Source of the DNA: a virus
Taxonomy: Duplodnaviria > Caudoviricetes
Direction: 5' to 3' (one strand)
Virus record (IMG/VR): IMGVR_UViG_3300003086_000115
Length of the DNA: 64,000 bases
Shown: in pieces, positions 1-64,000 of the stretch
Layout: each line of letters opens with the position of its first letter
How positions within the stretch are numbered: position 1 is the stretch's first letter
Translations under genes and position numbers: made by a program
Notes under the pieces: generated by a model
What the model was told of the DNA's origin: nothing
The model's input: only the letters and a program-made list of their open reading frames with translations
Database searches by the model: none

Positions 1-1
1 A

Positions 2-205
2 AAGAATTTAATTTTAGCAAAATCAATATGTGAAGTAAATAAAACTAAATTTATATCAAACGTAGTTACAGAATCTATAGTTGAAAACATAGAAGGTGAT
101 TATTTTCCTGCAGATTCAGAAGCAAGAGATGGACTACACCCCGGTCCTAATTGGCATAGATCTGGAGCGGAATACTATTTCAATTTTATTAAGGAAAATA
201 TATAA
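2..205 (+). CDS. 3' part of SGNH/GDSL-hydrolase-like protein (truncated by window edge)
   Basis: Frame 2 is open to TAA 203-205 (TAATG overlap with next gene) and ends ...ARDGLHPGPNWH..., the D-x-x-H-P block V motif. Confidence 0.6.
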   Translation, partial: KNLILAKSICEVNKTKFISNVVTESIVENIEGDYFPADSEARDGLHPGPNWHRSGAEYYFNFIKENI

Positions 206-852
206 TGGGAAGATTTAAAGTTACACCAGAAACAGAAAAAATACATTGTCGTGTAAAAATAAGTGATAATCCTGAGGCAGATGGAACAATTCTTCGTCAA
301 AAAGGCACAACACGATTTATAGTAACAGATGGCACTAATACAGGTGTATGTCTTGTGTCGGACTCAGAAGATGATAATCTAATAGAGAATACAATGACGT
401 TATCTGTTATTAAGAATGACGGCACAATTATTAGGGTTGAACAGTTTAATAACAAGTTTGCAATTGATTTTGATAAGAATCGGTATTTCTTAAGAGATGA
501 TATCGATGTAGGAATACATGAAAATGTAACTACAGTTACTGATGACATTAAACAAGAATTACGACAGTCGGACAAAACTGTTAAAGTTAACGCACCTAGT
601 AAAGTTAAAGCAGTAGAGAAGAGTGTTAAATCTAAACCTAAAAGAATAGCTACTGATCCTACAAGAATGAATAAAGAGTTATTACAGGAGCACGGTAAAT
701 CGTTAGGTATAGACTTAGATACTAGCAAAACTAAAAAAGATATGCTTGTTGATTTAAAAGAATTTCAAAATTCCGCAAAAGAAGTTATTCAAGATGATAT
801 GTTCGTAATAACTGATGAGTCTAGGTTTTTTGTTGCTACTGATCTAGAATAA
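205..852 (+). CDS. Putative virion structural protein, paralogous to 940-1581, with C-terminal helix-extension-helix-like segment
   Basis: ILRQKGTTRFIVTDGT resembles IISQKGSKSFRVTTSDGT of the next gene. Confidence 0.45.
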   Translation: MGRFKVTPETEKIHCRVKISDNPEADGTILRQKGTTRFIVTDGTNTGVCLVSDSEDDNLIENTMTLSVIKNDGTIIRVEQFNNKFAIDFDKNRYFLRDDIDVGIHENVTTVTDDIKQELRQSDKTVKVNAPSKVKAVEKSVKSKPKRIATDPTRMNKELLQEHGKSLGIDLDTSKTKKDMLVDLKEFQNSAKEVIQDDMFVITDESRFFVATDLE

Positions 853-859
853 ATATAGT

Positions 860-922
860 TATGCTCCAATAGGTGGAGCATTTATGCAGATACCCTCTGC
901 GTAAGTCATAGAACGACTTTTT
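860..922 (+). promoter_or_regulatory. Three-hairpin structured 5' leader after late promoter TAAATA (850-855)
   Basis: ATGCTCCA/TGGAGCAT, TTATGCAGA/TCTGCGTAA and AAGTC/GACTT stems directly before the AAGGAG RBS. Confidence 0.55.
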
Positions 923-939
923 TTAAGGAGTAGAAAAAA

Positions 940-1581
940 ATGGGTAGACCTTTAAATAAAAAACATTTCGGTAATACTAATGCTGATAACGTAGCTGGCG
1001 AAGGTATTGCAAGTATAGCAGTTAACGTTGCAGGTACTACATACGTAGCAGGCAATGCGGCAACAATTAGTGCACCGAATATAACAGGCGGAACACAAGC
1101 AGTAGCTGAAGTAGCAACTGTAGATGGTAGTGGTTTAATTTTAACAATTACAGTAACTACAGCAGGTAGTGGCTATACTTCGGCACCAACAGTGACATTT
1201 GCAGGTGGCGATGCCGCTGGTACAGGTACAGCAACAGTAGCAACAACAGCAACAGATGGAATAACATTTGAAGCATTTGTTACTGGTGGTAGTAATGTAA
1301 CAAACGGTGATATTATTTCACAAAAAGGTAGTAAAAGCTTTAGAGTAACTACTTCAGACGGAACTGAAAAGCTAATACTAAGTACATCAGTCCCAGTAGC
1401 GGGTAAAATGAGAATCAAAGGAACAGATTCTGCAGGCGGTACTTATTTTATTAGTAAAATCTCAGGAAGAACTTGTACAGTAACACAAGGTACAGGTACT
1501 CAGTTTGCAACAGATGCTAAAGTTGGTTGGAACTTAACAACTGCGGTATTAGACGAAAGTATTGTACTTGATAACGGTTAA
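940..1581 (+). CDS. Virion structural/decoration protein
   Basis: MGRPLNKK start, Thr/Gly/Ala-rich, GSGYTSAPTVTF motif common in phage structural proteins; late promoter, strong RBS and own terminator. Confidence 0.6.
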   Translation: MGRPLNKKHFGNTNADNVAGEGIASIAVNVAGTTYVAGNAATISAPNITGGTQAVAEVATVDGSGLILTITVTTAGSGYTSAPTVTFAGGDAAGTGTATVATTATDGITFEAFVTGGSNVTNGDIISQKGSKSFRVTTSDGTEKLILSTSVPVAGKMRIKGTDSAGGTYFISKISGRTCTVTQGTGTQFATDAKVGWNLTTAVLDESIVLDNG

Positions 1582-1592
1582 TTTTTAAAAAT

Positions 1593-1635
1593 AAAAAACC
1601 CTTTACAGATACCAGCTATTGTAAAGGGTTTTTTT
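1593..1635 (+). terminator. Intrinsic terminator (bidirectional)
   Basis: AAAAAACCCTTTACA...TGTAAAGGGTTTTTTT. Confidence 0.85.
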
Positions 1636-1721
1636 GTGGCTGTAGTATCTAAAAAGTTATCTATATTAGTAAATGCTAATATAAATACACACTTAATTAT
1701 ATTACTAAAGAGAAGTGTAAA

Positions 1722-1997
1722 ATGAAAAATAAGATTTTTAGAGTAGTGTTAGTGTTGACTTTGTTGTTTTCTAACATAGCACATTCAGGTGCTGAAATTG
1801 TTGTTAATTTAACAACCGGAGAAGAATTTAAATGGCAGTTTATGGATATGGAAGATGCAAGCGATTTTTTAGCAGATAGAATTGAGTCTGGTAGATGCAG
1901 TCCTAAGATTAATAGTGTTACTATTAGGAGTGTTTACATTGATGGTATTGATGACGAATACACCTGGTACCATAGTGTAGATAAAACAGAATTTTAG
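1722..1997 (+). CDS. Small exported protein with signal peptide
   Basis: MKNK + hydrophobic stretch + AHS cleavage motif; TATAAATA upstream at 1680. Confidence 0.6.
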   Translation: MKNKIFRVVLVLTLLFSNIAHSGAEIVVNLTTGEEFKWQFMDMEDASDFLADRIESGRCSPKINSVTIRSVYIDGIDDEYTWYHSVDKTEF

Positions 1998-2052
1998 TTT
2001 TCTCTGAATTCTTAAATCAAATAAATAGTATAAACTGATTTTAAGGTAAGTT

Positions 2053-2805
2053 ATGGCTCTAACAAAACGAATTGATGGTATTTATAGTATTGCAACACTT
2101 ACTCCAGGTACTACTGTAATAGGCAGTAGTATGAGCGTTGATACAGGCACGTTGACAATCAATGGCAATTTAGTTGTAACAGGCACAAGTACCGCAGTTG
2201 AATCTGTTGACATGACGATCGATGATCATGTTATTAATTTAAATGATGGCGAAACTGGCGCAGGTGTTACAGCATCTGAAGTATGGGGTGCTGAAATACC
2301 TGCTAGTTCTGTAGCATCGTCAGGCATTAGGATTAAGCGCGGCACAAATAATGATGTTGGAATACGATACAACGAAAGTACAACTACGTGGCAAATAACA
2401 AATGATGGCATTACCTGGAATGATATAGTATCAGGTGTTATTACAGCTATAGATCATGTGCATGAAGATGTAAGTCCGTCTTTAGGCGGAAACTTAGATG
2501 TAAATGGATGGAAGATTGTTAGCAACGCAGGTCAAGATACTAACTCTAACAGTACAACAGATACACTTGATATTACTATTTCCCCAGTAGCATCTGGAGA
2601 ATTTAGAGTTGATAGTGATTCAACTACTGGTAGTGGTATTAGTGTCCAAGAACAAGCAAGTGACCCTAGCTCAATAGCAGGATATAATAAAGTTTATGCT
2701 AAAACACCGTCAACAGGTGGATCTGGTGTATTCTTTACAAACACAACCGAAACAGACGAATTAGTATCAAAAACTAAAGCGATAGTTTTTGGAATAGTAT
2801 TTTAG
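2053..2805 (+). CDS. Tail/tail-fibre-associated structural protein
   Basis: GNLVVTGTST...IDDHVINLN...RG...YNE module shared with the fibres at 4993 and 11362. Confidence 0.6.
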   Translation: MALTKRIDGIYSIATLTPGTTVIGSSMSVDTGTLTINGNLVVTGTSTAVESVDMTIDDHVINLNDGETGAGVTASEVWGAEIPASSVASSGIRIKRGTNNDVGIRYNESTTTWQITNDGITWNDIVSGVITAIDHVHEDVSPSLGGNLDVNGWKIVSNAGQDTNSNSTTDTLDITISPVASGEFRVDSDSTTGSGISVQEQASDPSSIAGYNKVYAKTPSTGGSGVFFTNTTETDELVSKTKAIVFGIVF

Positions 2806-2815
2806 GAAATAACAT

Positions 2816-3130
2816 ATGGCAATTACAACACAAGCAGTAGCAAATTCAAATACCACAATTTATACCAGTACAAATGATACTGCTGTAACTTTTTTATCAC
2901 TGTGCAATCATACAGGAGTATCTGTAACAGTTGATGTAAATCTTGTCCCAAGCGGTGATGGGGTATCAGATGCTAATATATTTTTAGATGCATTAACGAT
3001 TAATGCTAATGATACCTATATTATATACCAAGGTGGCGAAAAGATACTCTTTAGCAACGGCGACTTTGTAAACGTAATTGCCGATACCGCATCGTCTATT
3101 ACCGCAATTACAAGCTTTATTGAGATCTAG
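2816..3130 (+). CDS. Small virion structural protein
   Basis: Beta-rich 104-aa ORF in the tail cluster with RBS. Confidence 0.5.
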   Translation: MAITTQAVANSNTTIYTSTNDTAVTFLSLCNHTGVSVTVDVNLVPSGDGVSDANIFLDALTINANDTYIIYQGGEKILFSNGDFVNVIADTASSITAITSFIEI

Positions 3131-3131
3131 T

Positions 3132-3560
3132 GTGGGATACTACGTTAAGAATCGTGAAACAAACACAAATAACCTTAGTAATGCAATAAGAATTCCTGCC
3201 GGTGCCTCTATTGAGCGTCCGACTAGTCCGATTTTTGGACAGATAAGATTTAACACAACTGTTGCGTGTGTTGAGTTTTATGATGGAACATTATGGACAT
3301 GCCTTACTAAGCACGGCAATACTGAACTTGCAGTAGATTCGTTCACAGGTGACGGCAGTACAACAGTATTCACACCAATGACAAACGTGATAGCCGCTAG
3401 CGATAATGATCAAATACTAGTGTTTGTAGGTAACATTTATCAAATACCTACAACAAACTACACAACTAACGGAACGTCAGATATTACGTTTACATCAGCA
3501 CCAGGAAACGGACTTCCTATTAATGTTATTCATAACTTAAACAGTACAACAGTAACATAA
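3132..3560 (+). CDS. Tail fibre-associated protein (probable GTG start 3132)
   Basis: IP.G...RP...G.IRFN and FTGDG...FT..P modules shared with 3560 and 7708. Confidence 0.6.
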   Translation: MGYYVKNRETNTNNLSNAIRIPAGASIERPTSPIFGQIRFNTTVACVEFYDGTLWTCLTKHGNTELAVDSFTGDGSTTVFTPMTNVIAASDNDQILVFVGNIYQIPTTNYTTNGTSDITFTSAPGNGLPINVIHNLNSTTVT

Positions 3561-4918
3561 TGGCTATTAGTAAACTAAAAGGTGAAATACTAGCAAGCAA
3601 CCTTACTAGAAACGGTGTTGACTTAGCGTTTGAGACGAATTTATTATATTTCGATGTTACTAATGATAGGATTGGTATTAACACATCGACTCCAAGCACC
3701 TCACTTGATGTTATTGGCAACGTGCAGATTAGTACTACGCTAAATGTTATTGGTGCAAGTACACTAGCAACAGCAAAAGTTTCAAATCTTACTTCGGGAA
3801 GAGTTGTTACTGCAGGCTTTGTAGGCGAGTTAGAAGACAGTGCATTGTTAACGTTTAATGGGACTATATTAGGTATTGCAAATATTTCGGCACCAAGTGG
3901 CGATTTAACTATTACAGCCCCAGGTAATATAAACCTTACTGCTGATAGTGACACTTCAGGTGGCGGGTTAGTAGATATCACAGGAACAGATGGTCTGAAT
4001 ATTCCAGACGGAACAACAGTAGAACGTCCGACAACAGGACTTACTGCAGGTGTTATACGATTTAATACTGACACTAATGCAGTAGAGGTGTATAATGGTA
4101 TAAGTTGGGTGTTAGTTGGTAGTACTGTTACTGGATTAATAACCCAATTAATTACTGGTGATGGTGGCACAGTTGCATTTACTTTAACACGAGCTTCAAG
4201 TGCAATAGCGTTGCTGGTTAGTACAAACGGTGTTATACAAGTTCCAAACGTAGATTACTCAACATCAGGAACAACACTTACATTTTCAGAAGCACCGTTA
4301 AGTTCAGATACAGTAGAATTGCGTTTTATTACAGCAACTACTAGTGTAGATGGAATTGCAGATGCGTTAGGAACAACTACAGTAAAAGCAACTACAAGTC
4401 AAGTAGATATTGAAATTGCTAGTACTAACGTGTTAACAATTGACAGTACTGCAATTAAACCAAAGACAGATATAATTCCGTATACTAATTCTACATATGA
4501 TTTAGGTAGTACTACTAAAAAATGGGATAATGTATACGCTACTTTATTTACAGGAACGTATGCAGATTTAGCAGAGATGTATGTTGCTGATGAAGATTAT
4601 GAGCCAGGCACAGTTGTATCAGTAGGCGGAGAGAAAGAGATTACAGCATCTAATTTGTTTAATTCACATTCAGTTGTTGGCGTTGTATCTAAAAATCCAG
4701 CGTATCTAATGAATGCTGAACAAGAAGACGGAACTCCAATTGCCTTAAAAGGAAAAGTTAAGGTAAAAATAATAGGATCTGTTAGAAAAGGCGATAGGTT
4801 AGCACCGTCAAATGTAGATGGATATGCTGTATCAAATAATCAACGAGAAGCATGGTCCTTTGCAATTTCGTTGGAAGATTCTAATGAAAATGGTACAGTA
4901 ACAGCAATTATTCTTTAG
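3560..4918 (+). CDS. Tail fibre/spike protein with C-terminal intramolecular-chaperone (autoproteolytic)-type domain
   Basis: C-terminus ADLAE.Y..D..Y..GTVV...GVVS..PAYLMN...IALKG.V...KGD is shared with the 7708 and 11362 ORFs. Confidence 0.75.
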   Translation: MAISKLKGEILASNLTRNGVDLAFETNLLYFDVTNDRIGINTSTPSTSLDVIGNVQISTTLNVIGASTLATAKVSNLTSGRVVTAGFVGELEDSALLTFNGTILGIANISAPSGDLTITAPGNINLTADSDTSGGGLVDITGTDGLNIPDGTTVERPTTGLTAGVIRFNTDTNAVEVYNGISWVLVGSTVTGLITQLITGDGGTVAFTLTRASSAIALLVSTNGVIQVPNVDYSTSGTTLTFSEAPLSSDTVELRFITATTSVDGIADALGTTTVKATTSQVDIEIASTNVLTIDSTAIKPKTDIIPYTNSTYDLGSTTKKWDNVYATLFTGTYADLAEMYVADEDYEPGTVVSVGGEKEITASNLFNSHSVVGVVSKNPAYLMNAEQEDGTPIALKGKVKVKIIGSVRKGDRLAPSNVDGYAVSNNQREAWSFAISLEDSNENGTVTAIIL

Positions 4919-4992
4919 GTTTTTTATATAAAACCAAAAATTATATTCTGAGTTTTTAATAAATAAGTGTAAGCTTAATTAGGGAGGCTCAT

Positions 4993-7900
4993 ATGGCAAT
5001 AACAAGAATAAAGAATAATCAAGTAACCACAGCGAGTGGCACTGGCACCGGCGATCTAGGTATCGACGGCTCAACTAAATTATGGGATCAGTCAGTTACT
5101 GATGCTAAATTAGTTGACAATTTAACATATAACTCAAGCCTTACTGTTACAGGTAACTTAACAGTACAAGGTACAACTACAACGATCGATACAACTAATA
5201 CACTTGTTGAAGATCCAATTATGGTTTTAGCGTCAAACCAAACAGGAGCAGGATCAGCTGACATCGGTTTCATCGGTGAACGTGGTGATAATACAAACGT
5301 TGCGTTTGTGTGGGACGAAAGCGCAGACTCTTTTGTTGCGATAACAACTTCGGATGCTGATTCAAATACAACTGTTACAGTTACTGACTATGCTGATATG
5401 CATGTTGGTGGTATAACAGCAGATGATAATGCTTCAGTTGGTGGTACACTAGCAGTAACAGGTGCAAGTACATTAACTGGTAATACAGCAATTGCAGGTA
5501 CGTTAGCAGTAACTGGTGCTACAACAATGTCAACTGCTTCAACAAGCGGTGCGGCTACAATAGGTAGTACATTAGGTGTTACAGGTGCTACAACTTTATC
5601 AAGTACGTTAGCAGTAAGTGGTGCGTCTACATTGTCAAGTACTTTAAACGTAAGTGGACTTGCTTCACTAGACGGTGGTATTGATGCTGATGGTGCATTT
5701 ACTGTTGCTAGTGCATTTACTGTTGCTAATGGCAGTGGTAACGTTGTTACTACTGGTACTTTAGCAGTAACAGGTGCTACAACAATGTCAACTGCTTCGA
5801 CAAGTGGTGAAGCTACGTTAGATAGTGCTGTTATTACTAACAATGCTACAGTAGGTGGTACTTTAGGCGTAACTGGTGCAACTTCTATGTCAACTGCTTC
5901 AACAAGTGGTGCGGCAACATTAAACAGTGCTGTTATTACTAATGGTGCAACGATTGGTACTACACTAGCAGTAACTGGCGAGAGTACTTTAGCAAGTGCT
6001 AAAGTAAGTGATTTAACAAGTGGCCGTGTTGTTTTAGCAGGCACTGCAGGTGCTATTGAAGACTCAGGAAACTTAACGTTTAGTGGCTCTGCATTAGCAG
6101 TAACTGGTACTGCTTCAGTATCAAGTAATGCTACAGTAGGTGGTACATTAGGTGTTACAGGTGCAACTACAATAACTGGTTTGCTTACCGCAAATGCAGG
6201 TATAGCAGTTGATTCTGATAAGTTTACAGTTGCTGATTCTACAGGTAATACAGCAATTGCAGGTACAATACTACAGTAGGTGGTACGTTAGCAGTAACAG
6301 GTGCTACAACAATAAGTGGTGCGTTAATAGCAAACGGTGGAATTACAGCACCGAGCTTTACTTCTAGTGCTAATACAATCATTGGTGGTACACTAGCAGT
6401 AACAGGTGCAACAACACTAAATGGAGATGTTACTTTAGGTGATGCTTCTGGTGATGATGTTACTGTTACAGGTACAGCAACATTTGCACAAAGTATTGCA
6501 ATGAGTGGCGGCTTTGTTGTTGCGGCTTCGCAAACAATTAATGCAGGTAGTAACAAAATTAATAACGTTACAGATCCTACAGCGGCACAAGATGCGGCTA
6601 CTAAAGCGTATGTTGATAACGCTTCATCAGCTGGTTTCACATTAAGTGATGGCACTACTGGACAAGTTATCTCAGGTGGCGACACTTTCCTAGTATCAGG
6701 CACAGCAAACGAAGTAAATGTTGCTGTAAGTGCTACTGACACGTTAACAATTGGTTTACCAGATAACGTTACAGTTGCTGGTGTATTAACAGTTACTGGA
6801 AACGGTACTGTTGGTGGAACATTCGCAGTAACTGGCGCACAAACGTTTACTGGTGCTACAACAATGTCAAGTAATGCTACAGTTGGTGGTACTTTACAAG
6901 TGAGTGGTGATACAACGTTAGATGGTAACTTAACAGTTAACGGTACAACTACTACGGTGAATTCAACTACAGTAAGTATTGATGATCCAATCTTTAACTT
7001 GGGTGGTGATACTGCTCCAAGTTCAGATGATAACTTAGACCGTGGTGTGATATTCCAATATCACAATGGTTCAGCGGCAAAGAAAGGTTTCTTTGGTATG
7101 GACGACAGTGCTTCTGAATTCGTTTACATCGCAGATGCAACAGATACTGCTTCAGTAATGAGTGGTTCTTTAGGTAACATGGCAATGGGTGGTTCACGTA
7201 ATACTGGAAACTCAACTATTGGCGGCACAAGCACAGTAACAGGTACAAGTACACTAACAGGTGCAGTAACTATGATAGCTTCGGCTACAATAGGAACTAC
7301 ATTAGGTGTTACAGGTGCTACAACTTTATCAAGTACGTTAGCAGTAGCAGGTGCAAGTACATTAACTGGTAATACTACAGTAGGTGGTACATTAGGTGTT
7401 ACAGGTGCTACGACGATGTCAAGTGCTAAAGTAAGTGATTTAACACCTGGACGTGTTGTTTTAGCAGGTACTGCAGGTGAAATTGAAGACTCAGGAAACT
7501 TAACGTTTGATGGATCTACACTAGCAGTAACAGGTTCTGCTTCAGTATCAATTAATGCTACAATTGGTGGTACGTTAGCAGTAACAGGTGCTACAACAAT
7601 AAGTGGTTTGCTTAACGCAAATGCAGGTATAGCAGTTGATTCTAATAAGTTTACAGTTGCTGATTCTACAGGTAATACAGCAATTGCAGGTACACTAGCA
7701 GTAACTGGTGCAACTTCTATGTCAACTGCTTCAACCTAATAGTGCTACAGTAGGAACTACATTAGGTGTTACAGGTGCTACAACTTTATCAAGTACGTTA
7801 GCAGTAAGTGGTGCTACCGGTGTTGATGGTGACTTTGATATTGCTACAAACAAGTTTACAGTAGCAAGTGCTTCAGGTAATACAGCAATTGCAGGTACGT

Positions 7901-10900
7901 TAGCAGTAACTGGTACAACTTCTATGTCAACTGCTTCAACAAGTGGTGCGGCTACGTTAAACAGTGCTTCTGTTACTAACAATGCTACAATTGGTGGTAC
8001 GTTAGCAGTAACAGGTGCTACAACAATGTCAACTGCTAAAGTAAGTGATTTAACAAGTGGACGTGTTGTTTTAGCAGGTACTGCAGGTGAAATTGAAGAC
8101 TCAGGAAACTTAACGTTTAGTGGTTCTGCATTAGCAGTAACTGGTTCTGCTTCAGTATCAAGTAATGCTACAATTGGTGGTACGTTAGCAGTAACAGGTG
8201 CTACAACTTTAGCAAGTACGTTAGGTGTTACAGGTGCAACTTCTATGTCAACTGCTTCAACAAGTGGTGCGGCTACGTTAAATAGTGCTGTTATTACTAA
8301 TAGTGCAACGATTGGTACTACACTAGCAGTAACAGGTACAAGTACACTAACAGGTGCTACTTCTGTTGCAGGATTATTAAGTCCAAATGGCGGTATTGAT
8401 GTTGATGGTGGTAACTTTACAGTTAGCGGTTCAAATGGTAACGTTGTTACTCTTGGTACACTAGCAGTAGCAGGTGCAAGTACATTAACTGGTAATACAA
8501 CTATGTCGGGTTCAGCAACAGTTGGAACTACATTAGGTGTTACAGGTGCTACTACGTTAAGTTCTACACTAGCAGTAGCAGGTGCAAGTACATTAACTGG
8601 TAATACTACAGTAGGTGGTACATTAGGTGTTACAGGTGCTACTACGTTAAGTTCTACACTAGCAGTAACTGGTGCAGTTACAGCAACTGGTGCAATGACA
8701 GTTAACAATGGTTCAAGTGCAACGGGTGACTTTATAGTAAACGGTGATTCACAGACTAAAACATTCTTTGTTGATGCTAGTACTGATTCTGTATTAATTG
8801 GTGGCGGTGCTGTAAATGCAAGCGCAATATTAACAGTTAACTCTACAGGTTCAATGATGTTACCAGCTGGTACAACTGGACAACGTCCAGGTTCACCAGG
8901 TGTAAGTGACGAAGGTTTATTCCGTTATAACACAACATTAGACTTACCAGAGTTTTGGAAGGGAACTAGTTGGGAGCAATTAGCAACTGACTTTACAGTT
9001 ATAGAATCTGAAACATTCACAGGTGATAATACTACAACTGCGTTTACATTACAAAGTGCGCAATCATCTGCTTCTGTAATTGTTAGTATCAACGGTATTA
9101 TACAGCTTCCAGTTGCGGCATACTCTGTATCAGGAGTTACACTAACATTTACTGAAGCTCCATTAGACAGTGATAAAATTGAAGTGCGTGAAATCACAAC
9201 TACAACAACAGTTACAGCGTTAGATAACGGTGATGGTTCAACTAACATTAGCCTAACAGCTTCAGCAATTGATGTCACTGGTAACATGGCTGTTGCAGGT
9301 AATATTGTTGCAAGTGGTTCAATTACTGCAAATGGTGACATAATATTTGGTGATGCGGCTACAGATAACATTACGTTTAATGCAGATGTTAACTCTGACA
9401 TTTTACCAAATGCTACTGGTACGTTTGACTTAGGTTCTTCTGCTAAAGAGTGGGATAAGTTATATGTTAATACAGTAACAGGTAATGTAACAGGTAATGT
9501 AACTGGTAACTTAACTGGTGATGTAACTGGTGATGTAACTGGTGCGTTAACTGGCAATGTAACTGGTGATGTAACTGGTGATGTAACTGGTGATGTAACT
9601 GGCACGTTATTTGGTAACGCATCTACTGCTACTACACTAGCAACAAGTCGTACAATTGCAATGAGCGGTGATGGTACTTGGAACTCGGGCGCATTTAATG
9701 GTTCGGGTAACGTAACAGCGGCAATGACACTAGCAAATAGTGGTGTATCGGCAGCAAGTTATGGTAGTGCAACAGCAATTCCAGTAATTACAGTTGATGC
9801 TAAAGGTCGTATTACAACAGCTACTACAGTAGCAGTTAGTTCTGATATGGGAATGGCAGGTGACAGTGGTACAGGTACAATTACAGTTGGTACAGATACA
9901 TTTACTATTGCTGGTGGTACAGGAATAGCAACAGCAGTATCTGGTGATACATTAACTATTACTGCAACTTCTGATCCTGTTATTACATTAGCTGGTGATT
10001 TAAGTGGTTCAGTTACTTTAACTAACTTAGGTAATGGTACATTGACTGCTACAGTTGCAGATGATTCACATAATCACGTAACAGGTAACATTGATGGTTT
10101 AGCTGAGTATATCAGCGATACAGCAGGTGCTATGTGGTCTGGTAACAGTGAGTCAGGTGTTTCAGTAACATACGTAGATGGTGACAATACCATGGACATT
10201 AATGTTAATGACCCTACAATCACACTAAGCGGTGATTTAACTGGTTCAGCTACAATGACTAACTTAGGTAACGTTACTATTTCAGCTACGGTTGCAGATG
10301 ATTCACATAACCATGTTATTGGTAATGTAGATGGTTTACAAGCGGCTTTAGATACTAAAGCTACTTTAGCAAGTCCTGCGTTAACTGGTGCTCCAACTGC
10401 TCCTACAGCGGCGTCTAATACTAACACAACACAGGTTGCAACAACTGCGTTTGTAATAACAGAAGTTACTGACTTAATTGGTGGTGCTCCAGGCACATTA
10501 GATACACTTAATGAGTTAGCGGCAGCAATTAATGATGATGCAAGTTATGCATCTACATTGACTACTGATTTAGCGACTAAAGTTGCTAAGACATCTAATC
10601 AAGCACTTGGCTCAGCGGCAAATGTAATGACTATTGCAGATCACACTATTACGTTAACACGTGGTGATGGTTCTACTGATACAGTTACAGTTCCTGATAA
10701 CAATACTACTTACTCAGTAGGCAACGGTGGATTAACGCAAGTTAACTTTACTACAGCAAGGTCAGCTTTAGTTGACAATGCAACTTCTGCTAATACAGCT
10801 AGTACAATTGTTAAGCGTGATGCTTCAGGTAACTTTAGTGCAGGTACTATTACTGCTACATGTACATCAGCAAGATACGCTGACTTAGCGGAAAATTACT

Positions 10901-11244
10901 CAGCAGACGCTGAATATGCTCCTGGTACAGTAGTTTGTTTTGGTGGTGATGCAGAAGTAACACAGTGTAATGAAGACGGTGATCGTAAGATTGCTGGTGT
11001 TGTTTCAACTGATCCTGCTTACTTAATGAACAATGAACTTGAAGGTACTAAAGCTACTGTCGCATTGACAGGACGTGTACCATGTATGGTAACTGGTTCA
11101 GTTAAGAAAGGTGACATGATGGTTAGTGCTGGTAATGGTAAGGCACGTGCCGAAGCAGATCCTAAGATGGGTTCTGTTATTGGTAAGGCATTAGAAGATT
11201 CAGAAGGCGATGCTACTATTGAAGTAGTTGTTGGTAGAATGTAA
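4993..11244 (+). CDS. Giant repeat-rich tail fibre (~2080 codons) interrupted by two compensating frameshifts (~6267 and ~7737); track ORFs 4993-6279, 6501-7739 and 7708-11244 are its pieces
   Basis: The GTL(A/G)VTGATT repeat peptide continues across both junctions in the new frame; the middle frame is open from 6267 to 7736; one late promoter/RBS, one chaperone domain, one terminator. Confidence 0.75.
5430..8680 (+). repeat. Intragenic mosaic direct repeats encoding GTL(A/G)VTGA(T/S)T(L/M)S units plus three AKVSDLT.GRVVLAGTAG.IEDSGNLTF blocks
   Basis: Near-identical nucleotide blocks, e.g. at ~5998, ~7425 and ~8035. Confidence 0.9.
9475..9603 (+). repeat. 12-bp tandem repeat encoding (V/L)TG(N/D)
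   Basis: gtaactggtgat / gtaacaggtaat units. Confidence 0.9.
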
Positions 11245-11263
11245 TCTTTTACTAAGCAATAAT

Positions 11264-11290
11264 AAAAGGGGGCTTCGGTCCCCTTTTTTA
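11264..11290 (+). terminator. Intrinsic terminator
   Basis: AAAAGGGGG-CTTCGG-TCCCCTTTTTT with a UUCG tetraloop. Confidence 0.9.
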
Positions 11291-11361
11291 TTGACTAGAT
11301 ATTCAGAAAATTGTAACTAAATTGAAGGTAAATACGACAAATTATAAGGGGGTTTTTTAGG

Positions 11362-13737
11362 ATGGGATTAACACGACCTAGACTTGGGCAATTACAAACA
11401 AACATTACAGAAATTGATGATCCGTTAATTGTATTAAATAATGCAGAAACAGGTGCTAACGCTTCTGATATCGGATTTGTTTTTGAGCGCGGAACTAGTA
11501 CTAACGTTGCTTTAATATGGGACGAGAGTGCAGATGAGATTGTCTTTATTAATACTACAGAGACTGGCAGTACTGATGGTAATGTTACTATTAGTTCATA
11601 CGCTAATTTAAAAATTGGCGGTTTTATAGCAGATGGATTAACTTACCCGTCGTCTGATGGAACCAACGGACAATCTATGGTAACTGACGGTAATGGAAAT
11701 CTTAGTTTTAGTTCTGCGGCAGGTGTTGTTGATTGGGAATCAGACCAAGGTTCTACTAATATACATTCAGGAAACTACACTAATACTACGTATAGTGTTG
11801 GTGACGGTGGATTAACTCAACAGAACTTTACTACTGCTAACAACACAAAATTAGATGGCATTGAATCTAGTGCTGACGTAACTGATACTGCTAATGTAGT
11901 AGCATCTTTAACAGCAGGTACTAATGTATCTATCTCAGCAGGTGGTTCTATTAGCTCTACTGATACCAACACCACTTACTCTGTGGGAGATAGTGGACTA
12001 ACTCAAAAGAATTTCACATCTACCTTAAAGACCAAGCTAGACAGCATCGAAGCTAGTGCTACTGCTGACCAAACTAATGCAGAAATTAAAACAGCTTATG
12101 AAGCTAATGCTAATTCTAACGAATTTAGTGACGCTGAACAAACTAAGTTATCTGGTGTTGCTACTTCAGCTAACAACTATTCACATCCGGCTAATCACGC
12201 TATAAGTGTTATTACTGGATTACAGACAGCTTTAGATGCTAAGACAACTCCTGGGTATGTGGATACTAAAGTCTCTGACTTAGTAGACTCAGCTCCAGCT
12301 ACATTAAATACGCTAAATGAATTAGCTCTTGCTTTAGGTGATGACGCTAATCACGTTACTACAATGACTACCTTAATCGGTGGTAAGTTACCTTTAACTG
12401 GTGGTACGATAACGGGTAACCTAAACCTCGGTGATAACGTCAAGGCACAGTTTGGTGCTGGTAATGACTTACAGATATATCACGATGGTTCTAAAAGCAT
12501 TATAAGTGAGGTAGGCACAGGCGATTTAGAGGTGAATGTAACCAACTCTCTGAATGTGGTTGGTAGTGGCGGTAATAATATTGTTATGGAAGTCAGTTGC
12601 TCCTCTCAACCTGCCGCTTTTTTAACTCTTGCAGGAAATCAAACCACAACAAGCTCGTGTGGTTTGGGGGCAAATAGCTCTGACGAACTTTCATTATACT
12701 CAAACAGCACAGAAACATTAAAACTACATTCTACAGGTATTGATGTTACAGGTAATGTTACAGCTACAGAGTTTCATGGTGATGGTTCTAACTTAACAGG
12801 TTTAGATGCTGATACTTTAGATGGTTTAGATTCTACTAAGTTCTATAGAGAAGTTTCAACGTCTTCAGGCACAGTTGGCCCAGGCTGGATTACAGTAGCC
12901 CACTCAGAGAGTGCTAGACATAGTGGAGAAGTAATTGTTTCAGACTCTGAGAGTAGTGACCACGCTTTCATTCGTATTGACTGGATACGTAGTTATGCTG
13001 ACTCTGCTTTTACAGTTTTAAACTGTGGAGGGCATAGTAATAGGATACAACGTGTTAGAGTATTGAAGGAAACCGCTGATAATACTTATGGTTGGAAGAA
13101 ACTACAGGTTTATGTAAGTGTCTCGTCTAACTATAAAGTACAGATTATGGATATAGAGTCTACCTCAGGGTGGAGTGCTCACACTGTAGTTACTCCTGTT
13201 GTCCAAGACACTATCTCTGGTTATTCTCTGCACGGTAACGAGGTTGTAGACACGGCTAACTACAACTTCTCAGCTGAACAAGGTGTCTACTCAGGTGGAA
13301 ACATAAAAGCAGAAGGTTCGTTTATTGGCACAGCGACATCAGCACAGTACGCTGACTTAGCAGAGAACTATGTTTCAGATAGTACGTATTCAATAGGCAC
13401 AGTATTAATATTTGACGGAAGACAAGAAGTTACAGAATCAACTAGTAAAGCAGATAGACGACTTGCTGGTATTGTGTCTATGAAACCTGCTTACTTAATG
13501 AATAGCGAGTTAGATGCAAAGCATGTAGTAGCAATAGCACTACAAGGGCGTGTTCCTTGTAGAGTAACAGGTGTTACACATAAAGGTGACTTAATAATAT
13601 CAAGTGATACTCCGGGTGTAGCAATGGCATGGAACGAAGAGAAAGATCCACCGGCGGGCTCAATTATTGGTAAATCGTTAGTATCGAAGAATACAGAAGG
13701 AGAAGAAATGATTGAAGTAGCAGTGGGTATTAGATAG
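11362..13737 (+). CDS. Tail fibre protein with C-terminal chaperone-type domain
   Basis: AP.TLNTLNELA.AL.DD fibre motif and shared C-terminal ADLAENY...GRVPC domain. Confidence 0.75.
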   Translation: MGLTRPRLGQLQTNITEIDDPLIVLNNAETGANASDIGFVFERGTSTNVALIWDESADEIVFINTTETGSTDGNVTISSYANLKIGGFIADGLTYPSSDGTNGQSMVTDGNGNLSFSSAAGVVDWESDQGSTNIHSGNYTNTTYSVGDGGLTQQNFTTANNTKLDGIESSADVTDTANVVASLTAGTNVSISAGGSISSTDTNTTYSVGDSGLTQKNFTSTLKTKLDSIEASATADQTNAEIKTAYEANANSNEFSDAEQTKLSGVATSANNYSHPANHAISVITGLQTALDAKTTPGYVDTKVSDLVDSAPATLNTLNELALALGDDANHVTTMTTLIGGKLPLTGGTITGNLNLGDNVKAQFGAGNDLQIYHDGSKSIISEVGTGDLEVNVTNSLNVVGSGGNNIVMEVSCSSQPAAFLTLAGNQTTTSSCGLGANSSDELSLYSNSTETLKLHSTGIDVTGNVTATEFHGDGSNLTGLDADTLDGLDSTKFYREVSTSSGTVGPGWITVAHSESARHSGEVIVSDSESSDHAFIRIDWIRSYADSAFTVLNCGGHSNRIQRVRVLKETADNTYGWKKLQVYVSVSSNYKVQIMDIESTSGWSAHTVVTPVVQDTISGYSLHGNEVVDTANYNFSAEQGVYSGGNIKAEGSFIGTATSAQYADLAENYVSDSTYSIGTVLIFDGRQEVTESTSKADRRLAGIVSMKPAYLMNSELDAKHVVAIALQGRVPCRVTGVTHKGDLIISSDTPGVAMAWNEEKDPPAGSIIGKSLVSKNTEGEEMIEVAVGIR

Positions 13738-14411
13738 TGCAAGTACCACAACGATATAGAGAAGATTATACTGGTGAGTTTGTCATTACTAATACTGTTT
13801 ATAAGCAAGGTAAAAAAGAACAAATTCGTGAATGGGTTGATAACCCTATTACTAATAAACATGTTAGTAATAGGGCCACGTGTATTGCAAACGGAGTAAG
13901 CATACAAAACTTTCTACTCGCCGCGTTAGAAGGACACAAAGGCGGACTACTTGGTAGTAAGAGCATGCAAGTCTACGGTGTACAGGACATGCACAAAAAA
14001 ATGAAATGTGATTTTCTTGTTGCTAAAGGACAAGAAGCATTAGACGAAGTCATAGAATCTGAATATTATAAAGATAACATAGTCTACACAACTGCACAGC
14101 ATTGTATTGCAAACCCTGATATGTTTTATCTGGTACCGCACAGTGTCAAAATGCTACCCCATGCAACTGCTTTATGGTTAGCGTGTTTTGACGGACACGA
14201 AGAGATATTTTTATTTGGATATGACCAATATACAAAAGATGGCACATATCAAGAAAAGATGGTGTACGGTGCTAATGCTGTTATGAAAGCATATTCTAGT
14301 GTAAAATTCTATCATGTTATAAAATTTGGAACTTCACCGGAACTCTGGAAACACTTGCCTAATATGCGAACAATAGATATACCAGAGTATGTATCTTATG
14401 CTGATGTATAA
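13737..14411 (+). CDS. Conserved hypothetical protein, possibly glycosyltransferase-like Rossmann fold
   Basis: CIANGVS...CDFLVA...ALWLACFDGHEEIFLFGYD resembles the GT29/MptE-like pattern, but is degenerate. Confidence 0.35.
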   Translation: MQVPQRYREDYTGEFVITNTVYKQGKKEQIREWVDNPITNKHVSNRATCIANGVSIQNFLLAALEGHKGGLLGSKSMQVYGVQDMHKKMKCDFLVAKGQEALDEVIESEYYKDNIVYTTAQHCIANPDMFYLVPHSVKMLPHATALWLACFDGHEEIFLFGYDQYTKDGTYQEKMVYGANAVMKAYSSVKFYHVIKFGTSPELWKHLPNMRTIDIPEYVSYADV

Positions 14412-14842
14412 ATTTCTTCTACAGTCTTAATCCTTTGATATATTTCTTCAATCTTTAATGTAGCCCATAATCCTGGGTGTAAAGGCTTAGGAATTATACC
14501 CTTGTTGATCCAAGCATACCCGTGATGTTCATTGTTTAAATTTGGCGTGAATTCTTTGTTCAGTAAGCAGAAGAATGTATGATAATAGAAGCTATCGTTA
14601 GTGCCTGTGAATTTCTCAATAGGTATTAGTTTGGTGTGCTCGGGCATCCTACCCATCTCTTCTGTACATTCTCTTTCGATTGCATCAAATAGACTTTCCC
14701 CGCGCTCTACTTTACCACCTGGCAATCCCCAACAATCCTGATGCTTTTTATCGTTTCTTAGTAAGTAAAGGTAACGTTGTGTATCTTTAGCAAAGAACCA
14801 TACACCACACGCTTGTGGCGTATTCAAAGAACAAGACTCCAA
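14396..14842 (-). CDS. NUDIX hydrolase
   Basis: WGLPGGKVERGESLFDAIERECTEEMG is a Nudix box. Confidence 0.9.
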   Translation of the reverse strand: MESCSLNTPQACGVWFFAKDTQRYLYLLRNDKKHQDCWGLPGGKVERGESLFDAIERECTEEMGRMPEHTKLIPIEKFTGTNDSFYYHTFFCLLNKEFTPNLNNEHHGYAWINKGIIPKPLHPGLWATLKIEEIYQRIKTVEEIYTSA

Positions 14843-16218
14843 TTACCGCCTTCATATAATCCTTCGTATGAGCGTAACCATTCTGTTCCTGTCCATCTGT
14901 ATTGTATAGCAGTTGTTATATTCGTAACATGTTCTACAATACTTGAAGTATTAGCATCAAATATAACATTCCAGTTACTACCATTGTATTCAATGATGTC
15001 ATTTACGTTTGCTGTTAAGTCTCCCCATGCATTAGCAAAGTCCGGAGTACTTGATCCTGTGCCTTCTGTTAGTAAGTAACGTTGTCCTGGACTAGCAATA
15101 GGGAATGTAGTTTTTCCTGACAATACACCTGGACCACTACGCAAAGGATTAACAATAGCATCGACTGCAGGTAGTGTATTTTCCGGTAAAGTGTCGGGAT
15201 CAATAGTAAACAACATAATGTTATCATCAGTTGGATGGAACGTTATAGTGCCTATAATTTCAGCGTTGTTAATGCCGTTATCTAGTCTAATTTGACTGAT
15301 CCCGTTCTCAACTACACCATACTCTTCTGTAATAGCATGCCATATTAATATACTGTCTTGAAAACTAATAGGATCAAATGAACTATCTTTAATATCTTCA
15401 ACAGCATTTTGATCTAATAACTGCAATTGATTACCTATTAGCAATAGTTGATATCCGTGCGGTGTGATTTTCATTCTAGTGCCGAGTAACAAGTCATCGC
15501 TGTTTAATGCATCAAATGCATCTAAGTTATCATTGTGTATACCGGCGATAATCTTGTGTATAACGCCCATTTTAAGGACTTTAGCAGGTAAGCTAAGCCA
15601 TATAGGCGTAGTGAACTCCATAGTAGCAACATCAATAGGATTGTCTGTACCTATCGGAATACTCCTAGAACTCCATGTAAGATTGTTTAGTTCTACTACG
15701 CTAAGACTTGTCCAATCTAAGTAGTTGTCTGTGCTTTGTATTTCTAACGACGGGTTAAATAACGGAGCGATTTGTTCAATTAGCTGTAGTTTTTGATTAG
15801 TGTTAGTTGTCCATATGTCAAGCGATAAGTTTAAGTTGTACGGAGAAGGCATTCTTCTCTCTACTGTAAATGCATTGCCTTGAGTAGTATCGTAAGTTTC
15901 AGTGGTTTCGTTGTATTCCCTTTGTCTTACTTGTACCTTGCCTACGAACTGTGGTTCTTGCACTCTATCTCTAGCATATTCTAACCCGCTAATATAAAAC
16001 GACATTAGCGGTGCTGATGGCATATTAGTTGCAGAGTTATTCTGTAATATGTTTTGTACTTGTCTAGATGAATCACCGTAGCGTATTGGCACTCTTAGTA
16101 ACGTAATATTACCGTCGTCATCGCGACCATACTCAACTTGGAAATTGCTAAACATTCTAGTGAACTGTAATAAGAATCGTCTTATTTGTTCGTCGTAATG
16201 GAATTGATTTAGTGCCAT
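14824..16218 (-). CDS. gp15: Tail sheath stabilizer/terminator, T4 gp15-like
   Basis: YDEQIRRFLLQFTRMFSNF, VPIRYG, PSPYNL..LDIW...QLIEQIAPLFNP; neck cluster position. Confidence 0.8.
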   Translation of the reverse strand: MALNQFHYDEQIRRFLLQFTRMFSNFQVEYGRDDDGNITLLRVPIRYGDSSRQVQNILQNNSATNMPSAPLMSFYISGLEYARDRVQEPQFVGKVQVRQREYNETTETYDTTQGNAFTVERRMPSPYNLNLSLDIWTTNTNQKLQLIEQIAPLFNPSLEIQSTDNYLDWTSLSVVELNNLTWSSRSIPIGTDNPIDVATMEFTTPIWLSLPAKVLKMGVIHKIIAGIHNDNLDAFDALNSDDLLLGTRMKITPHGYQLLLIGNQLQLLDQNAVEDIKDSSFDPISFQDSILIWHAITEEYGVVENGISQIRLDNGINNAEIIGTITFHPTDDNIMLFTIDPDTLPENTLPAVDAIVNPLRSGPGVLSGKTTFPIASPGQRYLLTEGTGSSTPDFANAWGDLTANVNDIIEYNGSNWNVIFDANTSSIVEHVTNITTAIQYRWTGTEWLRSYEGLYEGGNWSLVL

Positions 16219-16219
16219 A

Positions 16220-16633
16220 TTATAATCTTCTTATTGCCCTTACATAATTAACTGTTTCTTTGTCGTCGCTGTTTATTAAATGATCTGATGAGTGTAACCC
16301 AGATACAACAACAGCATGTTCAATTGGTCCTAATGTTCCGCTAACAACGTTAATAACATCCGACGACCAATAATGATAGCTTTTAACTTGACTATTAAAC
16401 GAAGCAGTATCGGTATTTAAAAAATTAAAAACATTACGGAATATAAATTGTAATTCTAACGATGTAGGTAGTACCCAGTCGTTTTCGATATTGTTTCTAT
16501 ATTCGGTTGCGGACGCAAATGATTCGTCCCATCTAACTCTGCTTGTGCTTACGTTCCCTAATGATATTATTAAGTTGTTAGTGCCGTTGTTACCAGCAAA
16601 CATACCACCGTCTTGTAGATCTCCTATAGCCAT
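16220..16633 (-). CDS. DUF1566/Lcl C-type-lectin-fold protein
   Basis: DWVLPTSLELQ, YWSS and C-terminal YVRAIRR motifs. Confidence 0.7.
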   Translation of the reverse strand: MAIGDLQDGGMFAGNNGTNNLIISLGNVSTSRVRWDESFASATEYRNNIENDWVLPTSLELQFIFRNVFNFLNTDTASFNSQVKSYHYWSSDVINVVSGTLGPIEHAVVVSGLHSSDHLINSDDKETVNYVRAIRRL

Positions 16634-17919
16634 TAGTTATCCGCCGATGGTCTAAGTAAATCAGATAGTCCTTGCAGTGTAGGGATATCTCCTCTATCTT
16701 CTGTTTCGAATGTAGAATCATCATTAACAAATTCGTTACGTTGCGTTCTATTTTCCGAAGATAAGCTAAGATCAGTTCTTACACCATCTTCTATTTTAAT
16801 CCAGCGATTGCCGTTGTATCTAAATAATCTGTTAGGGAAATAGTCTAAGCGCAATACATATTCTCCCTCTACTGCATCGGGCGGAAATACTGTTCCTGGA
16901 GTAACTGGCAATCCGTTAGGCGGAACACCTTCTCCTGTTAAGTATCCTTTAAGCCAACCGGTTGCCTTCGGACTTTCTTTAGTTCTATCTGTTGTAACTG
17001 TGTTTAAATCAGTAGTGAGTACAGTACTATCTGTTGATAAGCCTGTACCGTCTAATGGTTTGCTAGTGTATTCGTCTTGTGCTTCGATGTAGAACTTGCT
17101 AACATCATACCCACTAAATGGCAATTCAGCAACTGCTTGCGCAAGAACAGCATCATTAATTTCTAAGTCTTTGTTGTGTGTAGTTAGTAAGTCGTTTAAC
17201 GTACCACCGGTAAATGCATCAACTGTGCAATCTGTAGCATCATCTACTGTTACATTTGTGCTGTTAGCAGTAACACATATATCAACATAATTGTCTAATG
17301 GATTAGCAAAGCCGTCTAGTATACCTTTGTATTCTTGACTTCCTACTAATGGTGTTGCTTTGATACGCCATAAGTGCGGACGCCAAGTTTGACTAAATCC
17401 CTCACTAGCATAAGCGGCATCTTGCACTACATATAATTTTGGCAGTGAAGTCGATATCGATTCATCTAACGGATGATAATCTCTTAAGTTAGGTACTTCT
17501 ATAACATCACCTGACATAATCTTACGTGTAAAGGTATCGATCATGTTGTTATAATGGAATGTAATGAATAATGTATCCTGCTGTAAGAATAGACCAAATT
17601 GACTTAAATCAAAGTCGATATCTTGTACATTATACACGCCGCGTATCTGATAGATGTCTGGGTCGTAATTTCTATCTCGGTTTTCTAATAAGAATAAATC
17701 TTCAATTGAGGTGACATCTGGGTCAGTACCGCCGGGTTGAGTAGCATCGAAGTTTTCATCTGTATTAGGAACAGTAGCATCACCTGTAGAAACAGGACCT
17801 AGATACTTATGTACTAGTATATCAAGCCCGCCAACAGTGTACATTTCAGATATAGTTTTATCTAAAAATTTGTAGTCGTTTGTAGCTCTATTGCCTTTCC
17901 AGAGACTTAATCTTGGCAT
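16633..17919 (-). CDS. gp14: Neck/head-closure protein, T4 gp14-like
   Basis: DLSQFGLFL..D.LFITFH...GDVIE.P motif; adjacent to gp15. Confidence 0.7.
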   Translation of the reverse strand: MPRLSLWKGNRATNDYKFLDKTISEMYTVGGLDILVHKYLGPVSTGDATVPNTDENFDATQPGGTDPDVTSIEDLFLLENRDRNYDPDIYQIRGVYNVQDIDFDLSQFGLFLQQDTLFITFHYNNMIDTFTRKIMSGDVIEVPNLRDYHPLDESISTSLPKLYVVQDAAYASEGFSQTWRPHLWRIKATPLVGSQEYKGILDGFANPLDNYVDICVTANSTNVTVDDATDCTVDAFTGGTLNDLLTTHNKDLEINDAVLAQAVAELPFSGYDVSKFYIEAQDEYTSKPLDGTGLSTDSTVLTTDLNTVTTDRTKESPKATGWLKGYLTGEGVPPNGLPVTPGTVFPPDAVEGEYVLRLDYFPNRLFRYNGNRWIKIEDGVRTDLSLSSENRTQRNEFVNDDSTFETEDRGDIPTLQGLSDLLRPSADN

Positions 17920-18033
17920 GTAACCTCAATATTTTTTCAGTTGTGTCTATATTTATGCGGTTTTCTTTATGATTTTTTTGTATAATGATCCTATCTAAGC
18001 ATAAAATACAGAAACGGAATAACTAATTAATAT

Positions 18034-19152
18034 ATGGTACGAGGAAAGACACTAGATCAAAAAGGAATGGGACGCGAACCTACATGGACTCCCGACACAC
18101 AGCCGTCTGATGAGTATCGCAGAATTACAAAAATAAAAGCATTTACTTGGTTTAATTATTTTCATAGTGCTAAGGATGCTAAAAGCATGATATATCTATA
18201 TTTAACAAAGCACAAACAGAACGACGATGCTAAGTTGATTAAGAAAGTATCTGATAATAGTATTAACAAGTCAAGCGCATGGCTAATGCAGATGTCATTA
18301 AACGGGTTTGAGTTAAACAAACAAGAAGAATCTGTTTTAGAAATAGATATTAGCAGACTTAAGGCACTTGCTGAGAAAGCAATCGAGCAAAAAGAAAAAG
18401 CAGTAAACAAGCCAAAGCCTAATGTACAAGAGATAATGAAGATGAAAGCAATGCTAGTAGGCGGTGACTTAGAAGCACTACTAGATGATTTCATTAAACT
18501 TGGCGCACCTGCAAAGCATAAAATAAAGCCAATAGGCACGTTAATGTTAAGCACTATGCTACCACAGCATGTTCCGTTGCTAATAGCGCCGTGGGAACAT
18601 GCAATAAAAGAGTACAAAGAATTACAGCTAGGTGAAGATAAGCAATTAGTTGAGGCGTATAGCCATTTAGGCAAGATACAAATACGACATATCATAGGAT
18701 TCTGTGAGTTAATCATACATGATTTAAACAGCTATGTAACATATAAGAAATCAACAAGAGCTAAACCTAAGAAAAAATCTATTCCTGTTGCTAAACAAGT
18801 AGCAAAGCTAAAATATTGTAAAGAGTTTAAAGATCTTGATCTTAAGAGTATACCACCTGTTAAGATACCAGAGTCTAAAGAGATGTTTGTATACGATATT
18901 AAGAAGCGCAAAATACACTATTACAAAGCAGATGAATTATCAGGCGGGCTAAGTGTTAAGAACAACACAATTGTTGGATTTAGCGCAGGCGAGACGTATG
19001 CAAAGACGCTAAGAAAACCAAAAGAACAGTTAAAAGAGATCACGAAAGCAAGTAAGCCTAATGTAAGAAAGTACATTAGTGATATTAAAGCAGTTGAGAC
19101 TAAACTATCAGGTAGATTTAGTCCTGATTTAGTCATACTAAGGATCCACTAA
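18034..19152 (+). CDS. Hypothetical basic protein
   Basis: 372-aa Lys-rich ORF with TATAAT upstream (~17981); no recognisable motif. Confidence 0.55.
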   Translation: MVRGKTLDQKGMGREPTWTPDTQPSDEYRRITKIKAFTWFNYFHSAKDAKSMIYLYLTKHKQNDDAKLIKKVSDNSINKSSAWLMQMSLNGFELNKQEESVLEIDISRLKALAEKAIEQKEKAVNKPKPNVQEIMKMKAMLVGGDLEALLDDFIKLGAPAKHKIKPIGTLMLSTMLPQHVPLLIAPWEHAIKEYKELQLGEDKQLVEAYSHLGKIQIRHIIGFCELIIHDLNSYVTYKKSTRAKPKKKSIPVAKQVAKLKYCKEFKDLDLKSIPPVKIPESKEMFVYDIKKRKIHYYKADELSGGLSVKNNTIVGFSAGETYAKTLRKPKEQLKEITKASKPNVRKYISDIKAVETKLSGRFSPDLVILRIH

Positions 19153-19191
19153 AAACATCATAAATACAAGACACGTTCAACAAGGTTTTGT

Positions 19192-19953
19192 ATGGCACAC
19201 GACAATCTAACAGGGTTAAAGAAAGACGTATTTGATTATGTAGCACTTCGTCTTGGTGAAGGAATAATTGACCTTGAGCTAGATCCTGCGCACTATGAAG
19301 TTGCGTATAAACAAGCACTAGGAACATATAGACAACGTTCGCAAGCATCAACAGAAGAAAGTTATGCTTGGTTAGAAATGCAAGAAGGTGTAAATGAATA
19401 TACGTTGCCATCAGAGATTACACACGTAAGACAGATATACAGACGAACAATGGGAAGTTCGGGCGGCACTAATAGCTCTAGTTTCGACCCGTTTAGTTCA
19501 GCAACATTAAACGTTTACTTACTGAATTATACATATTCAGGAGGATTAGCAACATACGAACTGTATTCGCAGTACGTTGAGATAGCACAGAGAATGTTTG
19601 GTGCATTTATGAATTATACGTTTAACCCAGTCACTAAACAGCTAAGACTAGTGAGAAATCCTAGAGGCGATGGCGAAGTTATTCTGCTATGGACATACAA
19701 TGACAAGCCAGAGTCTATGCTATTGCAAGACAATCACACTAGTCAATGGATGCGGGATTATACGTATAGTGCGGCTAAGCTAATTATTGGTGAAGCACGT
19801 GAGAAGTTTGCTAGTATTAGCGGACCACAAGGCGGCACAGCATTAAACGGTTCACAACTTAAAGCAGAAGCACAATCAGAGATGGCCCTACTAATTGAAG
19901 ACTTATACAACTTCGTCGACGGAGGACAACCCCTTACTTGGGTTATAGGTTAA
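19192..19953 (+). CDS. gp13: Neck/head-tail adaptor protein, T4 gp13-like
   Basis: LRLG..I.D.EL, and W..DY..A.AK...G..R.KF..I.GP.GG..LNG..L..EA. Confidence 0.85.
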   Translation: MAHDNLTGLKKDVFDYVALRLGEGIIDLELDPAHYEVAYKQALGTYRQRSQASTEESYAWLEMQEGVNEYTLPSEITHVRQIYRRTMGSSGGTNSSSFDPFSSATLNVYLLNYTYSGGLATYELYSQYVEIAQRMFGAFMNYTFNPVTKQLRLVRNPRGDGEVILLWTYNDKPESMLLQDNHTSQWMRDYTYSAAKLIIGEAREKFASISGPQGGTALNGSQLKAEAQSEMALLIEDLYNFVDGGQPLTWVIG

Positions 19954-19954
19954 T

Positions 19955-20521
19955 ATGGGATTGTTCAAATACATAACACTCGTTGAAGACGAGAATACCG
20001 TAAAGAAAAAAGAAAGCGAAGTTAAATTAGAGAAATTACCTATAACAAGGGACGGGTTAACTCCTGTAATGTCTAAAGCAACAGTAAATTATCATTATGG
20101 CAATCTAGCAAAAGGCTATGTAGATCGCTATAATAATAAAGACGGTGATAGTGATTTTAATTACGCTGGCGCTGTACTACATAATCAATTTTTTAGTCAG
20201 TTTAAGAAAGCAACAAACAGCAACAAGCCAAGCGGAATAGCATTAGAAGTGATAGAAAAGAAGCATAAGTCATTTACTGAATTTAAAGAAGAATTTAGTG
20301 AGGTTGCTCGTAGTATACAAGGTTCTGGATGGTGTTTTATGGATACCACGGGTAATATCAAAGTAATCAAGAACCACGCTGTACGAGCAAATATAGCACT
20401 CTTAGTAGACATGTGGGAGCATGCTTGGGCTTTAGATTATCAAGCAAATAAAGACAAATACTTAGCAAATATATGGCGTATTATTGATTGGGACGTTGTA
20501 AATAAGAGGATGTCTTTATGA
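19955..20521 (+). CDS. sod: Fe/Mn superoxide dismutase
   Basis: YHYG...YV, LHNQFF, GSGW and DMWEHA; the four metal ligands H/H/D/H are present. Confidence 0.85.
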   Translation: MGLFKYITLVEDENTVKKKESEVKLEKLPITRDGLTPVMSKATVNYHYGNLAKGYVDRYNNKDGDSDFNYAGAVLHNQFFSQFKKATNSNKPSGIALEVIEKKHKSFTEFKEEFSEVARSIQGSGWCFMDTTGNIKVIKNHAVRANIALLVDMWEHAWALDYQANKDKYLANIWRIIDWDVVNKRMSL

Positions 20522-21099
20522 AAATAAGAGAAATAATAAAAGAAGAATACGTCTTAAATGAAAATTGGTTGCAACTTGCTAAAGCAGTTAATATGCTAAG
20601 AAACGCAAAGAAGTTCAGCCACTTACCAGGTGATACTATCGAAAAAATGGCACATGCAGTTGTTAACAAGTGGAACAACCCTGTAGCTAAAGCTGTTACT
20701 AAGAAAAAACTAAGTAAGACGTCTAACTTAACAAAGCAGTACAAGAAAGATAGAGCTGACATGGACGATAAAGAATTTGAAAAATTCTATGGTTTCTCTA
20801 AACACGGCATTAACGAACACAGGATGGTATGGAAAAGTACCCCTAAAGGCTTAAAGCTTAAATGGCGCTGTACATCAGGAATTCGTACAAATAGAACAGT
20901 ACCTGATCCTAAAGATTGTAATAAGCCATTAGATTTTGCACAAGCGCAAAGGATGAAAGTTACACGTAAAAAAACAAGCAAAGCACAAGCACGTAAAGCC
21001 AAAAGGACTAAACTTATAAATCCTAGAACTAAGTTAGCCGCTAAGTTAAATCGATTAGGTAGACCTAAGAAGAAAAAGAAACCGAAAAAAAGACGTTAA
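20518..21099 (+). CDS. Highly basic putative head-internal protein
   Basis: MKIREIIKE leader, LNE/INE sites, Lys/Arg-rich C-terminus. Confidence 0.5.
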   Translation: MKIREIIKEEYVLNENWLQLAKAVNMLRNAKKFSHLPGDTIEKMAHAVVNKWNNPVAKAVTKKKLSKTSNLTKQYKKDRADMDDKEFEKFYGFSKHGINEHRMVWKSTPKGLKLKWRCTSGIRTNRTVPDPKDCNKPLDFAQAQRMKVTRKKTSKAQARKAKRTKLINPRTKLAAKLNRLGRPKKKKKPKKRR

Positions 21100-21128
21100 T
21101 TAAACAGAGTTACTGTTATAATAGCCTT

Positions 21129-21653
21129 ATGGATTTAATGCTAGATATAGAAACACTCTCAACAACGCCAAATGCGGTTATTTTAAACATAGGCGCTATT
21201 GGCTTTGACCCTTTTACAAATACAGTATACGATGAACATGTTGTCTATCATAGAATAGATACAGAGACACAACCTAACAGAGACATTGACGATAGCACTG
21301 TTGAGTGGTGGAGTAAACAAGGTGCAGAAGCACAAGAAGAAGCGTTTGGTGATGAAGATAGAGTGCCGTTAGACGAAGCGTTAGATGATTTATCTAGACT
21401 TGCACGTAAGTGTGGGAGGATATGGGCTAACGGCATTGCGTTTGATATGACCATACTAGAAGATGCGTACAAAGAACATAACAAAGCATTACCATGGCAG
21501 TACTATAAAGTCCTTGATGCTAGAACATTATATAAGCTATGTCCAAACGCAGGTAGATTAGGAAACGATCATCACGCCCTTGCTGATTGTGTTAATCAAA
21601 TTACGCTATTACAGAAATGTATTACACAACTTGAAGTAACAAAGATCGGCTAA
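21129..21653 (+). CDS. DEDDh 3'-5' exonuclease (Rv2179c-like)
   Basis: MLDIETL, WANG..FD..IL, D.RT and HHALAD motifs. Confidence 0.85.
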   Translation: MDLMLDIETLSTTPNAVILNIGAIGFDPFTNTVYDEHVVYHRIDTETQPNRDIDDSTVEWWSKQGAEAQEEAFGDEDRVPLDEALDDLSRLARKCGRIWANGIAFDMTILEDAYKEHNKALPWQYYKVLDARTLYKLCPNAGRLGNDHHALADCVNQITLLQKCITQLEVTKIG

Positions 21654-21979
21654 AAATCAGCGATTAAATCACCTTGTATCCAAGTACCGGTATGTTCTAA
21701 TTCTTTTAAGCAGTTAAGGCATACAGTTTTAAAAGCTGTAAATGTATAAACGTCTAATTGCTCTAGGTACTTCGCTTTAAAGTTACACTTTTCGCAATAC
21801 TTCTTTTTTCTGTAACCTGCTACTTGCCACTTAGGTATTTCTATTTTAGGTTTCTTAGCACATGTACTACAAGTTGACCTGTAATGTAATATTCCATCTT
21901 TAGCGTAATTAATAGCGACATGACGCTTCCCACATTTACATAATTCTCTTTCTTTTTGGTTTTCTTTTTTTCTCGTCAT
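21650..21979 (-). CDS. Cys-rich zinc-finger/degenerate HNH-like protein
   Basis: CKCG, CSTC, CEKC...QLDV...KTVCLNC; the HNH loop is shortened. Confidence 0.6.
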   Translation of the reverse strand: MTRKKENQKERELCKCGKRHVAINYAKDGILHYRSTCSTCAKKPKIEIPKWQVAGYRKKKYCEKCNFKAKYLEQLDVYTFTAFKTVCLNCLKELEHTGTWIQGDLIADF

Positions 21980-22069
21980 AAAAAGGTACCTTTTTTATTT
22001 TTAAAATATTTATCATTATAAAAAAGGTATCCAAAGGTACCACTAAACCGTTAATTATACCAAAAAGCT

Positions 22070-22076
22070 ATAAATA
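22070..22076 (+). promoter_or_regulatory. T4-type late promoter of sheath gene (representative of about 20 TAAATA sites)
   Basis: (T)ATAAATA about 35 nt before the start; the motif recurs before most structural genes. Confidence 0.8.
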
Positions 22077-22110
22077 GTTTTAACAAATTTATAGATAGGG
22101 AGTAGAACAA

Positions 22111-25100
22111 ATGGCATTAGTTTCACCAGGCGTAGAGGTAACCATTGTTGATGAGAGCGCATTTCCAGCGGCATCAACAGCGACAGTACCTTTCATTTTA
22201 GTTGCAACAGCGGCTAACAAAATTAACGGTGCTGGCACAGCAGTAGCACCAGGAACATTAGCATCAGCAGTTGGCAACACATTTTTAATTTCAAGTCAAC
22301 GTGAATTAACTAATACGTTTGGTACCCCAGCGTTTTATAAAACGTCAAGCGGTACTCCAATTCATGGTTATGAGCTTAATGAGTACGGCTTACAAGCGGC
22401 TTATTCGGTATTAGGACTAAGTAATAGAGCGTACGTACAGCGTGCTGATATTGACTTAGCAGAGTTAACTCCTACAACAGTTAGACCGTCAGGTAATCCA
22501 GAGAATGGTACTTACTGGTTAGACACAGCGTCTACACAGTGGGGTATCTTTGAATGGAATGAAACTACAGAAGCATTTAAAAATAAGGTGCCAACTGTAA
22601 TTACTAGCCTAAGTAACTTAGTTGGTGGTGTTGTTACTGGTGAACCGTTACCGAGTATCGGTAATATCGGTGATTATGCTGTAGTTGCAATTAGTGTTAG
22701 AACTCCGATTTATTATAAGAACCGCAGTAATACTTGGGTATTAGTAGGAGATAATACTGACACCGGCATTGCGGCAGATTCAGATTGGTATGATAGTCAT
22801 CCATCGGTTACTAGTGCAGATGCTAGCACACTTACGCTGACAAGCGGCACTACTATTGATATTAACACTAGTGGTAACGGCGGAACAGTTACTCTTTCGG
22901 GTACTACAATTGCTACTTTAGTTTCAGATATTAATACTGCTAGTCTTACAGGTATTACAGCCGCAGTGGTTAGTAATAAAGTTGAGATATATGCTGATGC
23001 TACATCGTCAGGAGCATATCCACCGGCAACTATGTTAATGCCAGGTGTTGAGTACACGATTTTAACAGTAGGAACAACTGATTTTACAGCTATCGGAGCA
23101 GGAGCAAACGAGGTAGGTAAAACCTTTATTGCAACCGGCATGGGAACAGGAACTGGCACAGTGCGCCATCATATATTGGCAGTAACAGATAATACAGGTA
23201 CTGGATTATCAGGTACATACGGAATGCTACAATTACGCCAAAGCACACACGCAAATAATCCAACTTGGAAAGCTAGCGATTTAATGATTACTGGAGGCAG
23301 ACGAACAGGTTCTGTTTGGATTAAGACTACTAGTGTAGACTTAGGTACTAACCTTGCAATTAAGAAATTTGACTCAACTACAGGTACATTTGTATCACAA
23401 GTTACATCATTGCATTGCGATGATGAGTCTGCAATTAATGCGTTAGATCCAGCTAACGGTGGCAGTGCAATTCCTCCAGGTACTACGTATGCTAGGTTTG
23501 ATTCGTTTACCGACGATACTGCAACATTAATGGTATTATTCCGCACACAAACTGGAGCCACAGAAGTTGCAGGTGCTATAACTAACCCTACATTTACAGT
23601 AGGTAATACATTTACAATTAAAGCAAGTGATAATAGTTCAACTGTATTAACTGCACCAGTAACGGTAACTTTAACAGGAACAACAGCGGCGTCTTTTGTT
23701 GAAGATTGGTTAGCGACAGGTGTTGCAAATACAACAGCATTAGTCACAACAGCAGGAGCAGTTAAAATTGTTCACACCCAAGGTGGTGTGATTGAAGTTA
23801 AAGATATATCAGGAACTCCATTAGCAGATGCTGGATTTTCAATATCGCAATATAATGTACGTGAGTGTGTTCAAGGCGATCTAATAATTACAAATTTTGA
23901 AGCACTAGGCATGGAAGCGGTATTTAGTGCTGGTCCTACTCAACCAGGGCAAGATCCAGTTGAAGGTACTAAATGGTATAGTAGTGCAATTGATGAAATT
24001 GATATTATGGTTCAAGGCGGCGGCGGCTGGAAAGGTTACTTAACTAAGTTTCCTACTACTGACCCGGCTGGTCCTACAGTATCTGTACTTGCACCATCAG
24101 CACAAAGCGACGGAACAGCATTAGTTGCAAATGATCTTTGGGTTGACACAAGTGATTTAGAGAACTTTCCATTAATTAATCGCTGGAGTGGAACGAAATG
24201 GGTAGCAGTTGATACTACTGATCAAACATCAGAGAAAGGTATTTTATTTGCAGATGCAAGGTGGGACACTGACGGAACTACAGATCCAATTAGTGGTACG
24301 ATGCCAACTATTGCTAGTTTGTTATCAAGTAACTATTTAGATTTAGATGCTCCATCACCGAGTTTATATCCAACAGGTACATTGCTTTGGAACTTAAGAC
24401 GTAGCGGCTTTAATGTTAAAGAATTTAAACTAAACTACTTTAATTCAACTGACTTCACTGGTGTAATACCAACAGAAACAAATGCATGGGTTACTGCTTC
24501 AGGTTTAAAAGATAACGGCGAAGCTAACATGGGAAGACTTGCTCAACGTGCGATTGTTGTTGCGGCAATGAAAGCGGCAATTGATAGTAACACAGAGATC
24601 AGAGAAGAGCAACGTGTGTTTAACTTATTGGCGGCACCAGGTTACCCAGAGCTAATGACTAATATGGTAGCATTAAACAATGAACGTAACAATACAGGTT
24701 TTGTTGTTGGTGATACTCCGTTAAGATTATCAGAATCAGGAACAGATTTAGTTAATTGGAGTACTAACAATAACGGATTAGGGTTAGCAACTAACGATGG
24801 TCTTAATGTAAACGACCAGTACTTAGGTGTGTTTTATCCAAGCGGTAGAAGTACAGACTTAACAGGTTCAGCAATTGTTGTTCCGCCTAGTCATGCACTA
24901 CTTAGAACTATTGTACACAGTGATGATCAATCATATCCGTGGTTAGCACCGGCAGGCACTAGACGTGGTAGTATTGATAATCTAGATGCGTTAGGCTACA
25001 TTGATTCTGCTACTGGCGAGTTCCAACAAACTGGTACTAGAAATGCAACTAGAGATACGTTGTATGAAAACAACATTAACCCACTAACGTTTATTCCAGG

Positions 25101-25476
25101 CACAGGTCTTGTAAACTACGGTAATAAAACTACACAATCAGGCACAGCGTTAGATAGAATTAATGTTGCACGTTTAGTTTCGTTTATTAGACAACAAGTT
25201 GAAAATGCGGCCAAGACGTTTATCTTTGAGCCAAACGACAAGTTAACACGCGATGAGATTAAAGGTGTTATGGAAAGCATAATGAACGATTTGATTGCTA
25301 AACGTGGCTTATTTGATTATCTAGTAGTATGTGATGAGAGCAATAACACACCAGCGCGTATTGATAGAAACGAATTATATGTTGATATTGCTATTGAGCC
25401 AGTTAAATCAGTTGAGTTTATCTTTATCCCTGTTAGAATTAAGAATACAGGCGAAATTGCCACAGGCGGAGTGTAA
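22111..25476 (+). CDS. gp18: Contractile tail sheath protein
   Basis: MALVSPGVEVTIVDES start; WLAPAG..RG, LY...INP, LDRINVARL, FEPND...YLVVCDESNNTP..IDRNEL.VDIAIEP. Confidence 0.95.
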   Translation: MALVSPGVEVTIVDESAFPAASTATVPFILVATAANKINGAGTAVAPGTLASAVGNTFLISSQRELTNTFGTPAFYKTSSGTPIHGYELNEYGLQAAYSVLGLSNRAYVQRADIDLAELTPTTVRPSGNPENGTYWLDTASTQWGIFEWNETTEAFKNKVPTVITSLSNLVGGVVTGEPLPSIGNIGDYAVVAISVRTPIYYKNRSNTWVLVGDNTDTGIAADSDWYDSHPSVTSADASTLTLTSGTTIDINTSGNGGTVTLSGTTIATLVSDINTASLTGITAAVVSNKVEIYADATSSGAYPPATMLMPGVEYTILTVGTTDFTAIGAGANEVGKTFIATGMGTGTGTVRHHILAVTDNTGTGLSGTYGMLQLRQSTHANNPTWKASDLMITGGRRTGSVWIKTTSVDLGTNLAIKKFDSTTGTFVSQVTSLHCDDESAINALDPANGGSAIPPGTTYARFDSFTDDTATLMVLFRTQTGATEVAGAITNPTFTVGNTFTIKASDNSSTVLTAPVTVTLTGTTAASFVEDWLATGVANTTALVTTAGAVKIVHTQGGVIEVKDISGTPLADAGFSISQYNVRECVQGDLIITNFEALGMEAVFSAGPTQPGQDPVEGTKWYSSAIDEIDIMVQGGGGWKGYLTKFPTTDPAGPTVSVLAPSAQSDGTALVANDLWVDTSDLENFPLINRWSGTKWVAVDTTDQTSEKGILFADARWDTDGTTDPISGTMPTIASLLSSNYLDLDAPSPSLYPTGTLLWNLRRSGFNVKEFKLNYFNSTDFTGVIPTETNAWVTASGLKDNGEANMGRLAQRAIVVAAMKAAIDSNTEIREEQRVFNLLAAPGYPELMTNMVALNNERNNTGFVVGDTPLRLSESGTDLVNWSTNNNGLGLATNDGLNVNDQYLGVFYPSGRSTDLTGSAIVVPPSHALLRTIVHSDDQSYPWLAPAGTRRGSIDNLDALGYIDSATGEFQQTGTRNATRDTLYENNINPLTFIPGTGLVNYGNKTTQSGTALDRINVARLVSFIRQQVENAAKTFIFEPNDKLTRDEIKGVMESIMNDLIAKRGLFDYLVVCDESNNTPARIDRNELYVDIAIEPVKSVEFIFIPVRIKNTGEIATGGV

Positions 25477-25494
25477 ACAACACTTAATAGACAC

Positions 25495-25521
25495 AAAAAA
25501 GCACCGAAAGGTGCTTTTTTT
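25495..25521. terminator. Bidirectional intrinsic terminator
   Basis: AAAAAAGCACC-GAAA-GGTGCTTTTTT between convergent genes. Confidence 0.9.
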
Positions 25522-26068
25522 ATGACTGCTTGGGTTCGATTAGTTTAACAGTCATTTTAGGATCAATGAATCGTTTCCAAGAATAGTGCCTAATAACAAT
25601 GGGTATTTCTGTCCTACGTTTAATTAAGTTCCAATACGTAGGCATAAATGGTTGATTAAGTGGTTCTATAATACTAGCACCTTTCTTAGTGTTGCAAGGC
25701 TTACAAGCGGCTACGATGTTATTCCACTCTGTTAATCCACCTTTTGATCTAGGCCATACATGATCATATGTAAGTTCACGGTAAGCAAACATTTTATTAC
25801 AATACTGACATTTATACCCATCTCTTAAAAATAAGTTAGGTTTAGACAGTGCTATGAACTTTTTGTGCTGTATATACCGCTTTACTATGACGACAGACGG
25901 TACTTTAAATGAGTCTCTAGCAGAATGGACTTTCCAATTGTCGTAATATTCAACGACGTTTACTTTATCGAGGAATATTAATCTCATAGTGTCCTCCCAT
26001 TTTAGTGTACTTAATGGTAGCATTGATAGCGGTTGGGCGTCAGCGTTTAGAATTAAGGTATGAGACAT
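25520..26068 (-). CDS. HNH endonuclease (McrA-like)
   Basis: RDGYKCQYC...TYDHVWPRSKGG...WNNIVAACKPCNTKK. Confidence 0.9.
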   Translation of the reverse strand: MSHTLILNADAQPLSMLPLSTLKWEDTMRLIFLDKVNVVEYYDNWKVHSARDSFKVPSVVIVKRYIQHKKFIALSKPNLFLRDGYKCQYCNKMFAYRELTYDHVWPRSKGGLTEWNNIVAACKPCNTKKGASIIEPLNQPFMPTYWNLIKRRTEIPIVIRHYSWKRFIDPKMTVKLIEPKQS

Positions 26069-26147
26069 ATTTCTATTTATAACGTATGTTATAATTAACC
26101 CTTAACCTAACTAAATAATATTACACATTTAACAAAGGAGGTGCGCA

Positions 26148-26216
26148 ATGGGAATGGCAGTATTTTTTGCCTTAGCATTAGCAGGTACATTAGCAATAGC
26201 TACTTACTGGTTCTAA
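26148..26216 (+). CDS. 22-aa single-helix membrane peptide MGMAVFFALALAGTLAIATYWF (not in ORF track)
   Basis: Perfect AAGGAGGT RBS; TAAATA promoter at ~26112. Confidence 0.7.
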   Translation: MGMAVFFALALAGTLAIATYWF

Positions 26217-26259
26217 GTCAAAATACTTTTTTAACTAGACCATGTAAGGAGGTACTATA

Positions 26260-26376
26260 ATGAAAGATAATAAAAAGTATGATTGGTCGAAAGAAATATA
26301 TGGCTCAGGTAAAGATGAAGCATTGTGGATCTTAATGGGATTCATGATAGCAATATTCATCGTAAATATAATATAA
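26260..26376 (+). CDS. 38-aa membrane peptide MKDNKKYDWSKEIYGSGKDEALWILMGFMIAIFIVNII (not in ORF track)
   Basis: Perfect AAGGAGGT RBS; C-terminal TM helix; followed by a terminator. Confidence 0.7.
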   Translation: MKDNKKYDWSKEIYGSGKDEALWILMGFMIAIFIVNII

Positions 26377-26394
26377 TGTGAAATAACAACCACT

Positions 26395-26422
26395 AAAAAA
26401 GGGCCAATTATGGCCCTTTTTT
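26395..26422. terminator. Bidirectional intrinsic terminator
   Basis: AAAAAAGGGCCA-ATTA-TGGCCCTTTTTT. Confidence 0.9.
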
Positions 26423-26439
26423 ATGGATGATCTATCTTT

Positions 26440-26661
26440 TTACGGCTTAGTAAAAATGTGATAGATAACTGCTAGTGACGCTAAGCCAACTAGACCGGCA
26501 TTACCTAGGCCGGCGATAATACCAGTAATTGTTCCAACGATGTCCCCACCGATGAATGGTACACTACCACCAAATATAATCTGTAAAACGATACCTAGAG
26601 CGATTAACGCTACACCTGCTTCAGTGCCGGCCTTAATCCAGCCTACTACTTTATCTAACAT
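26440..26661 (-). CDS. Small Gly-rich membrane protein (2-3 TM segments)
   Basis: Hydrophobic 73 aa; AAGGAG RBS; TATAAATA on the minus strand at 26774-26781. Confidence 0.75.
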   Translation of the reverse strand: MLDKVVGWIKAGTEAGVALIALGIVLQIIFGGSVPFIGGDIVGTITGIIAGLGNAGLVGLASLAVIYHIFTKP

Positions 26662-26781
26662 AAAGTACTCCTTTGTTATTAAAAAATAGTTTATAGTCGT
26701 TTCAGACTCTCTTTAAATACCCTTGTCACACAAGAGTACTGTCTCATCATTACTGACGAAATAAAATTTTAATTATTTATA

Positions 26782-27207
26782 TTAAAAGTCCCCGTTTAGG
26801 TAAGTCTTCATAGCGTGGCAATCGCCACATAAGGTCCTTAAATTGCTGGGATGGTTATTTTTCGGGTTACTTACCACTACATGATCGACTTGTAGCAGTC
26901 GCATTGCGTAAACTTTCTTCTCTTTTAATGGCATTCCTTGAACTCTAATATTATTCAACGGATCGTGCCCGCAATCTTCGCATATATCTTTTTTGTGGAA
27001 CGTCCATACTCTATCAGTTCTAGCAAACCCACCGTATTCACGCAATGTTATTTGGTGTTCACGGCATAATGTTTGAGATCCGGGTCCGTGGTAGTGAGAT
27101 ATATTATTAGTACATTCATCTACTTTGCAAGTTCTTTTTATAACCTTCTTTTTTTGCCTATCTAAGTTAGGGTCTCTAGGATTATTCAAAGCAATTAACT
27201 TTTTCAT
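26782..27207 (-). CDS. HNH endonuclease with zinc finger
   Basis: CEDCG...LQVDHV...NNHPSNLRTLCGDCHAMKT. Confidence 0.8.
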   Translation of the reverse strand: MKKLIALNNPRDPNLDRQKKKVIKRTCKVDECTNNISHYHGPGSQTLCREHQITLREYGGFARTDRVWTFHKKDICEDCGHDPLNNIRVQGMPLKEKKVYAMRLLQVDHVVVSNPKNNHPSNLRTLCGDCHAMKTYLNGDF

Positions 27208-27311
27208 AAACTTAGTTACCTTAACCTGTATTTAATGGTATTTTTTTAAAGGCGGTATCGTCGCCTCTGCTTTAGCATAAATAATAGTAACTTTAACAAG
27301 GGAGTAAACAC

Positions 27312-27926
27312 ATGGCAGTATCATCATTGACTAGAATGACAACGCCTTTGGCTACTGATCAATCAGGGTCTAGTCAGGGCTTGTTAATGCCTAAATTGAA
27401 ATATCGATTTAGGATTATATTTGAAAATATGGGAGTATCAACTCCAAGAACAGAATTAACTAAACAAGTTATGGACTTCACACGTCCTAGTGTTAGTTTT
27501 GATCCAATTGATCTTGAGATATACAACTCAAGAGTTCGTTTAGCAGGAAAGCATACATGGGACGACATCAGTGTCAACTTACGTGACGATGCCAGTGGTA
27601 ATGTAGCTAAACTCGTTGGTGAGCAACTACAGAAGCAATTAGACTTCATGGAGCAAGCAAGTGCCGCTTCAGGTGCAGACTACAAATTTACTACACGATG
27701 TGAGATTTTAGACGGTGGTAACGGTGCATTTGAACCTACAGTACTTGAAACATGGGAAGTATATGGATGTTACTTGTCAAACGTAAACTACGGTGATTTA
27801 AATTATGGTAGTTCAGAGCCAGTTACACTAGCAATGACACTTCGTTTTGATAATGCAGTACAGACTCCATTAGGTAGCGGTGTAGGCACAGATGTAGGAC
27901 GTTCAATCGGCGATAACGTTTCTTAA
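27312..27926 (+). CDS. gp19: Tail tube protein
   Basis: PKLKYRFR, RP.V.F, AGKHTW..I....RDD, W.VYGCY..NVNYGDL.Y...LRFDNA. Confidence 0.85.
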   Translation: MAVSSLTRMTTPLATDQSGSSQGLLMPKLKYRFRIIFENMGVSTPRTELTKQVMDFTRPSVSFDPIDLEIYNSRVRLAGKHTWDDISVNLRDDASGNVAKLVGEQLQKQLDFMEQASAASGADYKFTTRCEILDGGNGAFEPTVLETWEVYGCYLSNVNYGDLNYGSSEPVTLAMTLRFDNAVQTPLGSGVGTDVGRSIGDNVS

Positions 27927-27932
27927 TCTAAT

Positions 27933-29399
27933 ATGGGATTTGGTAGCCTATTAACACAAACATTAAAGAACCAGATTAAAGGATTTGACAATGACTTTAA
28001 TCAAGGATTCTTCGGTGTTGATTATGTTAGAGATTACCAACACGCTAGCAAAACTTTTGTAAAAGATGGTTTTGCACTAGCACCTACTAACAAATTTCTT
28101 TTCCATGTATTCTTCACATTGAATACAGAGATTCCAGGAATACAACGTGGTAATGATACTGCAACTATTGGCGTATTAGCTAAGACTGCAACCTTGCCGT
28201 CGTTTAGCCTTGAAGTCGAAGCAATGAATCAATATAACCGTAAGCGTTATATTCAAAAGAAGATTAATTATCAACCAGTTACTATAACACTTCATGATGA
28301 TGGGAGTGATGCAGTACGGTCTATGTGGGTTAATTATTATCGTTATTATTATAACGATTCTAGTTATACCTACGACGGGCAAGGTGTTAACACACCAGGG
28401 TATAACAACCGAGACATATATGATAATTTAAGATCGATTAGTGATTGGGGCTATAACGGCCAAGGTTCGATTAATGATACTAAGCCTGCTTTCTTTAAAG
28501 ATATAAAAATATATACGTTAAACAAAGGTAACTTTAAATCATACACAATGATTAATCCTCTTATTACAGATTGGCAACACGATACACATGATGTAAGTGC
28601 TGGCGGTGATGTAATGCAACATTCGATGACATTTAACTACGAAGCTGTTAAATACGGGCGCGGTAGAATCGGCAATCAAGTTAAAGGCTTTGCTGATTCG
28701 TCGGTGTACGATACAAGTTCGAGCCCATTGAGAGCAGGTAGCACAGCAAGTACGTTTGGCCGAGGTGGTATATTTGATGCAGGTGAAAGTATTATTGAAG
28801 ATTTAGCAGATGGTAATATATTAGGTGCATATAGAACAAGCGGAACTCTGCAAAACACATTAAGGAATGTAGATGTAGGTCAGTTATTGTCTAGTGATAT
28901 AGCCACAGAAGTAGTGTCACAAGGTGCGAATTTTTTATCAGGTTTAGGTTCTACTAATAGTAATGCTAGCGGATTTAACATTCCGTCGTTTGATGCATCA
29001 GAAGGGCTTATTCCGTTAAATGAGAATTTTAGCAATGGATTGCCTAATACCAACACATTCTCAACATTATCCGATAGCCTAGGAAGTCTACAAAGACAGT
29101 ATGCGCCACAGCGTAATACAACTAGCAGTAGTCTTACAAATTCGTTAGTAAGCATACAAAACGCAACACAGCAAGGTTTTGCTGTGTTAGAACAAAATGC
29201 TCCTGAAATACAAGCAAATTTGCAGAATGCCGCTACACAGTTTCAGAGTTTTGCACAAGAGTTACAACCGTCACTTGATAACTTACAACAAACTGCGCAA
29301 TCAACTATTAGTAGTTTAAGAGAAAGTTTAGTGTTTGATCCTAGACTTGGTGTATCTGGAGATGTAACTAGCAACGGACAACAAGTAGGGGGTCAATAA
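27933..29399 (+). CDS. Tube-fold baseplate/tail-tube initiator (gp48/gp54-like)
   Basis: LPS......NQYNRKR.IQ.KI.YQPVTITLHDD, second tube-like domain after gp19. Confidence 0.6.
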   Translation: MGFGSLLTQTLKNQIKGFDNDFNQGFFGVDYVRDYQHASKTFVKDGFALAPTNKFLFHVFFTLNTEIPGIQRGNDTATIGVLAKTATLPSFSLEVEAMNQYNRKRYIQKKINYQPVTITLHDDGSDAVRSMWVNYYRYYYNDSSYTYDGQGVNTPGYNNRDIYDNLRSISDWGYNGQGSINDTKPAFFKDIKIYTLNKGNFKSYTMINPLITDWQHDTHDVSAGGDVMQHSMTFNYEAVKYGRGRIGNQVKGFADSSVYDTSSSPLRAGSTASTFGRGGIFDAGESIIEDLADGNILGAYRTSGTLQNTLRNVDVGQLLSSDIATEVVSQGANFLSGLGSTNSNASGFNIPSFDASEGLIPLNENFSNGLPNTNTFSTLSDSLGSLQRQYAPQRNTTSSSLTNSLVSIQNATQQGFAVLEQNAPEIQANLQNAATQFQSFAQELQPSLDNLQQTAQSTISSLRESLVFDPRLGVSGDVTSNGQQVGGQ

Positions 29400-29752
29400 T
29401 GCCTCATAGCGGCCAAAGTACAAAGCAGTTTAGCTCAGAGAATTTTTATAGCGATAACCGCGTAGGACAGCAAGTACATAGTGAACAGTATGATATAGTT
29501 TTAGGATTCTTTACTAAGGTAATGAGCACAGAAACTTTAGCAAAAGCATTTACGCTTGACTTGTTTCGGGTAGCGAATCAAACAAACGTCCCAGCATTAA
29601 CAATGCTAGATTCTATGAAAGGTCAGAGTGCGATAGGTGTTTCAGAAGTAATGGCATTTTATCTTAATCAAACACGTCCTAAAAGTGCGTTAGTAGGAGT
29701 AAGTAACGTACTTAATCCTAACATTTTTGTTGCACGTAATGTACTAATATAA
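29399..29752 (+). CDS. Hypothetical protein (tail/baseplate cluster)
   Basis: TAATG-coupled ORF. Confidence 0.5.
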   Translation: MPHSGQSTKQFSSENFYSDNRVGQQVHSEQYDIVLGFFTKVMSTETLAKAFTLDLFRVANQTNVPALTMLDSMKGQSAIGVSEVMAFYLNQTRPKSALVGVSNVLNPNIFVARNVLI

Positions 29753-30174
29753 TGCCTCGTTTCTCACAAGGTGAATATAAACCACGGAATCCGAAGAAAT
29801 ATGTAGGTAAAGGTAAGATAAAGTACCGTAGTTCTTGGGAACTTGCTTTTATGAATTTTTGTGACAACAACAATCACATATTAGAATGGGCCAGCGAGTC
29901 AATTAAAATACCATACAGAAATCCTGTCACTGGTAAACAGTCTATATATATTCCAGACTTTTTAGTATTCTATCAAAATAAGCACGGTAAGAAGGTTGCT
30001 GAATTAGTAGAGATTAAACCAAAGAAGCAAAGCATCATGGAATCTAAGCTAAGTAATAGAGATAAGGCTGTAGTAGCTGTAAACTATGCAAAATGGGACC
30101 AAGCTACTAAATGGGCCAAACGCAACGGCATGGTATTTAGAGTAGTAACAGAAGAACAAATCTTTAGGAAATAA
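29752..30174 (+). CDS. gp4: Head completion nuclease, T4 gp4-like
   Basis: G.YKP.NP.KY.G...YRSSWE..FM..CD.N..I..W.SE...IPY...Y.PDF...EIKP. Confidence 0.9.
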   Translation: MPRFSQGEYKPRNPKKYVGKGKIKYRSSWELAFMNFCDNNNHILEWASESIKIPYRNPVTGKQSIYIPDFLVFYQNKHGKKVAELVEIKPKKQSIMESKLSNRDKAVVAVNYAKWDQATKWAKRNGMVFRVVTEEQIFRK

Positions 30175-30175
30175 T

Positions 30176-30655
30176 ATGACACGTAAGCTTGAGGAACTCT
30201 TTGAACTTCCAGAGACAGACGATCGACCTATTGATGTCGAAACTGACGAACCTATCGTAATTAATCCTGTACTAGAGTTATCTAACTTAGAAAAAATAGA
30301 AAACGCATTGTCTGCTGTACGCGGGTTAGAAGCAAGTGATAGAGAAATGGACGATCTTGCAAAGATGGCTGTAGAAAGTTACAAAGACTTAATGGACTTA
30401 GGTATGAATGTTGAAGCACGTTTTTCTAGTGAGATATTCGGTGTAGCAGACAGAATGCTTAGTCATGCTATTACAGCTAAAAATGCTAAAATAAATAAGA
30501 AGCTTAAAACAATTGACCTACAGCTTAAAAAAGCAAAGTTAGATCAAAATTCTCCACATCGAGAAGAATCAGTAAACAGCGGACCGATGTTTGATAGAAA
30601 CGAACTTCTAGAACGACTAATCAAAGGCACGGACGAACCTATTACCAAAGACTAG
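30176..30655 (+). CDS. Possible terminase small subunit
   Basis: Helical 159 aa with a C-terminal DRNELL motif; weak gp16 resemblance. Confidence 0.4.
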   Translation: MTRKLEELFELPETDDRPIDVETDEPIVINPVLELSNLEKIENALSAVRGLEASDREMDDLAKMAVESYKDLMDLGMNVEARFSSEIFGVADRMLSHAITAKNAKINKKLKTIDLQLKKAKLDQNSPHREESVNSGPMFDRNELLERLIKGTDEPITKD

Positions 30656-30702
30656 TATTATTGGTAAATACAACAATATAATAAGTCGTAATAGGAAACC
30701 GC

Positions 30703-31299
30703 ATGAAAAACTTAGTTGACTACCTAATAGAATCTACACAACAATTCGAATACAGGATTAAAATCGCAGGCGATCTTACTAAAGATCAAATAAAACGCAT
30801 GGAAGAGTGTTTTTCTAAGTTTGATATGGTAAGTATGTCTAAACCAAAAAGAACTCCAGTGATGAAAGATCCTATAGGATTTGAAGGTCTTAAAAACATA
30901 GAGATCAACACAATGGATGTTGTTTTTAACTACCCAGCAAACACAGAACAGTTCATGGAAGTTATTAGACTAGTTGGTATCCCTAACAAGCGTGTAGTTG
31001 TACTTAGTAAGCAGTACAATGATAGTATGAATGCAGAAGCTGAAGAAAGAGAAGACACAAATGGCGAAGCATTATTAAACAGTGACTTACCAGCAAATAC
31101 ACAAAAACATATTGATGCTAGCAATGACTACAGAGACTCGTATCAAGCAATTGTAAAAAATGCAGATAAGTCAGAGTACGAAGTTGCAGGTGGTAAAACT
31201 CCAGCTATGAAGTCAACTAATGATTTAGAGCAAGGCAACACAGGTCCATTTAGTAATATTAAGCGTGATCCTAAGCCAGAGACTTCGAGTTCAAAATGA
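30703..31299 (+). CDS. Putative head/prohead-core protein
   Basis: MKNLVDYLIES leader ending in an L-X-E site; late promoter at ~30664. Confidence 0.45.
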   Translation: MKNLVDYLIESTQQFEYRIKIAGDLTKDQIKRMEECFSKFDMVSMSKPKRTPVMKDPIGFEGLKNIEINTMDVVFNYPANTEQFMEVIRLVGIPNKRVVVLSKQYNDSMNAEAEEREDTNGEALLNSDLPANTQKHIDASNDYRDSYQAIVKNADKSEYEVAGGKTPAMKSTNDLEQGNTGPFSNIKRDPKPETSSSK

Positions 31300-31619
31300 A
31301 TTTACAAGAAAGTATTAGAAACGATTTAAACAAGTTAAACGAAGCAACTAGTTCATCTTCTGATGTTGAACTAATTGATATATTAAATAATAAGTTTCCA
31401 GGATGCAATGCAGTTTCTACAGAAGATTGGGACGGCAGAACAGGTGGTATTTGGTTCCGTGGAACAGAGTCATGCGAAATAAATGAACTTCCTTTGTTTA
31501 ACCAAGAGATTTTTGCAGATACAATGGGTGTTAATACAGCATTAGATAAGTTACTAAGCTACCATGGTTGGTACGGTGAACCGTACGATAGCGGAACATT
31601 AATGGCTTATCCAGTTTAA
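31296..31619 (+). CDS. MNLQESI-leader cassette 1 (putative internal head protein)
   Basis: MNLQESIRNDLNKLNE leader. Confidence 0.6.
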   Translation: MNLQESIRNDLNKLNEATSSSSDVELIDILNNKFPGCNAVSTEDWDGRTGGIWFRGTESCEINELPLFNQEIFADTMGVNTALDKLLSYHGWYGEPYDSGTLMAYPV

Positions 31620-31628
31620 GGAATTATT

Positions 31629-31919
31629 ATGAATTTACAAGAGAGCATTAAGAAAGACTTAGCGTTATTTGAAGAAACAGAAACGCATACTAGTGCTTTA
31701 CATAAGTTAGTAAACCAGATAGAACATCTAATATTAACAGTAACACCAGATACTGATGTAGCTGATTATGTTGCTAGCACTTACGGTGATAGTTACTATA
31801 GAGATTTTAAAGAAGCACAACAGCATTTAAGTAAAGCCGCTGGCATTTTAGAAGATATAATGGCAGAAACCACAGGTGAACCAGGTGTAGAAGCACCAGA
31901 AGTACCTTTCCCATTTTAG
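31629..31919 (+). CDS. MNLQESI-leader cassette 2
   Basis: MNLQESIKKDLALFEE leader. Confidence 0.6.
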   Translation: MNLQESIKKDLALFEETETHTSALHKLVNQIEHLILTVTPDTDVADYVASTYGDSYYRDFKEAQQHLSKAAGILEDIMAETTGEPGVEAPEVPFPF

Positions 31920-31927
31920 AGAATATT

Positions 31928-32203
31928 ATGAACTTACAAGAAAGCATTAGAAGCGACTTAGCACTATTTGAAGAAGAGGCTCCTAGCGAAGAACAACACG
32001 TTATGCAAATTCTTGCTAATTTTAGGGAACTTTATCAACAAATTGAAGCGGTAGATAACGGATATGTGTTATCTGGACATAGAATTAAAACTATGCGCGA
32101 AATGTATCATGCGATAATTGAAAGCCATTTTTCAATGAATTCAGGAATGAGACAAGGTATTCCAGATTTAGATGGCAGTATCTACGATCACCCAACGGAT
32201 TAA
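31928..32203 (+). CDS. MNLQESI-leader cassette 3
   Basis: MNLQESIRSDLALFEE leader. Confidence 0.6.
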   Translation: MNLQESIRSDLALFEEEAPSEEQHVMQILANFRELYQQIEAVDNGYVLSGHRIKTMREMYHAIIESHFSMNSGMRQGIPDLDGSIYDHPTD

Positions 32204-32207
32204 TATT

Positions 32208-32807
32208 ATGAACTTACAAGAAAGCATTAGAGCAGATTTAAACAAACTTAACTCAAGCAGTATTAACGAAGACGAGCAATTAGATGAAGTTTGGCCTGCA
32301 TTACCTGTTGTTGCGGCAGCGGCTGCGAAGTACGGACCAAAAGTTTCAAAAGCTATAAAAGATATGATCAAAGCCGCAAACAATAACAAGGTGATGAGTT
32401 ATAGTGGTAAATCAAAAAAAATGAAAACAAAGGAACGTGCAGATGGAGCACAGCCGAGTAAAGAAGAATTAGACGCGGCAAGCAAGTGGTATAAAGATGC
32501 GGCAAAAACAAGTACAAAGAAGAACGAAAGCATTGTTGAAGCAGAAGCTGACGGCAACCTTACTGAAGAGAAAGTAGGCACTATCACTAATAATGATAAC
32601 CCACAAGACCCTGAGGTAAGAATTAGCGGGTTTGGTGATATGACTTTATCACAGCTTAAACAAAACGTACAAGGTAAATTAGAAGACCTTGTTAGACGTG
32701 GTAAAGAAGGTGAGTACAGTACTGCTAGTTGGGCAATTAATGAGCAAGGAACTTTAGGGCATTTGCTTAAAGCAATTGCTGATATCACGGAAGAGATGGA
32801 ACAGTGA
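32208..32807 (+). CDS. MNLQESI-leader cassette 4 (true start 32208)
   Basis: MNLQESIRADLNKLN leader; internal INE/LDE/IVE/LTE sites. Confidence 0.6.
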   Translation: MNLQESIRADLNKLNSSSINEDEQLDEVWPALPVVAAAAAKYGPKVSKAIKDMIKAANNNKVMSYSGKSKKMKTKERADGAQPSKEELDAASKWYKDAAKTSTKKNESIVEAEADGNLTEEKVGTITNNDNPQDPEVRISGFGDMTLSQLKQNVQGKLEDLVRRGKEGEYSTASWAINEQGTLGHLLKAIADITEEMEQ

Positions 32808-34300
32808 AATTAAACGAAGGACCAAAAATACATAAAGACCATAAAGGTAATCATTTATATGATACTAATGGTCAAATGGCACAGTCTTTCCCAAAAGGTA
32901 GAGAAGGTTTAAAAATGGCTAGACAAGCAATGTATAAGAATTTTAAAGGGTTAAACGTAGAACAAGAACCACAGCAACCAGTAGTAGAAGAAGATTCACT
33001 TGATGACAGAGTACAATATGATGCACATGGTTTTGCAACAGTACATCACAATGATAAGTTTTATTTAATTTTTAATGATGAAGTTGTTGGTGAGTACGAT
33101 ACCGTTGATGAATTAAAAAGCGCACATGAACATGTTATTAATAAAATCAAACTAAGAACAGAGGGAATAGATATGAAATTAGAAGAAGAATTTAACAAAC
33201 AGTTAGAAGAAGGAATGACAGTTAATACTACTTCTAATAAAGACCAAGGTGTAGAAGATACCGTTATAGTTAATGCAGACGGCAACGATGCTAAAGAACT
33301 AATCATGATGCTTAAAAATGCAGGTATAGACGGCGAAGTCGAAAGCAAATGCGGCACATGTATGGATACAGAAGCACCAAGCGAAATGAGCCAAGGCAGT
33401 GAACAAGATGCGCTAATGCAAATGTTACAAATGGCAGGCATGGATACAGACAACGTAACTGTTATGCCATTGAATGCTGATTGTGGCGGACAACACGAAA
33501 GTGTAGAAGAAGATTTAGCAAATGCCCCAGATGAAAAGTATGCTGAAACAGACTATATGATTAATAAATTAGCAGGCGGTATTAATAAGCCTAAGAACAT
33601 GTATAGACAAGCGGCAGATGGTGATAACCCAATGCGTACAAAAGCAATGCCAGTTACGGGCTTAGAAGAAAGTTTAATGAAAGAGTACAACGACTTTGTT
33701 CCTGAAGGACTTAATATTATAAAGAAAGTACCGAGTGCAGATGCACAGCGAAAAGTAAGACCACAGTCAAAAGTAAAGAAACAACCAAAAGTACCAACAC
33801 CAGGTACACTAGTTGGCGAAAGTGAAGACGAGCAATTAGATGAAGTTTGGCCTGCATTACCTGCATTTGCGGCAGCGGCGGCAAAGTATGGACCAAAAGC
33901 TTTAAAAGCTTTGAAAAACCTTACAAAGAAAAAAGTAGATCCTGCGTCGCTTGGGCAAGGCGTGGCTGCCACCGCAACTGGTGTAGGTTTAGCTGGAATG
34001 GCAGTTGATAAGTTAAGTAAGAAACCACCAACAGCCAAAGCAGATCAAAAACCTGTAGAAGAAGATCACCCACAAGGATTAGAAGGCAGAGGAGGCGATG
34101 AAACTAACTCTAAGAGTAAGAAACCATGGTTTATTAAGAAACCAACAGCTAAAGCAGATGGTAGAGGACTAGATGGTAGAGGACTAGATGGTAGAGGACT
34201 AGGTAGTGATGAAAACCCTCCTCCCGCATTACGTAGTCCAAAAGCTAAAGCAGATGATTGGTGGGATGAATTTTTAAATTCGAGATTATTCGACGATTAG
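32804..34300 (+). CDS. Acidic putative head-core polyprotein with multiple (L/I/V)-X-E sites
   Basis: LNE, VVEE, LEE, VEE, LDE sites; shares a segment with 32208. Confidence 0.5.
   Translation: MKLNEGPKIHKDHKGNHLYDTNGQMAQSFPKGREGLKMARQAMYKNFKGLNVEQEPQQPVVEEDSLDDRVQYDAHGFATVHHNDKFYLIFNDEVVGEYDTVDELKSAHEHVINKIKLRTEGIDMKLEEEFNKQLEEGMTVNTTSNKDQGVEDTVIVNADGNDAKELIMMLKNAGIDGEVESKCGTCMDTEAPSEMSQGSEQDALMQMLQMAGMDTDNVTVMPLNADCGGQHESVEEDLANAPDEKYAETDYMINKLAGGINKPKNMYRQAADGDNPMRTKAMPVTGLEESLMKEYNDFVPEGLNIIKKVPSADAQRKVRPQSKVKKQPKVPTPGTLVGESEDEQLDEVWPALPAFAAAAAKYGPKALKALKNLTKKKVDPASLGQGVAATATGVGLAGMAVDKLSKKPPTAKADQKPVEEDHPQGLEGRGGDETNSKSKKPWFIKKPTAKADGRGLDGRGLDGRGLGSDENPPPALRSPKAKADDWWDEFLNSRLFDD
34156..34202 (+). 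repeat. 15-bp tandem repeat x3 encoding DGRGL
   Basis: (AGATGGTAGAGGACT)3. Confidence 0.95.
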
Positions 34301-34328
34301 AACTAGAATACCGTAGTCAAAAAAACGG

Positions 34329-34356
34329 TTGACATCTCCTAGATATTGTGTATAAT
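34329..34356 (+). promoter_or_regulatory. Sigma70-type early promoter
   Basis: TTGACA-N16-TATAAT, then AGGAG RBS. Confidence 0.85.
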
Positions 34357-34383
34357 AGCACGCATTAATTACAGGAGATTAAT

Positions 34384-34725
34384 ATGAACGTAGGCATTGT
34401 CGGGTCTAGGACCTTTACAGATTATCAAAAATTAAAAGATTGGTGTGATGCCAATCTCACACCAATCGATGTCATTGTTTCGGGTGGCGCCAAAGGTGCC
34501 GATGCATTAGGTGCTCGATATGCTGAAGAACGTGGCTTAAAAACTCTTATCTTTAAACCAGACTGGGCTAAACACGGTCGCGGTGCTGGCTTTGTTAGAA
34601 ACAAAACTATTGTTGATAATTCAGATATTCTTGTTGCTTGTTGGGACGGTCAGTCTCGTGGTACCGCTAACTCAATTAAACTTGCTCAGAAAAAAGGCAT
34701 CGAAATCTTCTACATCATGGAATAG
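34384..34725 (+). CDS. SLOG-superfamily protein (YspA/DprA-like nucleotide-binding Rossmann fold)
   Basis: IVGSR, VSGGAKGAD, AG..RN..IV..SD.LVA.WDG.S.GT. Confidence 0.85.
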   Translation: MNVGIVGSRTFTDYQKLKDWCDANLTPIDVIVSGGAKGADALGARYAEERGLKTLIFKPDWAKHGRGAGFVRNKTIVDNSDILVACWDGQSRGTANSIKLAQKKGIEIFYIME

Positions 34726-34739
34726 CATAAATATGGAAT

Positions 34740-35468
34740 ATGCTACTACAGAATTTGTTCGAAGATTTCAAAACACAAGATAACAAATTAGGATTTGACT
34801 ACTCTTCAAGTGGTATGACTAAACTTGGCAAAGGCAAAGCGTTCCAGCCATATATAGCAAAGGGTATTAATGTAGCGCATCATCCTGTCTATAGTGTATA
34901 TAAAATGGTACAAGCCACAGATGTTATGTCATCTATTAAAGGTAATGGACCGTACGAAGTAGACCAAAACGATTACCGACAATTCTTAAAAAGAACATCT
35001 ATCTTTCTGCAATCTAAAGTAATACGTCCTAATAAAATAGACGTGATTATTACACCAACGAGCTCAAGCAACATACTAAACGACCTATTAGCAGACTTAC
35101 AACAACGAGCGCAAGGTGTTGAGTTCTATCCTGAATATTTTGTTAAGTCGATAGATCCATCACAGATCAAAATAGATATAGAGAACCCAAAGATGACGCC
35201 TAAAATTTTAGCAGGGTTACAAGGTGTATTAAACAAAGCAATTAAAGACGGGTACTTAGAAATGAAGAAGTTTGACAAGCGGTTTGTTAAGTTTGTAAGT
35301 AATTACTTCTCGTTAGCAGGTCCGCTAAGTAAACGTGTAACCGAACAATCAAATATATTAGTCTTAGACGACGTACTAGCATCAGGTGCTACATTCGTAG
35401 AACTGTTCCGGAACTTAGAAGGTTATCCACATAATAACCTTATAGGTGCAAGTATATTTAAGACATAA
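34740..35468 (+). CDS. Type I phosphoribosyltransferase-fold protein
   Basis: PRPP-binding loop ILVLDDVLASGATF; N-terminal DVIITPTSSS loop. Confidence 0.8.
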   Translation: MLLQNLFEDFKTQDNKLGFDYSSSGMTKLGKGKAFQPYIAKGINVAHHPVYSVYKMVQATDVMSSIKGNGPYEVDQNDYRQFLKRTSIFLQSKVIRPNKIDVIITPTSSSNILNDLLADLQQRAQGVEFYPEYFVKSIDPSQIKIDIENPKMTPKILAGLQGVLNKAIKDGYLEMKKFDKRFVKFVSNYFSLAGPLSKRVTEQSNILVLDDVLASGATFVELFRNLEGYPHNNLIGASIFKT

Positions 35469-35568
35469 CGATTTTTACCTTAGGACTGAGGTGAATGGCC
35501 AGGTGCTAGCTACCCATAGACACTAAACTTACTCTTGTCTATAAAGTGAGACTCTATAAATATCCGTA

Positions 35569-36576
35569 ATGTATTCCTTTAACGAAATCAAAAGAGTTCA
35601 TCTTGAGCTATCATCATTATGCAATGCTAGATGCCCAGGCTGTCCGAGAAATTTCTATGGATATCCATTTAATGATGGATATATCGAACGTAATCTATCT
35701 CTAGTAGAAATACAAAAAATCTTCTCAGATGCATTCCTACACCAGCTAACACATATTAGAATTAACGGAAACTTCGGTGATTTTGTTTCAAATAACGAGT
35801 CCCCCGAGATAGTTAAATGGTTGTTATCTAAAAACAAAAACCTAAAAATACACGTTAGTACTAATGGATCTGCTCAGAGTAAAAGATTTTGGGAAAGGTT
35901 AGGAAAAACTAGTATAGTTGTTGAGTTTTGTATCGATGGGTTAGAAGATACGCATACCTTGTACCGCCAAGGAACAAACTTTAATAGAATTCTAAAAAAT
36001 GCAACTACCTTTATTAATAGCGGTGGGGTAGCACATTGCAAGATGATAGAGTTCGACCACAATAAAGATCAGAAGTCGCTCCTTAAAAAAGTAGCACATA
36101 AACATGGATTTGCTAAGTTCAAAGTTATAAAGAATACACGAGGTGCATTACCTGCTTTTGATAATAAAGGTAATTTAGTACATGTTATAGATAATTCAGA
36201 CAGTATTAGATTTGATGAAGCATTTAACAAACGGGAAATCGATGAAGTCCTGCTAGAAGATATCGTTGACGAACGCACACCTAACTCAATTAACTGTGAA
36301 GTTAAAAAAACAAAGGAAATCTATATATCGTCAACTGGTGATATTTATCCTTGTTGTTATATGGGATTTGAGCCAAAAACTTACGGACATGGCAATTATC
36401 ACCAGCCTGTAAATGCACAGTTCAAAGATACTATATCACATAATAATGCTATTAAGTATCCGCTTGAGGAATGCATACAATGGTTTAACACAATTGAGGA
36501 AACATGGAACATCAAGACATTTGAAGAAGGTCGCCTTATAGTATGTAATGATAACTGTAGTACGTGTTCTGAGTAA
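35569..36576 (+). CDS. Radical SAM enzyme with SPASM/twitch-like C-terminus
   Basis: CNARCPGC, STNG, IDG, C...G.IYPCC...C..NC. Confidence 0.9.
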   Translation: MYSFNEIKRVHLELSSLCNARCPGCPRNFYGYPFNDGYIERNLSLVEIQKIFSDAFLHQLTHIRINGNFGDFVSNNESPEIVKWLLSKNKNLKIHVSTNGSAQSKRFWERLGKTSIVVEFCIDGLEDTHTLYRQGTNFNRILKNATTFINSGGVAHCKMIEFDHNKDQKSLLKKVAHKHGFAKFKVIKNTRGALPAFDNKGNLVHVIDNSDSIRFDEAFNKREIDEVLLEDIVDERTPNSINCEVKKTKEIYISSTGDIYPCCYMGFEPKTYGHGNYHQPVNAQFKDTISHNNAIKYPLEECIQWFNTIEETWNIKTFEEGRLIVCNDNCSTCSE

Positions 36577-36584
36577 ATAGTATT

Positions 36585-38153
36585 ATGGGATTCCAATCAG
36601 ACGGTAGCGAGTTAATACGCAAGCCACATATAAAAACAGCATACACAGATAAAGAGTTAGAAGACTTTGTAAAGTGTGTTGACCCAGAAAAAGGAATCTA
36701 TTATTTTATTAGTAATTTCTTTTGGATACAACATCCAGTACAAGGAAAAATACAATATCAACCGTATGATTTTCAAAAAGAGTTAATACATAACTACCAC
36801 GAGTATCGATTTAGTATAAACATGCTATCTCGACAAACAGGTAAAACTACTACTGCGGCAGGATACTTACTTTGGTACGCAATGTTTAGTCCAGATAAGA
36901 CTATATTAGTTGCGGCACACAAATATGATGGTGCACAAGAGATTATGCAACGTGTAAGGTTTGCATATGAAAGTTGTCCAGATCATGTACGTGCAGGTGT
37001 AACAAGCTACAATAAAGGTTCAATAGAATTTGATAATGGTAGTAGAATTATATCACAGACAACTACTGAAACAACAGGTCGTGGTTTATCTATCTCGCTA
37101 TTGTACTGTGATGAGTTTGCCTATGTAAGGCCAAATATTGCCGCTGAGTTTTGGACATCGATTTCACCTACATTAAGTACTGGTGGTAATGCGATTATTA
37201 CAAGTACACCAAATAGTGACGAAGATCAATTTGCTTTAATATGGAAAGGTGCTAATAAGTGCGAAGATGAATTCGGCAACGAGACTAAATTAGGCGTTAA
37301 CGGATTTAAAGCGTACAAATCGATATGGCACGATCATCCAGATCGTGATATAAAATGGGCAGATGAAGAAAAGGGTCGTATAGGTGAAGAGCGTTTTCGT
37401 AGAGAGCATTTATGCGAGTTCATTATTAATGATGAAACACTAATTAATGCGTCTAAGCTATTTGATTTAGAAGGTATAGATCCGTTGTATAAGAACGGGC
37501 AAGTACGCTGGTTTAAGAAACCAGAAAAAGGTAAGATTTATTGTATAGCACTTGACCCTAGCTTAGGCACAGGCGGAGATCCTTCAGCAATTCAAGTATT
37601 TGAGGCGAATACAACAACACAAGTAGCCGAATGGCGACATAACAAAACCCCGATTCCTGTACAAATTAGGATCATGCATGAAATTATTACATATATTAAT
37701 GACATAATAGATGATTCAACAAGTATATATTATAGTTTAGAAAATAATACACTTGGTGAAGCGGCCTTAATAAGTTTAGCAGAGTTTGGTGAAGATAGGT
37801 TCCCTGGAATGTTATTGAGCGAAGGCAAGAGAGCCGGACACGTAAGATCGTATCGTAAAGGTTATACTACGACAAATAAAAGCAAACTAAGTGCGTGTGC
37901 TAAGTTAAAGACACTTGTAGAAACAGGTAAAATGACTATTAATAGTAGAAGTCTTGTATCTGAGTTTAAGAACTTTGTAGCAATAGGTACTACTTACGCG
38001 GCAAAGCCTGGATCAACGGACGATTTAGTTATGAGTACAGTGTTAATAGTAAGAATGCTACAAACCTTACAAAATTACCATACAGACTTAGATAATCAGA
38101 TAAGAGATTATGATGATTTCACGGTAGAGCCTATGCCCTTCATACTTTTTTGA
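36585..38153 (+). CDS. gp17: Terminase large subunit
   Basis: SRQTGKTT Walker A, LLYCDEFA Walker B, ITSTPN, ALDP..G.GGD and DDLVM nuclease motifs. Confidence 0.95.
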   Translation: MGFQSDGSELIRKPHIKTAYTDKELEDFVKCVDPEKGIYYFISNFFWIQHPVQGKIQYQPYDFQKELIHNYHEYRFSINMLSRQTGKTTTAAGYLLWYAMFSPDKTILVAAHKYDGAQEIMQRVRFAYESCPDHVRAGVTSYNKGSIEFDNGSRIISQTTTETTGRGLSISLLYCDEFAYVRPNIAAEFWTSISPTLSTGGNAIITSTPNSDEDQFALIWKGANKCEDEFGNETKLGVNGFKAYKSIWHDHPDRDIKWADEEKGRIGEERFRREHLCEFIINDETLINASKLFDLEGIDPLYKNGQVRWFKKPEKGKIYCIALDPSLGTGGDPSAIQVFEANTTTQVAEWRHNKTPIPVQIRIMHEIITYINDIIDDSTSIYYSLENNTLGEAALISLAEFGEDRFPGMLLSEGKRAGHVRSYRKGYTTTNKSKLSACAKLKTLVETGKMTINSRSLVSEFKNFVAIGTTYAAKPGSTDDLVMSTVLIVRMLQTLQNYHTDLDNQIRDYDDFTVEPMPFILF

Positions 38154-38209
38154 TATATTAAAATCTTAACTTAGCATAAGTAAGAGTATCACACAGTCCA
38201 CTAAAATAC

Positions 38210-39499
38210 ATGCAAGAAAACACATCTAAAAAGCTATTTGATATATTAATAAGTAAAGGATTTGACCCTAAGACTCTTAACTCAGAGGGCAAATCGATTA
38301 TTAATATAGACAAAGCAAGCATCTTTAGTTTTGATTACCAGCCAAACAAAGACAACTATGGTACAGTTGTTATACTGTTAGATGATGAAGAGAACTTCGA
38401 CATCTTTTACGGTGATAACATTGGTAAGAGTATGGATAGAGATTCCAAAAATGATTGGTATGAGCTATTAACACAGTTACGTTACTTTGCAAAGCGCAAC
38501 TTATTGAGTTTCTCGTTAAAGAATATCAACAGATTAAAGTACTCAATGCAAGGTATGGCCGCTATTAAAGAAGGGCTATACGAAGGATGGAATGGTACTA
38601 GCAAAACAAGTTATAACCCGCAGAGAAAAAACACACGTATTATTGCTAGACATAGTAAGAGAATAGGTGAAGGTGATCAACGTTTCCGTAACATTAAATC
38701 ATTATTCATTGAGAATGCAGACGGTGAGCGATTTAAGTTACCGTTTGTTAATATAGGCGGTGCTAGAGCAATGGCACGACATGTATCAGAAGGTGGCAAC
38801 CCATACGATGTATTCGGACAGCACATTACAGAAACAGTTAAAGATATAGGCGCATTAGGTAGATTTATGCGTGTTAGATCACTAAACGAAAGTGAAGAAA
38901 CTAGTAATTTAGTAGAAAATTGCAAAACACATTATAAAAAACTACGTGAAAACTTAAAGACAATAGGTAAAGTACGAGGTTATAACAAATACAAAGAGTC
39001 ATGGTCTCCAGCAGATATAAATGAAGATGATGCAGTAATTGAGAATATACGCAGTCTGTTACTTCCTGAAGGATCAGATGCAAGAGTAGACGAGGCAATA
39101 CCTGCTTTAACTAGAGTGTTAGCAGGTAACATAACAATACAAGAAGACAATCCATCAATTGGAGATAGCGATAATATGAAAGAGTTAAGAGCGTTTGAAA
39201 ACTGGGCACAGAATATTAGTGAAGGTACGTGGGCTATTCCAGATGGTGAAGATGCAGTAAAAGAGTTAAGAATAATGTTAGCGAATGCGTTGCCTGTTGG
39301 TGTAGATGCGCTTAATGCTACAGAAGCTTTGTATAATGTTATTGGTGACGATAACCTATTTGATAACTTAGATGAATTAGCACAAACAGACCCACAAGCA
39401 GATGCTCGACCTCTAATCATAGATTGGCTTAAAGAGTTTGCTTATAGTTATAATGGTATGGACAACATATTACAAGATCTAGAAATTGATGTCAACTAA
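38210..39499 (+). CDS. Hypothetical protein, possibly head-associated
   Basis: 429 aa with several (I/L)-X-E sites (IKE, LYE, LNE, INE, ISE). Confidence 0.45.
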   Translation: MQENTSKKLFDILISKGFDPKTLNSEGKSIINIDKASIFSFDYQPNKDNYGTVVILLDDEENFDIFYGDNIGKSMDRDSKNDWYELLTQLRYFAKRNLLSFSLKNINRLKYSMQGMAAIKEGLYEGWNGTSKTSYNPQRKNTRIIARHSKRIGEGDQRFRNIKSLFIENADGERFKLPFVNIGGARAMARHVSEGGNPYDVFGQHITETVKDIGALGRFMRVRSLNESEETSNLVENCKTHYKKLRENLKTIGKVRGYNKYKESWSPADINEDDAVIENIRSLLLPEGSDARVDEAIPALTRVLAGNITIQEDNPSIGDSDNMKELRAFENWAQNISEGTWAIPDGEDAVKELRIMLANALPVGVDALNATEALYNVIGDDNLFDNLDELAQTDPQADARPLIIDWLKEFAYSYNGMDNILQDLEIDVN

Positions 39500-39905
39500 A
39501 CTAACAGAAGACGATATAAAGATAATACTAGAAGGTGCTGTTCTTGATAAATTAAGAAAGCCCGAAACATTATCGTGGACTAAAGAATTGAGCAAACGAG
39601 TATTACCACAAAAGATGTTTGACTATTTTAGTCAAAAATTACACGATGGGCAGTACAAAATGGCAATGAAAATCTATGCTGAGCTAATGCGTGCAAATAG
39701 ACTTGCTCCGCCGCGTTTCTCTGAACATCCTAAAGATAGACTGCCAATGACACATAGACAGCGTGTTTATACTGCGGCAAGAATTGCAGGCGTGCAACCT
39801 AGAGAGTTCTCTAACGTGTTTAATCAAATAATAGACGACTATCAAGAACAGTTCGCAGATGATGCTGAACTAAACAAAATCAAAGGTTTAGCCGGAACAG
39901 AATAA
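39486..39905 (+). CDS. Hypothetical protein
   Basis: LTE/ILE leader; ends ELNKIKGLAG. Confidence 0.5.
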   Translation: MMSTKLTEDDIKIILEGAVLDKLRKPETLSWTKELSKRVLPQKMFDYFSQKLHDGQYKMAMKIYAELMRANRLAPPRFSEHPKDRLPMTHRQRVYTAARIAGVQPREFSNVFNQIIDDYQEQFADDAELNKIKGLAGTE

Positions 39906-40063
39906 ACGGCTAAACGCCCTATTCTTTTTAACCTTCTTCTTATATAAAGTATATATAATATTCGTATGTGTATAAATAAATCGCATTGAGCAGTTTAAGA
40001 ATGCATATTTTAAATTCCCGCGAAGGGTGTTTAACTTTTGGATAATATATAGGAGTAGTAAAA

Positions 40064-41026
40064 ATGGCTAGTTTAGCAGATATCAGAGCCCGTTTAGCGG
40101 CACAAGACAACAGATCATCAAGTAACACAGGCGATGGATTAGTATACACACATTGGAATATAGACGACGGCGCACAAGCAGTTTTAAGATTCTTACCCGA
40201 CGCAGATACAAGTAACCCTTTCTTTTGGGTAGAGAGACAAGTAATTAAGTTACCTTTTCCAGGCGTAGTAGGTGGTGACCAAAAAGAAGTAATAGTACAA
40301 GTTCCTTGTATGGAAATGTACGGACCAAACGAATCATGTCCAGTTTTAGCAGAAGTTCGTCCTTGGTTTAAAGATAAATCATTAGAAGATATGGGTCGTA
40401 AGTATTGGAAGAAGCGTACAGCAATTTTCCAAGGCTTTGTACATGCAGATCCAACTAATGAAGATGCACCAGAGAACCCAATCAGAAAGTTTATGATTAG
40501 TCCTTCAATTTTTAATATCATTAAGGCAAGCTTGATGGATCCTGAGATGGAAGACTTACCAACAGACTACGATAATGGCTTAGACTTTAGAATTGCTAAG
40601 ACAACTAAAGGACAGTATGCAAACTATGATACTAGTACTTGGTCACGCAAGGAATCAGCATTAACTGTTGATGAGTTAGAAGCTATTGAAAAGCATGGCT
40701 TAAACAACTTATCAGATTGGTTACCTAAGAAGCCTACTGACGTTGAACTTAAAGCTATCTTTGAAATGTTTGAAGCAAGTGTAGATGGACAACAGTACGA
40801 TCCAGAGAAATGGGGTCAGTACTACAAGCCATACGGTTTAGAAGTTAAGAAACCAGTTAATGAAGTTACACCTGTAGCAGACGTTAGCGATGTAGGTGAT
40901 AGTCCTTTTGCTGATACTGCAAATGATGTAGTAGAAGTTAAGACTGAAACAGTTGCGGCACCAGCATCAACAAGTTCTAAAGCTGAAGACATCTTAGCAC
41001 AAATTAGAGCAAGACAAGCAGGTTAA
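40064..41026 (+). CDS. gp32: Single-stranded DNA-binding protein, gp32-like
   Basis: AVLRFLPD, C...CPV, GLDFRIAK..KGQYANYDTS.W; acidic tail. Confidence 0.85.
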   Translation: MASLADIRARLAAQDNRSSSNTGDGLVYTHWNIDDGAQAVLRFLPDADTSNPFFWVERQVIKLPFPGVVGGDQKEVIVQVPCMEMYGPNESCPVLAEVRPWFKDKSLEDMGRKYWKKRTAIFQGFVHADPTNEDAPENPIRKFMISPSIFNIIKASLMDPEMEDLPTDYDNGLDFRIAKTTKGQYANYDTSTWSRKESALTVDELEAIEKHGLNNLSDWLPKKPTDVELKAIFEMFEASVDGQQYDPEKWGQYYKPYGLEVKKPVNEVTPVADVSDVGDSPFADTANDVVEVKTETVAAPASTSSKAEDILAQIRARQAG

Positions 41027-41041
41027 CACTAGCTAGAACAA

Positions 41042-41935
41042 ATGCAGTATTGTATTGATTACAGGAACGGGGGTATGGGAAACACTGTGTTAGCTCATAT
41101 ACTTTATTCCTGTAACCAGGTAGATCTCGATCTAGATACCTTTTTTTCTGACGTTGCAGATGCACATCTAATCAACAAATACAACGACACTGCATTGACC
41201 TCAATGCACTTAGATGAAAGTAACGATAGTTACAAATGTCTAATTACGTTGTATGCTGATGATTTCTATGATCTGCTAGTGCTTAAACTGTCTTATAGTA
41301 AATGGCACAAGAGTTTTCCGATGCTTAGTAATTATAAGGCGTTTTTTTCTAGTAACTTTGAAGTTGCTGATACTACCTGGTTAGATTTCTACACGGCTGT
41401 TAAAGACCCTTCGTGGCCTATGTGTAATAGTTTAGCTGATGTAAAGTACCTGCCTTCTTATATACAGAAAGAAGTAGCACAGTATAAAGAACCCAATGAT
41501 ACAGTATCAACCGATGATATTCTTTTGCAGTTCTTAACACTGTCGTATTATGATATGTTTAGTTTTAGTCATATTGTTCCGGATCAATGTAAAGATGCAG
41601 TTAAGTATAAACTAAGCTCATATTTAACCGGTGACTTTGATGTACTTGCAACTACAGTACACAAGCAATTCGATTGGAACTTTAGCAAGAGTAGAAGTGA
41701 GCAATTCTACGGATATGTTAAAGAAAAGAATAGACTATACCTGCTATGGTTCGAAAAAGTTTTAAAGATTTATAATGGAATAACTAGCTTTAACTCAGTG
41801 GATGTTACGTTGTTAGATACATGGGAAAAAGCTAGTATTTTAGCAAAAGTATGTTACACCCGAGATTTACATCCTGCAAAGCTAAAGTGGGATACTATAA
41901 ACACAGGTATAATAAATTTAAAGGAGATAATATAA
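41042..41935 (+). CDS. Accessory enzyme, possibly sulfotransferase-like P-loop; paralogue of 50572
   Basis: IDYRNGGMGN N-terminus; YTAVKDPSWPMC...LPSYIQKE motif. Confidence 0.4.
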   Translation: MQYCIDYRNGGMGNTVLAHILYSCNQVDLDLDTFFSDVADAHLINKYNDTALTSMHLDESNDSYKCLITLYADDFYDLLVLKLSYSKWHKSFPMLSNYKAFFSSNFEVADTTWLDFYTAVKDPSWPMCNSLADVKYLPSYIQKEVAQYKEPNDTVSTDDILLQFLTLSYYDMFSFSHIVPDQCKDAVKYKLSSYLTGDFDVLATTVHKQFDWNFSKSRSEQFYGYVKEKNRLYLLWFEKVLKIYNGITSFNSVDVTLLDTWEKASILAKVCYTRDLHPAKLKWDTINTGIINLKEII

Positions 41936-42981
41936 TGGCAAAACCATTTGACGTATCGAAATTCAGAAAGAGTATAACAAAATCAATAGAAGGATTATCA
42001 GTAGGGTTTCATGATCCTACTGATTGGATTTCAACAGGTAACTACGCACTTAACTACCTAGTGTCGGGTGACTTCAACAAAGGAATACCGTTAGGTAAAG
42101 TAACAGTATTTGCAGGTGAGTCTGGTGCAGGTAAGAGTTATTTTGCGGCAGGTAACATTGTTAAGAACGCACAAGATCAAGGTATCTTTGTAGTGTTAAT
42201 TGACACTGAGAACGCACTAGACGAAAAGTGGCTAGAAGCATTAGATGTAGATACAGACCCTAGCAAGTTATTAAAGCTTAGTATGTGTATGATTGATGAT
42301 GTTGCTAAAACTATTAGTACGTTTATGCAAGACTACAAAGCAATGGAAGAAGAAGAACGTCCTAAAGTGGTATTTGTTATTGATTCATTAGGTATGTTAC
42401 TGACACCAACAGATGTTAAACAGTTTGAAGCAGGTGATATGAAAGGTGACTTAGGTCGTAAGCCTAAAGCATTAACATCATTGGTACGTAACACAGTGAA
42501 CATGATAGGTACTTACGATAAGATCTCCGGTGGACAAGGCTTTATTTACGCTAGTAGCATAGTAGTAGCAATGCGTAAACTCAAGTTAAAAGAAGATGCA
42601 GACGGCAATAAGGTAACAGATGTGCGTGGTATTAGAGCGGCATGTAAAGTAGTTAAGACACGTTACGCTAAGCCGTTTGAAGCTGTGCAAGTTAAGATAC
42701 CATATGATACAGGTATGAATCCATACAGTGGGCTAGTAGACTTATCAGAGAAGAAAGGATTGTTAACAAAGCAAGGCAACCGTTTAAAGTACACTACTAA
42801 AGCAGGCGAAGAGTTGATAATGTTCCGTAAGGCTTGGGAACGCAATGAAAGCGAAGCGTTAGACAAGTTAATGCTAGACATTAGCTCAGAGGACGAAACT
42901 GAAGAGTTAGTAGCGCAGTTAGACATCAGCGAGATAGAAGCTGAAGCAATTGCACAGTTAGATGCAGAGATGGGGGAATAA
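41935..42981 (+). CDS. uvsX: RecA/UvsX recombinase (start 41935) with apparent internal deletion
   Basis: GESGAGKS Walker A, IDTENALD, VIDSLG, SGG...YASS, KTRYAKPF. Confidence 0.9.
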   Translation: MAKPFDVSKFRKSITKSIEGLSVGFHDPTDWISTGNYALNYLVSGDFNKGIPLGKVTVFAGESGAGKSYFAAGNIVKNAQDQGIFVVLIDTENALDEKWLEALDVDTDPSKLLKLSMCMIDDVAKTISTFMQDYKAMEEEERPKVVFVIDSLGMLLTPTDVKQFEAGDMKGDLGRKPKALTSLVRNTVNMIGTYDKISGGQGFIYASSIVVAMRKLKLKEDADGNKVTDVRGIRAACKVVKTRYAKPFEAVQVKIPYDTGMNPYSGLVDLSEKKGLLTKQGNRLKYTTKAGEELIMFRKAWERNESEALDKLMLDISSEDETEELVAQLDISEIEAEAIAQLDAEMGE

Positions 42982-43214
42982 TGAGCTTAGAACTGAACTT
43001 AGATATATGGGAGGCATTACGAGAACATGTGTCTGATATAAAAGACGCGGCTGATGACTTTGTAGAAGTCCTAATAGAAAATGGTATCGATGCAGAAAAG
43101 ATAGCAACCGCTACAACAGATGAAGATGTTAGAAAAGCATTAATAGATTATGATGTTGAAGTAGAAGTCGATGAAGAAGAAGATGATTTTTCGTATTTTA
43201 ATGAAGATGACTAA
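42981..43214 (+). CDS. Small acidic protein
   Basis: 77 aa, coupled between uvsX and uvsY. Confidence 0.6.
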   Translation: MSLELNLDIWEALREHVSDIKDAADDFVEVLIENGIDAEKIATATTDEDVRKALIDYDVEVEVDEEEDDFSYFNEDD

Positions 43215-43666
43215 TGTGGTACACTAAAGTAACGCAAAATCTTTCCAACATACCTGGGTTTATTAGCCATTATGAGAAAGAGCTAGAAGAAGCAAAAAGA
43301 GAAATTGCTATACACGGTCATGTCGAAACTAACATTAAAGAACTGCCAGGTGTTACTGAACAACGTTTCTATCAATTACAAGAGATAGAAGCTGTTTTAG
43401 AGTTTCTCAATATAGAACTACGTAGAATTAGACGTAAACATTTTAAAAAATATTTAGAAGCATACGCTAAAGCATTGAGTAGCCGTGATGCAGAGAAGTA
43501 TGCAGATGGTGAAGATGAAGTAATAAATTTCGAAATACTAATTAATGAGGTTGCGTTGTTACGTAATAAATGGTTAGGTATTATGAAAGGGCTAGATTGT
43601 AAGCAGTGGCAGTTAGGACATATCGTTAAGCTTAGAACTGCAGGTATGGAAGATGTAGTAGTATAG
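43214..43666 (+). CDS. uvsY: UvsY-like recombination mediator
   Basis: Helical; Y...L...D.EKY.D.E...K.WQL..IVKL..AG; position after uvsX. Confidence 0.7.
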   Translation: MWYTKVTQNLSNIPGFISHYEKELEEAKREIAIHGHVETNIKELPGVTEQRFYQLQEIEAVLEFLNIELRRIRRKHFKKYLEAYAKALSSRDAEKYADGEDEVINFEILINEVALLRNKWLGIMKGLDCKQWQLGHIVKLRTAGMEDVVV

Positions 43667-43674
43667 TTCCGACA

Positions 43675-44697
43675 ATGAATAACATTATATGGTTTAAACA
43701 ATTTCAAACTTCAAATGTATATACAGCATGGGCTAATAGATGTTATTCTTTTACTACAAATACCTTTTATGATGCTTTTATTTCACAAGCGTATAAAGAA
43801 GATATACCAATAGTAAACAATGCAAAATTCATTTTTAACTGTCTTAATGAAGGTTTAGGCTCTAAAGAGATTAACTTCTCGATTCAAAGTTTGCGAGACA
43901 ACGGAATCGAACTTGATATTCGAGTATTGTTTAATAGTATAATTACCCAAGATTTACCATATCGATATAGGTGTTTACCTACTCATATGATAGCTCATTG
44001 CAGGTTCCTTCGGCATGTCAATAATCTAAACGTAAATTGGAAAAATATAGAAGTTAATCGATACTTTATTTGTTTAATGCGACGACCATCTGTTGGGAGA
44101 TCACAGTTCGCTAAACAGTTATTAGATAGGTTTAAACAAGAGGATTTTTTGCTTAGTTGCGGATGTAGTTCGAACTACAAAGCAATAGTGAAAGATGTAC
44201 AACAAGCAATACACCCTTATGAAATGCCAATTTTGATTGATGGGAAAATTGGCACGGATTTTTCACAGCACCATCATACAAATGAAGAATTTTTTAAATG
44301 TTTTATTAATATAATAGTTGAAACTAGTTCGCAAATAGACGAACAAAGTTGGAGTGAAATTTTCCTTACTGAGAAGACATTTAAAGCATTTGCGTATAGA
44401 CAATTGCCTATATGGTTTGCTGTTCCTGGAACAGTAAAAGAGGTGCGCAACTTAGGCTTTGATTTGTTTGAGGACATAATTGACCATGGATATGATAATA
44501 TACAAGATCATCACACACGAATAGAGGCTGTGGTAAAGACTTTACGAAATTTTGTTGATTCTTATAGCTACGCTGATTTACAAAAGTTACGGAATGACTT
44601 ATGGCCGAGAATAATGTTTAATGTATCAATGCTACAGAAACTAAATAATGAAAATGATAAGAAAAAACATCAACTTATGTTAGAGTTAGCAGAATGA
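43675..44697 (+). CDS. Putative GT-B glycosyltransferase-like protein (TEKT family, copy 1)
   Basis: INIIVET...FLTEKTFKAF...LGFDLF.DIIDH.YD. Confidence 0.55.
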   Translation: MNNIIWFKQFQTSNVYTAWANRCYSFTTNTFYDAFISQAYKEDIPIVNNAKFIFNCLNEGLGSKEINFSIQSLRDNGIELDIRVLFNSIITQDLPYRYRCLPTHMIAHCRFLRHVNNLNVNWKNIEVNRYFICLMRRPSVGRSQFAKQLLDRFKQEDFLLSCGCSSNYKAIVKDVQQAIHPYEMPILIDGKIGTDFSQHHHTNEEFFKCFINIIVETSSQIDEQSWSEIFLTEKTFKAFAYRQLPIWFAVPGTVKEVRNLGFDLFEDIIDHGYDNIQDHHTRIEAVVKTLRNFVDSYSYADLQKLRNDLWPRIMFNVSMLQKLNNENDKKKHQLMLELAE

Positions 44698-45443
44698 ATT
44701 TTAATTTTTCATCATCTGAGAATAGCCACGAACATAGCTTAGAAACCTTAAGTTTACTTTACAAGTACGATACGTTTATGGAAAGTATTGATACTGTATG
44801 TGACTTAGGTTGCGGCAGAGAAGCTCTCGATTTAGAATGGTGGGCGACATGCGAGGTAGACACTGATGAAGCACATATACCGTTAGACATTAAGTGTACA
44901 GGCATCGATTTATACGACGATATAGTTCTAGAGCATAAAAATGTTAATTATGTTAAGCAAAATTTAGAAGAACCTGTAGATCAAGTGTTTGATGTACTAT
45001 GGTGTCATGATACATTTCAATACATGATAAACCCTTTGCAAACATTAAAATATTGGAATAGTATGCTAGCTGAAAGTGGCATGCTTGTAATAATTTTACC
45101 ACAGACGACTAATATTAGTTATAGTAAACAAGACTTTACTCAACCTAATAATCATTATTTTAACTATACTATTTCTAACTTAATATATATGCTAAGTGTA
45201 AATGGGTTTGATTGTAGATCTGGGTTCTTTCAACAAGACCTTAATACCAACTGGATAAAAGCAGTTGTGTACAAGGGAGATATTGCACCGATGAATCCGA
45301 GAGAAACATCGTGGGTGGATTTAGTTGATACTGGGTTACTACCTAATTCTGTAGTTGATAGTATTAATCGCCGCGGATATGTTAACCAACAAGAGGTAAC
45401 GTTAACTTGGTTAGATAAAACCAACCAATGGTTCGGGAAATAA
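44694..45443 (+). CDS. Class I SAM-dependent methyltransferase
   Basis: VCDLGCG, GID, FDVLWCHD...NP..TL....L...G. Confidence 0.8.
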   Translation: MNFNFSSSENSHEHSLETLSLLYKYDTFMESIDTVCDLGCGREALDLEWWATCEVDTDEAHIPLDIKCTGIDLYDDIVLEHKNVNYVKQNLEEPVDQVFDVLWCHDTFQYMINPLQTLKYWNSMLAESGMLVIILPQTTNISYSKQDFTQPNNHYFNYTISNLIYMLSVNGFDCRSGFFQQDLNTNWIKAVVYKGDIAPMNPRETSWVDLVDTGLLPNSVVDSINRRGYVNQQEVTLTWLDKTNQWFGK

Positions 45444-45471
45444 ATATGCTATATAAACTAGAGGATTATAT

Positions 45472-46251
45472 ATGAATGTAGCACTAGTTACCGGAGGATT
45501 CGACCCGATACACAGCGGTCATCTTGCTTACTTTAAAGAAGCACACAAAATCGGCAGACTTGTAGTCGGTGTTAACAGCGATGAATGGTTAGCACGAAAG
45601 AAAGGCCGTGCGTTTATGCCGTTGACAGAACGTGTTGAAATATTACGTAATATCAGAGGTGTAAGTGATGTAATAGTATTCGACGATGCCGACGATACTG
45701 CTTGTGATGCTATTGCAATAACAGCACGTATGTACTATGATGCAACTATACATTTTATTAATGGCGGCGATAGAACAAAAGAAAATATTCCAGAAATGAG
45801 TTGTAACCATGTCCATAACTGGACAAATATTGAGTACCATTTTGGTGTTGGAGGAAACGATAAAAAGAATTCATCGTCATGGATACTAGAAGAATGGAAA
45901 TCACCTAAAACAGAACGTACTTGGGGTTATTATCGTGTAATACACGAAACAGATACACATAAAGTAAAAGAGCTAACAGTAGATCCCGGTAAAAGTCTAA
46001 GTTTACAAAGACATCAACATAGAAGTGAGTTTTGGTTTGTGTCAGAGGGAATAGCAACTGTTGAACAAAGTAGCCAGGATGGTCTCGACGACCTAATTAA
46101 GAAAGAATTAAATGTGTACGACTCAACTAGTATACTAATAGATGATTGGCATAGGCTTAGTAATAATACACTTCAGCCAGTTAAAATTATCGAAATACAG
46201 TACGGTGATCAATGTGTTGAGGAAGATATAGAACGAAAAGATTGCGACTAA
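45472..46251 (+). CDS. Cytidylyltransferase-family domain fused to cupin (type II mannose-6-P isomerase-like)
   Basis: GGFDPIHSGH, GVNSD, NGGDR, SSS; R.WGYY, LSLQRHQHRSEFW, EIQYG..C.E.DIER. Confidence 0.85.
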   Translation: MNVALVTGGFDPIHSGHLAYFKEAHKIGRLVVGVNSDEWLARKKGRAFMPLTERVEILRNIRGVSDVIVFDDADDTACDAIAITARMYYDATIHFINGGDRTKENIPEMSCNHVHNWTNIEYHFGVGGNDKKNSSSWILEEWKSPKTERTWGYYRVIHETDTHKVKELTVDPGKSLSLQRHQHRSEFWFVSEGIATVEQSSQDGLDDLIKKELNVYDSTSILIDDWHRLSNNTLQPVKIIEIQYGDQCVEEDIERKDCD

Positions 46252-46252
46252 A

Positions 46253-46936
46253 ATGATTAGAATGTTTATAGGGTATGACAGGGATATACCTGTTATATAC
46301 CATGCGCTATGTCACAGTGTAATACGACATAGTTCAGAACCAGTATCGTTTACTCCAATAGCAAGGCATCATGTTAGTGATGTGTACACAAAGCCGACAT
46401 CAGATATAGAAGCTACAGAGTTTAGTATGACCCGATTCCTTACCCCGTACCTATCTAATTATGAAGGGTGGTCTATTTTTACTGATAATGATATGATAGT
46501 TACAGCAGATATAGCTGAGCTATGGGCTCTCAGAGATGATAAGTACGCCGTAATGTGTACTAAGCATGACTACACAGTGTCAACAGCAACAAAGTTTCTA
46601 AATAGAAAACAAACAGCGTATCAGAAGAAGAATTGGTCTAGTGTTATGATGTTTAATAATGCTAGATGCAAAGCACTAACACCTGACGTAGTAAACACAG
46701 AGTCGGGGTTATTTTTGCACCAGTTTAAGTGGTTAGAAGATGATAGTTTAATAGGTGATATACCATTAGAATGGAACTTCTTAGTAGATGAGATAGCGAA
46801 GCCAGAAACCATACCTAAACTAATACATTACACATTGGGTGGTCCTTACTTTAACGACTATATGGATACCCAATACGCAAGCGAATGGCTTAAAGAATAT
46901 AAACTAATGAATAACGCCGCACAGGTAAAAAACTAG
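46253..46936 (+). CDS. GT-A (GT8-like) glycosyltransferase
   Basis: FIGYD, TEFSMTRFLTP, F.DND, KNWSSVMMFN, LHQFKW, IHYT.GGP. Confidence 0.8.
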   Translation: MIRMFIGYDRDIPVIYHALCHSVIRHSSEPVSFTPIARHHVSDVYTKPTSDIEATEFSMTRFLTPYLSNYEGWSIFTDNDMIVTADIAELWALRDDKYAVMCTKHDYTVSTATKFLNRKQTAYQKKNWSSVMMFNNARCKALTPDVVNTESGLFLHQFKWLEDDSLIGDIPLEWNFLVDEIAKPETIPKLIHYTLGGPYFNDYMDTQYASEWLKEYKLMNNAAQVKN

Positions 46937-46944
46937 ACGGTATT

Positions 46945-47934
46945 ATGATAGATTACAAGGAATACACGAATCGTCACGAAGAATGGAAGAACTTAGGACT
47001 AGATAAATTAAAGTGTGCTTTATGGTATATAGACTATGAGATCGAATCATTTAGCGGATCGAGAATTGCACCCCATAATACTAGTCTTCATTGTATATCA
47101 ATTGATTATTTAAAAACCAAACAATGTTGGAATATTAGTCCTTATATCTTTATAGTGGATGTAGAAGGGAATTCTTCGCATTGGGTAAATTATAAAGATA
47201 CTATATATGTATGGGATGCCTCTTTCTTAGATAGTAAACAGTTTACTCCTTATTTTTGGTGGATGAACGAAACTGCTAGAGTAGAGAAAAGTGTAAATTA
47301 CGCAAGCCGATTAATTCCGTGTAATAATAATTCAAAAACATTTGACTGTTTGTTAGGGAGCAAACACACCCATAGAGATTACATCTACAATGCGTTAAAG
47401 GATAATCCAGCTGTCTTGCTCACCTATTTCGGGGCTGATAATAAGTGGATTAAAGGTAACGAAAATGATAATTTTGTTGAGTGGGATTCATCTGAACAAA
47501 GAATCTACAAAGGTAAGAACGTTACAGTTAATATTAGTTGCTTTATTCCTTGGCAGATTTACAATAAGACTTGGTTTAGTATTATTGCTGAGACTGATCC
47601 TAATAGAACATTTCTTACAGAAAAGACAGCAAAGCCAATAATGGCTAGAAGGTTGTTTATTACAATTGGTGCTAAAGGAATGCTGAAAGGGTTAAGAGGT
47701 ATAGGATACAAAACGTTTGATACTGTAATAGATGAGAGTTATGATGAAGAAGACGATGACCAAAAAAGATGGGATATGGCTATTCAGCAAGTTAGGTACC
47801 TATGTACTAAAGATCTGTGTCTAATAACTAAGGAAATAGAAGATATTACATTGCATAATAAGAAATGTTTAATCGAGTATGCTGAAGATAACCATCTTTC
47901 GAATCAGATTAGGGAAATAGTAGGAACAAGTTGA
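46945..47934 (+). CDS. Putative glycosyltransferase-like protein (TEKT family, copy 2)
   Basis: SIIAET...FLTEKTAKP...GYKTF..VIDESYD. Confidence 0.55.
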   Translation: MIDYKEYTNRHEEWKNLGLDKLKCALWYIDYEIESFSGSRIAPHNTSLHCISIDYLKTKQCWNISPYIFIVDVEGNSSHWVNYKDTIYVWDASFLDSKQFTPYFWWMNETARVEKSVNYASRLIPCNNNSKTFDCLLGSKHTHRDYIYNALKDNPAVLLTYFGADNKWIKGNENDNFVEWDSSEQRIYKGKNVTVNISCFIPWQIYNKTWFSIIAETDPNRTFLTEKTAKPIMARRLFITIGAKGMLKGLRGIGYKTFDTVIDESYDEEDDDQKRWDMAIQQVRYLCTKDLCLITKEIEDITLHNKKCLIEYAEDNHLSNQIREIVGTS

Positions 47935-47959
47935 CACACTTCTTCACCGATGTTATAAT
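47931..47959 (+). promoter_or_regulatory. Consensus sigma70 early promoter with extended -10
   Basis: TTGACA-N17-TATAAT, with TG-N before the -10. Confidence 0.9.
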
Positions 47960-47990
47960 AGTGGTACTTTAACAATAAAGGGAGTTAGGG

Positions 47991-48992
47991 ATGAAGGTAA
48001 AGGTATTCAATGGCCATTACGGCAAAAAATCAGTAAACGGTGTTACATTCGAAGCACTAAGTGAACCAGCGCACGGTAAAGATGGATATTACATTAGTGT
48101 AAAGCCAAATAAAACAGTCGGCAATCTAGCATGTAAGAGAATTAGAATTAAACTTACTAGCATAGATGATGTTAAGCACTTAGGTAAAAAGCCTACAGTA
48201 AACGAATATAAAGAAACAGATTCTCAAGTTACTGAGCGCATCACAGAGCGGTTTGATATCTTAACAGAAATGACTAAGGCCGCTATTGCAACAGACGTTA
48301 AAGCAATGATTGTATCAGGTCCTCCGGGTATTGGTAAGTCGTACGGCGTAGAAAAAGAATTAGAAAAAGCGAGCATGTTTGATGTAATTGCAAATACTGC
48401 CCCAAAATACGAAGTAGTTAAAGGCGCAATGACTGCACTAGGTTTATACTCAAAACTATTTCAACATTCGGGAAACGGTAATGTAATTGTATTTGATGAC
48501 TGTGATGTTGTCCTACAAGACGATTTGAGTTTAAACTTACTTAAAGCGGCGCTAGACAGCGGTAGAAAACGTACTGTTTGTTGGAATGCAGATAGTAACT
48601 TACTGCGTAGAGAAGGAATTCCAAACAGTTTTGATTTTATGGGATCAGTGATCTTTATTACTAACCTGAAGTTTGAAAATGTTAAGAGTAAGAAATTACA
48701 AGATCATTTAGCGGCATTACAGAGTAGATGTCACTACTTAGATTTAACATTAGATACTATGCGTGATAAACACTTGCGCGTTAAACAGATTTATGCAACA
48801 GGTGAACTGTTTAGGAATTATAGATTTGGTGAAGAAATTGGAGATGAAATAATTAAGTTCATGGGAGATAATAAAGATGAACTACGTGAGATGAGTCTAA
48901 GGATGGCATTAAAGATTGCAGACTTAGTCTTAGTTAGTAAAGACAGATGGAAAGTACTTGCTAAGAACACGTGTATGAAAAATAGTTTTTAA
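47991..48992 (+). CDS. AAA+ ATPase of unknown function
   Basis: GPPGIGKS, VIVFDDCD, IFITN sensor 1, ALQSR arginine finger, SLR sensor 2. Confidence 0.85.
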   Translation: MKVKVFNGHYGKKSVNGVTFEALSEPAHGKDGYYISVKPNKTVGNLACKRIRIKLTSIDDVKHLGKKPTVNEYKETDSQVTERITERFDILTEMTKAAIATDVKAMIVSGPPGIGKSYGVEKELEKASMFDVIANTAPKYEVVKGAMTALGLYSKLFQHSGNGNVIVFDDCDVVLQDDLSLNLLKAALDSGRKRTVCWNADSNLLRREGIPNSFDFMGSVIFITNLKFENVKSKKLQDHLAALQSRCHYLDLTLDTMRDKHLRVKQIYATGELFRNYRFGEEIGDEIIKFMGDNKDELREMSLRMALKIADLVLVSKDRWKVLAKNTCMKNSF

Positions 48993-48999
48993 AGAGTTC

Positions 49000-49099
49000 G
49001 TTAGATGCTTGTGTTGCTCCCTTGAGACACTCCCTAAATAAGCATTTAACAACACCCGGGTTACAAGACATGTTTCCTTTATTGTTAGTCTTGTAACCC
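49000..49099 (+). ncRNA. Two-domain structured RNA with anti-Shine-Dalgarno loops
   Basis: Stems 49000-49010/49040-49050 and 49058-49069/49088-49099; G-U pairs favour the + strand. Confidence 0.65.
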
Positions 49100-49123
49100 A
49101 CCCTATTAAAGAGAAGAGGTAAT

Positions 49124-50581
49124 GTGAAAGCAATTATAATTATACAAGACGAAGTTAACTGTGCTGTAAAAGGCGTAGAGTTAGACGTTCGTAAGAAACT
49201 TGTAGGTATGTTTAAATATGACATCCCAGGAGCAAGATATATGCCTGCTTATCGTCTAGGACGTTGGGACGGGACTGTATCTTTTTTCAACTTAGGCGGC
49301 ACTACGTTTGTTAATTTACTGCCTAAAATTATTCCTGTTCTAATTGCTAATCATTATGAAATTGAATTAGATGATAAACGAACACAGACGACACCGATAG
49401 ATATAGCACCTATTGATGATAGTACATTTCGACATATTAAATGGCCCGAGAAGCATGTAGTTGCAGGCGAGCCAATTATTCTACGTGATTATCAAGTTGA
49501 GATTGTTAATAATTTCTTGGAAAATCCGCAATGCTTACAAGAAATAGCTACAGGTGCAGGTAAGACATTAGTTACAGCGGCACTAAGTGAACGTGCAGAA
49601 GCATACGGCAGAAGTATAGTAATTGTACCTAACAAGAGTTTAGTAGTACAAACAGAAGCAGACTATATTAACATGCAATTAGATGTAGGTGTGTATTTCG
49701 GCGATAGAAAAGACATAGGCAAAACACATACTATTTGTACATGGCAAAGTCTTAACATGTTAATGAAGAATACTAAGAAAGGTGTAGCAGAGATTACAAT
49801 ACACGACTTCTTAGAAGATGTCATATGTGTTATTGTTGATGAAGTGCATAGTGCTAAAGCAGATGCACTTAAAACATTACTAACAGGACCAATGCGTAAC
49901 ATTCCCTTACGTTGGGGACTAACAGGTACAGTACCTAAAGAAGAGTTTGAGTTTGCTTCATTAAGAGTAAGCCTAGGCGAAGTTATTAATAAGGTATCAG
50001 CAAGTGAATTGCAAGACAAAGGTGTGCTTGCTAATTGTCATGTGAATATTGTGCAGTTACTTGATCACGCTCAGCACAGTAACTATCAAAGTGAGTTGAA
50101 GTACTTATTAAGTGACCCTGATCGTTTGGATACGATGGCAAATCTTGTACGTAAGGCTAATGAAACTGGCAACACTCTTGTGCTTGTAGACCGTGTACAA
50201 GCAGGCAAAGATTTAGTAGAACGCTTAGGAGAAGATGCTGTGTTTGTTAGTGGTGCAACTAAAGGAAAAGACAGACAAGAGCAGTATGATGAAGTTGCAG
50301 ATTCAAGTAACAAGATTATTGTAGCAACGTACGGTGTTGCGGCAGTAGGTATTAATATCCCTAGGATATTTAACTTAATGCTTATTGAACCCGGTAAGTC
50401 TTTTGTGCGAGTAATACAGTCTATAGGACGAGGTATTCGTAAAGCACAAGATAAAGACGAAGTACAAATATGGGATATTACTAGTAGCTGTAAGTTTGCT
50501 AAACGGCATTTAACTAAACGTAAGAAATTCTATAAAGAAGCAGAGTACCCTTTCTCGTTAGAGAAATTAGAATGGAAGTAA
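49124..50581 (+). CDS. uvsW: SF2 DNA helicase UvsW
   Basis: G.WDG, LRDYQ, ATGAGKT, DEVH, GLTGT, GINIP, QSIGRG.R. Confidence 0.92.
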   Translation: MKAIIIIQDEVNCAVKGVELDVRKKLVGMFKYDIPGARYMPAYRLGRWDGTVSFFNLGGTTFVNLLPKIIPVLIANHYEIELDDKRTQTTPIDIAPIDDSTFRHIKWPEKHVVAGEPIILRDYQVEIVNNFLENPQCLQEIATGAGKTLVTAALSERAEAYGRSIVIVPNKSLVVQTEADYINMQLDVGVYFGDRKDIGKTHTICTWQSLNMLMKNTKKGVAEITIHDFLEDVICVIVDEVHSAKADALKTLLTGPMRNIPLRWGLTGTVPKEEFEFASLRVSLGEVINKVSASELQDKGVLANCHVNIVQLLDHAQHSNYQSELKYLLSDPDRLDTMANLVRKANETGNTLVLVDRVQAGKDLVERLGEDAVFVSGATKGKDRQEQYDEVADSSNKIIVATYGVAAVGINIPRIFNLMLIEPGKSFVRVIQSIGRGIRKAQDKDEVQIWDITSSCKFAKRHLTKRKKFYKEAEYPFSLEKLEWK

Positions 50582-51600
50582 AAAACTTTATTGATTTTCA
50601 AGGTGGTGCACATGGTAACTACCTTATGTTTATTTGTAATAAGTTTCTATCAAATGTTCCTTCAAACGTTATGGATTTTCTACCGTTCGATGAACATGGA
50701 TCGTCACACGCTGGTCGTAAGAGGTTAGATTACGAACAATACAAAGAGTTTAAATGGGTTCATTCGATTACTTTACCTTTTGCAGAATTTACCAATATGG
50801 TAGACGGTAATATTATTCACGTACACATAGATACAGATGATTTACTATTGTTAAACCAAGTTAGTCTAGTGCGAGCTGGTAATCATAACATCACAGATTT
50901 AGAAACTAATACATATAACAAACTTAATATACCTGATTATAAATGGGTGCTTGATAATATCATAGAATCCTTTTTCTTTAATCAAGTAAAGGAGAGTTAT
51001 GATGCAGTTAGTGATCCTTTATGGCTAGAAGTTAATACATTAGAAGAATATAATAGTTTACCAGAGCATATTTTAGAAGAGTGTAAGTCTGTACACGATT
51101 TAAAAGTTTTTGATCTATCTGAAGAGTCGCCGGATTGTCCTAAACACATTCTTAGAGAGTTTTTTAAAATAGGGTTTAAGTACCCAGCATCGCACGGGTT
51201 TATGCAAATACAGGACCAAACAACAGAACTAGAGGTCTATAAGAATAATCGTGTTTTTTATTTTGCATACAATGCGTTCTATGATTTAGACTTGTTCACA
51301 ACTGAGATAACAAGATTAGCTGAGTTCTTAGATTTTCCGTTTTCTGTATCTAGTGAGTTTAATGAAATTCACCAAATGTTTTTAGAAAAACAACCATTTA
51401 TAGACTCTAAGAAAAGATGCGATGCAATAGTAGATAGCATATTGCATCAGAACGAAACGTTGGACTTAAATGTTACATTGCTAGAAGAAAGTTATATTAA
51501 TGCACAATTAGAATTGCTAACTAACAAAGAGATGCCAACTAATCAAGATCAATATTTTAATACAATACAGGACATACAAGAGTATCTTAAAAATGCATAA
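50572..51600 (+). CDS. Accessory enzyme, paralogue of 41042
   Basis: IDFQGGAHGNY; YDAVSDPLWLEV...LPEHILEEC. Confidence 0.4.
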   Translation: MEVKNFIDFQGGAHGNYLMFICNKFLSNVPSNVMDFLPFDEHGSSHAGRKRLDYEQYKEFKWVHSITLPFAEFTNMVDGNIIHVHIDTDDLLLLNQVSLVRAGNHNITDLETNTYNKLNIPDYKWVLDNIIESFFFNQVKESYDAVSDPLWLEVNTLEEYNSLPEHILEECKSVHDLKVFDLSEESPDCPKHILREFFKIGFKYPASHGFMQIQDQTTELEVYKNNRVFYFAYNAFYDLDLFTTEITRLAEFLDFPFSVSSEFNEIHQMFLEKQPFIDSKKRCDAIVDSILHQNETLDLNVTLLEESYINAQLELLTNKEMPTNQDQYFNTIQDIQEYLKNA

Positions 51601-51608
51601 TTAGTATT

Positions 51609-51956
51609 ATGGTAAATTGCATAATTATTATTATGCATTTAGAAAGATACTACGGACATTTAGCGGACGTAAGCGGAGAATATCATAAGGTCGAACTAAC
51701 GCCTTTTGGTTTAGAGGTAATAGTGTGTTACTCCGGTTGTTGCCGAATCTTAATGAACCACGCAAGAGATAGGTTAGAAAAGCCCGGAATGAAATGGGCA
51801 ACAGATAACTGTCTTGACCAAACGGTGTATATTAAAATGAAAGAGTATATCGGAGAACATGGGCATAATCTGTTGCATTACAGGATCATAACTTACATGA
51901 AACCACGGGACGTTACATTCTGGAAGTTAACGTATCCTAATAGCCTTGCATTTTAA
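51609..51956 (+). CDS. Hypothetical protein
   Basis: ORF ending TFWKLTY; no recognised family. Confidence 0.5.
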   Translation: MVNCIIIIMHLERYYGHLADVSGEYHKVELTPFGLEVIVCYSGCCRILMNHARDRLEKPGMKWATDNCLDQTVYIKMKEYIGEHGHNLLHYRIITYMKPRDVTFWKLTYPNSLAF

Positions 51957-52025
51957 AATCACCAAAGACAGATTAAAGACATAGTTATTGGTTAGCTTTA
52001 GGTTATCTTCATATATAATACACTT

Positions 52026-52526
52026 ATGAAAATACACACACTTGAAGACACAGCATACGAATTAGATGAATTACCTGAGAAGATAGATGATTTAAGATTT
52101 TCTATTTTTGACAACAGCAATCCTAAGGACCCAGACTATTTTTATATTCCTTTAATCTTTTTAGAAAGCTTTACTGCACCTGCGCTTGTTTTAAGAATCG
52201 GCGATAAAGTTCTTAAAATGCCTATGGACTGGCATCTATTAATAGGCGAATACGAAACAGGCGATTTAGAAGCATTGCAATTAACAAGTATAAATGATAG
52301 AGATTTCAAAGCGTTTGAATTTAACAGTCTAAGTGGTTACAGTGCTGACTTTTTACCTGTAGAAGTATTAGATGTATATAACGAAGTACAATGGTATAAT
52401 CCTAAGTTAAAAAACGGGCAGTATTTAGCCGTGCCGATAGATGAAGGTTCTAAACCTAGAGTAGTGTATTTTATTAAAGATGTGTCTAGAAATTGTCAAA
52501 TAGTAGATTACTCACAGGCCTGGTAA
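52026..52526 (+). CDS. Hypothetical replication-cluster protein
   Basis: Leaderless after TATAAT; first gene of the operon with the gp62-like gene. Confidence 0.55.
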   Translation: MKIHTLEDTAYELDELPEKIDDLRFSIFDNSNPKDPDYFYIPLIFLESFTAPALVLRIGDKVLKMPMDWHLLIGEYETGDLEALQLTSINDRDFKAFEFNSLSGYSADFLPVEVLDVYNEVQWYNPKLKNGQYLAVPIDEGSKPRVVYFIKDVSRNCQIVDYSQAW

Positions 52527-52973
52527 ATGGCACAAAAGTTAGATATATTTAAAGTATTACGAGCAGTTGATAAGAAGGATTATGCATTCTACGACACGTT
52601 AACAGACGAAGAGAAGAAAGGTTTTACGGCATTTTTAGGGTTAAAGTGGGGTGCAAGCGTAGAAGGTAACCAAACGATACAGCACTACTACCTAGCAAGT
52701 ATGAACCATCATGCAAACAAACACTTGTTCAACATTAGTAAACACCCTAAGTTACAGTGGCTAACATTAGCGGCAGGCAGTCCTAATTTTGGACAGCAAC
52801 GACATAATTGGATAAAAGGTAAAAAGAAAATATCTACTAAAAAACAAGACGATATTAAGAAAGAATTGATAATGTTATATCCATCCTACAAAGAAGATGA
52901 GATAGAATTGCTAAGTACAATGGTTACAAAAAAAGAGATAAAGCAGTATGCTAAAGACAGCGGTCAAGTCTAA
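52527..52973 (+). CDS. Clamp-loader small subunit-like (gp62-like)
   Basis: E.K.F..F...KW.....MN..........KLQW.L pattern. Confidence 0.5.
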   Translation: MAQKLDIFKVLRAVDKKDYAFYDTLTDEEKKGFTAFLGLKWGASVEGNQTIQHYYLASMNHHANKHLFNISKHPKLQWLTLAAGSPNFGQQRHNWIKGKKKISTKKQDDIKKELIMLYPSYKEDEIELLSTMVTKKEIKQYAKDSGQV

Positions 52974-53643
52974 GCTTGAATGTAGGTTTTGCGGCAAAGT
53001 TTACAAGCGCGAGAAAGCATTTGTAGTACATGTTTGCGAGAAGAGAAAGAGATGGGAAGAACGAAAGGAAAAAGGCGTAAGACTAGGATACAATACATTC
53101 TTAAAGTTTTACAAATATACGCACGTCGCAGGAAAAGAAAAAAGCCATGAAGAGTTTATACATAGTCCATACTATAAAGCGTTTGTTAAGTTTGGTAGGT
53201 ACTGTGTAGACATTAATGCTATAGGTGTTAATAGGTTTGCTGATTATGTTATACAGAGTGGCAGAAAGCTAGACTATTGGTGTAGTGATGTAGTATACAC
53301 AGAGCATTTAGAGAAGCTACTAAGAGTAGAGAATCCAACAGATGCATTAGCAAGAGCCATACAGCATGGCATTAAATGGGGAGAAGTGAATAATGCAAAT
53401 GAATATGACATGTTACGATATGGTAAGACTAATGAAGTCTGCTATTCAATAGATAATGGGCATATTAGTCCTTGGGTTGTATATAGTTGCGATAGTGGTG
53501 TTGCTTATTTAAGTAGCTTAACTACAGAGCAAACACGTATAATATGGGATAAGATCAATCCAGACATTTGGCAACCTAAATTTGCAAAGTACAGAGAAGA
53601 AAAGGAATTTCTAGAAAAAATGCTAAAAGAGGCAGGCTGGTAA
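52948..53643 (+). CDS. Zinc-finger protein
   Basis: CRFCGKVYKREKAFVVHVC. Confidence 0.6.
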   Translation: MLKTAVKSKLECRFCGKVYKREKAFVVHVCEKRKRWEERKEKGVRLGYNTFLKFYKYTHVAGKEKSHEEFIHSPYYKAFVKFGRYCVDINAIGVNRFADYVIQSGRKLDYWCSDVVYTEHLEKLLRVENPTDALARAIQHGIKWGEVNNANEYDMLRYGKTNEVCYSIDNGHISPWVVYSCDSGVAYLSSLTTEQTRIIWDKINPDIWQPKFAKYREEKEFLEKMLKEAGW

Positions 53644-54699
53644 GTGCTAAAAATTAATAGTAAAGGAAGTTCGGTACATGGATACCTAGAGCAGTATAAC
53701 GTTTGGGTAGATTGGTATAATTTTTATGTAGAAAAGCATTCTCCTGTTGTTAGTTTGAGTCATAATGGGATTCCAGTTCTTCAATACTTTGATATAGAAA
53801 ATATTAATAGTGCAACAAGTTCGATTGTATTCATTGATTGCTGTACTGAAGGACTTCATTCGATAGAATACTTTAACCAGTATAGGAAAGATCATTATTA
53901 TGTTATATTCAGTAATGGCTGGTGGGATCAGAATAAAATAAAATTAGGTATAGAGTATGATCTAGTTTGGTATCCTTTTTTCTTATATGATATGAATAAT
54001 GTGTATTATAATCCGTATAAATTTGCATTTTATTTAGACAAAGCTTATTCTGATGACTATCCAAAGCCCTTTATATTTGTTTCTACAACCGGAAATACTA
54101 GACCAGAACGAGATTTATTGATTGATAGTATTAAAGCGAATATAGAGTATGATAATTTTATATTAAGATATAGCGGTGTTGATTTTAAAGCTGATTCTAA
54201 AGAATATGATATAATTGAGTTTGAAGTTGGTGAATTTGATCCTTATACAGCTGTCTTAAAAAAGCATTACCATACGGTTAGTCAATCTGTGCCTATTGAT
54301 ATGTATAACCGAGCGTATTTTAATTTAGTTGTAGAAACAGATCTAGATCTTCAAGATTGTTTTTTCTTGACAGAAAAAACAATCAAGGCAATCTATACAG
54401 GGATACCATTTATAATAGTAAGTACACCATATTTTTTAAAACATTTAAGAGAGCTAGGATTTTGCACATATAATGATTTATGGGACGAATCGTACGACAC
54501 TGAATTAGATTTTAATAAAAGAGTTGATAAAATTGTGAAATTATGCAATGAATTGCAGTATTTTGATTGGAAAGGCAATAAAGATAAGTTAGCATTAGTG
54601 CGTTACAAAAACTTTGAAAATGCGCATCGACTTAATAGGTTAGCAGATACCGGATTCAAAAAGTTCGAAGAAATAATAAAGAGAATAGAGACAAGTTAG
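53644..54699 (+). CDS. Putative glycosyltransferase-like protein (TEKT family, copy 3)
   Basis: FNLVVET...FLTEKTIKAI..G.PFI...LRELGF.TY..LWDESYD. Confidence 0.55.
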   Translation: MLKINSKGSSVHGYLEQYNVWVDWYNFYVEKHSPVVSLSHNGIPVLQYFDIENINSATSSIVFIDCCTEGLHSIEYFNQYRKDHYYVIFSNGWWDQNKIKLGIEYDLVWYPFFLYDMNNVYYNPYKFAFYLDKAYSDDYPKPFIFVSTTGNTRPERDLLIDSIKANIEYDNFILRYSGVDFKADSKEYDIIEFEVGEFDPYTAVLKKHYHTVSQSVPIDMYNRAYFNLVVETDLDLQDCFFLTEKTIKAIYTGIPFIIVSTPYFLKHLRELGFCTYNDLWDESYDTELDFNKRVDKIVKLCNELQYFDWKGNKDKLALVRYKNFENAHRLNRLADTGFKKFEEIIKRIETS

Positions 54700-54810
54700 T
54701 GGAAGAGATACGCTATAAAAATTTTAAATGCTATGCGACTTAATAAAGTAGCGAGTAAGAGCTTTAAAGAGTTTGAAAATGCATTAAGGGGAATAGAGAG
54801 TGCGAATTGA
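54684..54810 (+). pseudogene. Frameshifted remnant of a homologous C-terminus of the preceding gene
   Basis: NRDKLVEEIRYKNF/NAMRLNKVASKSFKEFENALRGIES versus NKDKLALVRYKNFENAHRLNRLADTGFKKFEEIIKRIETS. Confidence 0.75.
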
Positions 54811-55384
54811 TGCTGATATTGATATTGACTTTCCAGATAGAGAAGCAATACTTAAATTAATAAAACATACGCCAGCAAGGCAAGAGTCTAATGTAGAATC
54901 TAAACAGCATAATAGTGGTGTTTACGTCACGGATATACCGTATGATCCTGTGCATAAATGTGCAAATATAGACTATAAAGAAGCAGAAAACCGTAGTTAC
55001 TTTAAGATAGACTTCTTAAATGTATCGGTGTATACTTACATTAGAGATCAAGCGCATTATAATAAGTTGCTAGAAAAAGAACCAAATTGGAGCAAGTTGC
55101 AAAGTAAAGAGTTTTGCGAGCAACTAATACACATTAGCGATCATTACAGCTTGGTACAGAAAATGAAGCCAGATAGTATTACTAGGATGGCTATGTTCTT
55201 AGCTATTATAAGACCAGCTAAACGATATTTAATAGGCAAAGACTGGAAAGATATTGCTAAGGAAGTTTGGATCAAGCCTAACGATGATTCTTATTACTTT
55301 AAACAAGCACACGCTATCTCGTACTCAACATTAGTAGCGTTACACATGAATATTATTGATCAGGATTTCTTACAAGAGTTATAG
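54800..55384 (+). CDS. dnaE: Minimal family-C (Pol III alpha/DnaE-like) polymerase catalytic domain
   Basis: DIDIDF, HNSGV, KIDFL, AIIRP and YYFKQAHAISY match the DnaE motifs DIDxDF, HAAG, KxDFL, ALxRP and YxFNKSHAxAY. Confidence 0.8.
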   Translation: MRIDADIDIDFPDREAILKLIKHTPARQESNVESKQHNSGVYVTDIPYDPVHKCANIDYKEAENRSYFKIDFLNVSVYTYIRDQAHYNKLLEKEPNWSKLQSKEFCEQLIHISDHYSLVQKMKPDSITRMAMFLAIIRPAKRYLIGKDWKDIAKEVWIKPNDDSYYFKQAHAISYSTLVALHMNIIDQDFLQEL

Positions 55385-55733
55385 ATTTTCTTTTAGATCG
55401 TTTATGAGTGATGTTATCTAAGCTAGTGCATGGACCACTTAATAACTCTACAGTTTTGTTAGTAAACGTTAGTCTATAACTCTTAAATTGCGCGAACTCT
55501 TTCTTTAAGAATAAGTTTATAGGTACGCTTCTATTTGCTTCCCACCACCATGTTTCCCCTAATTCTAAGAACAGTTGTTTCTTTTTTTGGTCTTGTATAT
55601 CACCAAAGTTATACATAGTAGTAAAGAGCTTGTCCTGATTCATTACTATTCCTATATATTCAACCCCTGCATAACGAACTATTGACAAAAATGGATATTT
55701 TTCGGATACCTTTTGAAATAGTTCATTTTCCAT
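55353..55733 (-). CDS. Hypothetical protein (probable start 55733)
   Basis: KYPFLS...YIGIV, ETWWWE..R..PIN.FL. Confidence 0.55.
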   Translation of the reverse strand: MENELFQKVSEKYPFLSIVRYAGVEYIGIVMNQDKLFTTMYNFGDIQDQKKKQLFLELGETWWWEANRSVPINLFLKKEFAQFKSYRLTFTNKTVELLSGPCTSLDNITHKRSKRKSITLVRNPDQ

Positions 55734-55745
55734 ATAAATATACAC

Positions 55746-56564
55746 ATGTATTCAACTAAAGTCTATTTATACAACCAACACAAACGGGTCATTATAGTCG
55801 ACCCGGATTTAGAATTAAACAGCATCTATCGAGCGAGGTATTCAGAAGTGTATTCTTATAACTTAAAAGCACATAAAGGAGTAGATACTACTTTACTATT
55901 CCAATTTCTTAACCAAGATCAAAAACCTATTAATTTAGGTAGCACAGTATTTACTTTTAGGATATTATCCAGAGAAGGAGACGAGCTATTGTTAAGTAAA
56001 GATCTAACAATAACAAACGTAGAGAAGGGCAAAGCGAAAATAGTACTATCGGGAAGTGACTTAGATAACATTGAGAGTCAACGAGCACACTATAGTATAG
56101 AGCGTAGCTTTAATTCGTTATTTGATCCTACGTTTATGGACGATGATGCTAATGCTAGAGGCAATTTAGAGATATTAGATAGCGTGTATCCTAAATTTGT
56201 TGATAGTGTTAATGTAACAGTACCGGATTTATTCAATTTTAGTAGACCACCAAGGTCTGATCCAATAGTTACTAGCCAAGTAGAAACCAAAGATCAGTTA
56301 TTGCATACGTTCCAAGTAGATATAACTGACTTCGTAGGAGCATTACAACTACAAGGCTCAGTAGTAGGCGGTTCTAACCCGTTAGAATGGTATGATATTG
56401 TACCTGATGTAGGAAGTTCTGCAACAATTTTCAGCACGACAACGACTAGCAATAACTATTATAATATAACAGGAACACATCCTTTTTTAAGAATAAAAAT
56501 AGAAGGAACACCAACAAGTATATCACCAATCGAGGGCACAATTGATAAAATACTATACAGATAA
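55746..56564 (+). CDS. Putative baseplate/structural protein (BppU-like N-terminus)
   Basis: F.F.NQDQKPINL...GKAKIVL; TATAAATA promoter. Confidence 0.45.
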   Translation: MYSTKVYLYNQHKRVIIVDPDLELNSIYRARYSEVYSYNLKAHKGVDTTLLFQFLNQDQKPINLGSTVFTFRILSREGDELLLSKDLTITNVEKGKAKIVLSGSDLDNIESQRAHYSIERSFNSLFDPTFMDDDANARGNLEILDSVYPKFVDSVNVTVPDLFNFSRPPRSDPIVTSQVETKDQLLHTFQVDITDFVGALQLQGSVVGGSNPLEWYDIVPDVGSSATIFSTTTTSNNYYNITGTHPFLRIKIEGTPTSISPIEGTIDKILYR

Positions 56565-56570
56565 ACTTTA

Positions 56571-57281
56571 ATGTCAGCAAACAATAAATTTAGTGGCGCT
56601 AGCGTCATAGCTAAACAACATTTAAAACTAATTGATGTTAAAGCAATAACAGAAGCACAACAATCATTCTTTGATAATTACGATAGCGGGAAATCGCAGT
56701 TGTTATTAGGCTTTCCGGGAACAGGTAAAACATTCTTAAGTTTATACAAAGCATTCCATGAGATAATCAACGGTAAGACAGAAGTATCAAGGATTATTAT
56801 TGTTAGAAGTGCAGTTCCAACACGCGACATAGGCTTCTTACCAGGCGATTTAAACGAAAAGTCACAGATATATGAACTTCCATACAAACGAATATGCTCT
56901 GAGCTGTTCGGACGCGACGATGCATACGAGATATTAGTAGCAAAAGGTGTAATACAGTTTATGATTACATCTTATGTACGCGGTATTACGTTAACTAATT
57001 GTATTGTAATAATGGATGAATTTCAAAACTGTACAGCACACGAAGCAGACTCGGTATTAACTAGACTAGGCAGAGATTCCAGAGCAATGTTCTGTGGTGA
57101 TTTTATGCAAACTGACTTTACTAAATTAAAAGACATGGATATCGGTAAGTTTGTTGAAGTGTTAGAATCGATGGTCAACTGGTTTAGTATAAATGAATTT
57201 GGTGTAGAAGATATTGTACGATCCGGGCTAGTTAAAGCATACATCCAAGCTAAGTATTTAAAGCATCAAGACGGTTATTAG
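56571..57281 (+). CDS. phoH: PhoH-family ATPase
   Basis: G.PGTGKTFL, RSAV, GFLPG...EK, RG.TL, DEFQN, TRLG, GD..Q.D, DIVRSGLV. Confidence 0.95.
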   Translation: MSANNKFSGASVIAKQHLKLIDVKAITEAQQSFFDNYDSGKSQLLLGFPGTGKTFLSLYKAFHEIINGKTEVSRIIIVRSAVPTRDIGFLPGDLNEKSQIYELPYKRICSELFGRDDAYEILVAKGVIQFMITSYVRGITLTNCIVIMDEFQNCTAHEADSVLTRLGRDSRAMFCGDFMQTDFTKLKDMDIGKFVEVLESMVNWFSINEFGVEDIVRSGLVKAYIQAKYLKHQDGY

Positions 57282-57556
57282 TGAAGAATGATACAAGTTT
57301 AAAATTTGATGAGGTTACTGAAGAGAATACGCAAGCATTTAAAGACAAATTTGCTACTGATGTCGAACATACTAGTGAATGTATAACTGAAACAGTAGAA
57401 GCTATGGGAGAGTTAATAGCAAAAGTATGTAAAAGTCAACAATCAGATTTACAGAGCGTATTAGCTTCGATAACTATAGAAACATTTGATGAACATCTTA
57501 GAGAAATATTAGCAGGGAAGAAATGCAATTGCAGGAAAACGAAACACCTGAATTAA
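57281..57556 (+). CDS. Hypothetical protein
   Basis: TAGTG-coupled ORF. Confidence 0.5.
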   Translation: MKNDTSLKFDEVTEENTQAFKDKFATDVEHTSECITETVEAMGELIAKVCKSQQSDLQSVLASITIETFDEHLREILAGKKCNCRKTKHLN

Positions 57557-58251
57557 AGAATTTAGTATCGTTTGGTTGCAGTTGGGCGTTCGGTGATGAA
57601 CTATTAGATCCAGACTTAGAAAAGAAAAATATTCCTAGTCATTACACACAGAATGACGAATATCGATTAAGTCGTTGCTACACAGGAATACTTGCTAAAC
57701 AGTATAACCTAACTCAAGAAAATCTAGCATTCCCTGGCTCAAGTTTACAGTCGATGCAGTGGAATCTTATGTGGTGGTTAGATAATCATAATGAAGAATA
57801 CATTAAAGACTCTATTTTGCTAGTAGGACTAACAGATGAAAGTAGGATTAGCTGGTATGACCCTAACCATGACGTTGGCAGAGATGACCCTGATTGGAAT
57901 AGATACTTGCATGCACAATGGTTAGATTGTGCAGGACCTAACGTACCCGATGGATGGCATAAGCTACACAAGTACCATACAGCAATGTCTGCTTGTAACG
58001 AATTAGATAAATTACGCTATAAAACAACAGTTAGAATGTTTGATGGCGTATCAGCAAGTTACAATATACCTGTAGTGCAGTTTAATTTACTAGCTAGAAC
58101 ATTTATAAAATGTAATACCTTGCATAACTTGCAGATTCGTGATGTACTTAATGAAGAGAACCAGTATTTTCCAGTTTTTAAACCAGGCGGACACCCAAAT
58201 GAACTCGGACATGTAATAATTGCAGAAACACTTGATGAGTATTTAGAATGA
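57523..58251 (+). CDS. SGNH-hydrolase-fold protein
   Basis: FGCSWAFG, NLA.PG.S and GGHPNE.GH motifs. Confidence 0.7.
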   Translation: MQLQENETPELKNLVSFGCSWAFGDELLDPDLEKKNIPSHYTQNDEYRLSRCYTGILAKQYNLTQENLAFPGSSLQSMQWNLMWWLDNHNEEYIKDSILLVGLTDESRISWYDPNHDVGRDDPDWNRYLHAQWLDCAGPNVPDGWHKLHKYHTAMSACNELDKLRYKTTVRMFDGVSASYNIPVVQFNLLARTFIKCNTLHNLQIRDVLNEENQYFPVFKPGGHPNELGHVIIAETLDEYLE

Positions 58252-58260
58252 AGTATAATA

Positions 58261-58604
58261 GTTGATATGCAGTTAGTTGTTACCGACTAATGTTAGGTGT
58301 TGGTTGTCGCTTACATGCATGATATCAACCCTAAAGTGACGGTCCTTTATTACTTTAGAGTTATTCGGTAATACTGAAACGTATTATGTTAACGGATAGC
58401 GATACGTAGCTTTGCGTATTTCCAAAATTAAAGTAGTGTCTAAGACTTCTAGTCTAATTGACTATGCTTAGAAAAGGTGGCGAGGTATTCCGTAACATAA
58501 CGCCATGCACAAAAGTATTATGTTAGCGCAGGGTTTTTTAGTAATAGTTTTGTTTATACCCTCATAACTTGCTAGTCCGACAGGTGTGCGATTCGGACTT
58601 TTCA
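58261..58604 (+). ncRNA. Candidate ~345-nt structured non-coding RNA
   Basis: Largest intergenic gap in the window; at least nine stems with G-U pairs on +; TTGATG-N16-TATAAT upstream and hairpin+U run at the end. Confidence 0.65.
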
Positions 58605-58641
58605 TTCTAACCTAGCATTATTTTTACTATATAATAATATA

Positions 58642-59610
58642 ATGCTAGATATCGTATCCTACTTACCCCCAAAAAGAAAAAAAACAAGCAGTGGCTGGAT
58701 AAGTTTCAATGCGATTTGCTGTACATACAACGGCGAGTCACGAGATAAACGCGGTCGCGGTGGGGTAATGCTAGATAGCACAACTGATTGGCATTATCAT
58801 TGTTTTAATTGCGGATACAAAGCAGGTTTTACATTAGGTCGTCCTGTGACACTCAAAGCAAGATGCTTGTTAGGTTGGTTGGGTGTAAGTAGTATTGATA
58901 TAGACTGGCTTAATTTAGAAAGTTTAAGACACAAGAGCATTACAGATATATTAGATGACAGAACTGTCCAGCGTAAGAAGATAGAGTTTAAGGAAATAGC
59001 ATTACCTGAAGAGGCACGCGCAATAACACAGCATGATAAAAAGTTTGTTAGTTATTTAAAAGGAAGAGGATTAAAGTACGACGAGTACCCGTTTATGATT
59101 ACTCCTAGAGGCAAAGCACGTTACAAGAATAGGATAATCATACCATACACAAACGATAATAAGATAGTAGGATATACATCGCGTTTCTTAGATGACAGAT
59201 TACCTAAGTACTTAAACGAGCAACAACCTGGTTACGTGTTTGGATTAGATTTGCAGAAAGAGAATTGGCAGTATGCTATAGTTACAGAAGGAATACTTGA
59301 TGCGATAAGTATCAATGGATTAGCAGTCCTGCATAATGAAATTAGCAACGATCAAGCACAGCAGTTAAAACAACTGTACAGAGAGATTATAGTCGTGCCA
59401 GATCAAGATAAAGCGGGACTAAAGCTAGTAGAAAAGGCTATTGAGCACGGGTTTAATGTAAGTATACCAAAGTGGGATGATAAGGTTAAAGATGTAAACG
59501 ATGCTGTACAGAAACATGGTAAAATAGCTACAATGCTGTCTATAGTTAATAATAAACAAAGCGGATTTAAGGCAGAAGTACTAACGAAATTTAACAACAA
59601 GTTTAAGTGA
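58642..59610 (+). CDS. gp61: DNA primase (Zn ribbon + TOPRIM)
   Basis: CC...YHCFNCG, RIIIP, GY..R, KY, VTEG.LDA, PDQD..G, KDVND. Confidence 0.9.
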   Translation: MLDIVSYLPPKRKKTSSGWISFNAICCTYNGESRDKRGRGGVMLDSTTDWHYHCFNCGYKAGFTLGRPVTLKARCLLGWLGVSSIDIDWLNLESLRHKSITDILDDRTVQRKKIEFKEIALPEEARAITQHDKKFVSYLKGRGLKYDEYPFMITPRGKARYKNRIIIPYTNDNKIVGYTSRFLDDRLPKYLNEQQPGYVFGLDLQKENWQYAIVTEGILDAISINGLAVLHNEISNDQAQQLKQLYREIIVVPDQDKAGLKLVEKAIEHGFNVSIPKWDDKVKDVNDAVQKHGKIATMLSIVNNKQSGFKAEVLTKFNNKFK

Positions 59611-59649
59611 ACGAATACGGTAAAAAGTTTAAGTGAAAGAATACGGTAA
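59599..59649 (+). repeat. 26-bp-period tandem duplication at the primase/helicase junction
   Basis: AAGTTTAAGTGAA(C/A)GAATACGGTAA twice. Confidence 0.9.
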
Positions 59650-61015
59650 GGATATACAAAAGTTTTTCTTAGAGATGATGCTTGGCGATGCTGAGAGTTA
59701 TATTCGGGTACAAAATATTTACAATGTTGAGAACTTCCATGCTGATTTACAAGAAATTGCAGAGTTCATAAAGACACACTCAGATAACCACGGTACGTTA
59801 CCGACCTATGAACAAGTTACAGCCACTACAGGTCTTAAAGTAGAACCTGTATCAGAATTAACTGCCGGGCATTATGATTGGTTTTTAACAGAGTTTGAAG
59901 GATTTACACGTAGACAAGAATTAGAACGTGCAATACTACAAAGTGCAGATTTATTAGAGAAAGGTGAGTATGATCCTGTAGAAAAAATTATTAAAGATGC
60001 AGTACAGATTAGCCTAACTAAAGACATGGGCACTGATTACTTTGCAGATCCTAGAGCTAGACTCTTAGCAATTAAAGAAAACAACGGACAAGTTAGTACA
60101 GGATGGCCGATGCTTGATAAGAAGTTGTACGGTGGGTTTAATAAAGGCGAGTTACAGATATTTGCAGGTGGATCTGGCTCCGGTAAGTCGTTGTTTATGC
60201 AGAATTTAATAGTTAATTGGGTAGAGCAAGGACTTAATGGAGTGTTTATAACACTAGAATTAAGTGAGAATTTATGTAGTTGGCGTATAGATTCTATGAT
60301 GACAGACACAGCAACTAAGCAAGTATTCAGAGACTTAGATAACGTTGAGATGAAAGTTAAGATGCTAGGAAAGAAGTACGGTAAGCTACGTATTAAGTAC
60401 ATGCCAGCACAGAGTACAGTTAATGACATTAGATCTTACGTTAAAGAACTAGAGATACAACATGGCATAAAGATGGACTGTATGTGTATTGATTATTTAG
60501 ACTTATTAATGCCAGTTGGTACTAAGGTTAGTCCTGAGAATTTGTTTGTTAAAGACAAGTACGTATCAGAAGAGATAAGAAATCTAGCAAAAGAGCTAGA
60601 CATTATTATGGTAACAGCATCGCAGTTAAACAGGTCAGCAGTAGAAGAAATAGAGTTTGATCATAGTCATATTTCGGGTGGTATTTCTAAAATTAATACA
60701 GCAGATAATGTATTCGGTATTTTTACAAGCAGAGCAATGCGTGAAAGAGGAAAGTATCAAATACAGTTAATGAAAACACGTTCTAGTTCGGGTGTAGGAC
60801 AAAAAGTAGAACTAGAGTTTGACATGAATACTCTAAGAATTACAGACGAGGGTGCAGAACTTGAAGATACACCGACATCAAGTGAGATAATGTCAAAAAT
60901 TAAAATAGGAGCTCCGAGTATACCTCCAGAGAATACACCAAAAGTAAAAGCAAATACATCAAATACGCAAAGTGCTAAATTGCAGAGCATGTTGAATAGC
61001 ATTAAATCTAAATAA
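59633..61015 (+). CDS. gp41: Replicative DnaB-like helicase
   Basis: GGSGSGKS, ITLELSE, IDYLDL, TASQLNR, MKTRSS. Confidence 0.93.
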   Translation: MKEYGKDIQKFFLEMMLGDAESYIRVQNIYNVENFHADLQEIAEFIKTHSDNHGTLPTYEQVTATTGLKVEPVSELTAGHYDWFLTEFEGFTRRQELERAILQSADLLEKGEYDPVEKIIKDAVQISLTKDMGTDYFADPRARLLAIKENNGQVSTGWPMLDKKLYGGFNKGELQIFAGGSGSGKSLFMQNLIVNWVEQGLNGVFITLELSENLCSWRIDSMMTDTATKQVFRDLDNVEMKVKMLGKKYGKLRIKYMPAQSTVNDIRSYVKELEIQHGIKMDCMCIDYLDLLMPVGTKVSPENLFVKDKYVSEEIRNLAKELDIIMVTASQLNRSAVEEIEFDHSHISGGISKINTADNVFGIFTSRAMRERGKYQIQLMKTRSSSGVGQKVELEFDMNTLRITDEGAELEDTPTSSEIMSKIKIGAPSIPPENTPKVKANTSNTQSAKLQSMLNSIKSK

Positions 61016-61040
61016 ATACAGCAACTACTAGGGGTCATTA

Positions 61041-61298
61041 ATGCAAAAACGGACAAGAAGCATTCTTGAAGAACTTGAGAATTTTCATATTGAAAGTGAT
61101 AAGAAACATATTATTAGGAGTCGTGCCGATAGCCTTATTGAAAGCGCAGGTAGATTGTTAGATTTAATTTCTGAAACTTATACTAATGAAGAAGCTGAGA
61201 ACTTATCCCGTAAGTTATTGAATTCGATAAAAAGTGGTGATAATCGTAAGTTTCAACGTAGTCTAAGGAAAATAAATGAGGGTAAAGGAAGTAATTAA
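61041..61298 (+). CDS. Hypothetical late protein
   Basis: TAAATA promoter upstream; small helical ORF. Confidence 0.55.
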   Translation: MQKRTRSILEELENFHIESDKKHIIRSRADSLIESAGRLLDLISETYTNEEAENLSRKLLNSIKSGDNRKFQRSLRKINEGKGSN

Positions 61299-62028
61299 CG
61301 AAGGTCTAATGGACCATGTCAGACGGTTTGTTGGCTCTATTAAAGGTAGTGGATTCTTAAATGCTTTTAAAGAAGCAAAGCAAGACAGCAAGATTCGTGA
61401 TGCCGCAGAAGGATGGCTTAATACTTGGAAGTTCCGTTTGGCCGACATAATAAAAAGGAACAAAGGTCAAGTCCCATCACAACAAATAATACAAGCAGAG
61501 TTATCACAGTTTATACACGGTGATATGCAAGTGCCGCAGAGTAGATACTCACAAAAAGGAATACAAGAATTAGTAGATTATAGTACTAGTGGACAAATAG
61601 GTACCAATAAGTCATTGAACTATATGACAGCATTGTTTACATTAAGCTTAGTACCGGTAGAAGAGCTCGAACCAACACCTACAGTAAGTGCAGAGATGCC
61701 AGCAGTACAAGCAGTAGTACCGTTTGGAGAAGAAGTACCAACAAGCGAGAAGCGTCCTGGTAATATTGTACCTGTTAAAGCTGTAAAAGCAGACGGTGCA
61801 ATATTTGTTAAGTTTGACGGAGCATGGTTCTACGATATGGATGGATCCGGCATTAAGTTTAAGTTAAGTCCGACCCCAATAGAAAATCCAGTCGGATTAG
61901 AAATGGAAGATGCAACGGAAATGCCTGTTAGGATTGGACCGTCGGGTACTAGAACGCTAAGACGATTAAATCCAACACAAGCACAGCAATGGCTAGGTGG
62001 GCGCATGCAACAAGCAAGAGGAGAATAA
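61276..62028 (+). CDS. Putative head-internal protein
   Basis: MRVKEVINE|G leader of T4 internal-protein type. Confidence 0.5.
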   Translation: MRVKEVINEGLMDHVRRFVGSIKGSGFLNAFKEAKQDSKIRDAAEGWLNTWKFRLADIIKRNKGQVPSQQIIQAELSQFIHGDMQVPQSRYSQKGIQELVDYSTSGQIGTNKSLNYMTALFTLSLVPVEELEPTPTVSAEMPAVQAVVPFGEEVPTSEKRPGNIVPVKAVKADGAIFVKFDGAWFYDMDGSGIKFKLSPTPIENPVGLEMEDATEMPVRIGPSGTRTLRRLNPTQAQQWLGGRMQQARGE

Positions 62029-62029
62029 G

Positions 62030-62182
62030 ATGGAAGAAGAGAACATTAATGAAACTGAGAGCGAAGTTTATTTTTTAGCACGGTTAAGAGATAAAATAAT
62101 CTCTACAGGTAGTGAAGTAATATTTGAAACAGATGATGATGCTGAAGAAGAGCCTGTTTACTTAAAGATGCATGATGAGTAA
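62030..62182 (+). CDS. Small acidic protein (probable start 62030)
   Basis: AGGAG RBS before ATG 62030. Confidence 0.5.
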   Translation: MEEENINETESEVYFLARLRDKIISTGSEVIFETDDDAEEEPVYLKMHDE

Positions 62183-62741
62183 TTTCTCTTTCCTACAAGA
62201 CCTAACTGAAGCAAGAGTATTCAGACGTTTATCTGAAGTTAAGAATATGGATGTTGATCAAGTAGCGTTAATAATGCTGAACTACTTTTATGCGCTTATG
62301 ATATTGTGGCATGAAGACCAAAAGACAGCAATAAAATATGCTAAGTCCATAATGGTATATCCTACGTTTAAAGAGTTTAAAGTATCGCAACCAGACTTAT
62401 ATAATGCAATGGTTATGCTAATGCAACAAGAGAAGTACTTCGGTAAGCAGTCTAGTTTCTCATTACCTGAGTTACGTATAAGAAGAATATTGCGAGATAT
62501 GGCTAACGGTAGAGTAGATGAACGTGATTTCTATCAGCTAATGCTAATATTAATGCGGGAGACTAAAGGTACTAACGATATGCATCAGAAGTTAAGAAGA
62601 CAAATGCATGACTACGATAGAGCAAGCGTATTTGATAGAATACGTAATATTAGACATCTACTGTTGGCAATACGTAAAGGTGTTAGTATATATCCTGATC
62701 TACATGCCCCACTCCAGAAAGCTTTGAACAGACTGACATAA
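62172..62741 (+). CDS. Putative head protein
   Basis: FSFLQDLTE|AR leader. Confidence 0.45.
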   Translation: MMSNFSFLQDLTEARVFRRLSEVKNMDVDQVALIMLNYFYALMILWHEDQKTAIKYAKSIMVYPTFKEFKVSQPDLYNAMVMLMQQEKYFGKQSSFSLPELRIRRILRDMANGRVDERDFYQLMLILMRETKGTNDMHQKLRRQMHDYDRASVFDRIRNIRHLLLAIRKGVSIYPDLHAPLQKALNRLT

Positions 62742-62798
62742 ATAAGTGTAAGATACAACGGTTGTTGTCTCTACAAACAAAGAATAAAGGAGTCTATT

Positions 62799-63077
62799 AT
62801 GGCATCAGTAACTAAAGTACATGGTAATCATGGCGCATTTGAAGCAGTCGGTCGTGACATTGCTATTTCAACATTTTCTAAATCTAACATGACACAAGCA
62901 GAATTAAATGATGTTTGTGATTTTGTCATGACAACTAACACTATTACAGCAGTTGGTACATTTGAAGCAGGCGTAACTGACGTAGTTACGGTTATTACTG
63001 AAGGTCCGGCAATTGCGGCAGGTTCTAACTTCGGTGGCGTAACAGGTGTTACATCAGCGGCATTAGCTAACTACTAA
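62799..63077 (+). CDS. Small virion structural protein
   Basis: Late promoter, AAGGAG RBS, own terminator, Thr/Gly/Ala/Val-rich. Confidence 0.6.
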   Translation: MASVTKVHGNHGAFEAVGRDIAISTFSKSNMTQAELNDVCDFVMTTNTITAVGTFEAGVTDVVTVITEGPAIAAGSNFGGVTGVTSAALANY

Positions 63078-63108
63078 GAGTTAATCTTACGTAGTGCTTT
63101 AAGCACGT

Positions 63109-63141
63109 AAAAAAGCCTGGTTTTTTAGCCAGGCTTTTTTT
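63109..63141 (+). terminator. Intrinsic terminator
   Basis: AAAAAAGCCTGG-TTTTTTAG-CCAGGCTTTTTTT. Confidence 0.9.
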
Positions 63142-63158
63142 ATGACGTAAATAGCGAC

Positions 63159-63389
63159 ATGGATAATTTAAAAGACGTTAAAACAATTTACGAAAGCCCA
63201 GATGGCGGCAAGACTGTTTATGCTAGGCAAATAGGTTCTAAGGAACGTAGATTAATTGTAACAGACGACACAGAGAATTGGCGTTACTATCTTAGATACA
63301 AGGATTGGGATACCTTAGCAATAGAAAACCCGGCTATAAGAGAAACATTAGAACAACTTAAAATCTTAGAAACCCTTTGCAACACGTAA
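63159..63389 (+). CDS. Hypothetical protein
   Basis: IYESPDGGKTVYAR motif; leaderless late gene. Confidence 0.6.
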   Translation: MDNLKDVKTIYESPDGGKTVYARQIGSKERRLIVTDDTENWRYYLRYKDWDTLAIENPAIRETLEQLKILETLCNT

Positions 63390-63841
63390 CAGTATATTCT
63401 CTATTTGATATTACTGAGACTGCTGTAGTTAGAAGTTTTAGGATTGATCAACTACCACTTGTTACTAAAACAGGTATAGAGATTACTAACGAACAAGAGT
63501 GGAGATTTCGCCGCAGACAGCAAAGTAACTATGAGGTATTATTACAAGTACTGTCGTTAAGGATACAACCGTTGATGTTAGGAGGTCCTAAAATAAAGAC
63601 TAACCAATTGCTTTCTAAATATAAATTTGATAAGAAATACAAAGGTAAGCATACAGTTTGGACATTAGAGTTTGAGTTTGAATCAGTAGGTGCATTAGCA
63701 ATTGCGGATGATACTGTAGGTGCGTTATATCAGGATTGTAATAATGTTCCTATGTTACAAGATTTAACCGAAACAGTACAGGTTAACGGACACTTTAATT
63801 GTAAAGAGCGTAACATATACTTTGAATCAGGTAATAAATAA
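63377..63841 (+). CDS. Hypothetical protein
   Basis: LFDIT.T...R.QQ.N...LLQV.SLR.QP...W...FE.E pattern. Confidence 0.55.
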   Translation: MQHVTVYSLFDITETAVVRSFRIDQLPLVTKTGIEITNEQEWRFRRRQQSNYEVLLQVLSLRIQPLMLGGPKIKTNQLLSKYKFDKKYKGKHTVWTLEFEFESVGALAIADDTVGALYQDCNNVPMLQDLTETVQVNGHFNCKERNIYFESGNK

Positions 63842-63845
63842 CAGT

Positions 63846-64000
63846 ATGAAAAAGACTTTCAGTAAGGTTAAACGCAAACTTAAAAAGCTAGTTAAAAAAG
63901 AGTTCACAGCTGATTCTAATGAATTGATTTCAAAGATAGGCGACACGTACATTGTTTATAATCAATATCAGATTATTCCAGATGATAATAAGTTTAACAT
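63846..64000 (+). CDS. 5' part of a hypothetical protein (runs off the window)
   Basis: TAAATA-N5-ATG; frame open to the end. Confidence 0.5.
   Translation, partial: MKKTFSKVKRKLKKLVKKEFTADSNELISKIGDTYIVYNQYQIIPDDNKFN

Follow-up and report, generated by a model that had tools for sequence, protein, structure and literature searches.

A conserved intercistronic RNA with exposed anti-Shine–Dalgarno motifs between the ATPase and UvsW-like helicase genes of an uncultured jumbo phage

We identified a conserved structured RNA on the + strand of DNA from an uncultured jumbo phage. The stretch analysed, called the window here, is 64,000 nucleotides (64 kb) long. The element lies between genes for a P-loop ATPase and a UvsW-like helicase and is also present in about 15 relatives. 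Its loops and joining strand display several copies of a motif complementary to strong ribosome-binding sites. Therefore, the element is probably a regulator of translation. Our preferred reading, with a probability of roughly 40%, is an intercistronic anti-Shine–Dalgarno (anti-SD) RNA. This would pair with AGGGAG-type ribosome-binding sites, the co-transcribed ATPase gene being its first candidate target.

A structured RNA in the ATPase–helicase interval

The locus contains the following features.

47931..47959, + strand: sigma70-type early promoter, consensus (TTGACA-17-TATAAT, 12/12 matches, extended -10 TG)
47966..47990, + strand: AAA leader and translation initiation region, with two purine blocks
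47991..48992, + strand: P-loop/AAA-like ATPase gene (phrog_1250, E = 4e-85; weak AAA_16 match)
48995..49113, + strand: intercistronic structured RNA, whole element (match to covariance model R1)
48996..49053, + strand: domain 1, stem P1 enclosing P1a, plus joining strand J
49058..49099, + strand: P3, perfect 12-bp stem (49058-69 with 49088-99) and 18-nt loop
49100..49107, + strand: 3' tail ACC(C/U)UAUU, near-invariant CA-CCYTATT across members
49124..50581, + strand: UvsW-like SF2 helicase gene (GTG start; ResIII, DEAD and Helicase_C domains)

An earlier reading of this DNA, made from the sequence only, had placed the unit under a consensus sigma70 promoter, and the promoter is as described. 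It is predicted to serve the ATPase gene, the RNA element and the helicase gene. No canonical terminator lies between them, and the scan of 46500-50500 for terminator-like sites came up empty. The purine blocks of the AAA leader are AAAGGGAGU, which is the SD sequence (47977-47985), and UUAGGGA (47986-47992). The ATPase family (phrog_1250) is conserved in T4-like and jumbo phages. Relatives of the protein occur in 1308 phage records, every one below 60% identity, and the PDB holds none. The helicase matches T4 UvsW (2OCA) over its full length (E = 6e-25); its gene has a weak SD, AAGAGG (49114-49119). tRNA genes, looked for as a clue to the host, were not found.

The predicted minimum free energy of 48995-49113 is -37.2 kcal/mol, against -24.5 +/- 3.2 for shuffled sequences (z = -4.0; equalled by 0/200 shuffles). 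The parts follow the order P1 (enclosing P1a), an optional P2 hairpin, P3 and the conserved tail; P2 is missing in the window. P1 joins 49000-49010 to 49040-49050 (11 bp, including one G-U) and is extended by 48996-98 with 49051-53. Within P1, the small hairpin P1a pairs 49011-15 with 49026-30, and its loop has CUCCCU at 49017-49022. The P3 loop carries UUCCUUUAUUGUUA at 49074-49087. All coordinates, stems and complementarities listed by the sequence-only reading were found in the sequence. Both of its stems, one of 11 bp and a perfect one of 12 bp, were borne out, with the 3' arm of P1 offset by 1. A closing helix of the 5' end with the tail, and alternative pairings of the tail with J, were judged by eye not to be conserved. 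Domain 1 also contains a mini-ORF, which reads MLVLLP* in the window and MCYCSL* in L001; this was rejected for lack of conservation.

Covariance model R1 was trained on relatives alone; the window and its subclade were left out. The model recovers the window's element at 54.5 bits (E about 5e-11). Standard pairs fill 98.7% of pair cells in 15 distinct aligned sequences; this alignment was fitted to R1, which favours pairing, and the untrained window and subclade pair nonetheless. Slid control alignments are 34-48% paired. Compensatory (double) changes occur in 21/35 pairs, a level that 0/500 shuffles reach, and P3 has such changes in 9/11 modelled pairs. G-U cells number 28 versus 2 A-C cells, and the G-U pairs are consistent with the + strand only. 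We conclude that 48995-49113 encodes a structured RNA on the + strand, as proposed earlier, and that this RNA is conserved.

The element was previously undescribed and is worth a place in motif catalogues as a new RNA family. Rfam 15 has 0 matches in 47000-50000, even at E up to 10, and none at the element in seven relatives. A DNA search of a phage collection with the locus as query gave no match, nor did a pattern for the exact hairpin in IMG/VR. A pattern for the window-type motifs found true members in IMG/VR only in the L004, L115 and L138 contigs. The AAA protein search of GTDB genomes found nothing. No second copy of the element was seen in the contigs of three relatives. Lineages L030 and L165 have a three-hairpin-plus-terminator RNA 3' of the AAA gene, in which R1 detected no homology to the element. 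Our literature search found no described uvsW-leader RNA and no phage anti-SD sRNA.

Exposed CU-rich motifs and their candidate partners

The single-stranded parts of the element are C/U-rich and G-poor, with 11% G and 64% pyrimidine in unpaired columns. They show two to four copies of an anti-SD motif that resembles the 16S 3' end: CUCCCU in the P1a loop, CUCCCUAA in J (49030-49037), UUCCUUU in the P3 loop and CACCYUAUU in the tail. CU motifs also occur in the P2 loops of some relatives. The J motif is invariant in 15/15 members and, in the major clade, includes the exact anti-SD core CCUCC. The P1a loop is degenerate in L007. Predicted probabilities of being unpaired are 0.90 for J, 0.64 for the P1a loop and 0.93 for the P3 loop. 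Hence, the earlier claim that loops and joining strand present anti-SD sequences holds; these are conserved in relatives and predicted to be accessible. CTCCCT occurs 9 times in the 64 kb versus 13.6 expected, and the 2 copies in sense RNA are both inside the element. Elsewhere in the window, repeats of the J motif are not above chance, with one exact copy only.

The AAA leader, 1.1 kb upstream of the element, is the best candidate target. Among 77 initiation regions, that of the AAA gene ranks 1st for the P3 loop, 3rd for the P1a loop and 5th for J. The AAA SD is (U)AGGGAG in 10/11 lineage transcripts examined and is nearly the sole such site in each mRNA. The exception, L095, retains the CU motifs despite an AAA SD of AAGGA. 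In the window, the AAA leader holds essentially the only AGGGAG of its transcript. The P1a loop of most major-clade members, UUACUCCCUA, is complementary to the AAA SD, UAGGGAGUAA, over 9-11 nt. The SD and the anti-SD hardly vary, and the motifs show no covariation with any target.

The sequence-only reading had proposed a longer contact, in which the P3 loop folds back on the AAA leader and locks it. The complementarity itself is present: TTCCTTTATTGTTA (49074-49087) matches TAACAATAAAGGGA (47970-47983) over 14 nt with one G-U. In the window, the energy is reached by 1/150 core-fixed shuffles and 4/2000 whole-loop shuffles. A relative with 87% AAA protein identity has an identical leader and keeps the pairing (5/2000 shuffles), which spans 13-16 nt in this relative and the window. 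In another relative, of L242-type with 85% identity, the pairing has gone (reached by 321/2000 shuffles). It is absent from 8 major-clade lineages, where the loop does not covary with the AAA ribosome-binding site (cognate -8.7 versus non-cognate -8.9 kcal/mol). The loci of 8 relatives offer no consistent alternative target for the P3 loop. A 14-bp helix within an 18-nt loop would also be sterically awkward. A fold-back lock by this loop is not supported.

Late structural genes had also been named as targets. TTGCTCCCTTG (49014-49024) can pair with the tail-tube site CAAGGGAGTAA (27297-27307). Likewise, ACTCCCTAA (49029-49037) can pair with the sheath site TAGGGAGT (22096-22103) and the giant-fibre site TTAGGGAG (4979-4986). 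The AAA, sheath, tube and 4993 genes share AGGGAG as their SD. For a chance test, the CTCCCT core was fixed, the flanks were shuffled 150 times and the best energy against any ribosome-binding site was taken. The observed best energy was reached by 27/150 shuffles for the P1a loop and 128/150 for J. Hence, the tube and sheath matches are merely an anti-SD meeting an SD. The three complementarities exist as listed; beyond the 6-nt core they are no better than chance.

The element lies on the + strand of an early operon that runs from the P-loop ATPase gene to the UvsW-like helicase gene. We infer that, most likely, the CU motifs would base-pair with AGGGAG-type SD regions and reduce ribosome loading. 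The ATPase initiation region would be the first candidate target, and the element could reach it by folding back within one mRNA or following processing. The sheath, tube and fibre-like protein mRNAs, which are late and have this SD too, may be further targets.

Genomic position and competing explanations

The element always begins 0-6 nt past the preceding stop codon, and 4-46 nt separate its end from the next start codon. The next gene is the helicase in 13/14 arrangements. In two lineages a 0.8-kb ORF sits between the AAA gene and the element; in another, such an ORF follows the element. The position tracks the AAA-to-helicase interval and not the AAA gene itself. One of two earlier proposals was an sRNA derived from the 3' UTR of the AAA gene. 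The element is not specifically that 3' UTR, since the ORF can sit on either side. Its release as an sRNA found no support: no conserved promoter for the element was found behind the AAA 3' end or the SGNH-ORF 3' end, its two upstream contexts, and a U-tract terminator is lacking. An internal sigma70 -10 box (TATAAT) in P1a of major-clade members was judged incidental; it is not conserved in the window, L004, L007, L107 and L099 types.

The same position might mark a cis-acting leader for the next cistron, which is the helicase or a coupled SGNH-like ORF. Such a leader would set helicase yield from the early transcript. The folded element and its pyrimidine-rich single strands lie just 5' of a start site that is AU-rich and mostly has no SD. 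There, it could stabilise the mRNA, be a site of processing or offer ribosomes or S1 a standby platform. We consider this reading unlikely, if still a serious contender. The close spacing to flanking stop and start codons, and the near-constant helicase neighbour, support it. Most major-clade helicase genes have no SD, and the tail of members of the window's subclade could pair weakly with the helicase SD. In T4, uvsW is expressed late and its timing matters (PMC3016281). Conversely, the P3 loop is no more complementary to the downstream start region than shuffled loops in 13/14 members. On the same ground, masking of the downstream start codon by this loop was rejected. The leader reading also leaves the invariant CUCCCUAA and the repeated anti-SD motifs unexplained, and distant relatives do without the element, using ORF coupling instead.

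Mimicry of the ribosomal tail is improbable. In that case, the 16S-3'-end-like copies would outcompete ribosomes for AGGGAG/GGAG sites or soak up a factor that binds the 16S tail. Translation during infection might then move from SD-led messages to the many SD-less and leaderless mRNAs of the phage, or the timing of its own strong-SD genes might be set.

There is a slimmer chance that the element acts on transcription. It could be a Rho-loading, rut-like stretch attenuating early read-through into uvsW or, conversely, it could modify RNA polymerase in the manner of put RNAs. Positions 49028-49107 are among the strongest C>G sense windows in the 64 kb (C-G = +13 versus a mean of -3.7, sd 5.3). 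They are untranslated and lie between an early gene and one that is late in T4. In lambda rutA-boxB-rutB, C-rich strands alternate with hairpins, a layout that the C-rich strands among the element's hairpins may resemble. However, about half of the element is held in stable helices. Moreover, rut sites are usually poorly conserved in sequence and structure, whereas the element covaries strongly.

An equally slim prospect is a decoy or sponge, whose motifs CCUCCCUAA and CACCUUAUU would capture and titrate a protein with affinity for pyrimidine-rich or anti-SD-like RNA. This protein might come from the host or the phage; S1, or a toxin or ribonuclease directed at the 16S 3' end, would be examples. 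Repeated display of a single short motif across loops and strands, P2 loops of some relatives included, is how known sponge RNAs are laid out, and the CCUCC core of the major-clade J fits too. Against this, the analysis turned up no candidate protein. The element also occurs in one copy only and lacks a strong own promoter.

Finally, P3 might do no more than terminate transcription of the AAA gene, with TAAATA (49035-49040) as a late promoter for uvsW. The T4-type late box is TATAAATA-like, the window's version is [A/G]TAAATA, and in phage Aeh1 CTAAATA serves as a genuine late promoter (PMC1524935). Canonical terminators follow the AAA gene in the related lineages L030, L165 and L066. However, the loop of P3 is 18 nt long, and after its stem comes ACCCUAUUAAAG, with no U tract, so that P3 does not qualify as a canonical terminator. 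The phage has such terminators at other places, one of them near 26230. The promoter would also sit upstream of the supposed terminator. Among 24 TAAATA boxes found 5-54 nt before starts in the window, C precedes 2, whereas the element has CTAAATA with its box 83 nt before the GTG. TAAATA is TAAGTA in 3/15 aligned sequences (L008-, L011- and L152-types), with P1 pairing kept as U-G. This explanation, which the sequence-only reading had itself set against its proposal, is very improbable, and it does not account for the P1/P1a covariation or the conserved CU motifs.

Comparison with known RNAs and implications

A close parallel to our preferred reading, an anti-SD RNA, is found in UCCC-motif sRNAs of low-GC bacteria. 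The element has CU-rich sites in three places, namely a loop, a single strand and the loop of its last hairpin. LhrC-type sRNAs, which were shown to bind SD regions, share this layout (PMC4132741). The element and UCCC-motif sRNAs are alike G-poor, with motifs complementary to G-rich SD regions (PMC4132741). As in Listeria LhrC1-5, S. aureus RNAIII/RsaE/SprD and B. subtilis FsrA/RoxS, the element has copies of CUCCC(U) in a hairpin loop, a linker and the last hairpin loop. Several UCCC/CUCCC motifs are predicted to be exposed, as is typical of this group. However, UCCC-motif sRNAs are bacterial and stand-alone, each with its own promoter and U-tract terminator. The element lies within a phage operon and has no detectable promoter or terminator. 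It has no sequence or model similarity to UCCC-motif sRNAs in Rfam, and its pairing is predicted.

The C4 RNA of phages P1 and P7 (immI operon) is an antisense RNA on its target's own transcript, with loops complementary to the operon's ribosome-binding region. The element is likewise a phage RNA on the same transcript as its candidate target, with exposed loops complementary to the ribosome-binding region. C4, unlike the element, lies upstream of its target and is excised by RNase P. The element's best candidate target is upstream of it, and the extended complementarity is not conserved. As in hok/Sok, where 5'-3' pairing closes a translation start, the 3' element of the window and of its nearest relative can pair with leader and SD on one mRNA. 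In hok, this long-range pairing is conserved and covarying; the element's pairing is neither, being lost in the 85% relative and absent from the major clade.

T4 e, soc, 49 and I-TevI also combine early read-through with a structure before a T4-late gene and a TAAATA-like motif inside. There, a hairpin that contains a late promoter sequesters the downstream ribosome-binding site. In contrast, the element's pairing with the downstream start is not beyond chance, its TAAATA is not invariant, and the only contact with a downstream SD is the weak one made by the tail in the window's subclade. Rfam's aquatic-phage motifs, such as freshwater-2 (RF02980), are likewise conserved multi-hairpin intergenic RNAs of uncultured phages found by comparison; sequence and architecture are unrelated to the element. 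A freshwater-2 copy lies elsewhere in the window (862-942) and is the sole Rfam 15 match in it.

To our knowledge, very few regulatory RNAs encoded by phages are understood, hardly any of them from uncultured jumbo phages. The element is a covariation-backed candidate with a simple logic: repeated anti-SD motifs, and one early gene in the operon with a matching strong SD. If the motifs pair with ribosome-binding sites, the principle of CU-rich UCCC sRNAs, so far Gram-positive, would extend to an RNA embedded in a phage operon. That would offer a way to study how T4-like jumbo phages tune early genes of replication and recombination, UvsW among them. Were the element instead a Rho-loading site or a leader, it would still be a new RNA family.

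Fold and conservation of the element

The window contains genes for sheath, tube, large terminase, a gp32-like SSB and a DnaB-like helicase. These surrounding genes confirm that it belongs to a T4-like phage. The locus is organised as follows.

47931-47959: sigma70 promoter of the AAA gene, extended -10, 12/12 matches
47991-48992, + strand: P-loop/AAA-like ATPase gene, function unknown (phrog_1250, E = 4e-85)
48995-49113, + strand: folded RNA, here called the element
49124-50581, + strand: UvsW-like SF2 helicase gene, GTG start (Pfam ResIII, DEAD, Helicase_C)

Homologues of the ATPase occur in >1300 T4-like and jumbo phage records, all <60% identical to the window's protein. The top PDB match of the helicase is T4 UvsW (2OCA; E = 6e-25, full length) and its nearest phage relatives are from jumbo phages of 287-490 kb. 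Contigs of relatives, 18-27 kb long, were rated 5-7% complete. Hence, the genomes should be roughly 370 kb. In some relatives (L123:6846-8115; also L107, L139 and L146) the 5' third of the helicase gene appears to have about 550 additional bases compared with the window's gene. Using tblastn, the L123-type gene gave a one-piece match at residues 237-485 only. The extra bases may be an intron, intein or inserted ORF.

Terminator prediction found none in the 131-nt AAA-helicase spacer. The spacer is predicted to fold into helix P1 (11 bp plus a 3-bp extension), enclosing a small hairpin, P1a. This is followed by P3, in which a perfect 12-bp stem closes an 18-nt loop. The minimum free energy is -37.2 kcal/mol, compared with -24.5 +/- 3.2 in shuffles (z = -4.0). 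CU-rich segments are exposed in the predicted ensemble, most of all the P3 loop (P(unpaired) 0.93) and the joining strand J (0.90), and less so the P1a loop (0.64). The sequences and coordinates listed in an earlier sequence-only reading are all correct, except that its first stem has 49040-49050 as 3' arm.

Relatives of the locus were gathered from IMG/VR, JGI metagenomes and a large protein collection in protein-guided searches. A covariance model trained on seven relatives, with the window left out, scored 54.5 bits on the window (E about 5e-11) and 43-44 bits on its two nearest relatives. Among 15 distinct sequences, 98.7% of 476 pair cells hold standard pairs and 21/35 pairs have changes on both sides. 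On any of five pairing measures, 0/500 shuffles matched the alignment. As a control, 3' partners were slid by 1-3 columns and pairing was only 34-48%. There are 28 G-U cells versus 2 A-C cells. Hence, the structure is on the + strand, as are the genes. An extra hairpin, P2, is found in the major clade and is absent from the window's subclade.

The element is single-copy per contig. It is restricted to a marine and hydrothermal-vent clade whose members share at least about 61% AAA protein identity with the window. More distant relatives have instead an ORF coupled to the helicase, or another hairpin set ending in a canonical terminator. In one related lineage, a different three-hairpin RNA lies 3' of the AAA gene (L030:3775-3890, L165:2375-2500). 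It has a GAAA tetraloop hairpin, a GCUCCUG-containing loop and, last, a canonical GC-rich terminator with U tract. In L165, TATAAT-N7-ATG follows, implying a leaderless helicase mRNA. Rfam 15 gave no match in the window's element or its relatives, permissive thresholds included. Elsewhere in the window, Rfam identifies a known cis-regulatory candidate motif of freshwater metagenomes.

862-942, + strand: freshwater-2 RNA (RF02980), 61.5 bits versus a gathering score of 49.9; three hairpins and a U tract lead up to the SD and AUG of the gene at 940

Position between cistrons

The sequence-only reading placed the element in the AAA 3' UTR and proposed a derived sRNA. The first claim is not supported: in L007 and L095, a 0.8-kb ORF separates the AAA gene from the element.

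SGNH/GDSL-like ORF, motifs GCSxT ... HP: L007:4037-4831, L095:2897-3685, L172:2501-3268, L152:2846-3544

This ORF has no Pfam match. It is gained or lost in the AAA-helicase interval on either side of the element; in L152 it lies 3' of the element, coupled to the helicase gene. A remnant in L008 (4217-4262) keeps just the first few and last ~25 bases. Between the upstream stop codon and the element lie 0-6 nt; between its end and the next start codon lie 4-46 nt. Hence, what stays constant is its location between cistrons, within the AAA-to-helicase interval. Biogenesis as an sRNA also finds no backing, since no conserved promoter was found ahead of the element in either upstream context and P3 is without a U tract, though canonical terminators are used elsewhere in the phage.

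Anti-SD motifs and candidate partners

Unpaired columns of the alignment are 64% pyrimidine and 11% G. J carries CUCCCUAA, invariant in 15/15 sequences; in the major clade the motif is CCUCCCUAA and thus includes the universal anti-SD core CCUCC. CUCCCU is usual in the P1a loop and UUCCUUU in the P3 loop. Large P2 loops often have another C(C/U)CCUU copy, and the tail (49100-49107), CA-CC(C/U)UAUU, is almost invariant. The 64-kb window has 9 copies of CTCCCT, versus 13.6 expected. Six of the nine lie in reverse-complement orientation, reading AGGGAG on the + strand; four of them serve as SD for the AAA, sheath, tube and 4993 (fibre-like protein) genes. One + strand copy is found where genes run on the opposite strand. 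Only two copies are on sense RNA, both within the 119-nt element. Hence, the element concentrates a motif otherwise avoided by phage mRNAs. We conclude that the element does display anti-SD sequences and that this display is conserved. A 390-nt hairpin-rich gap without ORFs (58252-58641), ahead of the gene at 58642 (TATAAT-N8-ATG), has neither a CUCCCU motif nor an Rfam match.

The element is possibly an anti-SD pairing RNA, to which we assign a probability of about 0.4. The AAA gene is the sole early gene with a strong AGGGAG SD. This SD is (U)AGGGAG(UA) in 10/11 lineage transcripts examined, and is essentially the only AGGGAG-type site on the transcript bearing the element. The P1a loop and part of its stem (UUACUCCCUA) complement UAGGGAGUAA over 9-11 nt in most members of the major clade. 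The AAA initiation region has two purine blocks, and in the window's subclade these are matched by J and by the P1a and P3 loops. This region ranked 1st, 3rd and 5th among 77 for the P3 loop, P1a loop and J, respectively. As in LhrC, the motifs occupy one loop, one single strand and the last hairpin loop; in LhrC, binding to an SD region has been demonstrated for each site (PMC4132741). Against this reading, L095 retains the motifs despite an AAGGA SD, and the P1a loop is degenerate in L007. Furthermore, motifs and SD both vary too little to reveal covariation.

In several major-clade relatives (L001/L147, L003, L099 and L123; e.g. L147:1550-1597), the AAA mRNA would begin with a hairpin, CCCUACA-loop-UGUAGGG, directly 3' of an extended -10 promoter (TGTATAAT). 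This hairpin would bury part of the AAA SD. L008-type leaders have another hairpin that leaves the SD free.

Of the earlier interpretation, the conserved anti-SD display stands; two specific pairings are not supported as conserved features. The first is a 14-nt fold-back lock between the P3 loop and AAA leader. This pairing is unusual in the window, being reached by 4/2000 whole-loop shuffles and 1/150 shuffles with the core fixed. It is retained in the L239 type (87% AAA protein identity; -20.0 kcal/mol, 5/2000 shuffles), with an identical leader and an altered 5' part of the loop, where one change converts G-U to G-C. Owing to its shared ancestry with the window, the L239 type does not count as independent evidence. 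In the L242/L004 type (85%), loop and leader are both altered; their pairing (-12.4 kcal/mol) is unremarkable, with 321/2000 shuffles reaching it. Across eight lineages of the major clade, non-cognate combinations (-8.9) pair as well as cognate ones (-8.7). Hence, the lock would at best be a young, lineage-specific feature.

The second is targeting of structural-gene RBSs. Matches exist, with predicted energies of -17.9 kcal/mol for tube and -13.2 for sheath and 4993. However, when the CTCCCT core was held and flanks alone were randomised (150 shuffles), 27/150 did as well for the P1a loop and 128/150 for J. By this measure, the predicted pairing is without specific signal beyond anti-SD pairing with SD.

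Alternative readings

A cis-acting leader for the helicase, the next cistron, is less likely than anti-SD pairing. The element's position makes it attractive, as does the fact that helicase genes mostly lack an SD in the major clade. T4 UvsW is made late, thereby not unwinding origin R-loops early (PMC3016281). However, the P3 loop is not complementary to the downstream start region and the invariant CUCCCUAA is left unexplained. Rho loading, or another transcription role, is improbable. The element has an excess of C over G (C-G = +13, about 3 sd over the window mean), but its structure is tight and covarying. The second strongest such excess on sense RNA (52669-52748, + strand; C 23, G 8) is within coding sequence 52527-52973. 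There is a similarly slim chance of a putative protein decoy (sponge); a 16S-tail mimic is a related reading.

A terminator plus late promoter is very improbable: [A/G]TAAATA marks the window's late promoters, lying 13-54 nt ahead of starts or, for leaderless mRNAs, 5-6 nt, and CTAAATA functions as a promoter in phage Aeh1 (PMC1524935), but the element's box is upstream of P3, 83 nt from the GTG, follows an atypical C and is TAAGTA in 3/15 aligned sequences, with P1 kept via a U-G pair. Some boxes elsewhere adjoin their start codons.

34728, 35557, 36574, 55735, 63148 (+ strand) and 26079 (- strand): TAAATA boxes 5-6 nt before ATG

These include that of the large terminase (start 36585); transcripts of such late genes would be leaderless or nearly so. 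For the sheath, tube and 4993 genes, TAAATA is instead 27-34 nt upstream and comes with a strong AGGGAG SD.

Whichever role applies, we conclude that the element defines a new RNA family, supported by covariation, in uncultured T4-like jumbo phages from marine settings.
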